Below, piece after piece: positions 1 through 15,417 of a DNA stretch of 15,417 bases. The stretch comes from an uncultured Desulfobacteraceae bacterium. Its GTDB lineage: Bacteria; Desulfobacterota; Desulfobacteria; Desulfobacterales; SKZT01. How positions within the stretch are numbered: position 1 is the first letter of the stretch; the number at the start of each line of letters is the position of its first letter. The stretch lies in contig CAZNTU010000130.1 in assembly GCA_964575975.1 (NCBI GenBank), positions 1 through 15,417 of the forward strand, written 5' to 3'. The position numbers were made by a program, and so were the translations under genes. The notes under the pieces are model-generated. The model was not told the DNA's origin, made no database searches, and saw nothing but the letters and a program-made list of their open reading frames with translations.

Positions 1-171
1 AGGGGGGTGTTGTTTCCGGTGAACAATGGATCGAACATGCCACACAGACACCCCCATAGCCCCCCTCAAGGGGGGAATTGCACCGCTCTCCAACCGCACG
101 GGTCGATAAATTCGGCATGTTACCCGTTAAGTTTACAATGTCAAAATAACCAATCTCCAATAACCAACAAC

Positions 172-966
172 CTACTTGAACAGCTTCATATCCTCCGCGA
201 TCCGATGGTAAGGCTCGGGGAACTCCGGCTGGAAATTCTGATAGAAGGTCACGGGATAGCGCGCGCCGATTTTTTTGCCGGCGTTCTTCAACCCGTTGTA
301 CAATAAAGGAAGGTCCTTTCCAGGGAGACTTAACACCATTTCGTCGTCCTGAGTCATGGAAAAGATTCTATCTCCCATGCCCGGCATGGAAATCCTGGGT
401 TCCCCGGTCTTATGCGGAGCAAGAAGATATTCGGTGCATTCCACCTTTCCCCCGAAATTGCCGGCGATCCGCTTTCCCGTTTCAAAGACCAGGGCTTGGA
501 CCATCCTCATGATTTGAGCCGGGTTTCCGTAGATCGCCACCGTATCCGGCTCGAACGCGTTTTTCATGAGAGGAGCCATCAGAATCGACCTTTCGGGATT
601 GTTTTCGAGGCGAATCATCGAACGGATTTCATCCTGGGCGTTCTCCTCCTTTTTCGCGAACTCGACTTCGCAAAAAAGGCCTCCCATGGTTTGCCCCGGA
701 TCGGGAGCGTCAGTAAACCCAAATGCGAGCATGGCGGGCAGGCAAATCAAATCCTCCCGAGTCAGTCCCACGGTCCAGCCGTAGACGCGGGCCATGGTTA
801 CCCCCTGGCAGATGGTCACGCGCTTTTTCAACACCGCCGAGGGTCTCCGGGTTTTATCCGGAAAAGAATCGGTCTTTTCCAGAATTTTCACCCCGATCAG
901 CAGGGTTTTCAACCTCAGATCCTCTCTAACGTAATTGGCCGCTTCCCTGTAATCCGTTTTTTCCAT
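172..966 (-). CDS. DUF169/COG2043-like protein of unknown function (264 aa). Start taken at the ATG at 964-966, not at the track's longer ORF start at 1197
   Basis: Long minus-strand ORF. The in-frame ATG at 966 has an AGGGAG Shine-Dalgarno about 7 nt upstream. The extension to 1197 would run through AT-rich, repeat-dense intergenic DNA. The family call comes from memory of sequence character only; no search was possible. Confidence 0.6.
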   Translation of the reverse strand: MEKTDYREAANYVREDLRLKTLLIGVKILEKTDSFPDKTRRPSAVLKKRVTICQGVTMARVYGWTVGLTREDLICLPAMLAFGFTDAPDPGQTMGGLFCEVEFAKKEENAQDEIRSMIRLENNPERSILMAPLMKNAFEPDTVAIYGNPAQIMRMVQALVFETGKRIAGNFGGKVECTEYLLAPHKTGEPRISMPGMGDRIFSMTQDDEMVLSLPGKDLPLLYNGLKNAGKKIGARYPVTFYQNFQPEFPEPYHRIAEDMKLFK

Positions 967-1000
967 GTCATGCTCCCTTGTCGGTTTGGATGAGTTTTTT

Positions 1001-1042
1001 AGCATGCTCTTTTCGGATTTTCGGACTTTCCCGAAAAATCCG
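1001..1042. promoter_or_regulatory. Cluster of dyad and direct repeats in the 5' region of the DUF169 gene: AGCATGCT palindrome (1001-1008), tandem TTTTCGGA x2 (1010-1025) and an inverted copy CCGAAAAATCCG (1031-1042)
   Basis: Read directly from the sequence. Sits 35-75 nt upstream of the minus-strand ATG at 966. Could be an operator, or a 5' UTR hairpin on the minus transcript (CGGATTTTTCGG ... CCGAAAATCCG). Confidence 0.3.
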
Positions 1043-1103
1043 TAGTTTTGTTCGAAGACGGGAGACACTTTTTGCGTTTCATAAATGCCCGTTTTCCTAG
1101 CCT

Positions 1104-1134
1104 TTGATTCCCAAAGTGAAGGTCTTGATTCCCA
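1104..1134. repeat. Direct repeat TTGATTCCCA x2 (1104-1113 and 1125-1134), 21 bp centre to centre
   Basis: Exact 10-mer seen twice. Two helical turns apart, in the divergent DUF169/PHP intergenic region. Confidence 0.5.
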
Positions 1135-1291
1135 CAATATTGTTCGTACTATTAATTTTCGTGCAATTTTCCACCTTATCCGTTGCGATCTTTTCAAGAT
1201 CCGATCGTAAAAACATGTTTCGATTCGCAGCTATTGCTGGGGAACCGAAACGAACAAAACTTAAATTCACGAAGCACGGGAGTCAAGAACT

Positions 1292-1951
1292 TTGATTATC
1301 GACATGCACAATCACACGAACATATCGTCCATATGCAGCGTTCTTCGTCCGGAAGAACTGATCGAGACGGCGAGGTCTCGGGGTTTGGATGGAATCTGTG
1401 TAACGGAGCACAATACCCTCCAGGGGGCCAATGTCGCAGCCGACCTCGGACGCAGGATGAAGTTCCCGGTTTTCAGAGGGCTGGAGGTCTCTACGGATGT
1501 TGGAGACATGCTGGTTTTCGGATACTACAAGGATATTCCCCAGGGGACGCCTTTGCCGGAATTGTGCAAAATCGTCCACGCTGAAGGAGGGGTTTTATTC
1601 GCAGCCCATCCCTTCTATCTGCGGGGAGGATGGAACCTTTATTCCGGGATGAAAAAAAAGATGCGCATCGATTTGGAAACCGGCTGGTGGAAGGCTGAAA
1701 TTCTCGGGCAATTGGACGGCATCGAAATCAGGAACGGCAATGTCGATCACGACAACAACCGGAAAGCCGAGGAATTGGCCGAAAGACTGCACATACCGGG
1801 CATAGGCGGAAGCGACGCCCACTCGGTGGACATGATCGCGAAAGCCGCGACGAAGTTCTCCAAGGACATTCATGACGAGGCGCAACTTGTCGCCGCGTTG
1901 AAATCCGGGGAATTCGAGGCTATGTATCTTCGCCGCGACACGATGCACTAG
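1292..1951 (+). CDS. PHP-domain metal-dependent phosphoesterase (219 aa)
   Basis: N-terminal DMHNHT motif, then VTEHN, AAHPF and GGSDAHS histidine/aspartate motifs typical of the PHP fold. TTG start at 1292 has GGGAG (1278-1282) 9 nt upstream. An alternative ATG lies at 1304. TAG stop at 1949-1951. Confidence 0.85.
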   Translation: MIIDMHNHTNISSICSVLRPEELIETARSRGLDGICVTEHNTLQGANVAADLGRRMKFPVFRGLEVSTDVGDMLVFGYYKDIPQGTPLPELCKIVHAEGGVLFAAHPFYLRGGWNLYSGMKKKMRIDLETGWWKAEILGQLDGIEIRNGNVDHDNNRKAEELAERLHIPGIGGSDAHSVDMIAKAATKFSKDIHDEAQLVAALKSGEFEAMYLRRDTMH

Positions 1952-2220
1952 CGCCCCTCGCTTGGCCGGCCGTTTTCAGCCGGAAAGCATAACCGGTCAA
2001 GCCCGCCGAAACTGCGGCGATCACGGCAATAAAGCCCAAAAACAACCAAACTTTGTTCTTCGCGTTGAAACATCAATCTCCGCTATAGCTCGTCCGTCGG
2101 GAAGCGCACGGCTAAAGCCGCAACTACAAACACGACGATTTCGTAATGGAAGCGTTTACGGTCAGGCCAAGAACGCGGCTTGCTTGGTCATGCATCCCGC
2201 AGCGCCTTGTTGCATTTGCA

Positions 2221-2249
2221 TGGCAAGTCCCTGAATAAACGGGTATAAT
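2221..2249 (+). promoter_or_regulatory. Candidate sigma70 promoter for the membrane-protein gene: perfect TATAAT at 2244-2249 with a weak TGGCAA -35 at 17 bp
   Basis: Hexamers seen in sequence. Downstream dyads GAAGATCTCC (2297-2306, 10-mer reading from 2296) and ATTGCGG-N16-CCGCAAT (2310-2339) could be operators. Confidence 0.3.
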
Positions 2250-2437
2250 AGGGTCTGTTCCGGTATATTCCGGCTATGGGACACGATCTTGATCGGAAGA
2301 TCTCCGGAGATTGCGGAAATTTTCCGAGAATACCGCAATGGGTTGTTGTCCCAAGTTGACGATGTCGAGCCACGATGCATAAGTTTCGACATAGGGTATA
2401 TGGACAAAGATCGAGAGGAACGAAAAAAGGATAAAAC

Positions 2438-3415
2438 ATGCAGAGATTGAATTTTTCGGATATTTTCCAAAGCAGAGACACTCACAAAAAAGTCATCAAG
2501 TTTGGTTTGGCGCTGTTTTTGGCGATGGAATTGTTCATTTACATCGGAGCTGCCAATCACACGGGAAAAGAGTCATGGGTGAACATTTACGATTCACAGG
2601 GCGAAAAAATCTACGAGACGCCCGGTACCGGTTTGACCAAATACGAAATCCACATTTTCGAAAGGTCGTTCGGTTCGCTGGAACAATATCGGATCCGAAC
2701 CGAAACCCGGAACAAGGAGTTTCCATTCAGGGCTTGGCTGGCCATTGCGGTGGGCGCTCCGATCGGACTTGCCCTTTTGATAATGTATTTGCTGCGCGCA
2801 TATTTGACATTTCTGGGAGACGATAAGACTCGGGACGGCGACTGGAACCCGACCGAAACAAACGGCCCCTCCCATCGAGCCGCCGCCAGATGGTTCGGTT
2901 GGAGCCGAATATCCATTTTTCACCTGGGGGGGTTTTTGATCGTATGCGTCCTGGCCGTATGGCTGGTCCCCGACTACATCGCCGACGCCGCCGGGGGATT
3001 GCTGGAGACGATCCTCCGATTCAAATGGTTCTTTCTAAGCATTTGCGCCTTCTTGGCTTCGCTGGTCGTATGGGTCATTTACTTGCGCTACCGAATGTCA
3101 CAGAGAATGATGGATCGCCAAATGGATCTGGAAAAGTTCCGAATGGAAAAACAGATGATGGTGGAAATGCAGAAGCTTCAGACAAGGGCATTGCCCCAGA
3201 CTACTGCGAGGGAATACGGCGAGCCGTTTAACAGCTCTGCAAACGACCTGTCTCAAAAAATAACGGACGGAATCCTTCCTGGAACCGTCGATGACAACAA
3301 TTCTACCGTTCGGGAAAATTCGGAAGAGAAAATGGAAACTGCCGAGGCGGAGGGTTTTGCGGACAATCCGGACAGAAACGGAATATGGCATTTCTTGAAA
3401 AGGAAATCGGGCTGA
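2438..3415 (+). CDS. Hypothetical integral membrane protein (325 aa). Four predicted TM helices, a roughly 60-aa extracytoplasmic loop, then a Met-rich coiled-coil segment and an acidic tail
   Basis: ATG at 2438 with AAGGA upstream. Hydrophobic stretches around residues 20-38, 100-120, 150-172 and 190-212. Segment RMSQRMMDRQMDLEKFRMEKQMMVEMQ holds 9 Met in 27 residues. Confidence 0.8.
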   Translation: MQRLNFSDIFQSRDTHKKVIKFGLALFLAMELFIYIGAANHTGKESWVNIYDSQGEKIYETPGTGLTKYEIHIFERSFGSLEQYRIRTETRNKEFPFRAWLAIAVGAPIGLALLIMYLLRAYLTFLGDDKTRDGDWNPTETNGPSHRAAARWFGWSRISIFHLGGFLIVCVLAVWLVPDYIADAAGGLLETILRFKWFFLSICAFLASLVVWVIYLRYRMSQRMMDRQMDLEKFRMEKQMMVEMQKLQTRALPQTTAREYGEPFNSSANDLSQKITDGILPGTVDDNNSTVRENSEEKMETAEAEGFADNPDRNGIWHFLKRKSG

Positions 3416-3469
3416 CATCGTTCATTTAAGTGAATCGATGCGTTGAAGCGCATATGCCTTGCAAACGCG

Positions 3470-3499
3470 CCCGTGAACCTAAACGGGTACGTTCACGGG
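3470..3499. terminator. Hairpin CCCGTGAAC-(12 nt loop)-GTTCACGGG between the convergent membrane-protein and MFS genes. No U-tract
   Basis: 9-bp perfect stem seen in sequence. It overlaps the MFS stop codon at 3493-3495. The absent T-run makes intrinsic-terminator function uncertain. Confidence 0.3.
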
Positions 3500-4655
3500 C
3501 AAAGCCGCCTCCATTTCTTCATTCCCCATACGAAAAATACCGCAGCCAAAACTCCGGAGACCGCCGAGACGACTGCCACGCCGGAAATTCCGAAAGCGGT
3601 CCACAAGGGCCCCCCGAACAGCGCTCCGGCCACTCTTCCCATTCCCGACGCCGCCAGGAAGCCGGACATCATGGTGGCTCTGCTTTGGGGAAGCAATTCG
3701 GTGCAGAGCGAGAGACTCGAAACAATTGTAAATTCGTATGTCAGAAAAATCAGGAAAATTACCGTCAGCGCGAAAGGCAAGTACGCGTCGCAGAACGGCA
3801 ATGGCAAATAGCAGCATGTGGACAAGACGGTTCCTGCCAAGACGGCTCGCTTCAGCCCGATCCTGTCCGATACGAAAGCGGTCAGAAACTCTCCGGACAA
3901 CTCTGCGGCGCCTATGACCGCAGCTCCGAAGCCCAGCGCGATCAGGCTCATGTCGAAGGTCTTTTCGAACCATGCTCCATAAATCACGAAAAGATTGTCG
4001 TTGGCAGCGCTGACAAAAAACGAGAATCCAAGCATACCTACGGAGGATTTTTTCCGGAACAATCCTTTCAACAATGCATGGCCCCCCCCCCCGACCGAGG
4101 AACTTTCTCCCGCGCCTTGTCTCCTCTGCACAACAACGTAAAAAGCAGAATGCCGACGAAGCCGAGCATGGCAATCGCAAAAAAAGGGGAACGCCATCCC
4201 CAGTTTTCCATCATTATTCCCACCAGGGGAATTCCCATCAACGCACTCCCGGCCCAACTTACCTCCAGAAGCCCGATTACCAAGCCACGACGTTCGAATG
4301 GGACTCTTCGTCCCACGTAAGCCTGCAAGGACGGGTCGAATACGTTTTTTCCAATCCCTGCGAGAGTAAGGCCCGCGAAGACGAAAGCGTAGACAGGAAA
4401 AAAGGCGGCGGCGATCATTCCGGTCGAGAGCAGGCAGAGTCCGGTCAGCATCATGACCCGGTAGCCCATGCGGTCGGCGACGGGGCCGAAAAAAATGGCG
4501 AAAACGCCGGTCGCTTGGTTTGCAGCGAGAATCGGTGTGACAGCGGTCAAGGGAACGTTCATTCCCCGACTCAGTTCGGGCGCGAACGGATAGGGAAAGC
4601 GCCTTGCGGTGTTCAACAGGAAACGGCATGAAACGACCAAGGCAAGTTTCAACAC
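3493..4655 (-). pseudogene. MFS-family transporter with its reading frame broken at a G11 (plus-strand C11) homopolymer at 4082-4092. The N-terminal half (frame of ORF 4068..4655) and C-terminal half (frame of ORF 3493..4659) are both intact
   Basis: The N-half carries MFS motif A (GPVADRMGYRVMM) after the first helix. The C-half is multi-TM. The two frames abut exactly at the homopolymer. One extra G (G12) would give ...KVPRSGGGGHALLKGLFRKK... continuously. GTG/TTG start at 4655/4652 with a weak RBS. Only 5 clear TMs in the N-half, so the N-terminus may also be degraded. Confidence 0.75.
4082..4092. repeat. C11 (minus-strand G11) homopolymer tract at the MFS frameshift site
   Basis: Counted directly: g at 4081, then 11 c at 4082-4092. 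Confidence 0.9.
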
Positions 4656-4677
4656 CCACAGGGACTTGGCGTTCGAA

Positions 4678-5934
4678 TCAGGAATCTTTCACCCTTTCGA
4701 TTTTGGCGTTCAAAGCGGCGAATTTCTTCTCGATGGATTCGTATCCCCGGTCTAGATGGTACACCCTATTGACGGTGGTTTCTCCTTTGGCGGCAAGTCC
4801 CGCCAGAATCAAGCTGGCGCTTGCCCTCAAGTCCGTCGCCATGACGGGTGCGCCGGTCAGCCTATCGACGCCCTTGACCATGGCCGTATTCCCGGAAATC
4901 TCGATGTCCGCGCCCATCCTTTGCAGTTCGCACACATGGATGAATCGGTTTTCGAAAATGTTTTCCGAAATGACGCTGGTGCCGTCGGCAAGGGTCATGA
5001 GCACCATGAACTGCGCTTGCATGTCCGTGGGATAGCCAGGATAAGGGAGCGTCTTCACGTTGGCGCTGGCGATTCTGTCCGCGCCTTGCACTCTAAGGCT
5101 CTTCCCGTTGACATCAATCAAAGCGCCGGTTTGTCTTAATTTGTTTATTACGGCCCCGAGATGGTCCGGTTCGCAACTTTCGATAAGCACGTCTCCCTTG
5201 GTCAGTGCTCCGGCGACCAGAAAGGTGCCGGTTTCGATTCTGTCCGGAATGATTTCAATTTCGGCGGGATGCAGCGATTCAACGCCCTTGATGGTTATCA
5301 CGGATGTTCCTGCGCCTTGGACGTTTGCACCCATTTTATTCAAGGCAACGCCCAATGCGGCGATCTCCGGCTCTCGCGCCACGTTTCGAAGCACCGTTTC
5401 CCCTTGTGCCAGCACGGCGGCCATCATCAGGTTCTCCGTACCGCCGACGGTTGGAACATCCAGATAGATGTCCGCTCCTTTCAGTTTTTCTGCGGAGGCC
5501 ACAACGTAACCGTGCTCGATCTCTATGGAGGCGCCCATTCGAGCGAGTCCCTTGAGATGCAGATTGATCGGACGCGCCCCGATGGCGCATCCTCCCGGAA
5601 GAGACACTCTTGCCTTTCCCAGTTGCGCCACGAGAGGTCCTAGAACCAGTATGGATGCCCTCATCTTTCTGACGAGGTCGTAAGGGGCAACAGAATTGTT
5701 CAGGCCGCCGGCGTCTATGGAAATCTCCGATTCGCTCGTTTCGACCTTGGCCCCCAAATGCGACAGCAAATCCTTGACGCTGTCGATGTCTTTCAGATTG
5801 GGAACGTTGGAATACGTGTTTTTCCCGTCCGTAAGAAGGGCCGACACCAGAATAGGAAGCGCCGCGTTTTTCGATCCGCTGATTTTCACCTCGCCCTTAA
5901 GAGGATGGCCGCCTTCGATGACAATTTTATCCAA
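4678..5934 (-). CDS. murA: UDP-N-acetylglucosamine 1-carboxyvinyltransferase MurA (418 aa), TTG start
   Basis: Collinear similarity to E. coli MurA from MDKIVIEGG... through ...[10 protein letters not shown]. Includes the active-site Cys in [11 protein letters not shown], so this is the fosfomycin-target type. The start codon at 5932-5934 is TTG, by alignment with the MDK N-terminus. Confidence 0.95.
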
Positions 5935-5949
5935 TCGATTATTTCCCTA

Positions 5950-5990
5950 AAAGCCAAAAAGCGCTCCCCCGCCGGGAGAGCGCTTTTCGT
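5950..5990 (-). terminator. Intrinsic terminator for the minus-strand respiratory operon: 11-bp stem (AGCGCUCUCCC/GGGGGAGCGCU with one G-U pair), GGCG loop, then UUUUUGGCUUUU
   Basis: Read from sequence. Lies immediately downstream of the small ORF stop at 6017 and about 25 nt upstream of the murA TTG start. An A-run on the other side makes it weakly bidirectional. Confidence 0.8.
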
Positions 5991-6016
5991 TTTAAAAGCT
6001 ATTTATGCAGTCCGGA

Positions 6017-6196
6017 TCAGTGATGCCCTTCGTGGCCGCCATGGCCGTGGCTTCCCTGGCCTTTCACGGTATCGTATACGGTTTTCAGAACGACGAACGT
6101 CATTCCCGCGCCCAATATCGACAGAGCGTACCATAAACCGCCGTGAAAGACGAAGTGGCTCATATCCCAAATCCATTCAAAGGAAAACGGAAACAT
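6017..6196 (-). CDS. Unannotated small membrane protein (59 aa): MFPFSFEWIWDMSHFVFHGGLWYALSILGAGMTFVVLKTVYDTVKGQGSHGHGGHEGHH. Single TM helix plus a His-rich C-terminal tail
   Basis: Below the size cutoff of the ORF track. ATG at 6194-6196 (minus) has AAGGAGGG 7 nt upstream and lies only 18 nt after the qrcD stop. Stop TGA at 6017-6019. The terminator follows directly. Translated by hand from the sequence. Confidence 0.55.
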   Translation of the reverse strand: MFPFSFEWIWDMSHFVFHGGLWYALSILGAGMTFVVLKTVYDTVKGQGSHGHGGHEGHH

Positions 6197-6214
6197 ATTC
6201 TATCCCTCCTTCAA

Positions 6215-7540
6215 TCAGGCTGTTTTGGCTATAGCGGTCGGAGCAAAATCTCCGGCCGGCTCTTGCTCTGCTTCCTCCGCCTTTTCGGTCGCGGCGCCAG
6301 GCAAAGGATTCAATTCCTTTTCCTGGGGGAATACGGGCAGGTAGCGGTAGGACAGGGAAATCAGGATTATGCCGTAGGCTACCGGCAGAATGGTGGTCGC
6401 GATCTCCTGCCAGCTGGGGAAGTAGGTGAACCAGCTTTCGAACGGCATGACGGGAACGGCCAGCACTTGCAGGACCATGACCCAACGATTGACGCTAACG
6501 CCGACGCAAGCCAAAGTGACCGCGATCCAGAGGGCGACCTTGTTCTGCCTTCCGGCCTTGGTCACCAGGATCAGCGCGGGAACCACGCCGCCGAGCACCA
6601 CTTCGAGGAACAGAATCCAATAACCGTACGCCGAACCGGGATTGTTGGTGTAGAAGTCGGCCAGTGTGAATCCCATGGCGGGAGCCGTGTTGATCGCCCA
6701 GTAGACGGTATCGACGATCTTCGCCACGATGTAGGTCAAAAGCATCCAACCGGCGATCTTGGCCAACAGCTCAATCACGTTGTCCTTTACCAGCTTTTTG
6801 CCCGTGGCGACTTCCGTGATCTTCGTCACCAAGATTGTGAAGCACGGACCGCAGGCGGCGGCTGACCAAGTGAAGAGAAAGAAAGTCCAAGGCCAGATCA
6901 GAACGCCTTCGCGAAATCCGAAGGGCCGTCCGAAAAGCACGCCGGCGACGCCGCCCAGGGAGCCTTGATGGAAAAAGGACAGGAAGGCGCCGGTTGCGGC
7001 GAAGACGGCCATGAACTCGTGCATGTTGTGGCTTAAATTGTGGAAAAACGGGACTTTGTCGATCTGGCGGTTTTCCAGGACGAGAGGAATGTACTCTATG
7101 GTCAGAACCGCGAAGTAGCAGGACAGACAGAACGCCACTTCGGTAAGCATGGAGTGTACGTTCGCATGCCAGAAGATAAACCATCCTCTGAGCGGCTGAC
7201 CGATGTCGATCGCCAGAATCAGCAAGGCGGAACTGTAGCATATAAAGCCGATCAGAACCGCGTAGTTGATGATGTTCTTAAGTTCCTTCAGGTTGAAGAT
7301 GTAGCGTAAAAGCCCTGAGAAGAACGCGCCGCCGCCCAACGCGATCACCGCGAGGTCGGCCCAAATCCACAGGGCGAATCCGTACGCGTCGTTCATGTTG
7401 GTCTGGTTCAATCCTTTTACCCAACAAAGGATCATGGCGTAAACGCCAATGGCCAGAACCACGCCGACAGCGCCGATCCACAAGACAAACTTTCCGAGTG
7501 AACAGCGTTGGACACCCTCGGGAATTAATTCGGAATCCAT
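6215..7540 (-). CDS. qrcD: NrfD/PsrC-family polytopic membrane subunit (441 aa), QrcD-like quinone-interacting subunit
   Basis: About 10 hydrophobic helices. Size fits QrcD/ActC rather than the 8-TM PsrC. AGGAG RBS upstream of the ATG at 7540. Last gene of the cytochrome / Mo-family / Fe-S / NrfD module. Confidence 0.85.
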   Translation of the reverse strand: MDSELIPEGVQRCSLGKFVLWIGAVGVVLAIGVYAMILCWVKGLNQTNMNDAYGFALWIWADLAVIALGGGAFFSGLLRYIFNLKELKNIINYAVLIGFICYSSALLILAIDIGQPLRGWFIFWHANVHSMLTEVAFCLSCYFAVLTIEYIPLVLENRQIDKVPFFHNLSHNMHEFMAVFAATGAFLSFFHQGSLGGVAGVLFGRPFGFREGVLIWPWTFFLFTWSAAACGPCFTILVTKITEVATGKKLVKDNVIELLAKIAGWMLLTYIVAKIVDTVYWAINTAPAMGFTLADFYTNNPGSAYGYWILFLEVVLGGVVPALILVTKAGRQNKVALWIAVTLACVGVSVNRWVMVLQVLAVPVMPFESWFTYFPSWQEIATTILPVAYGIILISLSYRYLPVFPQEKELNPLPGAATEKAEEAEQEPAGDFAPTAIAKTA

Positions 7541-7612
7541 AAGGTATGCGCTCCTAAATGTTTAAACGGTTTCTATCACCACTGTTATTGCCTGAATATT
7601 GCAAAACCCCGA

Positions 7613-8428
7613 TCACTTATGGCCTCCGGCGGTTTTGGCGGCCTTGGCCACTTCCTTGGTTTCGCTTTCCAAGTAGTTGTCGCCCGACCTGCGGACCCAT
7701 TCCCTGGAGGAGACGTAATAAACTTTCGGATTGGTGTGAAGTCTTTCCAGGAGCCTGAACGCGTTGGGATTTTGTTTGAGTTCGTAAACCGCGTGCTTTG
7801 GATTGTCCAAGTCTCCGAACGTGATCGCGTCGACAGGACAGGCCTGGGCGCATGCGGTCTGATATTCATGCTCTTCCAGTTCCTTTCTTCCCTCGTAGAT
7901 GGCCTTGTCCATGGCCAACTGGTAGCGGTGGAAACAGAAACTGCATTTTTCGACGATACCGCGCATACGAACGGAAACGTTGGGGCTGAGATATTTTTCC
8001 ATTCCCTTGGGCCAGACCGGGTCCCACCAGTTGAAGTACCGGACATGGTAAGGACAGGCGGCCATGCAGTATCGGCACCCGAAACATCTCGTGTAAATCT
8101 GGCTGACAATGCCGGTTTCCATGCTGTAGTCGGTGGCGGTCGCGGGGCAGACCGAAACGCAGGGCGAATGCCCGTGCTCCCCGACGCCCGAACAATGCTG
8201 GCACGGTCTCGGAAGGTAGCAAATGTCCGTGTCCGGATAAGATTTGCCGTTGGTCAGCTTGTAAACCCGGAGCCACGTGATGCTCCGAATCTTATCCGTT
8301 TCGTCTTTCTTGAAAGGCACGTTGTTCTCCTGCATGCAAGCCACCATGCAGGCGCCGCACCCGGTGCATTTGTCCAGGTCGATGACCATACCGTATTTTT
8401 TGGCGTGTGTATTGTGTCCTTTTTCCAT
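7613..8428 (-). CDS. qrcC: Four-cluster [4Fe-4S] ferredoxin-type subunit (271 aa), QrcC/PsrB-like. No signal peptide
   Basis: Four Cys motifs: CTGCGACMVAC, CQHC-x10-C-x3-CP, CFGCRYCMAACP and CSFC...CAQACP. No N-terminal signal, consistent with Tat hitchhiking on the large subunit. Confidence 0.9.
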   Translation of the reverse strand: MEKGHNTHAKKYGMVIDLDKCTGCGACMVACMQENNVPFKKDETDKIRSITWLRVYKLTNGKSYPDTDICYLPRPCQHCSGVGEHGHSPCVSVCPATATDYSMETGIVSQIYTRCFGCRYCMAACPYHVRYFNWWDPVWPKGMEKYLSPNVSVRMRGIVEKCSFCFHRYQLAMDKAIYEGRKELEEHEYQTACAQACPVDAITFGDLDNPKHAVYELKQNPNAFRLLERLHTNPKVYYVSSREWVRRSGDNYLESETKEVAKAAKTAGGHK

Positions 8429-8452
8429 CAGAACCTCATATAGATTTTCAAT

Positions 8453-8520
8453 CTTTCAGCTGTCGGCCTTCAGCTTGCTCCGAATCGCGCGACGCGAAAA
8501 ACCAGGCCGTAAGCTGAAAG
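8453..8520. repeat. Imperfect 16-nt inverted repeat CTTTCAGCTGTCGGCC (8453-8468) / GGCCGTAAGCTGAAAG (8505-8520), 14 of 16 complementary, with 36-nt spacer. A nested TCGCG-CGA-CGCGA mini-hairpin sits at 8485-8497
   Basis: Seen in the 112-nt qrcB-qrcC intergenic region. Would form a long-range stem-loop in the polycistronic mRNA. Confidence 0.5.
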
Positions 8521-8540
8521 CTAAAATTATTTTGAAAAGC

Positions 8541-10775
8541 TTAGGCTTTGGTCAATTTCGCCCGGATTCCCCATGCCGCGTTCAATCCCGTGAGCGGATC
8601 CTCGACAACCTTAAGCAACTGGTTGGCGTTGAGGCCCTTGCCCCGTCCCATGTACTCGTCAAAGGCGGTGTGGCCCAATCCGGTGGGAATCGCGATCACG
8701 CCCGGCAGGATACCGTCGAACAAGGTCACCTTCACTTTCGCCGTGCCGGCCGCCGTTTGCAATTCGGCGTAGTCGCCTTCTTCCAAACCGGCTTTCTCCG
8801 CCGTCTTCGGATTCATCTCCACCACCACGTCATTATGGAACAAGACTTCGTTGGGGACTGTCTTGAGCATGAAAGGCGTCGTAGCCGCGTACCCTTTCGA
8901 GCGTCTCATGGAATCGTATGGAATAAGCGTGTAGTTTCCGGCTTCCATTTCGATCCCAAGGCTCTCGAAGTGCGGCAACCCTCTATTGTTCTCCTGGGGG
9001 TTCTTCACCGCAGTCGCCAAAAACTCGAACTTTTTCGAACTCGTCTCGAAGTTCCAAGGGTTGGGGACGACTTCGTCGCTTACCGCGACGACATCCTTCA
9101 GCAACGCGTCCCATTTGTCGCCGAGGGTTTCCTTCAAACAGGTCTCATAGTCGCACCAAGGGAACGCCTCGGATACCGAGCCGCCGAGTTTCTTCGCGAT
9201 CCCCAAAATGGCGTCGCCGGTATGCATGGTGTTCAGCTGAGGCTTGACCACCGGTTTGGCAAGCGCGAGAACCGGTTTTTTCAAACCCGCCGCGATCGGA
9301 ACGTCTTCGTAGCGCTCCAGGTAGACATGGTTGGGAAGGATCAGATCGGAAAACGCGGCCGTTTCGTCCATGAAGGAGGAGAAGCTTGCGACGAAGGGGA
9401 TTTGGGAGAAGGCTTTTTTAACGGCGTCCGTGTCGTTCATGGTGTAGAGAGGATTGGCGTTGGCGATCAGAAGCGCCTTGACGTCGTACTTTTCGCCGGC
9501 GTTGAGGATTTTGGGGAAGCGTTCCAGAAGGCTCTCTGCGCACAGCCACTCGTCGGACCCGGCGCCGTCAATCCGTCCTTTTTGAAGTCCTGCGGAAGCG
9601 ATCTCGTCGGCTCGAACCTCCGGCCATGCGATATAATCGAATTTCGGAAGGGACCATACGCCGCCTTCGGAATTGATGTTTCCGACGAGCGCGTTCAACG
9701 CCTGAACTGCCATGACTTCGTGAACGGAACCGGGAATGTCGCCCTTTCCTCTTCCGCATACGGCCAACGGTTTCTTGGCCTCGGCGAACTCGAGGGCCAA
9801 TTCCACGATGGTTTCCTCGCCGATCCCGGTGATCTCCGCGACCTCGCCCGGGCTGTAGTCGTTGGTCACGAGGTTCTTGAACTCCTTGAAACCGCTCGAT
9901 CCCGTATCGACAAAGTTCTTGAGGTACTTTTTCTGACGTACGATCACATGGGCGATGCCCATGGCCAAAGCGGCCTCCGTGCCGGGATTGATCGGAATCC
10001 ATTTGTCCATCTTTGCCGCAGTGGTAGAAAGGCGCGGTTCGATCTGGATCACCTTGCCCCTTTCGCGAATCCCGTTGATCGCCTGGAACATGCGGATGGG
10101 AGAACCCCATCCCTCGATCAACCCGCTGCCGAAACTCAAGAGGTAGTCGGTGTTTTCAAAGTCGAACCCGACCGGTCCCTCCGAGCCTTGCATCAGTTTG
10201 GCGGCGGTCCGGTACGTATCGAAGACGGTGGCGGGGGTCATGAAGTTCGAAGAGCCGTAAGCCGTCGTGAATCTTTTCAAGAGAGCGCCCACGGTGCCTT
10301 TGTCGTCCCCCGAAATCGCGGCCACCTTTTCCGGCTCGCCGGCGGCCCTGATCTCGGCCAGCTTCTCCGAAACGATGTCGATCGCCTCGTCCCAGGAAAT
10401 TTTCTGCCACTTGCCCTCGCCCCTTTCGCCGATTCTCTTCATGGGGGAAGGAACCCTGAAGGGACCGTAAAGATATTGAAGGCCGGAGGCGCCGAGGATG
10501 CAAATGCCGCCGTCGTTGACAGGGCTTCCTTCGGTCCCCTCGATCTTGATCGCCCTGTTGTCCACTTTCCGGACGGAAATGCCGCAACCGCCGGGGCAGA
10601 GCGTGCATACGGTATTTTCGTACGCGTATTGTCCATCGGGGGGAACCGGCGTCCATGGCCACATTTGAGTCCAAATTGACAAATCGTCCGTCAGTTTCCA
10701 GGGCAGCGGCGTAAGGTTAATCCCCGCAGCGGCCCCGACGGCGAGTGATAAGAAACATCTTCTGCTAAGTTTCAT
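8541..10775 (-). CDS. qrcB: Molybdopterin-oxidoreductase-family large subunit (744 aa precursor) with twin-arginine signal, QrcB-like. Start moved to the ATG at 10773-10775
   Basis: MKLSRRCFLSLAVGAAAG... gives a Tat motif SRRCFL. GAGGT SD lies 7 nt upstream of this ATG, and the track start at 10838 has no SD. N-terminal CTLCPGGC...C four-Cys cluster motif. Length and domain order match molybdopterin-family enzymes. Confidence 0.9.
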   Translation of the reverse strand: MKLSRRCFLSLAVGAAAGINLTPLPWKLTDDLSIWTQMWPWTPVPPDGQYAYENTVCTLCPGGCGISVRKVDNRAIKIEGTEGSPVNDGGICILGASGLQYLYGPFRVPSPMKRIGERGEGKWQKISWDEAIDIVSEKLAEIRAAGEPEKVAAISGDDKGTVGALLKRFTTAYGSSNFMTPATVFDTYRTAAKLMQGSEGPVGFDFENTDYLLSFGSGLIEGWGSPIRMFQAINGIRERGKVIQIEPRLSTTAAKMDKWIPINPGTEAALAMGIAHVIVRQKKYLKNFVDTGSSGFKEFKNLVTNDYSPGEVAEITGIGEETIVELALEFAEAKKPLAVCGRGKGDIPGSVHEVMAVQALNALVGNINSEGGVWSLPKFDYIAWPEVRADEIASAGLQKGRIDGAGSDEWLCAESLLERFPKILNAGEKYDVKALLIANANPLYTMNDTDAVKKAFSQIPFVASFSSFMDETAAFSDLILPNHVYLERYEDVPIAAGLKKPVLALAKPVVKPQLNTMHTGDAILGIAKKLGGSVSEAFPWCDYETCLKETLGDKWDALLKDVVAVSDEVVPNPWNFETSSKKFEFLATAVKNPQENNRGLPHFESLGIEMEAGNYTLIPYDSMRRSKGYAATTPFMLKTVPNEVLFHNDVVVEMNPKTAEKAGLEEGDYAELQTAAGTAKVKVTLFDGILPGVIAIPTGLGHTAFDEYMGRGKGLNANQLLKVVEDPLTGLNAAWGIRAKLTKA

Positions 10776-10859
10776 GGATTTTACCTCGTTATGTGAAAAT
10801 GCGAGCAATATTATTCTTGTTTTTTTTCGAGTCCGCAACAGAATGATATTTCATAGCTC

Positions 10860-11549
10860 TTACTTGTGGCAAACGAAGCAGGCGCCTTTTTCCGTCTGGA
10901 CGCTGCTTTGATTGACGTTGTTCTCCTGGTGGCATTCCGAGCAATCGTCCATCTTCATCCGGTCCCACGTGTTTTTCTTGAGCCCGGCGATGTTTTTGCC
11001 CCAAATGTTCCGGCTGTAGCCGGAAATTCTATTGTATTCGTAGATCGGCAAAGTTGTGGACCCCCCGATGTCGCCGTGGCAGGTCCGGCAATTCATTTCG
11101 CCGGATATCACGTGGGCCGCGTGCGAGAAGAACACGCAATCGGGTTGCCTGGAATAAACGAGCCATGGAACCTCCAGGCCGTTCGCGACATATTGCTCCA
11201 CGAAAATGGCTTCGTCCTCGCTCCCCCCTTGCACCTCGTAGTGGCAGTCCACGCACTGGGCAAGCTTGGGAGCGCCGGAAAACGTACCGTCTTCACGGAA
11301 GAAATGGCAGCTCTGGCAACCGTTGTCCACCATCTCGTTGTGAAGCTGGTGGTTAAAATCGAACGGCTGCTTCTTCTGCGAATAGAGGACTTTGGGAAAC
11401 CCAATCCATCCTACCAAAAGGCTCGCAACCAATCCGACAACGAAGAAAATGAAGACGATCCCAATGGTGTTTTTCTTCCCGGAAGCCTCGGCGCTTTCAT
11501 CGGCCGCTTCCGCTGAAGCCTCTTTGGCCTTTTCCTCTGATGTGCTCAT
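10860..11549 (-). CDS. qrcA: Membrane-anchored pentaheme cytochrome c (229 aa), QrcA/ActA-like
   Basis: Five CxxCH motifs (CQSCH, CVDCH, CRTCH, CSECH, CFVCH). N-terminal acidic tail, then one TM helix IGIVFIFFVVGLVASLLVGWIGF. GGAG SD 6 nt upstream of the ATG at 11549. Confidence 0.88.
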   Translation of the reverse strand: MSTSEEKAKEASAEAADESAEASGKKNTIGIVFIFFVVGLVASLLVGWIGFPKVLYSQKKQPFDFNHQLHNEMVDNGCQSCHFFREDGTFSGAPKLAQCVDCHYEVQGGSEDEAIFVEQYVANGLEVPWLVYSRQPDCVFFSHAAHVISGEMNCRTCHGDIGGSTTLPIYEYNRISGYSRNIWGKNIAGLKKNTWDRMKMDDCSECHQENNVNQSSVQTEKGACFVCHK

Positions 11550-11575
11550 GGAATCTCCGTCAAAAAGTGGTTTAA

Positions 11576-11616
11576 ATTTTCACAAAAGAACCCAAACAGA
11601 CCTTGAAAAAATTCAA
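11576..11616 (-). promoter_or_regulatory. Candidate class II CRP/FNR-family-dependent promoter for qrcA. TTGAA-N4-TTCAA dyad (11603-11616) is centred about 40.5 bp upstream of a predicted TSS. Extended -10 TGTGAAAAT (minus strand, 11584-11576)
   Basis: Dyad core TTGA-N6-TCAA matches 8 of 10 positions of the FNR box. The TG-n-GAAAAT spacing is exact for an extended -10. Predicted 5' UTR is about 20 nt. All positions hand-derived; no experimental support. Confidence 0.4.
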
Positions 11617-11796
11617 CGCCGGTTCCGTCGCCTTTTTCGAAATCGTATGGCCTGTACAATGAAAAAGCGCCGAATCGGGCGTTTCCGAACTTGAAAAGAA
11701 ACTATTTCCATAGGGTCGGGCGCCCGCCCCGAACAAACGGGACTGAAAATAATTTGAGTCTGTTTATCTATAGTTATCTGTTTTGTCAAGAAAAAA

Positions 11797-12639
11797 TCAT
11801 TGACCCATGCTGCCGTAACTGTGCAAGCCCGGCAAAAGATTCACGCCGAAATACGTGAAAAGGACCGCGGCGAAACCCGCCACCGACAGCCATGCGATTC
11901 TCTTCCCTCGCCACCCGCGCATCATCCTGGCATGGATCAGCGTCGAATAGATAAACCACGTGATCAGAGACCATGTTTCCTTCGGGTCCCATCCCCAATA
12001 GCGGCCCCACGCGCTGTTGGCCCAGACCGCCCCCGTTATGATGCCCGCCGTGAGAAACAAAAACCCGAACATCACGAGCTGGTAAATCAACTCGTCCAAA
12101 ATCGACGAGTCCGGAAGCCGACCGAGGAGACTGCTTTCGCTCCGGGCGCGTTTCTTCAGGATGTACATGACGGCGATTCCGAAGGCGACCGCGAAAGCCG
12201 CGTAGCCGACAAAGCACGTGATCACGTGGGCGATCAGCCAGTTGCTTTTCAAAGCCGGGACCAACGGCTGTATACGGTCGCTGATGTTCGGGGAAAGGCT
12301 CGCGTAGGCCAGGGCCAGGAAAGCCAAAGGCGCGGTGAACGCACCGATGACCCGGTTCTTGTACTTCATTTCGAGAACCAGGTAGACCGCTATGATGGTC
12401 ATCGAAAAAAAGACCAGGGATTCGTAAAGGTTGGACAAAGGCGCGTGACCGAAACCCATTTGGTAGGATTCGATCCATCGCAGCGCGATTCCGGCCAGGT
12501 TTCCGAAAAGTCCGGCCAAGGCGACCCATGTGGCCGCCTTGGCCGGACTTTCTTTCTTGAAAACCCACGAAAAAACATACAGAAACGCCGACAATCCATA
12601 AACGAACGTAGTGACGGACAATATGCTGGAACTGTTCAT
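11797..12639 (-). CDS. ccsA: Cytochrome c biogenesis protein CcsA/ResC (system II heme-handling protein, 280 aa)
   Basis: Polytopic membrane protein with the tryptophan-rich WWD motif WGRYWGWDPKETW and conserved flanking His residues. GAGAGG SD upstream of the ATG at 12639. Confidence 0.9.
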   Translation of the reverse strand: MNSSSILSVTTFVYGLSAFLYVFSWVFKKESPAKAATWVALAGLFGNLAGIALRWIESYQMGFGHAPLSNLYESLVFFSMTIIAVYLVLEMKYKNRVIGAFTAPLAFLALAYASLSPNISDRIQPLVPALKSNWLIAHVITCFVGYAAFAVAFGIAVMYILKKRARSESSLLGRLPDSSILDELIYQLVMFGFLFLTAGIITGAVWANSAWGRYWGWDPKETWSLITWFIYSTLIHARMMRGWRGKRIAWLSVAGFAAVLFTYFGVNLLPGLHSYGSMGQ

Positions 12640-12682
12640 TCAAACCTCTCGATTCAATAATATAAAAGGTGCGGGGGCGGGA

Positions 12683-14059
12683 TTATTCCATCGCCCGCAA
12701 TTGCTCCAAAATACTTTTCACCTTTTGCGCCATCCCGAGTTTGTTCTTGTTCGAAGAACCGGCGACCGTCACGCGGCATCCGTTGCCGGTCCGGACAGCC
12801 TCCACGAACAGGCGCTGGTGGGATATGAAAAAAGTGACGAAACATCCGGCGATCATCACGACAAAGCCGAGATATACAAGGGGGACGCCAGGATCGTACG
12901 TGACCTGAAGACCCGTATAGAATTTCTCGTCGTATTTTTCCACCGCGATCACGAACTCGCCTTTTCGCATGCGGTCGAAATTGGGAAAGCGAAGAGGCAA
13001 TACGATCTCGACCGGCTCCTTGTCCTTGAGGTTCAATGTTCCGATGAACGCCTGGCCGATAGAATGTCCCCGGAACTGCGCGTTGTCGCTGAAGCTTTGC
13101 AGCACGAATGTACCCTTGCCGTCAGGAAGATCGATCGTTTGGCCGACCTTCGCCTTTTTCATGATATTGAACCCGAACTCCTCTTCCCTAGTGGCGATGC
13201 TCAAGGTGACCGTGTCCGAGGGGACGGACCCGTAGCTAGACTGGAAAATATTGATGCCCTCGTATCTCAGAGGATCGTTAACGATGATGTCCTTTTTCAG
13301 AACTTCCTTGCCGTTCTCCAGTATCGTCAGCGAGCTTCGGTATTCCTTGGGGGTGCCGGACTCGTAGAAGCTGACGTCGAAATCGTCGCACCGAATCGCG
13401 AAATCGAGGGCTTGAATCGCGGGTTTGTTTCGCAGGCGGATGCTGTCGACGGTCTCGCCCTCGGGGATGTTGACGAATCCCTCGAATCCCATGATGGAGC
13501 CGATCAGACCGCCCAGCAGCAAAAAAATTATGCTCAGATGGACGATATAAGCCCCCAACCGGGTCCAACGTCCCTTTTCAGCTAAAAAGACCCACCCATT
13601 GTCGGTCTCTTCGACGCGGCAATAACCGAATTTCCTGCGAAGGAAAGGTTCGTACAGTTTGCGCAAGTCCTGGGCCGACCGGTCTCTTTCAAACTCCTCC
13701 TTGTCGGAATCGCCTCTGAAGCGTCCCGGATTGAAGGAGGGCTCTTTCACGAAAACCACCTTCCAAGCGGTCGGAAGCCTGTCCAGGGAACACACGACCA
13801 CGTTGGCCGTCAAGACGATCAGGACAAGCTGAAACCACCACGAATGGTACATGTCGAACAGATCCAGGAACGAAAACAGCGCGTAGAGCTTCGGGCCGTA
13901 GGCTTGCATATAGGCTGCGGGGCTTTCGTTCTGGGGGATGACGGTACCTATTATGGAAGTGGCCGCCAAGGTCAACAATACCGCGACCGTAAGCTTTACG
14001 GACGCGAAAAACCTCCACACCCCGCCAAGGGGGGTCGGAGAGGTATCGCTTCGTTCCAT
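12683..14059 (-). CDS. ccsB: Cytochrome c biogenesis protein CcsB/ResB (458 aa). Start taken at ATG 14057-14059 (MERSDTS...), not the track ATG at 14098
   Basis: N-terminal TM helix after WRFFASVKLTVAVLL, a large soluble middle domain, and a C-terminal TM pair (VYLGFVVMIAGCFVTFFISH), which is the typical ResB architecture. AAAGGA SD 8 nt upstream of the 14059 ATG. Nothing SD-like before 14098. Confidence 0.85.
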   Translation of the reverse strand: MERSDTSPTPLGGVWRFFASVKLTVAVLLTLAATSIIGTVIPQNESPAAYMQAYGPKLYALFSFLDLFDMYHSWWFQLVLIVLTANVVVCSLDRLPTAWKVVFVKEPSFNPGRFRGDSDKEEFERDRSAQDLRKLYEPFLRRKFGYCRVEETDNGWVFLAEKGRWTRLGAYIVHLSIIFLLLGGLIGSIMGFEGFVNIPEGETVDSIRLRNKPAIQALDFAIRCDDFDVSFYESGTPKEYRSSLTILENGKEVLKKDIIVNDPLRYEGINIFQSSYGSVPSDTVTLSIATREEEFGFNIMKKAKVGQTIDLPDGKGTFVLQSFSDNAQFRGHSIGQAFIGTLNLKDKEPVEIVLPLRFPNFDRMRKGEFVIAVEKYDEKFYTGLQVTYDPGVPLVYLGFVVMIAGCFVTFFISHQRLFVEAVRTGNGCRVTVAGSSNKNKLGMAQKVKSILEQLRAME

Positions 14060-14599
14060 CAATAATTCCTTTCCGATTCTATCCGGACTCGATCCCATAA
14101 TCGACGTCTCGTCAAAATGCCGTTTCGTGCAATCCGCGCGGGCGCGCCGGTTCGCGGCTCTCCTTCAAATCGACGAACGAGCATAATATTCATCCTCCCG
14201 GGACTTTTCCAGGTCTAACGCGAATTTTAGTGTCGGGTTTTCCCGTAGCCGCATTGGCTGGAAAATCGTTGCGGAAACATGTTTCATACTTTTCGGCTCG
14301 AGGCACCTACCCGACTCGATCATTGTTGGCGGCGCCCCGATGCAATAGGAGGTTATAACAAAACGGCAATATGGAAGCAACACAAAGAAAAAAACTGGAT
14401 TTGTTTAAAAATCGGCGGATTCGGAACTTGCAGGCAAGTACCGTGCTGTGGAAACGCGATTCTTGACAATTCCGGTTTCCGTATAAGGTTTTGATGTAAC
14501 GAGGCCGATCGAAAATGAAAACAACGATATGAAAGCGCGCGCCGAATTGGAAAAATGGACGGGCGGCAACCTTTTTATTCATGCCGCATTAAGCGAGGC

Positions 14600-14628
14600 T
14601 TAACTATATTATAAAACTATATTATAAA
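14600..14628 (+). promoter_or_regulatory. Candidate sigma70 promoter for the small Cys-rich ORF: TTAACT (14600-14605), 17 bp spacer, TATAAA (14623-14628)
   Basis: Hexamers and spacing read from sequence. Embedded in the tandem 13-bp repeat. Predicted 5' UTR about 115 nt. Confidence 0.3.
14602..14627. repeat. Perfect tandem direct repeat AACTATATTATAA x2, followed by AGGTG-N5-AGGTG
   Basis: Exact 13-mer at 14602-14614 and 14615-14627. AT-rich island inside a GC-richer genome. Confidence 0.9.
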
Positions 14629-14749
14629 GGTGATAAAAGGTGTGCAGAATCCGGACTCGGACACTCGTCCGCGCTGGCGTGGCGCGAAACGGCCTATCGA
14701 CAAACGAAAATCGGAAACGGGAAGCGTACCGGCTCCCCAAGGAGGAAAT

Positions 14750-14920
14750 ATGGCAAAATCTTCAAACGCTCGCAAGTGTTGTTCGATGGAAAAGGAACAC
14801 CTGATGGAGGAACTTAGAAAATGCGACATGAGTTCCTCCAATTACGACGAATTTCACCAGTGCTACCGGGATGCCGCAAGAGAAAGCGGCCTGCGCGCCA
14901 GATCGTGCGTCACCGAATAG
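14750..14920 (+). CDS. Small Cys-rich hypothetical protein (56 aa): MAKSSNARKCCSMEKEHLMEELRKCDMSSSNYDEFHQCYRDAARESGLRARSCVTE
   Basis: ATG at 14750 with AGGAGG 5 nt upstream (14741-14746). TAG stop at 14918-14920, followed 20 nt later by a strong terminator. Five Cys including a CC pair. The longer track ORF from 14630 lacks an RBS. Confidence 0.55.
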   Translation: MAKSSNARKCCSMEKEHLMEELRKCDMSSSNYDEFHQCYRDAARESGLRARSCVTE

Positions 14921-14939
14921 AACGGCGCGACAAGCGCCC

Positions 14940-14974
14940 AAAAAGCCGCAGGGGATATCCCCTGCGGCTTTTTT
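14940..14974. terminator. Bidirectional rho-independent terminator: perfect 24-nt palindrome GCCGCAGGGGATATCCCCTGCGGC flanked by A5 and T6
   Basis: 10-bp GC-rich stem with ATAT loop. T6 on the plus side and T5 on the minus side. Sits between the convergent Cys-rich ORF and the encapsulin gene. Confidence 0.88.
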
Positions 14975-15007
14975 AATTCAAGAGGTATGGAAGGTTTTTG
15001 CCGAAGT

Positions 15008-15417
15008 TTATCTTTTTATGCTCATTTTAACGAATACCGAGTCGTCGAGGATGCGGAACGTAAACGATTCGGTCAGGTAAAGCGAGACGGTGTCCTTGTC
15101 GTGCTGGGCGTAGCCGATCATATAATCCTGCCCCAAAATCAGCTCCAAATCTCCGCCGCGCATGGAAACCAGAAAGGCGTCCCGAATTTCCGAAGCGTAC
15201 AAGATCGGACCCCCTAAAAGATTTTCGATATGCCGTCGCAAAGGATAACCGTTCAAATGCCTTGAGAGAGTTCGCCATTCCGCCGGATTTACCACAAGCG
15301 CGTACGGTCCCTCTACCGAGGCTTCCAGCAGGGTGGTTATCCCTGTCGAAACGGCCTCCAGGATCTCGGGAATTTGGTCGGAAAACTCCAGAAAGTGCCG
15401 GGACGCTTCGTACATCC
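15008..15417 (-). CDS. Family-1 encapsulin (linocin M18-type) nanocompartment shell protein. Only the C-terminal ~135 residues are in the window; the 5' end lies beyond the window edge
   Basis: The C-terminus ...VEGPYALVVNPAEW...GYPL...LVSMRGGDLELILGQDYMIGYAQHDKDTVSLYLTESFTFRILDDSVFV aligns residue-for-residue in character with the T. maritima encapsulin C-terminus (GPYTLVINTDRW...GHYPL...[50 protein letters not shown]). The M at 15415 is internal. Confidence 0.88.
   Translation of the reverse strand, partial: MYEASRHFLEFSDQIPEILEAVSTGITTLLEASVEGPYALVVNPAEWRTLSRHLNGYPLRRHIENLLGGPILYASEIRDAFLVSMRGGDLELILGQDYMIGYAQHDKDTVSLYLTESFTFRILDDSVFVKMSIKR

Follow-up and report, generated by a model that had tools for sequence, protein, structure and literature searches.

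The MFS_1 transporter gene at positions 3493-4655 (minus strand) of the window, i.e., the whole 15,417-bp stretch of DNA analysed in this study, switches frame at a run of 11 G. This split is probably not a fixed lesion. The evidence favors an intact gene for a 12-helix MFS transporter with an unstable poly-G run in its central cytoplasmic loop, the length of this run being left unsettled by reads of mixed length. In that case, the G11 of the window would be the gap-resolved version of the run, one base short of an in-frame G12. The poly-G run itself is real and comprises at least 11 bases, as it was seen joined to both of its flanks. Its exact length is fixed only to about one base by the public data. 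Since one base separates an intact from a split gene, the split cannot be trusted as a property of the organism.

Frames of the split gene and its neighborhood

The features of the transporter gene are listed below.

4082-4092, minus strand: poly-G run, G11 on the coding strand and C11 on the plus strand
Either side of the G run: flanks …GAAAGTTCCTCGGTC and CCATGCATTGTTGAAAGG…
4068-4655, minus strand: N-terminal half (TM1-6), reading through the run to the stop TGA (4070-4068) four codons later
3493-4092, minus strand: C-terminal half (TM7-12), its frame opening with a codon at the first G of the run and ending with the stop at 3495-3493
4069-4074, minus strand: TTG TTG in the frame of the C-terminal half, the second TTG (4071-4069) overlapping the TGA of the N-terminal half (TTGA)
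3493-4659 (388 aa) and 3479-4180 (233 aa), minus strand: shadow ORFs in the stop-free -1 frame of the transporter gene

The N-terminal ORF (4655 to 4068) opens with VLKLALVV and closes with ...KVPRSGGGAMHC and the stop (…EKVPRSGGGAMHC). The C-terminal half is translated from the other frame as GGGGHALLKGLF... down to the stop at 3493. Addition of one G results in an ORF of 1164 nt without internal stop and a product of 387 aa. In this G12-repaired frame, the run encodes the glycines of ...PRS-GGGG-H... and the sequence …KVPRSGGGGHALLKGLF… is restored. Two codons are candidates for the start of the gene, GTG 4655, which is GCG in the closest orthologue, and the next codon TTG 4652, which is conserved and is the called start in the orthologue. 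Judged from this conservation, TTG 4652 is probably the true start. The public gene call includes a C-terminal product of 192 aa that starts at the TTG TTG (4069-4074). In the G11 state, the G run lies 7-10 nt upstream of the TTGA overlap, a spacing at which it may resemble a Shine-Dalgarno element, and the overlap may be a re-initiation site. A scan of the gene for promoters and terminators returned chance-level matches only.

The shadow ORFs of 388 and 233 aa were rejected as real overlapping genes, being Arg-rich translations out of frame that result from the lack of stops in the -1 frame of the transporter gene. Specifically, this frame contains 0 stops in 387 codons, compared to 8.3 expected from codon shuffles (P about 0.0002), 2 in the orthologue, and 3-12 in the other genes of the window. 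This is probably due to the codon and dicodon bias typical of a gene for a membrane protein and not to a second gene.

The G11 run was the sole G/C run longer than 7 in the 15.4-kb window. Runs of 2 to 7 bases were counted 1420, 290, 61, 19, 8, and 1 times, respectively, so that each added base reduced the number about four- to five-fold. Dinucleotide-preserving shuffles of the window gave an expectation of 0.02 G11 runs per window, and at least one such run occurred in 3 of 200 shuffles. As GGG makes up only 20% of the Gly codons in the neighboring genes, the run is not a by-product of codon usage.

The original prediction had described a transporter split exactly at a G11 run in its central loop, with both halves intact in different frames and joined into one ORF by G12, and had called runs of this length rare. 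Each of these points was borne out, the C11 lying at 4082-4092 and the position of the junction in the loop following from the alignment and the structural model described below. It had also seen no other frameshift in the window, and this holds: murA, qrcA-D, resB, PHP, and the DUF169 gene cover their models or match the public gene calls.

Upstream of the transporter gene lie the following features. The qrc genes were assigned by profile search and gene call.

4678-5934, minus strand: murA, 22 nt upstream of the transporter gene and on the same strand, a pair conserved in a relative
6017-6196, minus strand: ORF of 59 aa between qrcD and murA
6215-7540, minus strand: qrcD
7613-8428, minus strand: qrcC
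8541-10775 (as called), minus strand: qrcB
10860-11549, minus strand: qrcA

The order from qrcB to the transporter gene is kept in the 80%-identical relative GCA_036681025.1 (positions 1-7146 of locus L001), qrcA falling outside the fetched part. A respiratory Qrc operon directly upstream of murA and a transporter (4678-11549) is an unusual neighborhood. Convergent with the transporter gene is an ORF of 325 aa (2438-3415, plus strand) that has no match in Pfam or NCBIfam and is called in all public copies. Farther along, the DUF169 ORF (172-1197, minus strand) comprises 341 aa from its first TTG and 264 aa in the public call (172-966), with the Pfam domain at residues 91-299; its upstream 77 codons are probably untranslated.

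Public assemblies at the poly-G run

The window is the reverse complement of the SPAdes scaffold ERZ22278262 NODE_3946_length_15417_cov_6.85, which was located in ENA via a MurA look-up. Exactly 15 positions distinguish the fetched ENA record from the window.

4082-4096, no strand: scaffold-gap bases, CCCCCCCCCCCGACC in the window and AA plus 13 N in the fetched ENA copy

In the sister assembly ERZ17914141, the same region is divided over two contigs. NODE_5801 (11321 bp) corresponds to window 4097-15417, its last bases being …GTTCCTC, and NODE_19218 (4083 bp) corresponds to window 1-4083 apart from a terminal AA in place of CC. Given that 11321 + 13 + 4083 = 15417, SPAdes joined these two contigs into the scaffold of 15417 bp, with the poly-G run lying in the 13-N gap between them. 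Two public versions of one 15417-bp sequence thus differ at 4082-4096. The G11 version is attested by a protein of 164 aa (P0121), which ends with ...RSGGGAMHC, is located on the 15417-bp contig, and has NCBI as its only source; the C-terminal product and MurA, in contrast, are listed for both NCBI and ENA. The filling of the gap in the G11 version left the length of the record unchanged. The size of the gap (13 N and two junk bases) fits GGTC plus G11 exactly.

The names of the contigs and their coverage tags (6.3-7.1) are in the style of SPAdes and look like a low-coverage short-read assembly. They do not agree with the long-read, 454, or Ion Torrent platforms that had been suggested as the source of an assembly error. 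The suspicion of an assembly problem at this site was itself justified, as the 13-N gap in the ENA scaffold, the two sister contigs, and the Logan contigs all coincide with the run.

The Logan contigs of SRR5581382 (L005 and L012) are 100% identical to the window. L005 equals window 4082-9038 and ends with …CTCGGTC and 11 G; L012 equals window 125-4092 and ends with the same 11 bases. Their overlap consists of the run alone instead of k-1 = 30 bases, and merging them on the run reproduces the window. Both SPAdes assemblies and Logan hence fail at the run and are identical elsewhere, and all three appear to derive from one read set.

Logan uses a graph with k = 31, drops k-mers seen once, and reports simplified contigs (PMC12424806). 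Neighboring contigs in such a graph have 30 bases in common, and at about 10x a uniform G11 should not interrupt the path. A bubble of G11 and G12, however, would end both flanking contigs after exactly 11 G, and this is what both ends display. The two alleles would share the 20 left-flank bases with G11, as well as G11 with the 20 right-flank bases, and would differ only in between; the two branches of 49-50 nt would be too short to be reported by Logan. By this graph logic, which concerns topology and not a count of reads, the contig ends fit reads of mixed run length, namely G11 plus G12 or longer. Similar contig ends could also arise from a dead end where reads fail just past the run.

Two other origins of the break were rejected. 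The run is not a 3' poly-G tail of two-colour chemistry, because it is also attached to the right flank as G11+CCATGC, which is impossible for tails from dark cycles. Nor does the gap hide further sequence such as an insertion element, as the protein alignment continues over the junction with a length difference of 1 residue to the orthologue.

Integrity of the transporter and origin of the run

Apart from the run, the transporter gene is well preserved. The G12-repaired protein matches Pfam MFS_1 with 152 bits (cut-off 33.4, E = 2.6e-44) over residues 9-323 and could be aligned, with 99% of its length covered, to more than 100 full-length homologues. These originate mostly from Desulfobacterales or Thermodesulfobacteriota MAGs and share about 58% identity, the closest (P0001) sharing 80%. 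No NCBIfam model reaches its cut-off, and the best remain far below (e.g., TIGR00880 with 52.6 bits compared to 131); the name DHA1 was seen only as a JGI source name on homologues. MFS motif A between TM2 and TM3 reads GPVADRMGYR (residues 57-66), with the invariant G57, D61, R62, and G64 kept. Similarly, its counterpart in the C-domain, SDRIGLKR, retains D264 R265 x G267 x K269 R270, and all invariant columns of the family alignment are kept in the repaired protein. The short N-terminus is shared with P0001, and the DNA upstream of it is conserved too.

An AlphaFold2 model of the repaired protein (pLDDT 83, pTM 0.86) predicts the two-domain helical MFS fold, and a Foldseek search with this model gave a TM-score of 0.84 over about 390 columns to solved MFS structures. 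The glycine run is placed in the variable loop 177-191, which connects the two six-helix domains, is predicted to be unstructured, and has the lowest pLDDT.

No second lesion, i.e., no other stop or indel, was found in the transporter gene. Compared with the 80%-identical orthologue (L001), the half upstream of the run had a dN/dS of 0.17 and the downstream half one of 0.13, murA giving 0.08; a very recent frameshift would escape this pairwise measure. These values show purifying selection on both sides of the run, and no sign of decay is seen. The decay that had been offered as one explanation of the split is therefore disfavored, with low dN/dS on both sides, both copies of motif A intact, and a short N-terminus common to an intact orthologue.

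At the site of the run, the orthologue (80% amino acid identity) reads TCTGGCGGTTTC, or more fully CCCTCTGGCGGTTTC, which encodes P-S-G-G-F and contains no homopolymer. Likewise, no G/C run of at least 8 bases was found at this site in the other, more distant loci that were fetched, so that the comparison of tract lengths with relatives, proposed originally, met loci without a run. The run is therefore young and arose in this lineage, inside a loop that contains glycines.

Searches for further copies were made in several collections. A scan of JGI metagenomes with both flanks and a variable gap gave no match, and the left flank alone gave one unrelated chance match (L009). GTDB representative genomes contained only relatives from Syntrophales (46-48% identity). 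A search with the N-terminal half found no near-identical protein except P0121, which comes from the same contig. No publication on SRR5581382 turned up in the literature. According to JGI metagenome, GTDB, and protein searches, the organism is found in one data set only, and an in-frame length of the run is absent from all public records found.

Explanations of the split and comparison with known systems

An intact gene with an unstable run can be reconciled with the G11 of the window in more than one way. The single likeliest case, with a probability somewhat short of one half, is an in-frame run (most simply G12) for which G11 is an artefact of PCR or sequencing stutter or of gap filling. 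PCR stutter is biased toward contraction, which makes a true G12 with G11 as the artefact likelier than the reverse. Spurious indels in homopolymers are also described for Illumina data (PMC8808543). A sampled population that holds several run lengths through slipped-strand mispairing is somewhat less probable, and more exotic rescues deserve very little weight. A few observations point weakly in the other direction, to G11 as a real and perhaps the major allele: the version sourced from NCBI reads G11, the gap fits this length exactly, and the ends of the Logan contigs allow no length shorter than 11. None of the public records found contains the in-frame run.

If slippage is real, G12 or G9 would yield the full transporter with four or three glycines in a tolerant loop, and G11 would yield TM1-6 plus four residues, AMHC. 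With G10 or G13, translation would continue from TM1-6 into a nonsense tail of roughly 200 residues, which is this long because the -1 frame has no stop. Should a mixture of lengths prove biological, it would add a modest example of a hypermutable run from environmental anaerobes, organisms in which phase variation is hardly documented.

Adaptive phase variation goes one step further and assumes a selected run that switches by slipped-strand mispairing at high frequency between ON (G12 or G9) and OFF (G11 or G10), the window representing an OFF line. We consider this unlikely. G/C tracts dominate among strong candidates for phase variation, and tracts of at least 8 bases are usually variable (PMC5084427). 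A run of 11-12 bases within an ORF is far above this length, so that slipped-strand mispairing would toggle the frame in any bacterium, and the view that this locus could behave like a contingency locus, with a G/C run of at least 8 in an ORF and slips that change the frame, is well founded on its sequence. The run is also improbable both by chance and by codon usage, it lies in a tolerant loop where in-frame changes of length would be harmless, the rest of the gene is intact, and the ends of the Logan contigs fit a mixture of lengths. On the other hand, the run is not conserved in the closest orthologue or in more distant loci, and with no second G/C run longer than 7 in 15 kb, nothing hints at a set of such loci across the genome. 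The organism is represented in a single data set, and technical stutter accounts for the same graph signature. An inner-membrane MFS transporter beside murA is not known as a typical phase-variable class. Of the phase variation proposed in the original prediction, what stands is a run suited to slippage; an in-frame length in any record and a run in the closest relative are both missing.

That an environmental, sulfate-reducer-like anaerobe employs this newly evolved run, located in the loop between the two domains of an MFS transporter linked to murA, as a genuine ON/OFF switch is doubtful, as is the variant in which the OFF state would still give a working split transporter through a restart at TTGA. 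If such a switch were true, contingency loci would extend to free-living anaerobes and to inner-membrane transporters.

A fixed and very recent frameshift, with G11 in all cells, a transporter that is a young pseudogene or dispensable, and purely technical breaks in the assemblies, is improbable as well. It would agree with the sole base-resolved version of the run (the window and P0121), with the length of the gap, and with the expectation that a hypermutable run is the likely site of a first inactivating hit in a gene. However, a second lesion is lacking, dN/dS downstream of the run is as low as upstream, and the invariant residues and the N-terminus are kept. Moreover, a uniform G11 at about 10x should have been crossed in the k = 31 graph, yet both Logan contigs stop, and the contraction bias of PCR stutter favors a true G12. 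As all assemblies fail at the run and no decay is visible, a fixed pseudogene is the least likely of the three options first offered, which were phase variation, decay, and assembly error.

In 1990, Bibi and Kaback reportedly found that halves of lactose permease split in the central loop complement each other, which makes a split transporter conceivable. A real G11 in a gene that works nonetheless, either by re-initiation at TTGA and assembly of the two MFS halves or by slippage of RNA polymerase or the ribosome that restores the frame, would suit the stop/start overlap with its spacing and the break exactly between two 6-helix domains but is very improbable, as the overlap may be due to chance, the intact orthologue has no such arrangement, and insertions by transcriptional slippage prevail in A and T runs, not in G (PMC5574713).

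For the preferred explanation, an intact gene with an unstable run, the practical consequence is one of caution: the frameshift resembles a biological switch but coincides exactly with a scaffold gap, and annotating the contig as an MFS pseudogene or as phase-variable would over-read short-read data of about 10x.

Among known transporters, the predicted structure resembles the DHA1-like MFS proteins (VMAT1/2, SotB, NorA, EmrD, and OxlT), with TM-scores of 0.84 to VMAT1 and 0.73-0.77 to SotB. Sequence identity to the solved DHA1-like structures is only 13-21%, and no NCBIfam model at its cut-off supports a closer assignment.

The poly-G/C loci of Neisseria, Haemophilus, and Campylobacter share with this gene a G run in an ORF, one-base slips that toggle between a full-length and a truncated product, and a region tolerant of the number of glycines. 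In contrast to those loci, which carry their runs near the 5' end, the run described here lies in the middle of the gene and is not kept in the nearest relative, and its putative mixture of lengths was deduced from contig ends instead of being seen directly. Whereas those systems belong to host-adapted pathogens, the host of this gene appears to be environmental and sulfate-reducer-like, judging from its qrcABCD genes and its homologues in Desulfobacterales MAGs. The reversible homopolymer frameshifts of Mycobacterium tuberculosis, such as that in the 7C tract of glpK, likewise affect a gene for something other than an outer-surface antigen and show that homopolymer switches extend beyond the classical surface antigens (10.1101/717272, PMC10334774). 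Those cases comprise many isolates and experiments, compared to a single low-coverage metagenome contig here.

The homopolymer errors of Illumina de Bruijn assemblies are reported to be worst for runs longer than 14 bases, compared to 11-12 bases here (PMC8808543). They share with the present case a one-base change in a long G/C run, low coverage, and contigs of three assemblies that stop at the run, and frameshifts in homopolymers where low-coverage metagenome assemblies have a gap are a well-known kind of case.

Follow-up and report, generated by a model that had tools for sequence, protein, structure and literature searches.

A conserved single-helix membrane protein encoded after qrcD is a candidate fifth subunit of the Qrc complex

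Introduction

In sulfate reducers, electrons from the periplasm enter the menaquinone pool at Qrc, which is also a site of energy conservation and whose mechanism is known from the four-subunit enzyme of one genus. Desulfobacteraceae dominate marine sulfate reduction. Their Qrc is abundant and constitutive, even in a species unable to use H2 or formate (PMC5109826). The window analyzed here, a 15,417-nt stretch of DNA from an uncultured Desulfobacteraceae bacterium, holds a qrcABCD operon in which qrcD is followed by one more short ORF. Is this ORF a gene, does it belong to Qrc, and what would its product contribute? An initial annotation, made from the window sequence, proposed a His-tailed single-helix protein serving as a fifth subunit or a metal-binding assembly factor.

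The literature describes Qrc as a four-subunit complex. Both a 2026 experimental paper and a 2021 review list four subunits (PMC13059093, PMC8076601), bearing out the earlier remark that a fifth is undescribed, and a literature search for one ("QrcE") returned nothing relevant. No experimental structure was met in the Qrc literature searched; the 2026 mutational study models QrcCD by homology (PMC13059093). In that study, the purity of the preparation was judged by SDS-PAGE, with four bands, and the deletion strain keeps everything downstream of qrcD in the chromosome (PMC13059093), so the published experiments would probably not have revealed a 6-kDa peptide.

Results and discussion

The qrc operon of the window

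All four qrcABCD genes of the window score above the NCBIfam equivalog cut-offs (Table 1), and the operon is canonical, like QrcABCD of D. vulgaris. The mechanically called qrcB ORF starts at TTG 10838, and the true start is probably ATG 10775, because the NF041783 alignment begins at residue 22 (MKLSRRCFL, Tat-like). System II cytochrome c biogenesis genes (ccsB, resB) lie upstream of qrcA, an arrangement also present upstream of qrc in Desulfococcus multivorans (PMC5109826), and murA follows the operon.

The small ORF encodes a protein of 59 aa, MFPFSFEWIWDMSHFVFHGGLWYALSILGAGMTFVVLKTVYDTVKGQGSHGHGGHEGHH, translated from the minus strand. Its ATG occupies 6194-6196 and the qrcD stop codon TGA occupies 6215-6217, leaving a gap of 18 nt that accommodates the ribosome-binding site; the spacing and the AAGGAGGG-N7-ATG arrangement first described agree with the sequence, the strand being minus. 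No promoter-like site was seen between qrcD and the small ORF in the window. Directly beyond the ORF, ~27 nt past its stop, stands a terminator hairpin (dG -29.9 kcal/mol, z -3.3) that none of 200 shuffles matched in folding, consistent with the proposal that the ORF is the last cistron of the operon.

Table 1. Features of the qrc locus and of the small protein in the window
Feature	Position	Strand	Basis or remark
Intrinsic terminator, qrc operon	5951..5990 (about)	(-)	16-bp perfect stem, 3-nt loop, U-run
Small membrane protein CDS	6017..6196	(-)	ORF list and translation; stop codon included
Residues 46-59, Gly/His-rich C-terminal tail (GQGSHGHGGHEGHH)	6020..6061	(-)	predicted cytoplasmic, disordered
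Residues 20-37, hydrophobic TM core (GLWYALSILGAGMTFVVL)	6086..6139	(-)	hydropathy, AlphaFold2; within helix 12-48
Residues 1-19, motif M-F-P-F-x-F-E-W-x-W-D-x-x-H-x-x-F-x-G	6140..6196	(-)	predicted periplasmic
Shine-Dalgarno AAGGAGGG	6204..6211	(-)	within 18-nt gap, 7-nt spacer before ATG
qrcD, NrfD-type integral membrane subunit	6215..7540	(-)	NCBIfam NF041784 692.9 bits (cut-off 570); Pfam NrfD
qrcC, four-cluster Fe-S subunit	7613..8428	(-)	NCBIfam NF041782 449 bits (cut-off 400)
qrcB, molybdopterin-like subunit	8541..10838	(-)	NCBIfam NF041783 554.6 bits (cut-off 440)
qrcA, multihaem cytochrome c subunit, first operon gene	10860..11549	(-)	NCBIfam NF041781 259.5 bits (cut-off 180)

No Rfam family reaches its gathering score anywhere in the window. 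The sole Rfam signal near the terminator is a sub-threshold match to the terminator-like end of an sRNA model; with the hairpin as the only local signal, an RNA element in place of a gene was rejected. The description of the ORF as unannotated is right as to function and wrong as to the gene call, the exact protein and its relatives being on record as "hypothetical protein". The other sequence-level statements made of this stretch all hold.

The small ORF is a gene under purifying selection

A single-sequence phmmer search retrieved 131 proteins sharing ~60-93% identity, nearly all of 51-57 aa, and a profile built from 30 members widened the family to 726 clusters at 90% identity. HMMER over 1.84 billion cluster representatives yielded 74 at E <=0.001, including groups 25-45% identical that carry the same N-terminal signature. 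The ATG-initiated ORF is intact in 85 of 85 close-family loci examined, with an AGGAGG-type Shine-Dalgarno site 6-9 nt before the ATG in essentially all of them. Comparison of 72 distinct DNA sequences revealed saturated synonymous sites (pS 0.76) alongside a pN of 0.17, a median dN/dS of ~0.11 and variabilities of 0.16, 0.10 and 0.39 at codon positions 1, 2 and 3, respectively. The excess at the third position and the low dN/dS settle the question of coding selection that had been put to this ORF: it is a true gene under strong purifying selection. ORFs of ~60 codons do arise randomly, and the mechanical list for the window runs to 132 ORFs of 40 aa or more; still, about 150 loci preserve the frame, the start codon and the Shine-Dalgarno site, and the protein is conserved despite saturated synonymous sites, which refutes a chance ORF or non-coding spacer and leaves that reading a negligible probability.

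Relative to qrcD, the small ORF lies in frame 0, 1 or 2 in 29, 18 and 32 loci, respectively, and nine loci have a TGATG overlap between the two genes, identifying a separate, usually translationally coupled cistron. In the window the two are in frame and separated by two stop codons, which, with the mixed frames elsewhere, eliminates a read-through extension of qrcD. A split-off piece of QrcD is likewise rejected, since the upstream gene covers the full QrcD model (1-408 of 408). One apparent join of the small protein to a QrcD C-terminus (P0244) lies on a contig of only 624 bp and most probably reflects a faulty assembly.

The small gene is linked to qrcD across phylum-level distances

A metagenome scan with the small-protein profile listed 80 loci, six of them on contigs with under 340 nt of sequence ahead of the ORF; in all 74 with usable upstream DNA, QrcD is encoded directly upstream on the same strand. 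The usual spacing from qrcD to the small gene is 10-30 nt, the latter having its own Shine-Dalgarno site. In one locus a methyltransferase gene is inserted between the two, and the small ORF is still intact.

Distant relatives come from one genome each of the Desulfarculaceae, the Desulfatiglandaceae and Ca. Abyssubacteria, the last two being MAGs; every one of them follows an NrfD-type gene in a cytochrome c/molybdopterin-like/Fe-S/NrfD operon with unrelated flanking genes, and three of the most divergent cluster representatives occupy the same position after an NrfD-type gene. All 12 context look-ups, covering the most divergent members and a fusion protein, adjoin an NrfD-family gene, within a qrcABCD-type operon wherever upstream DNA exists. 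The neighboring NrfD exceeds the NCBIfam QrcD cut-off in five of five full-length cases (646, 645, 578, 697 and 576 bits); for a sixth, truncated at an assembly gap, the best match is QrcD. A Hydrogenedentota locus (L088) that seemed to pair qrcD and the small gene without qrcABC was discarded, its upstream part being a run of N at a scaffold gap. The linkage thus spans Desulfobacterales, Desulfatiglandales, Desulfarculales and Ca. Abyssubacteria, and the conservation downstream of qrcD suggested as a check is found in related and distant genomes alike. Among cultured organisms, Desulfocarbo indianensis and Dethiosulfatarculus sandiegensis carry the gene. No family member away from qrcD was found among those with enough flanking DNA: where the flanking DNA suffices, the linkage is exclusive.

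Flanking genes vary by lineage, comprising murA, HPPK (downstream of the small gene in Ca. Desulfarcum), genes for a HAD hydrolase and cytochrome c554, and Omp85, so that qrcD alone is the constant neighbor. This pattern bears on the idea that the ORF encodes a small membrane peptide of independent function, such as a toxin, a stress peptide or a regulator, which hitch-hikes on qrc or serves murA. Small hydrophobic peptides are often autonomous, and murA lies downstream of the small ORF in most Desulfobacterales loci. Against this, a strong terminator separates the two genes in the window, murA is swapped for unrelated genes outside Desulfobacterales while qrcD stays, and the family has no member found apart from qrcD. 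Its cross-phylum conservation at a dN/dS of ~0.11 is unlike that of type I toxins, and neither an Rfam RNA nor a PADLOC-type context is evident. An independent peptide is accordingly highly improbable.

The gene is widespread among Qrc operons and absent from one clade

A species-level scan, using one genome per GTDB species and a QrcD alignment headed by the Abyssubacteria sequence, provided the best 80 qrcD loci, those closest to the query, which were searched in six frames with the family HMM. The small gene is present in 69, lying directly downstream of qrcD in 65 and on the convergent strand in four, 18-135 nt from the qrcD stop. In contrast to the described four-subunit Qrc, the window operon and these 69 of the best 80 loci add a fifth conserved gene. 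Adjacency to qrcD survives inversion, which argues for a functional tie, and the four lineages with a convergent gene indicate that co-translation with QrcD is not required. The translational coupling to qrcD originally proposed is therefore common but not obligatory.

No small gene lies within 4 kb of qrcD in the other 11 of the best 80 loci, CP070735, CP070689 and CP070843 being among them, and these form one contiguous clade in a QrcD neighbor-joining tree, suggesting lineage-specific loss or relocation rather than patchy noise. Co-occurrence is accordingly one-sided: among members with enough flank the small gene always accompanies qrcD, and the converse is partial, with 11 of 80 loci lacking it. 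A search for QrcD residues marking this clade gave no clear interface signal, with three of 159 conserved columns differing.

Desulfovibrio is not represented among the best 80 qrcD loci closest to the query, and roughly 300 matches listed include no Desulfovibrio-named homologue, the divergent representatives coming from metagenomic or unnamed sources. In most Qrc operons sampled outside Desulfovibrio, the small gene stands directly after qrcD. The four-subunit D. vulgaris Qrc is active in proteoliposomes (PMC13059093), so the small protein is not essential for Qrc catalysis in general.

The small protein matches no described family

Searches of Pfam, NCBIfam and the PDB returned nothing above chance, whether with the single protein or with profiles of 30, 41 and 92 members. 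Profile searches against all PDB chains, those of R. marinus ACIII (6F0K) included, gave chance matches only (E >=0.8). Family matches among the 41 and 92 relatives are scattered over single members (E >0.005), and the Pfam signals, PetM (E 0.08) and B12D (E 0.077), are single-member chance matches. Membership of CydX, FixQ/CcoQ, CcoS or PetM was rejected, no Pfam or NCBIfam model matching the window protein. By these searches, the small protein falls into none of the families described so far.

CydX of cytochrome bd, CcoQ/FixQ of cbb3 and PetM/PetG of b6f are single-TM subunits of 30-60 residues, encoded at operon ends and missed by annotation and SDS-PAGE, that stabilize or modulate large membrane complexes. 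The small protein would be the same kind of element, with an unrelated sequence and a different partner complex.

Closer in context is alternative complex III (ACIII), the nearest relative of Qrc, in which ActG, a non-essential subunit with one predicted TMH, is missing from some clusters, and in which ActD has two TMHs and a conserved Glu (Glu122) facing the NrfD-type ActC near the quinol site (PMC5928083). Like ActG, the small protein has one TM helix, is encoded in the operon and is missing in one clade; like ActD, it carries an invariant Glu. This Glu lies in an N-terminal motif outside the hydrophobic core, whereas that of ActD is mid-membrane, and ActD possesses a cytoplasmic β-sheet domain besides its two TMHs. 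Homology to ActD or ActG was rejected, the PDB profile search detecting no sequence similarity and Pfam no match. What the three share, being small, membrane-embedded, cofactor-less and encoded with an NrfD-type subunit, is a functional resemblance only.

Anatomy and predicted topology

The small protein comprises an N-terminal aromatic motif, a hydrophobic core and a variable tail (Table 1). Among 254 unique members, M1, P3, F6, E7, W10 and G19 are essentially invariant family-wide and F17 exceeds 90%; W8 is found in 90% (otherwise F), D11 in 72% (otherwise mostly N) and H14 in 77% (otherwise Y or R). Position 38, the first one behind the TM segment, is K in 82% and R in a further 9%. The window protein contains no Cys and no haem motif.

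Per protein, the N-terminal segment averages 0.11 K+R and 2.0 D+E, and the 15 residues past the hydrophobic core average 2.4 K+R. With few positive charges on the N-terminal side and a basic C-terminal flank, the positive-inside rule predicts an N-out/C-in orientation, in keeping with the cytoplasmic C-terminus predicted earlier. N-out insertion without a signal peptide is feasible for a short acidic N-tail, as in the Pf3 coat protein.

AlphaFold2, run with a 92-sequence alignment, models one continuous helix over residues 12-48, with pLDDT 85-95 across residues 11-40, and agrees with hydropathy on the single TM helix first assigned. For the protein in isolation, residues 1-11 are modeled as coil (pLDDT ~60), and the tail is disordered (pLDDT ~51). 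Conservation over residues 14-40 peaks at a periodicity of 100°, marginally by shuffling (p ~0.045), with H14, F17, L21, A24/L25, L28, G31, K38 and D42 forming a conserved stripe. Such a stripe along the helix, marginal as the statistic is, is the pattern expected of a helix packed lengthwise on a partner.

The His-rich tail is clade-specific

The window protein has six His within its last 12 residues, arranged HGHGGHEGHH. Its 14-residue tail is unusually long, a typical core-clade member being 52 aa and ending in ...GKGGHHH. Among 260 unique members, the last ten residues contain no His in 83, one in 30 and at least two in 147. Desulfarculus tails read ...DPHEHGHH, and other clades end in ...GFMRERHF(H), ...PPEISYRSRYSEY, ...RLWLRFPFTLW or long acidic tails. 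Tail classes follow clades, and the His-rich segment is not conserved family-wide. The absence of His from the last ten residues of 83 members and the unrelated tails of whole clades indicate that the tail is not the core function; selection acts instead on the N-terminal 40 residues.

These distributions weigh against the suggestion that the His tail makes the protein a metal-binding assembly factor, whose basis is not shared family-wide: the tail is clade-specific and has no His in those 83 members. In this reading, the second one offered by the initial annotation, the protein binds metal, its cytoplasmic His tail taking up Ni, Zn or Fe for delivery to, or sensing for, the complex. The six tail His of the window protein speak for it, as do the 147 of 260 members with two or more, many ending in HHH, and the terminal His/Gly cluster resembles those of HypB-, SlyD- and UreE-type metallochaperones. 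Unlike these, the small protein lacks a chaperone domain and has two to six His in a tail that is variable and often absent; neither Pfam nor NCBIfam detects a soluble metallochaperone domain. Maturation of the cofactor-bearing Qrc subunits goes through the Ccs system and their export through Tat; a cytoplasmic tail would therefore not load their cofactors. These cofactors, haems c and Fe-S clusters, reside in periplasmic subunits (PMC5109826, PMC13059093). Together with the 83 His-less members and the unrelated tails of whole clades, this makes a metal-binding role very unlikely.

A probable accessory subunit bound to QrcD

From gene linkage, we infer that the small protein is probably attached to QrcD and serves Qrc, the cytochrome c3:menaquinone oxidoreductase, as a fifth, accessory subunit in the Desulfobacterales, Desulfatiglandales, Desulfarculales and Ca. 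Abyssubacteria. It would span the membrane once and be translated from the final cistron of the qrcABCD operon. Its acidic aromatic N-terminus (MFPFxFEWxWD, free of Lys and Arg) would be translocated to the periplasmic side, with helix 12-48 spanning the membrane and packing on QrcD through its conserved face, and with K38 and the variable tail remaining cytoplasmic. This arrangement would put the invariant motif, Glu7 included, at the membrane interface on the periplasmic side, the side on which QrcC adjoins the menaquinone pocket of QrcD. The role is probably one of stabilizing or shaping the QrcCD membrane module rather than of carrying cofactors, and the His-rich tail would be a clade-specific embellishment. 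The interpretation first offered for the ORF thus survives as to gene, operon, topology and novelty, and is weaker than implied as to subunit status, the role of the His tail and universality across qrcD clades.

The main rival is a transient factor for the assembly or membrane insertion of QrcD or QrcCD that is not kept in the mature complex, and sequence data alone cannot separate it from a subunit. Genomic linkage fits both equally. A position at the operon end, tightly coupled to qrcD translation, would place such a factor at the site where QrcD, with its ten TMHs, is inserted, and the loss in one clade together with the active four-subunit D. vulgaris enzyme (PMC13059093) fits a dispensable helper. 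The conserved stripe running the whole helix and the invariant terminal motif instead suggest a specific, stable interface, and the fusion of the module to a 240-residue domain in one locus (L169, described below) better suits a stably docked anchor. On balance, we regard an assembly factor as unlikely, though less so than any of the other alternatives.

With the accessory subunit as the preferred reading, conservation of the fifth gene across orders means that the composition of Qrc in these lineages may differ from the model. A different composition would matter for structural work, for annotation and for heterologous expression, which may fail or give an unstable complex without the small gene. 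The family is new and has a sharp sequence signature; it is suited to inclusion in Pfam or NCBIfam and can serve to mark qrc operons.

A more speculative extension, drawn by analogy with Glu122 of ActD, makes the peptide part of energy coupling rather than a passive stabilizer: Glu7, with Asp11 and His14, would lie next to the menaquinone site on the periplasmic side of QrcD and contribute to proton handling or to the gating of quinone access. We hold this to be rather improbable; if true, the Qrc of Desulfobacteraceae would differ bioenergetically from the four-subunit Desulfovibrio model. In His-tailed clades, the cytoplasmic tail could collect protons, as an antenna does, at the entrance to the N-side half-channel of QrcD.

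A natural fusion to a GcvH-like domain

One family member (P0245, locus L169) is a 284-aa protein composed of an N-terminal small-protein module (MFPGIYEFHWDTGHIIFMG...), a Cys-rich linker and a GcvH-like domain (Pfam GCV_H, 25.5 bits). The fusion supports the module as a membrane anchor belonging to Qrc and places its C-terminus where a 240-residue domain without a signal peptide folds, presumably the cytoplasm. It also hints at the possibility that the module docks cytoplasmic GcvH-like domains onto Qrc, giving a periplasm-facing complex a cytoplasmic partner. The P0245 gene is the last of its qrcABCD operon, and just ahead of qrcA lies a gene for a second GcvH-like protein.

Small gene position relative to qrcD

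At four loci (L094, L105, L134 and L157), the small gene, encoding the single-TM protein, adjoins qrcD on the convergent strand, at about 5240-5760 of each locus and 18-135 nt from the qrcD stop. The adjacency of the two genes is retained through inversion, and these small-gene copies must therefore have their own promoter. At locus L059, insertion of a 322-aa ORF, DNA methyltransferase-like by eye, separates qrcD from the small ORF, which remains intact together with its Shine-Dalgarno site. At locus L170 the small gene is followed by a further 62-aa ORF, with a dsrMKJOP-like cluster in convergent orientation downstream.

No member of the small-protein family was found within 4 kb in 11 species-level qrcABCD loci (L097, L102, L110, L139, L141, L148, L150, L154, L156, L163 and L168). 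In the QrcD tree these loci group as a single contiguous clade, and three possess instead, downstream of qrcD, a signal-peptide-bearing ORF with no function assigned. At locus L088, from the Hydrogenedentota MAG CP070779, truncation of qrcD by a run of N is an artefact.

A fusion in one metagenomic lineage

In the fusion protein P0245, at locus L169, a Cys-rich linker connects the small-protein module to a GcvH-like domain, and a second GcvH-like protein is encoded in the same locus. QrcB of this operon is divergent, scoring 260 bits against the NCBIfam equivalog cut-off of 440, and periplasmic [NiFeSe] hydrogenase genes are located close to the qrc operon. Another apparent fusion, P0244 (locus L173), in which the small protein would be joined to a QrcD C-terminus, sits on a 624-bp contig and was rejected as an artefact, most likely a mis-assembly.

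QrcD, QrcB and neighboring genes

The QrcD C-terminus carries a strongly conserved SL(S/A)YRYLP(V/M)FP.E.EL motif, present in the window (about 6290-6340, minus strand) and in all related loci, that terminates close to position 408, where the NCBIfam model ends, and is followed by a variable low-complexity tail. In the window qrcB, the QrcB model alignment begins at residue 22 (MKLSRRCFL, a Tat-like signal), and translation probably starts at ATG 10775.

The genes immediately upstream of qrcA, in the same orientation, are ccsB and a ResB-family gene, a placement like that in Desulfococcus multivorans, where System II cytochrome c biogenesis genes are likewise reported to be co-localised with qrc (PMC5109826). 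An MFS transporter is apparently split by a frameshift: ORF 4068-4655 contains its N-terminal half, and the MFS_1 match falls in the overlapping ORF 3493-4659, at residues 212-378. The gene is a pseudogene, or else the assembly is in error here. The encapsulin match covers Linocin_M18 profile positions 137-253, and the gene continues past the window end.

Features of the window and of related loci
Feature	Location	Strand	Description
MFS transporter	window 3493-4659	-	apparently split
qrcB mechanical ORF	window 8541-10838	-	start TTG 10838
ccsB (TIGR03144) + ResB-family gene	window 11797-14098	-	System II cytochrome c biogenesis
Encapsulin shell protein, C-terminal part	window 15008-15415	-	Pfam Linocin_M18, E 2.7e-32
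Inserted ORF	L059:5867-6835		
Run of N truncating qrcD	L088:6920-7020		
Second GcvH-like protein	L169:2164-3108		314 aa, soluble, Cys-rich; just upstream of qrcA
P0245 fusion	L169:8001-8855		284 aa, last qrc gene
Further ORF	L170:7206-7394

Follow-up and report, generated by a model that had tools for sequence, protein, structure and literature searches.

A qrcABCD operon with a pentaheme QrcA in an uncultured Desulfobacteraceae bacterium is very probably an ordinary Qrc of the Desulfobacterales

The question raised by this locus of an uncultured Desulfobacteraceae bacterium is whether its four redox genes encode a Qrc, something between Qrc and alternative complex III (ACIII), or a catalytic molybdoenzyme linked to a cytochrome. 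The original prediction described a Qrc-type module lying between canonical Qrc and ACIII, and asked whether its large subunit is cofactor-less or a Mo-bisPGD enzyme. According to the ORF calls, the window (the whole stretch of 15,417 nt that was analysed) carries four intact genes on the minus strand at 6215-11549, and their order of multiheme cytochrome c, MopB-like protein, four-cluster Fe-S protein and NrfD-like membrane protein is the Qrc order, as predicted. We consider it very probable that the region is an ordinary qrcABCD operon such as occurs throughout the Desulfobacterales, encoding the periplasm-facing cytochrome c:menaquinone oxidoreductase of sulfate reducers. The genes of the region are as follows.

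12683..14098, minus strand: resB/ccs1, system II cytochrome c biogenesis (PF05140 ResB, E = 3.6e-109)
11797..12639, minus strand: ccsB (ccsA-type), system II cytochrome c biogenesis (TIGR03144, 281.8 bits against a cut-off of 187.6; PF01578 match)
10860..11549, minus strand: qrcA, 229 aa, membrane-anchored pentaheme cytochrome c
8541..10775, minus strand: qrcB, 744 aa, predicted Tat-exported molybdopterin-oxidoreductase-like subunit
7613..8428, minus strand: qrcC, 271 aa, periplasmic four-cluster Fe-S subunit
6215..7540, minus strand: qrcD, 441 aa, NrfD-family integral membrane quinone-binding subunit

The intergenic gaps from qrcA to qrcD are 84, 112 and 72 nt. The ccsB gene lies upstream of qrcA on the same strand, with a gap of 247 nt, and resB lies 43 nt further upstream; the other side of the qrc genes is flanked by murA. 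The open frame of qrcB extends over 8541-10838, and its start was placed by homologues at the ATG at 10775, which gives a protein of 744 aa with M1, K2, R5 and R6 invariant. QrcB patterns were matched by 474 GTDB species genomes, and synteny was read in the best 80 of these 474. The order qrcA-B-C-D was found throughout these best 80 loci wherever the contig spans the genes (in 5 loci the contig stops short of qrcA), and ResB-CcsB upstream and MurA downstream were found in most of their long-enough contigs, so that the ResB-CcsB-qrcABCD-MurA arrangement recurs in many Desulfobacterales species. The same qrc order is present in the locus of Desulfovibrio vulgaris (L081) and in diverse further operons (L083-L089), although resB-ccsB does not adjoin the operon in D. 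vulgaris as it does in the window. Colocalisation of qrcABCD with ccsAB is also described for Desulfococcus multivorans in PMC5109826.

The curated NCBIfam equivalog cut-offs (NF041781-NF041784) were used as the standard of Qrc identity, and all four subunits scored above them: QrcA with 259.5 bits against a cut-off of 180 (NF041781), QrcB with 554.8 against 440 (NF041783), QrcC with 449.3 against 400 (NF041782) and QrcD with 692.9 against 570 (NF041784, with model positions 1-408 of 408 covered and a C-terminal tail of about 30 aa past the end of the model). The family E-values, from 1e-77 to 1e-208, are far beyond chance. The predicted Qrc-type module is thereby borne out. The same gene order and subunit types are found in QrcABCD of D. 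vulgaris Hildenborough (Nitratidesulfovibrio; DVU0695-0692), the characterised TpIc3:menaquinone oxidoreductase, to which the window subunits are 46% (QrcA), 36% (QrcB), 61% (QrcC) and 56% (QrcD) identical; QrcA and QrcB are thus the most diverged, and the window QrcB is 53 aa longer than its D. vulgaris counterpart. In a neighbor-joining tree of 143 full-length relatives, calculated without bootstrap, the QrcB proteins of the window and of D. vulgaris fall into one clade of 41 sequences, and all Cys-liganded Arr/Phs-like sequences fall outside it, as do the Cys-bearing relatives P0188, P0254, P0263 and P0216. Such clustering with canonical QrcABCD had been named beforehand as speaking against a hybrid, and together with the equivalog scores it gives an ordinary Qrc as the outcome. 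Among the best 80 of the 474 loci, QrcB identity to the window protein ranges from 53 to 73%, with the nearest species-level relative (L003) at 73%. The direct counterpart of the window complex is the Qrc of cultivated Desulfobacteraceae (D. multivorans, Desulfosarcina variabilis, Desulfobacula toluolica and others), which is known by genomics and proteomics; apart from the uncultured origin of the window, the two do not differ. Published work calls this type of Qrc distinct: PMC11887813 with its supplement and PMC5109826 describe Qrc as constitutive and abundant in Desulfobacteraceae, with distinct QrcA and QrcB.

QrcA has a single hydrophobic segment at aa 29-51 (nt 11397-11465, Kyte-Doolittle value 2.85) and exactly five CxxCH motifs, at aa 78, 99, 154, 203 and 224, which agrees with the membrane-anchored pentaheme cytochrome originally described. 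The features of QrcA and QrcC to which we refer are the following.

11304-11318, 11241-11255, 11076-11090, 10929-10943 and 10866-10880, minus strand: the five CxxCH motifs of QrcA
8336-8368, 8147-8203, 8054-8086 and 7838-7945, minus strand: the four Cys groups of QrcC
8069-8071, minus strand: Tyr120 of QrcC, aligned with D. vulgaris Y113

The number of hemes had been contrasted with the hexaheme QrcA as the canonical form, and this contrast proved misleading. Five hemes were counted in QrcA of 74 of the 75 Desulfobacterales species loci taken from the best 80 of 474, the remaining one being truncated where its contig ends, and in all seven further diverse qrc operons. Among the qrc operons compared, six hemes were found only in D. 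vulgaris, whose extra CxxCH lies in a short insertion, CNQCHQFSERELCNLCH, where the window QrcA reads CRTCH; the other five D. vulgaris heme motifs are positionally conserved in the window. The hexaheme QrcA of the type complex is thus not a family-defining feature. The supplementary text of PMC11887813 also describes QrcA of Desulfobacteraceae as about 20 residues longer than that of D. vulgaris.

The two subunits that follow are conserved down to single residues. All 16 cluster cysteines in the four Cys groups of QrcC are shared with D. vulgaris QrcC, and QrcD matches the NrfD family (PF03916, E = 2.3e-10), so both subunits are of the kind that was predicted. In D. vulgaris, a mutagenesis study of quinone binding and proton uptake targeted eight residues of QrcC and QrcD, of which seven were essential (PMC13059093). 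All eight are conserved in the window: Tyr120 of QrcC and, in QrcD, D62, Y102, D112, S130, Y142, R352 and E407, which correspond to D. vulgaris D70, Y110, D120, S138, Y150, R358 and E413.

Another reading is that the module is an evolutionary or functional intermediate of Qrc and ACIII, which would act, like ACIII, as a quinol:cytochrome c oxidoreductase. The two complexes are indeed related, and Qrc is known to operate in reverse during syntrophy (PMC6303296). ACIII (ActABCDEF; 6F0K, 6BTM, 6LOD, 8K9E) and Qrc share a homologous membrane-anchored pentaheme cytochrome (ActA and QrcA), a MopB-like domain that has no ligand for Mo, an Fe-S module of four clusters (QrcC and the B2 domain of ActB) and an NrfD-like quinone subunit (PMC5928083). 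In agreement with this, the window QrcA has, like ActA, five hemes and an N-terminal transmembrane helix. Among solved structures it is closest to ActA chains, matched over aa 29-163 with E = 3.9e-15 to 2.1e-9, and QrcC is closest to the Fe-S domain of ActB (1.8e-55). However, the E-values against ActA and ActB are better for D. vulgaris QrcA and QrcB (1.1e-18 and 6.9e-21) than for the window proteins (3.9e-15 and only 2.9e-8), so that the likeness to ActA reflects the shared ancestry of the whole Qrc family and the window is less ACIII-like, not more. ACIII, which oxidises quinol, further has a fusion of MopB-like and Fe-S parts in ActB, two NrfD-like subunits (ActC and ActF), ActD and the monoheme ActE. 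In the window, by contrast, a stop codon and the 112-nt gap divide qrcB and qrcC into two ORFs, unlike the fused actB; the NrfD-like gene is single, its operon is flanked by ccsB and murA, and actD, actE and actF are absent. For QrcD, which is above its equivalog cut-off, phmmer matched no solved chain with E <= 0.01, not even ActC, and the window QrcB keeps the N-terminal cluster motif FS0, whereas the B1 domain of ActB is cofactor-less (PMC5928083). We therefore regard an intermediate of this kind as extremely improbable. The features that were taken for those of a hybrid are the norm of the Qrc family, and it is the D. vulgaris complex that is unusual.

The large subunit requires a closer look, as its N terminus differs from that of the D. 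vulgaris protein. Its relevant features are listed here.

10746-10766, minus strand: twin-arginine motif SRRCFLS of QrcB (aa 4-10), from the sequence
10500-10607, minus strand: FS0 motif of QrcB, C57-x2-C60-x3-C64-x27-C92
10494-10496, minus strand: Leu94 of QrcB at the relay Lys/Arg position, from alignment
10218-10220, minus strand: Asp186 of QrcB at the Mo-ligand column, aligned with PsrA Cys173

The complete N-terminal Cys motif behind a Tat signal was recognised correctly in the original prediction. D. vulgaris QrcB has S, C, I and S at the FS0 positions and no PF04879 match, whereas the window QrcB has all four cysteines and matches PF04879 as well as PF00384 and PF01568. The FS0 cysteines are kept in 79-81 of the 81 Desulfobacterales QrcB proteins, which makes a fifth Fe-S cluster likely in this group, and all four are present in 28 of the 41 representatives of the QrcB clade, the D. 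vulgaris state being the minority. The intact motif is thus a real, clade-wide difference from D. vulgaris QrcB, and it accords with the supplementary text of PMC11887813, in which the QrcB proteins of Desulfobacteraceae branch separately and have a 4Fe-4S domain at the N terminus.

With an intact FS0 motif and all three Pfam domains, QrcB could be taken for the catalytic subunit of a cytochrome-linked sulfur-compound or arsenate reductase. Its best relatives of solved structure are ArrA (1.4e-59) and PsrA (1.5e-55), which D. vulgaris QrcB matches less well (3.1e-28 and 3.6e-27), and the polysulfide/thiosulfate reductase PsrABC (2VPZ) and the arsenate reductase ArrAB (6CZ7) resemble the window in the FS0 motif, Tat signal, domain order and four-cluster partner subunit. 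The Pfam molybdopterin-domain score of the window QrcB (121.6 bits) is on a par with those of Cys-liganded relatives (108-127 bits), but neither such domain scores nor the retention of conserved columns discriminates between pterin-binding and pterin-less proteins. The curated scores lie far under their cut-offs for PhsA (324.3 against 694), ArrA (218.2 against 1600) and TtrA (138.9 against 1750), whereas that for QrcB is passed. No Cys, Sec or Ser was found in the alignments at the Mo-ligand position, which lies in the loop behind the first Rossmann-like strand and where PsrA Cys173 corresponds to Asp186 and the ArrA Cys to a gap; D. vulgaris QrcB has Gln in this column. Also missing in both QrcB proteins is the Lys or Arg that links FS0 to the pterin (Lys44 in FdhH, the CPR motif in PsrA and ArrA): it is Leu in the window and Leu, Met or Ile in 80 of the 81 Desulfobacterales proteins, and the residue after the fourth FS0 Cys is hydrophobic in 36 of the 41 clade members, compared with K or R in 73 of the 102 sequences outside. 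The equivalent of PsrA Arg332 varies among Q, K, R, E and D, and no conserved substrate-site residue was found in the 81 proteins. Unlike PsrABC and ArrAB, the window has an additional cytochrome subunit and a membrane subunit of the QrcD rather than the PsrC type; the partners of QrcB are the QrcA, QrcC and QrcD equivalogs with the quinone-site and proton-path residues of Qrc, and QrcB itself shares its clade with the D. vulgaris protein, which is cofactor-less and without Mo (PMC6303296, PMC13059093). A catalytic reductase is consequently very unlikely. The original question about the large subunit can be answered in part: the absence of a Cys ligand and the loss of the relay residue argue against Mo-bisPGD. 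Asp186 is conserved in 80 of the 81 proteins, and Nar-type enzymes can use Asp to ligate Mo, so a pterin is still compatible with the sequence. However, Asp186 is also retained in clade members without the FS0 cysteines, in which an isolated pterin could not exchange electrons. Judged from its sequence, the window QrcB most likely lacks a Mo/W-bis-pterin but binds FS0.

A Qrc in which QrcB is itself redox-active also has to be considered. FS0 would be a working second entry or exit for electrons, and in most Qrc-bearing lineages this fifth [4Fe-4S] cluster, conceivably together with a Mo/W-bis-pterin ligated by Asp186, would form a second electron entry or catalytic site. In Desulfobacteraceae without hydrogenases, this would adapt the complex to donors different from TpIc3. 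The conservation of the FS0 cysteines, which were lost in the D. vulgaris group, and of Asp186 is in line with this, as are the stronger divergence of QrcA and QrcB and the suggestion, made by the authors of PMC11887813, that a different donor interacts with QrcAB. If true, it could explain the abundance of Qrc in Desulfobacteraceae without periplasmic hydrogenases. However, an off-pathway structural cluster would account equally well for the four conserved cysteines. In complex I, the Mo-less domain of NuoG/Nqo3 holds cluster N7, an FS0-equivalent [4Fe-4S] that is off-pathway and stabilising, and this offers a possible precedent for the Mo-less, MopB-derived domain with a cluster proposed for the window QrcB. 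The NuoG model TIGR01973 detects the window QrcB (E = 9.5e-15), although NuoG belongs to a different complex on the cytoplasmic side and the likeness is functional only. Considering also the loss of the relay Lys/Arg, the variability of the substrate-site residues, and that no partner gene was found within the operon in the window or the related Desulfobacterales loci, we think a redox-active QrcB unlikely in the window complex, and its extension to most Qrc-bearing lineages doubtful to the same degree.

For the ordinary Qrc, the activity, direction and electron donor would follow by orthology from the D. vulgaris complex, an electrogenic cytochrome c3:menaquinone oxidoreductase with H+/e- = 1 (PMC6303296; the electrogenic mechanism also in PMC13059093). 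A reduced periplasmic cytochrome c would be the source of electrons for membrane-anchored QrcA, whose five hemes would act as a wire towards the four Fe-S clusters of QrcC and, beyond these, towards menaquinone, bound by QrcD at its periplasmic face. Quinol formation would use two protons drawn from the cytoplasm through QrcD, making the reaction electrogenic without proton pumping. The donor is TpIc3 in Desulfovibrio and perhaps another c3-type cytochrome in Desulfobacteraceae, several of which lack periplasmic hydrogenases according to PMC11887813 and PMC5109826, so that the Desulfovibrio donor scheme may not apply there. QrcB, exported by the Tat system and probably carrying along the signal-less QrcC, may be chiefly a scaffold, non-catalytic and descended from a Psr/Arr-like molybdoenzyme, and the adjacent resB-ccsB genes may supply heme attachment.

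A standard qrcABCD operon occupies the region from 6215 to 11549, an unexceptional case of a known and already annotated system. Four intact, tightly packed minus-strand genes span it, and the scores of their products all exceed the cut-offs of the corresponding NCBIfam equivalog models: 259.5 against 180 bits for QrcA, 554.8 against 440 for QrcB, 449.3 against 400 for QrcC, and 692.9 against 570 for QrcD. The original prediction of a Qrc-type module was therefore right, and its description of the four genes, including the five CxxCH motifs, the Tat motif, the complete N-terminal cluster motif (FS0), and the length of 744 aa, was correct in every detail. The exact QrcA-D protein sequences are already in NCBI/ENA, and close relatives are already named QrcB or QrcC. 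As a standard operon, the locus has no consequence for genome annotation. Its genes are as follows.

10860-11549, minus strand: qrcA, cytochrome c of 229 aa; five CxxCH motifs at aa 78, 99, 154, 203, and 224; hydrophobic helix at aa 29-51
ATG at 10775, open frame to 10838, minus strand: qrcB, Mo-family large subunit of 744 aa; Tat motif SRRCFLS; FS0 motif C57-x2-C60-x3-C64-x27-C92
7613-8428, minus strand: qrcC, Fe-S subunit of 271 aa with four cysteine groups
6215-7540, minus strand: qrcD, NrfD-family membrane protein of 441 aa

The helix of QrcA is its only one and lies N-terminally, and the CxxCH count is exactly five. QrcB carries all three Pfam domains of molybdopterin oxidoreductases; its length is taken as 744 aa because all homologues begin at the ATG at 10775 (MKxxRRxFLS, with M1, K2, R5, and R6 invariant). 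The genes resB and ccsB, for system II cytochrome c maturation, lie immediately upstream of qrcA on the same strand, and murA lies downstream. Between 5900 and 14400, scans for promoters (6 versus 4.2 ± 2.5) and terminators (17 versus 12.8 ± 3.8) gave hits at chance level, and searches of the window for Rfam families and tRNA genes gave no match. The C-terminal tails of QrcD (6215-6304) and QrcC (7613-7669) are short, charged, and of low complexity, and exceed both the family models and the D. vulgaris proteins. An acidic 28-aa tail precedes the transmembrane helix of QrcA (11466-11549), and tblastn matches to QrcA in related loci often start only past the first ~39 residues.

The reference for comparison was the qrc locus of D. 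vulgaris Hildenborough (L081; QrcB P0271 = AAS95175), which was reached from the 50%-identity representatives through the cluster to the contig. Pairwise identities to the window proteins are 46% for QrcA, 36% for QrcB, 61% for QrcC, and 56% for QrcD. All 16 cluster cysteines of D. vulgaris QrcC are conserved in the window. Site-directed mutagenesis in D. vulgaris has targeted Y113 of QrcC and D70, Y110, D120, S138, Y150, R358, and E413 of QrcD (PMC13059093), and in pairwise alignment every one of these residues is kept in the window.

In a pattern scan of GTDB with each species represented by a single genome, a QrcB relative turned up in 474 genomes. The best 80 of these are all Desulfobacterales, either MAGs or isolates, with QrcB 53-73% identical and a constant qrcA-B-C-D order. 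Where the contigs of these 80 loci (L001-L080) are long enough, the arrangement ResB-CcsB-qrcABCD-MurA recurs in dozens of Desulfobacterales species; the corresponding flanks in the window lie at 11797-14098 and 4678-5934. That qrcABCD lies together with ccsAB had previously been described for Desulfococcus multivorans (PMC5109826). In contrast, the D. vulgaris operon is neighbored by sugar-nucleotide genes and a PilZ gene.

Exactly five CxxCH motifs were found in QrcA of 74 of the 75 Desulfobacterales loci, the sole exception being cut by a contig end. The contigs of seven diverse representatives of the QrcB clade, two of them from the Desulfovibrio-like branch, were also fetched, and all seven hold a cytochrome-QrcB-FeS-NrfD operon whose cytochrome has five motifs. 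D. vulgaris QrcA has CNQCHQFSERELCNLCH at the site where the window has CRTCH; its six hemes are due to this short insertion right after the third heme motif (L081 5353-5985 compared with 10860-11549 of the window), which none of the other 81 complete QrcA sequences examined carries. Given this uniformity, the predicted pentaheme form is the general state of QrcA and the D. vulgaris hexaheme the exception. Five hemes are probably also the ancestral state, common with ActA of alternative complex III (ACIII). A literature search on Qrc with pentaheme or FS0, or on QrcB with 4Fe-4S, found nothing specific, Venceslau 2010 (JBC) and the comparative genomics of Pereira 2011 lying outside its scope.

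It had been proposed that the module sits between Qrc and ACIII, or that it might be a sulfur-compound reductase. Chains of solved structures were searched by phmmer with QrcA and QrcB from both the window and D. vulgaris and with QrcC from the window. The window QrcA matched ActA over aa 29-163 with E = 3.9e-15 to 2.1e-9, compared with 1.1e-18 (best chain) for D. vulgaris QrcA. The window QrcB matched ActB at 2.9e-8, ArrA at 1.4e-59, and PsrA at 1.5e-55, whereas the values for D. vulgaris QrcB were 6.9e-21, 3.1e-28, and 3.6e-27. The best match of the window QrcC was the Fe-S domain of ActB (1.8e-55), which reflects the known, family-wide relationship between Qrc and ACIII. The hallmarks of ACIII, namely, a fused ActB, a second NrfD-like subunit, ActD, and ActE, are absent from the window. 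The hybrid interpretation is thus not supported, since the canonical D. vulgaris subunits resemble ActA and ActB more strongly than those of the window do, the hallmarks are absent, and a pentaheme cytochrome is the family norm. If anything, the window large subunit is less degenerate than D. vulgaris QrcB, that is, more Psr/Arr-like.

This likeness raises the question of molybdenum. In phmmer alignments of the large subunit to PsrA and ArrA, the Mo-ligand Cys173 of PsrA fell opposite Asp186, and the ligand Cys of ArrA fell in an adjacent one-residue gap. For the QrcB tree, 1.84 billion 50%-identity representatives were searched, and 143 full-length sequences were aligned and joined by neighbor joining, with four Cys-bearing sequences scoring best as ArrA/PhsA as the root. 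The window and D. vulgaris QrcB fall in one clade of 41 sequences that has no Cys-liganded member, which again makes the module an ordinary Qrc rather than a hybrid. The next-best models for the large subunit remain well under their cut-offs (PhsA, 324.3 of 694; ArrA, 218.2 of 1600; TtrA, 138.9 of 1750), and together with the missing Cys ligand and the shared clade, these scores speak against a sulfur-compound reductase. Two residues past the fourth FS0 cysteine lies the position of Lys44 in FdhH and of the CPR-motif Arg in PsrA and ArrA, a residue that relays electrons between FS0 and the pterin. This position is hydrophobic in 36 of the 41 clade members and Lys or Arg in 73 of the 102 sequences outside; in 80 of the 81 Desulfobacterales QrcB it holds Leu, Met, or Ile, and the equivalent of PsrA Arg332 varies among them (Q, K, R, E, or D). 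Of these 81 sequences, 80 keep Asp186, and Asp is a possible Mo ligand, as in Nar-type enzymes. Because the Asp is kept in clade members lacking the FS0 cysteines (e.g., P0128, P0137, P0147, P0150, and P0182), in which a pterin would be electrically isolated, Asp186 is probably structural. Taken together, the ligand column, the clade, the relay residue, and the variability at Arg332 argue for a Mo-less QrcB.

Two other measures did not discriminate Mo status. For PF00384/PF01568, the window scores 121.6/52, D. vulgaris 94.5/54.6, and Cys-liganded relatives 108-127/66-75. Relatives outside the QrcB clade with Lys/Arg at position 94 share 69 columns conserved at 85% or more, mostly structural Gly, Pro, or Trp; 59 of these are retained in the window and 52 in D. 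vulgaris. Roughly 100 of the 143 full-length representatives nearest QrcB (among P0121-P0270) fall outside the clade. With lengths of 750-830 aa, they retain all four FS0 cysteines and, in most cases, a Lys/Arg relay; many lack a Cys where the Mo ligand aligns, and the QrcB model gives some of them 300-355 bits, under its cut-off.

At the FS0 cysteine positions, D. vulgaris QrcB reads S, C, I, and S, and it does not match PF04879, consistent with its description as cofactor-less (PMC13059093). In contrast, all four cysteines are present in the window, in 79-81 of the 81 Desulfobacterales QrcB, and in 28 of the 41 whole-clade representatives. Judging from this conservation, it is fairly likely that the Desulfobacterales QrcB binds a [4Fe-4S] cluster at FS0. 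The simplest reading is that such a cluster would be off-pathway and stabilizing, with N7, bound by the Mo-less domain of the complex I subunit NuoG, as a precedent. FS0 could conceivably serve as a second, functional point of electron entry, but this is unsupported; if FS0 is redox-active in Desulfobacterales, models of electron flow would need a small revision. Desulfobacterales dominate marine sulfate reduction. D. vulgaris, the source of the only biochemically studied Qrc, is atypical twice, in its sixth heme and in its lost FS0 cysteines, so the statements that QrcA is hexaheme and that QrcB has no cofactors should not be extended to Desulfobacterales.

PMC11887813, in its main and supplementary text, already terms the Desulfobacteraceae Qrc "distinct": QrcA is ~20 residues longer, and QrcB, which carries a 4Fe-4S domain at its N-terminus, branches separately. 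The same paper suspects a donor other than the cytochrome TpIc3, because several Desulfobacteraceae have no periplasmic hydrogenases. The window is a whole public contig of 15.4 kb, and no genes for TpIc3, periplasmic hydrogenases or Fdh, or menaquinone biosynthesis were found on it.

From the identities, motifs, conservation, and synteny of the proteins observed here, we infer the activity, donor, direction, and cofactor load of the complex. A reduced periplasmic c-type cytochrome would pass electrons to the heme wire of QrcA, and from there the four clusters of QrcC would carry them to menaquinone at a site on the periplasmic face of QrcD. Protons would be drawn from the cytoplasm via QrcD, which would make the step electrogenic (PMC6303296). 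QrcB would be Tat-exported and mainly a scaffold; QrcC, which lacks a signal peptide, is probably exported along with it, and the hemes would be attached by ResB-CcsB.

The other genes in the window are as follows.

172-1197, minus strand: DUF169 protein (PF02596, E = 1e-48)
1292-1951, plus strand: PHP-domain metallohydrolase (NF038032, 83 bits)
2438-3415, plus strand: predicted membrane protein of 325 aa, with no Pfam or NCBIfam family match
4068-4655, minus strand: ORF for the N-terminal half of an MFS transporter (PF07690, E = 2.9e-27)
within 3493-4140, minus strand: C-terminal half of the MFS transporter in the other frame (PF07690, E = 3.6e-12)
15008-15415, minus strand: encapsulin shell protein, C-terminal 135 aa only (PF04454 Linocin_M18, E = 2.7e-32); cut by the contig end

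The first three are unrelated to the qrc finding. The MFS transporter gene (3493-4659, minus strand) is split across two reading frames, which points to a frameshift near 4070-4140, due to either a pseudogene or an assembly error.

Follow-up and report, generated by a model that had tools for sequence, protein, structure and literature searches.

What occupies the 690 nt between positions 14060 and 14749, and do they conceal a small RNA, a regulatory leader or the degenerate remains of a gene, as the initial annotation suggested? We analysed this gap within the complete 15,417-nt stretch of DNA (the window), which is identical to ENA metagenome contig ERZ22278262 NODE_3946. The closest relatives of its proteins indicate an affiliation with the Desulfobacterales / Thermodesulfobacteriota. 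On one side lies resB (ccsB), encoded on the minus strand with its ATG at 14059, and on the other a small open reading frame, ORF Z, encoded on the plus strand (14750–14920), so that the two genes diverge from the region. None of the other spacers of the contig comes near its 690 nt, the runner-up measuring 247 nt. Our overall conclusion is that the gap is an ordinary regulatory spacer. More specifically, and with a probability that we put at roughly 0.7, it is a non-coding regulatory spacer between divergent genes, of composite origin and located where synteny breaks, containing neither a hidden gene nor a known RNA; its unusual length would then be due to its being a mosaic assembled at a point of rearrangement. 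The sequence itself is reproducible, with assemblies from different samples (L001, L002 and L025) being 100% identical to one another across the gap, and all of the motifs that had been listed for it are present (Table 1).

Table 1. Coordinates of the features in and around the resB/Z spacer. Positions refer to the window unless the related locus L003 is named.
Feature	Position	Strand	Description
NrfD-family membrane protein		minus	last listed gene of the resB-ccsA operon
Four-cluster FeS protein		minus	operon gene after the molybdopterin gene
Molybdopterin-family protein, 744 aa		minus	twin-arginine (Tat) signal; N-terminus MKLSRRCFLSLA
Cytochrome, 229 aa		minus	five CXXCH motifs
ccsA	11797–12639	minus	PF01578
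resB/ccsB	12683–14059	minus	PF05140; first gene of the resB-ccsA-Qrc-like operon
Upstream ORF, 41 codons	14059–14184	minus	GGAGG-N9-ATG; TGA overlaps the resB ATG (TGATG)
resB proximal 5' leader	14060–14200	minus	non-coding; L003 5904–6039, 84% identical (114/136)
resB Shine-Dalgarno (SD), GGAAAGGA	14067–14074	minus	7 nt before ATG 14059
ATCCGGACTCG, copy 1	14081–14091	plus	exact 11-mer; the only copy conserved in L003
GC dyad GCGCG-GG-CGCGC	14136–14147		present in the window
Lineage-specific segment, 132 nt	14201–14332		indel in the leader, CGGG microhomology at both junctions; absent from L003
Block B, conserved distal block	14333–14391	minus (resB strand)	L003 5851–5907, 50/57 identical (88%); core 40/44
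TAGGAGG, 'orphan SD'	14346–14352	plus	opposite strand of the CCTCCTA that directly follows the block B −10-like element
Z-side stretch, 358 nt	14392–14749	plus	upstream region of Z; no counterpart upstream of resB in L003
CTTGACAA, perfect −35 box	14462–14469	plus, toward Z	287 nt before the Z ATG; TAAGGT 15 nt downstream
TTAACT-N17-TATAAA	14600–14628	plus	6.7 bits on the σ70 matrix
AACTATATTATAA x2, exact tandem duplication	14602–14627		TRF score 54, 100% match, best array of the window
TTATCA-N17-TATAAT	14636→14608	minus, facing resB, not Z	11.5 bits, 10/12 consensus positions; best σ70 match of the gap
AGGTG-N5-AGGTG (ATAAAGGTG / ATAAAAGGTG)	14628–14642	plus	adjoins the duplication
ATCCGGACTCG, copy 2	14649–14659	plus	exact; 91 nt before the Z ATG
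Z SD, AAGGAGG	14739–14745	plus	strong SD
ORF Z, 56 aa, Cys-rich	14750–14920	plus	conserved family
Bidirectional intrinsic terminator	14940–14973		perfect palindrome, 17-nt arms, A5/T5 flanks, 100% complementary; serves Z and the convergent encapsulin gene
Encapsulin gene	15008 to past 15417		convergent to Z

The region had been described as an AT-rich island, which proved to be an overstatement: with 48.6% GC the gap does fall below the genes (53–56%), but most other spacers are lower still. Seven of the nine other positive-length spacers of the contig have 35–48% GC, the exceptions being 4563–4677 and 14921–15007. Strongly AT-rich DNA is confined within the gap to 14360–14419 (35% GC) and 14570–14659 (28–30% GC).

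The resB operon continues through ccsA into genes for a multihaem cytochrome c, a Tat-exported molybdopterin subunit, a four-cluster FeS protein and an NrfD protein, in the domain order that characterises Qrc-type modules. From this domain order, and by analogy with QrcABCD of Desulfovibrio, we presume it to be Qrc-like. The closest ResB relative in the protein database (P0002, 85% identity) is encoded at a locus, L003, which has the same operon but carries radical-SAM genes in the same orientation upstream of resB. The next relatives are 74% and 69% identical, and at this distance (L004 and L005) no spacer could be aligned beyond about 45 nt before the start codon. Scanning the JGI metagenomes for the patterns of block B and of the leader core uncovered no additional relatives. 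L003 is the sole alignable relative, and 'conserved' refers throughout to a comparison of two sequences. The neighbours upstream of resB vary in every relative examined, and include radical-SAM genes, an acyltransferase gene and an ABC transporter.

Local alignment to L003 splits the gap into four parts. As to which sub-blocks are conserved, a point raised by the initial annotation, two of them (14060–14200 and 14333–14391) are kept in L003, whereas 14201–14332 and 14392–14749 have no counterpart there. Four-fold degenerate sites in the five genes shared by the window and L003 are 74% identical (610/821; 67% in resB), compared with 84% for the leader and 88% for block B, and we therefore regard both segments as somewhat constrained (z of about 2.3–2.5, a normal-approximation estimate from one pairwise comparison). 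The internal spacers of the operon are 94–99% identical to L003, and the resB leader is less conserved than these. The resB-side third of the gap, comprising the proximal leader and block B, would thus represent inherited promoter and leader DNA under mild purifying selection, apparently interrupted by the 132-nt lineage-specific indel.

The constraint on the leader does not reflect protein coding. Its alignment to L003 contains five gapped nucleotides with indels that break the frame, and the start of resB is fixed at ATG 14059, at the equivalent of which the homologues P0005, P0007 and P0013 begin. An N-terminal extension of resB to ATG 14098, giving a 471-aa reading, was rejected, as the four substitutions relative to L003 would all change the protein, and other homologues begin at the position corresponding to 14059. 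The apparent conservation of a 'GK(D/E)(F/L)LM' peptide ahead of resB is simply the SD GGAAAGGA. The 41-codon upstream ORF is the only minus-strand ORF of the gap with a usable SD, and its layout, in which the TGA overlaps the resB ATG, is that of upstream ORFs coupled to the following gene through a UGAUG overlap. In contrast to such coupled ORFs it is not conserved, its frame in L003 being broken by four indels with a stop after about 21 codons, and its codon log-likelihood ratio is negative (−0.27, for the 44-codon version). For these two reasons the ORF is probably fortuitous, and translational coupling to resB was rejected as a candidate on the same evidence. The GC dyad noted upstream of ccsB exists in the window but is not a conserved element, since L003 has CGTCGTG-CCGCAC with no dyad.

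Block B, read on the resB strand, has the form TTGCTT-N17-TGtTATAAC-CTCC, in which the −35-like hexamer occupies 14380–14375 and the −10-like hexamer 14357–14352; the L003 version is TTGCGT-N17-TGcTATAAC-CTCC. With a −35/−10-like pair at 17-nt spacing and a TGn element in both genomes, this block is the best candidate for a resB promoter or operator. It scores an unremarkable 6.9 bits on a σ70 weight matrix, and its −10-like hexamer ends without the consensus T. The same block accounts for the 'orphan' consensus SD. The TAGGAGG is present and has no start codon 4–12 nt downstream, the next plus-strand ATG (14371) being 18 nt away. GGAGGTTATA is conserved in L003, while that ATG is replaced by AAACGG and is not conserved, and the motif is for this reason not an SD: what has been retained is the CCTCC of the resB strand. 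By simple arithmetic AGGAGG is expected about 0.3 times on either strand of 690 nt.

Might the gap act as RNA, either as a small RNA or as a structured, riboswitch-like cis leader controlling resB-ccsA or Z? Its size (690 nt, with no other spacer above 247 nt) and a leader conserved above the four-fold sites would both suit such a role, which we nevertheless consider unlikely. Rfam searches at gathering thresholds found no match anywhere in the window. At E ≤ 10 a search of 13900–15100 gave 15 matches, all centred on or near the terminator hairpin downstream of Z, with none lying wholly inside the gap. The only one reaching into it, to CsrC (14672–14978), scored 16.1 bits compared with a gathering score of 61, and ranked last but one. 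The covariance-model check proposed for the region is therefore negative even at this permissive threshold. No tRNA or tmRNA was detected, and the gap has no intrinsic terminator. Folding of the leader in the resB sense is no better than that of shuffled sequence (z = −0.05 for the window, +0.44 for L003), and none of the 35 pairs predicted in a two-sequence consensus fold of the window and L003 shows compensatory change. A 120-nt sliding scan of both strands gave z > −2.7 for every window of the gap, no stronger than in coding DNA; the plus-strand interval 14390–14509, which might favour an RNA at z = −2.6, has to be weighed against a total of 60 windows tested and values down to −3.1 in coding DNA. 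Pairs of terminator and promoter that could delimit a short RNA were considered at 14495–14585 (plus) and 14545–14605 (minus) and set aside, their folds being unremarkable. The suggestion of an sRNA thus finds no Rfam match, terminator or folding signal in the gap. That of a cis-regulatory leader for ccsBA survives in part: the proximal 141 nt and the 59-nt distal block are constrained, with frame-breaking indels and no compensatory pairs, and neither bears any sign of structured RNA.

The 132-nt segment between these two blocks is bounded, by local alignment, at window 14200 (opposite L003 5904) and 14333 (opposite L003 5907). Its presence in the window and absence from L003, the short CGGG microhomology at the junctions and an internal inverted repeat (GTCGGGT/ACCCGAC) might suggest a small mobile or repetitive element, similar to a MITE, inserted into the resB leader. 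We find this origin improbable, because the segment has no terminal inverted repeats, the junction microhomology amounts to only 4 nt, neither the window nor any of the loci fetched contains a second copy, and its fold is not unusual (z = −1.4, not significant). In this two-lineage comparison, a deletion between CGGG repeats in the L003 lineage fits equally well.

The remaining half of our composite spacer faces Z. It gave no local alignment to L003 5641–5850, its DNA resembles nothing that precedes the Z homologues, and it probably arrived together with this small Cys-rich gene. Homologues of Z (P0121–P0125) are 64–71% identical over 89–98% of its length, P0121 being a truncated copy that is 100% identical. 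The family comprises five protein clusters and ten further genome loci, and its alignment has 24 invariant columns (CC..EK..L..LRKCD..Y..HQCYRD.AR.SG.R.R). Z belongs to no Pfam or NCBIfam family, and a fold search with its model retrieved generic helical hairpins only (E > 2). Judged by this sequence conservation, Z is a genuine gene.

On the plus strand of the gap, the highest σ70 score (9.3 bits) is that of the CTTGACAA box at 14462. This sequence occurs only twice in the 15.4-kb window, in both cases in a spacer and facing the downstream gene; the other copy (11783–11790, minus strand) opens the spacer between ccsA and the cytochrome gene, a spacer that is conserved even in relatives with 69–74% identity. 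The Z clusters of L012, L020 and L023 contain cTTGACAa 227–277 nt before the Z ATG. Z is thus most likely transcribed from the box at 14462. From its placement and the equivalent boxes in the three other clusters, we infer a start at about 14490–14500 and a 5' untranslated region some 250 nt long, within which the AT-rich duplication described below would lie.

The perfect tandem repeat of 13 bp is confirmed as exact and is the only one of the listed motifs to exceed chance: no perfect tandem duplication with a period of at least 13 arose in 200 local shuffles with a block size of 60 nt. Three independent assemblies carry it unchanged, and no further copy of the 13-mer occurs in the window at up to two mismatches. 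This is a real duplication, not a chance repeat, and it arose probably by replication slippage. Since 4 + 13 = 17, duplicating the unit widens a hexamer spacing of 4 nt to the optimal 17 nt, on the plus as well as the minus strand, and the better of the two resulting −35/−10-like pairs would face resB.

The TTAACT-N17-TATAAA promoter previously regarded as plausible here does not stand out, because its 6.7 bits fall short of the average best match in shuffled sequence (9.6 bits, 95th percentile 12.3). The minus-strand pair is better at 11.5 bits, and neither beats the shuffles. A consensus scan for σ70 sites found two in the gap compared with 1.1 expected. No candidate in the gap exceeds 12.3 bits, so that every promoter assignment made here, including those to block B and the CTTGACAA box, is inferential. 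Nor does the gap contain a σ54 promoter (TGGCAC-N5-TTGCW, with the invariant GG and GC 10 nt apart) at up to two mismatches; the nearest such site, CAGCACGGTACTTGCC (14449→14434), lacks the GG. The paired AGGTG motifs next to the duplication are present but at chance level, about seven close 5-mer repeats of this kind being expected arithmetically per 690 nt. The first of them stands 7 nt before GTG 14640, the start of a 54-codon ORF with a negative coding score.

The duplication may supply a second, divergent candidate promoter or an AT-rich operator. Could the two 13-mers be direct half-sites of an operator controlling Z, for example of the Fur/PerR type or for a response regulator? Both units of this exact, non-random repeat include ATTATAA, which in the 7-1-7 Bacillus subtilis PerR box TTATAATNATTATAA (PMC545781) forms the right half, and in two other loci (L011 and L016) Z lies directly 3' of genes for Fe/Mn-SOD and rubrerythrin. 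The gap therefore resembles a PerR operator in having this half-site in AT-rich surroundings close to a gene that is associated, in other loci, with oxidative-stress genes. It differs in that the units are direct rather than inverted, are spaced at 13 bp, which is not the helical repeat, and lack the left half-site; read directly, the best 7-1-7 match within 14600–14628 has 7/7 positions on the right and 3/7 on the left. A Fur/PerR 7-1-7 operator was accordingly rejected as a candidate, the half-sites being perfect but the inverted partner missing. The δ-proteobacterial PerR sites predicted in PMC545781 deviate from the Bacillus consensus and do not match it. Neither the sequences preceding the Z homologues nor the rest of the window contain a similar box, and no regulator gene is nearby. 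Operator function in this form is, in our view, very unlikely. We would attach equally little credence to a more adventurous proposal, in which the duplication is a recent promoter-creating mutation that placed a new bidirectional promoter in the long 5' untranslated region of Z, directed both toward resB-ccsA-qrc and toward Z, and which might, in combination with the two ATCCGGACTCG 11-mers, tie cytochrome maturation to a Cys-rich micro-protein linked to oxidative stress.

The two exact copies of ATCCGGACTCG form a separate observation. Their core, CCSGACTCG, is also found at 14310 and occurs five times in the window compared with 0.43 expected, for a pattern that was chosen post hoc. Neither the over-represented core nor the exact pair is explained by reading the gap as a spacer.

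The earlier judgement that the gap has no convincing ORF is borne out by codon statistics. Among its 13 ORFs of at least 24 aa, 12 score below zero for codon log-likelihood (−0.12 to −0.27 per codon), compared with +0.05 to +0.36 for the twelve annotated genes used as reference, and just two have an SD at 4–12 nt, namely the 41-codon upstream ORF (ATG 14184) and the 54-codon GTG ORF. Pfam searches of all six frames with stops masked, and Pfam and NCBIfam searches with the longest ORFs, gave no matches in the gap. The longest ORF (91 aa), compared by phmmer (HMMER) with 1.84 billion representative proteins, had one match, P0126, which was rejected as a homologue: it is a 53-aa tandem-repeat (satellite) pseudo-protein, and the E-value sums ten weak repeats.

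The gap might still be a decayed gene, either Y, an acidic poly-Cys peptide gene, or the radical-SAM gene that precedes resB in L003. The 287 nt from CTTGACAA to the Z ATG are comparable with the 227–277 nt that Y fills in L012, L020 and L023, a GAGG-N10-ATG stands at the position of the Y start, the 24-codon ORF 14529–14603 has a slightly positive codon score (+0.14), and the GC content of 48.6% is above that of most spacers. Against this, profile HMMs for X (a further small Cys-rich protein) and Y find nothing in the gap (best E = 1.4); nhmmer and global DNA alignment to Y-containing regions give z of −1.0 to +1.1, where true Y regions score 2.5–11 with one another; tblastx against all neighbouring loci detects nothing outside the leader blocks shared with L003; Pfam has no match in six frames; and the relevant frames have no Cys codons. 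With codon statistics, domain searches, the HMMER search and the X and Y profiles all failing to support it, we regard the proposal of a gene remnant as very improbable.

The divergent regulatory spacer that we favour shares with ordinary back-to-back bacterial promoter regions its two outward-facing genes with non-coding DNA between them, its AT-rich patches, −35/−10-like hexamers on both strands and an SD beside each start, and the lack of any ORF with coding statistics. It differs from them in having roughly three times the length of the next-longest spacer, in mixing inherited with non-homologous DNA at a synteny breakpoint, and in carrying the exact 13-bp tandem duplication. Like the leaders of other resB/ccsB-ccsA (system II cytochrome c maturation) operons, such as the promoter of Bacillus subtilis resABCDE, it lies directly upstream of the genes for ResB and CcsA. 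Its sequence resembles no described regulatory element of any kind, and in contrast to B. subtilis the operon here runs on into Qrc-like genes.

This analysis removes a candidate 'hidden sRNA or gene' and corrects the annotation of the locus, with the start of resB at 14059, Z recognised as a genuine gene of 56 aa and the orphan SD accounted for. The spacer itself is of little importance, and the by-products, namely the Z family and the internal spacers of the operon, are more useful. The internal spacers of the resB-ccsA-Qrc-like operon, conserved far above synonymous sites, are real regulatory DNA worth studying in sulfate reducers. Together with X and Y, Z forms an uncharacterised group of three very small Cys-rich proteins in the Desulfobacterales, the genes for which are sometimes fused into SOD/rubrerythrin operons.

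Within the resB-ccsA-Qrc-like operon, the spacers share 94-99% identity with those of L003, the locus of the closest relative, as against only 74% at four-fold sites. The 247-nt spacer between ccsA and the cytochrome gene has TTTTTTCTTGACAAAA..TAACTATAGATAAACAG at its start and GTGAAAWTTTAAACCACTTTTTGACGGAGA at its end. It can be aligned as far as the next ResB relatives (69-74% identical) and has no match in Rfam. This spacer probably provides the respiratory module with its main promoter, under tight control, and with its 5' UTR. A 9-mer, CCSGACTCG, was also seen five times inside 2.6 kb, compared with 0.43 copies expected for the whole window and with none of 200 shuffles reaching five, for a pattern that was chosen post hoc; of the five copies, L003 has only the one adjoining the start of resB.

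Z, the small Cys-rich ORF beyond the resB spacer, belongs to a trio of tiny, uncharacterised Cys-rich ORFs (X, Y and Z) that cluster in Desulfobacterales MAGs, and is the only one of the three present in the window. X follows the pattern M..MP(S/T)RD.TGKC.GEC(R/K)D.V...RQKEI...GG(R/H)V, while Y is an acidic peptide with the C-terminal pattern ...CCCY(V/I).D.DG.Y...C..P..ECC(CC). Neither Pfam nor NCBIfam holds a family for any of them. AlphaFold models Z as a hairpin of two helices (pLDDT 83), for which the PDB gives no match. Upstream of Z in another MAG (L008/L019) lies a REP-like array, in which a unit of roughly 45 nt with a CCCCCTTTGGCAAAGGGGG hairpin is present in three to four tandem copies; this locus also has a PAS-σ54 activator gene and the σ54-like boxes GGCACGGTACCTGCA and TGGCACGGAACCTGC.

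Coordinates of the features discussed (window unless a locus is named; L008 coordinates for the repeat array)
Feature	Position
Internal operon spacers	11550-11796; 10776-10859; 8429-8540; 7541-7612
CCSGACTCG	12106; 13356; 14083; 14310; 14651
Z alone	14750-14920
Palindrome	14940-14973
Encapsulin gene	15008-15415
Trio cluster ORFs	L012 531-1269; L017 720-1342; L018 2308-3162; L019 1664-3156; L020 2728-3484; L021 2698-3153; L023 2718-3090
Repeat array, L008/L019	about 5640-5830
Rubrerythrin/SOD operon with Z	L011/L016 86-2221; L015 around 923

In the window, Z converges with a gene for an encapsulin shell protein (Linocin_M18, E = 2.7e-32), which is cut by the contig end; no cargo gene is visible in the window. 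The two are separated by a perfect 34-nt palindrome (AAAAAGCCGCAGGGGAT/ATCCCCTGCGGCTTTTT), which is predicted to serve as a bidirectional intrinsic terminator and which accounts for the sub-threshold Rfam sRNA matches. Elsewhere, in some MAGs, Z closes an operon of rubrerythrin, a hypothetical protein and Fe/Mn-superoxide dismutase (SOD), its start lying 16 nt downstream of the SOD stop. This position at the end of rubrerythrin/SOD operons hints at a role for Z in redox or oxidative stress.

Follow-up and report, generated by a model that had tools for sequence, protein, structure and literature searches.

The window analysed here, that is, the whole stretch of DNA of 15417 bp, breaks off inside a gene on its minus strand. 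The locus raises the question of what this gene encodes and, for a shell gene of the encapsulin type, which cargo its shell would enclose. Since the window is the complete public contig (NCBI, ENA), the N-terminal half of the gene and any cargo gene lie off the contig. The features of the window are collected in Table 1.

Table 1. Features of the 15417-bp window, from the contig end inwards
Feature	Position	Strand	Evidence or remark
Family-1 encapsulin shell gene, C-terminal 135 codons and TAA stop (15010-15008)	15008-15417	-	Translation, Pfam, NCBIfam, PDB, AlphaFold model, gapless alignment
Perfect 34-nt palindrome, likely bidirectional intrinsic terminator	14940-14973	.	Repeat search, RNA fold
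Cys-rich ORF, 56 aa, 5 Cys, MAKSSNARKCCSMEKEHLMEELRKCDMSSSNYDEFHQCYRDAARESGLRARSCVTE	14750-14920	+	Translation; called as gene in public annotation
Perfect tandem 13-nt direct repeat, AACTATATTATAA x2	14602-14627		
resB	12683-14098	-	Pfam PF05140 only; no NCBIfam match
ccsB	11797-12639	-	Above NCBIfam cutoff
QrcA	10860-11549	-	Above NCBIfam equivalog cutoff
QrcB	8541-10838	-	Above NCBIfam equivalog cutoff
QrcC	7613-8428	-	Above NCBIfam equivalog cutoff
QrcD	6215-7540	-	Above NCBIfam equivalog cutoff
59-aa ORF between qrcD and murA	6017-6196	-	Gene call in ENA contig annotation; no Pfam match

A family-1 encapsulin shell gene at the contig end

The reading frame is open from position 15415 down to its stop codon, and the last two bases of the contig (15416-15417) form a split codon. 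Since the first Met of the translation (MYEASRHFLEFSDQIPEILEAVSTGITTLLEASVEGPYALVVNPAEWRTLSRHLNGYPLRRHIENLLGGPILYASEIRDAFLVSMRGGDLELILGQDYMIGYAQHDKDTVSLYLTESFTFRILDDSVFVKMSIKR) is aligned with an internal Leu of the full-length relatives (residue 129-132 of 263-266 aa), it is not the start codon. The fragment matched the Pfam model PF04454 (Linocin_M18) with an E value of 2.7e-32 and 112.5 bits (cutoff, 24.3) over profile positions 137-253 of 253. The NCBIfam equivalog model NF041155 (encap_f1, 'family 1 encapsulin nanocompartment shell protein') was matched with 121.3 bits over profile positions 132-260 of 261. The curated cutoff of NF041155, 100, is set for the whole protein and was passed by the C-terminal half alone, and both family-1 models were thus matched above their curated cutoffs. 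When PDB sequences were searched with phmmer, the shells of B. linens (7BCV), T. maritima (3DKT), and H. ochraceum (7ODW) were recovered with E values of about 1e-25, and the matches always spanned residues ~141-265 of these shells. None of these family and sequence matches is anywhere near the level of chance.

An AlphaFold model of the fragment only (residues ~130-265), based on a 35-sequence alignment, had a mean pLDDT of 83.4. As found by Foldseek with this model, 3DKT was matched with an E value of 8e-12 and a TMq of 0.71, 7BCV with a TMq of 0.74, and 7ODW within the range of 0.71-0.74. The best 50 PDB matches listed were all encapsulin shells, natural or engineered, or encapsulin-like particles. 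The best 28 were shells of the T. maritima, M. tuberculosis, B. linens, and H. ochraceum type at 32-42% identity, with the one exception of D. quercicolus at 22%; the T=3/T=4 shells of M. xanthus (EncA), Q. thermotolerans, and P. furiosus ranked lower, at 17-21% identity. The HK97-type fold was thus recovered for residues ~130-265 by the model and the Foldseek matches. The fragment also kept the conserved residues G36, P37, Y38, W47, Y57, and P58 and the motifs GGD, GQD, and ESFTF.

The protein encoded at 15008-15417 is the C-terminal part, 135 residues long, of a family-1 (classical) encapsulin shell protein; the shell family and the fold of the C-terminal half are seen directly. Judged by its sequence, it is an ordinary and somewhat divergent family-1 shell and no new kind; nothing in the collections searched is more than 65% identical to it. 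The original prediction had placed an encapsulin-like C-terminus of 135 residues at the window edge, in a gene running off the contig, and had proposed the Linocin_M18 model as a check. The sequence models, the PDB sequences, and the structure matches all bear it out, the Linocin_M18 match being obtained on the C-terminal half.

Encapsulins have the HK97 fold in common with phage capsids. A major capsid protein of an HK97-type prophage would share this fold, and a few relatives of the fragment bear an extra PF05065 phage-capsid annotation. However, the best matches of the fragment were encapsulin-specific models above curated cutoffs, and its top structural matches were all encapsulins. Moreover, the 15 kb downstream contain no phage genes, only housekeeping and respiratory ones: a prophage morphogenesis context is absent on the 3' side of the shell gene, where the neighbours are the Cys-rich micro-ORF and, on the minus strand beyond it, ResB, CcsB, QrcA, QrcB, QrcC, QrcD, MurA, and an MFS transporter. 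The relatives, in turn, adjoin EncFtn genes and not portal, protease, or terminase genes. The chance that the fragment is a prophage capsid is close to nil.

Relatives of the fragment and their cargo genes

When 1.84 billion cluster representatives were searched exhaustively with HMMER, 676 homologues were found, the full-length ones being about 260-275 aa long; the best full-length homologue of this search (P0067, 269 aa) was 60% identical to the fragment. A first, word-indexed search with the fragment had returned only proteins of at most 230 aa and at most 54% identity, and the 65% relatives were missed. The closest relatives were found when a chimeric query, made of the N-terminal half of P0067 and the fragment, was used, and all retrieved proteins were re-ranked against the fragment alone. 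They are P0227 (L011; 65% identical; annotated as a Desulfobacteraceae MAG), P0219 (L012; loci L012-L014; 64%), P0226 (L015; 64%), P0228 (L098; 63%), and P0222 (L096; loci L096-L097; 62%). These five full-length proteins are 263-266 aa long, have the standard architecture, align without gaps across all 135 residues of the fragment, and are all encoded on Desulfobacteraceae-type contigs. By its sequence, the fragment is placed in a small Desulfobacteraceae-type subclade, in which the shell is always paired with EncFtn.

In long-read-style assemblies, several encapsulin genes are split or shortened (L008 4676-5514, 85 and 209 aa; L010 5001-5621, 206 aa), apparently by frameshift errors. Such apparent errors account for many of the short 'linocin' proteins in the first search.

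An EncFtn gene is located directly upstream of all five nearest shells (62-65% identical). In four of them (L011, L012-L014, L015, and L096-L097), the upstream gene carries PF22277 (EncFtn-like), encodes 125-131 aa, and ends 4-11 nt ahead of the shell start. In L098 (P0228), the contig ends within the upstream ORF, for which Pfam gives no call; the ORF shares 1 nt with the start codon of the shell gene and, judged by its translation, is clearly an EncFtn as well. The five translations have in common MTDYHEPL... and the ferroxidase motif ...RDEEIEHA... (EEIEH). Their C-terminal targeting peptides (SISIGSLKNKTL, DIGIGSLKHIRTEKG, SIGIGSLKNKTP, GIGVGSLKSPKPQRG, or DMGIGSLKHIDRKGAK) are of the GSLK type, with IGIGSLK, GVGSLK, or SISIGSLK. 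The original prediction had left the cargo among four types; because all five nearest shells follow an EncFtn with a GSLK-type tail, the ferritin-like type is singled out.

As a background, 80 more distant JGI loci (35-49% identical) were taken, and the 63 with at least 450 nt upstream were counted by a crude criterion, namely whether an ORF on the plus strand ends close to the shell start. An EncFtn homologue was upstream in 51 of the 63 (81%). Other targeting-peptide-bearing proteins were found in three, two of them DyP-sized (351 and 378 aa) and one of 184 aa. The other nine had no cargo by these crude criteria; the shell ORF calls of eight of the nine are over-long. Upstream of P0005 (L007), which is 49% identical to the fragment, a 193-aa hemerythrin is encoded.

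The shell might thus be intact and enclose a cargo other than EncFtn, that is, a hemerythrin, a DyP peroxidase, or another ferritin-like protein, or its cargo might be encoded elsewhere in the genome. The hemerythrin of P0005 and the background loci with other targeting-peptide proteins or without cargo by the crude criteria are consistent with this, and the diversity of family-1 cargos is documented (PMC8346489). Nevertheless, EncFtn was found in all five relatives of more than 60% identity and in the large majority of the background loci. In addition, no ORF in a credible frame with a targeting-peptide tail is present in the window's 15 kb downstream of the shell gene. A different cargo is therefore considered rather unlikely.

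Among the closest known systems, the T. maritima encapsulin (maritimacin, 3DKT/7KQ5), which has an EncFtn/Flp cargo, is likewise a family-1 shell from an anaerobic host; the fragment aligns to its residues 143-261 with an E value of 4e-25, and the model matches it with a TMq of 0.71 at 37% identity. The T. maritima shell forms a T=1 cage, into which ferritin-like decamers are loaded via a C-terminal peptide (PMC8346489). It differs from the present system in that it is only about 37% identical and comes from a Thermotogota host and not from a Desulfobacterota sulfate reducer, and in that the C-terminal half alone is read here. The EncFtn-encapsulins of H. ochraceum (7ODW/7OE2) and R. rubrum are matched by the fragment model with a TMq of 0.71 at 37-38% identity. 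Their two genes form a classical operon, EncFtn first and the shell second; the shell is of the T=1 type, and the EncFtn, a decamer, has a ferroxidase site of the form E..ExxH (PMC11202242). Besides the identity of about 37-38%, they differ in that their operon is established, whereas that at 15008-15417 would be read from the relatives. The Desulfobacteraceae-type loci (P0227/L011, P0219/L012, P0226/L015, P0222/L096, and P0228/L098), which are uncharacterised, are the nearest sequences, have the same C-terminal length, and bear the shell as the last gene of an EncFtn-shell pair. They differ from the fragment in about 35% of residues, and their flanks are unrelated to the window's Qrc, ResB, and micro-ORF. 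We infer that the system of the fragment may work like the EncFtn-encapsulins of T. maritima, H. ochraceum, and R. rubrum.

We therefore favour, with a probability of roughly 0.7, the reading that the gene is an intact shell gene, the last of a short EncFtn-shell operon in a Qrc-containing sulfate-reducing Desulfobacterota, which would produce a T=1 nanocompartment for iron storage and oxidative-stress protection. By analogy with the relatives, the order of the operon, EncFtn and then the shell, is itself probable. The off-contig gene directly 5' of the shell would encode an EncFtn of about 125-131 aa, as in the nearest relatives. Its C-terminal GSLK-type peptide would dock the cargo to the inner face of the shell, in a pocket made by the N-terminal helix and the P-domain of the shell protein. 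Around EncFtn decamers, a T=1 cage ~24 nm across would be built by self-assembly from about 60 shell subunits, each of roughly 265 aa; this T number is suggested because the relatives are ~265 aa long and the closest similarity is to T=1 shells. The D5 decamers of EncFtn would oxidise Fe(II) at di-iron ferroxidase sites and could not hold the mineral alone, so that the ferric mineral would be retained by the shell, which may provide iron storage and protection from oxidative stress. This mechanism of decamers, peptide docking, and mineral storage in the cage is given after PMC8346489 and PMC11202242.

Several points weigh against the EncFtn-operon reading. The nearest relatives are only 62-65% identical, a distance at which the cargo type can differ. 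The more distant P0005 (49% identical) has a hemerythrin upstream. Moreover, the N-terminal ~130 residues, with the N-terminal helix, the E-loop, and most of the P-domain, are beyond the contig together with the cargo gene, and an intact N-terminus would be expected by analogy with the five relatives. By the same analogy, the fragment most likely belongs to an iron-storage compartment of a well-known type. It adds a family-1 encapsulin from a Qrc-bearing sulfate reducer and has little import beyond annotation. For EncFtn in strict anaerobes, the known question is which oxidant drives the ferroxidase, and half a gene gives no new handle on it.

The break inside the gene

An ENA SPAdes contig (NODE_5801 of ERZ17914141; L002) of 11321 bp and 7x coverage matched the window at 100% identity over the 10,410 nt of it that were retrieved, and its position 1 corresponds exactly to window base 15417. 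Two contigs of different size thus end on one and the same base within the shell gene. A 3.4-kb Logan contig (SRR5581382; L001) starts at window position 14969, inside the terminator hairpin. Exact-protein look-ups with the fragment, the micro-ORF, and ResB returned only the contigs that stop at the same base and the Logan contig, and the 135-aa partial product was absent from a protein-collection cluster look-up. No match was found by exact-DNA scans, in which a 72-nt pattern was run against the GTDB representative genomes and a 30-nt pattern taken from the contig end against the JGI metagenomes. When a protein pattern from the subclade alignment was scanned, the GTDB genomes gave 16 pattern matches with no relative among them, and the metagenomes gave only relatives at 49% identity or less, which were used as the background for cargo type. 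A profile of the N-terminal halves of the relatives combined with the first 25 residues of the fragment recovered no overlapping N-terminal fragment.

The sole short match of the latter search was P0334 (142 aa), from a 581-bp ENA contig, in which the first ~106 encapsulin residues are joined to an EncFtn C-terminal tail (...ITEIEEEPSP...IGIGSLKNKMP). We rejected it as a true fusion and regard it as an assembly chimera, apparently a short contig that was permuted circularly or joined wrongly at an EncFtn-shell junction.

Since the second contig has a coverage of only 7x, is 100% identical, and probably derives from the same reads, the common end is explained by a coverage gap. Probably, the same low-coverage read set was assembled repeatedly, and a common coverage gap or graph branch is the simplest reading. 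The coincidence of the two ends could also mean a real discontinuity, which would count against the EncFtn-operon reading. In such a case, the 5' half of the gene might vary between strains, a mobile element might have inserted at the stop point, or the gene might have a non-canonical N-terminal fusion or cargo; we consider it very unlikely that either this holds or the compartment is wired to cytochrome c maturation and Qrc as an iron reservoir.

A related concern is that only a remnant of the shell gene is left, decaying or interrupted: the gene would be a truncated orphan, or an insertion or rearrangement at the assembly stop would have split it, and no compartment would be made. Besides the common end of the two contigs, P0003 (52% identical; L004 6001-6639, also L005 and L006) speaks for it and against the EncFtn-operon reading: this protein is without its first ~43 residues, its C-terminus is aberrant (...LYFTDKTSYSP), no cargo gene is upstream of it, and it is identical in three JGI samples. 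P0003 is apparently an orphan encapsulin in decay. The fragment, in contrast, keeps 135 open codons, aligns without gaps to intact relatives, retains the conserved residues, and scores above the NCBIfam cutoff for the full-length protein. A remnant is accordingly judged improbable.

Terminator, micro-ORF, and respiratory neighbours

On its 3' side, the shell gene is followed by the perfect palindrome of Table 1, whose two 17-nt arms (AAAAAGCCGCAGGGGAT and, directly after it, ATCCCCTGCGGCTTTTT) are 100% complementary and 0 nt apart. The palindrome is located 34 nt past the stop of the shell gene and 19 nt past that of the convergent micro-ORF. Its stem is GC-rich, with an A run on one side and a T run on the other, which gives U-runs on both strands. 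The spacer RNA folds with about -39 kcal/mol (z=-5.46), and none of 200 shuffles was equally stable. The palindrome was not listed by a consensus terminator scan, probably since the T run is taken up into the stem, and Rfam gave only sub-threshold matches, on the terminator hairpin. The sequence features suggest that the palindrome is likely a bidirectional intrinsic terminator, which would end both the encapsulin operon and the convergent micro-ORF. The end of the operon with its terminator is in the window and is seen directly.

The micro-ORF has a strong Shine-Dalgarno sequence, AGGAGG, 4 nt ahead of its ATG. It is in frame inside an enclosing ORF of 96 aa (14630-14920), for which no Pfam or NCBIfam family was found, and its 90% cluster has two members only. 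No homologue of the micro-ORF was found beside any related encapsulin locus fetched. Since it is convergent, has no targeting-peptide motif in its tail, and has no homologue at the related loci, it was rejected as a cargo or a conserved partner of the shell.

Qrc, a menaquinone reductase, is characteristic of sulfate-reducing Desulfobacterota. The window has a complete qrcABCD cluster; directly upstream of it are resB and ccsB, the genes for system II cytochrome c maturation (all in 6215-14098, minus strand). Proteins of Desulfobacterales MAGs are among the members of the QrcC cluster at 90% identity. The combination of Qrc and ResB/CcsB is typical of a sulfate-reducing Desulfobacterota host, and the host type is thereby seen directly. 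The original prediction had described a perfect bidirectional terminator, shared with a convergent Cys-rich micro-protein, and an anaerobe-like respiratory context of the shell gene. The palindrome with its A/T runs on both sides and its fold, the 56-aa ORF, and the matches of QrcABCD, CcsB, and ResB in Table 1 agree with this description, the respiratory context being one of adjacency only.

With resB/ccsB and qrcABCD within about 1 kb, all of them iron- or haem-demanding, the encapsulin might be functionally coupled to these genes and might, for instance, store iron for the synthesis of multihaem cytochromes. However, the two units are convergent, a strong terminator separates them, and Qrc, ResB, and CcsB were found beside the encapsulin in none of the five nearest relatives. 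Because of the latter, the adjacency of the shell gene and the respiratory genes is not a conserved association. The respiratory neighbourhood is insulated from the shell gene by the terminator and is a mere adjacency; a functional coupling appears exceedingly unlikely.

The GC content of the shell fragment is 0.52 versus 0.53 for the window. Its codon GC3 is 0.64, the same as in murA (0.644), and the qrc, resB, and ccsB genes have higher values (0.71-0.74). Since the GC3 of the fragment equals that of murA, there is no clear sign of a recent transfer of the shell gene.

The non-coding gap of ~650 nt upstream of resB contains the tandem 13-nt repeat of Table 1. The repeat overlaps a minus-strand promoter-like site, TTATCA-17-TATAAT (14636-14608), and may act as an element of an operator or promoter.
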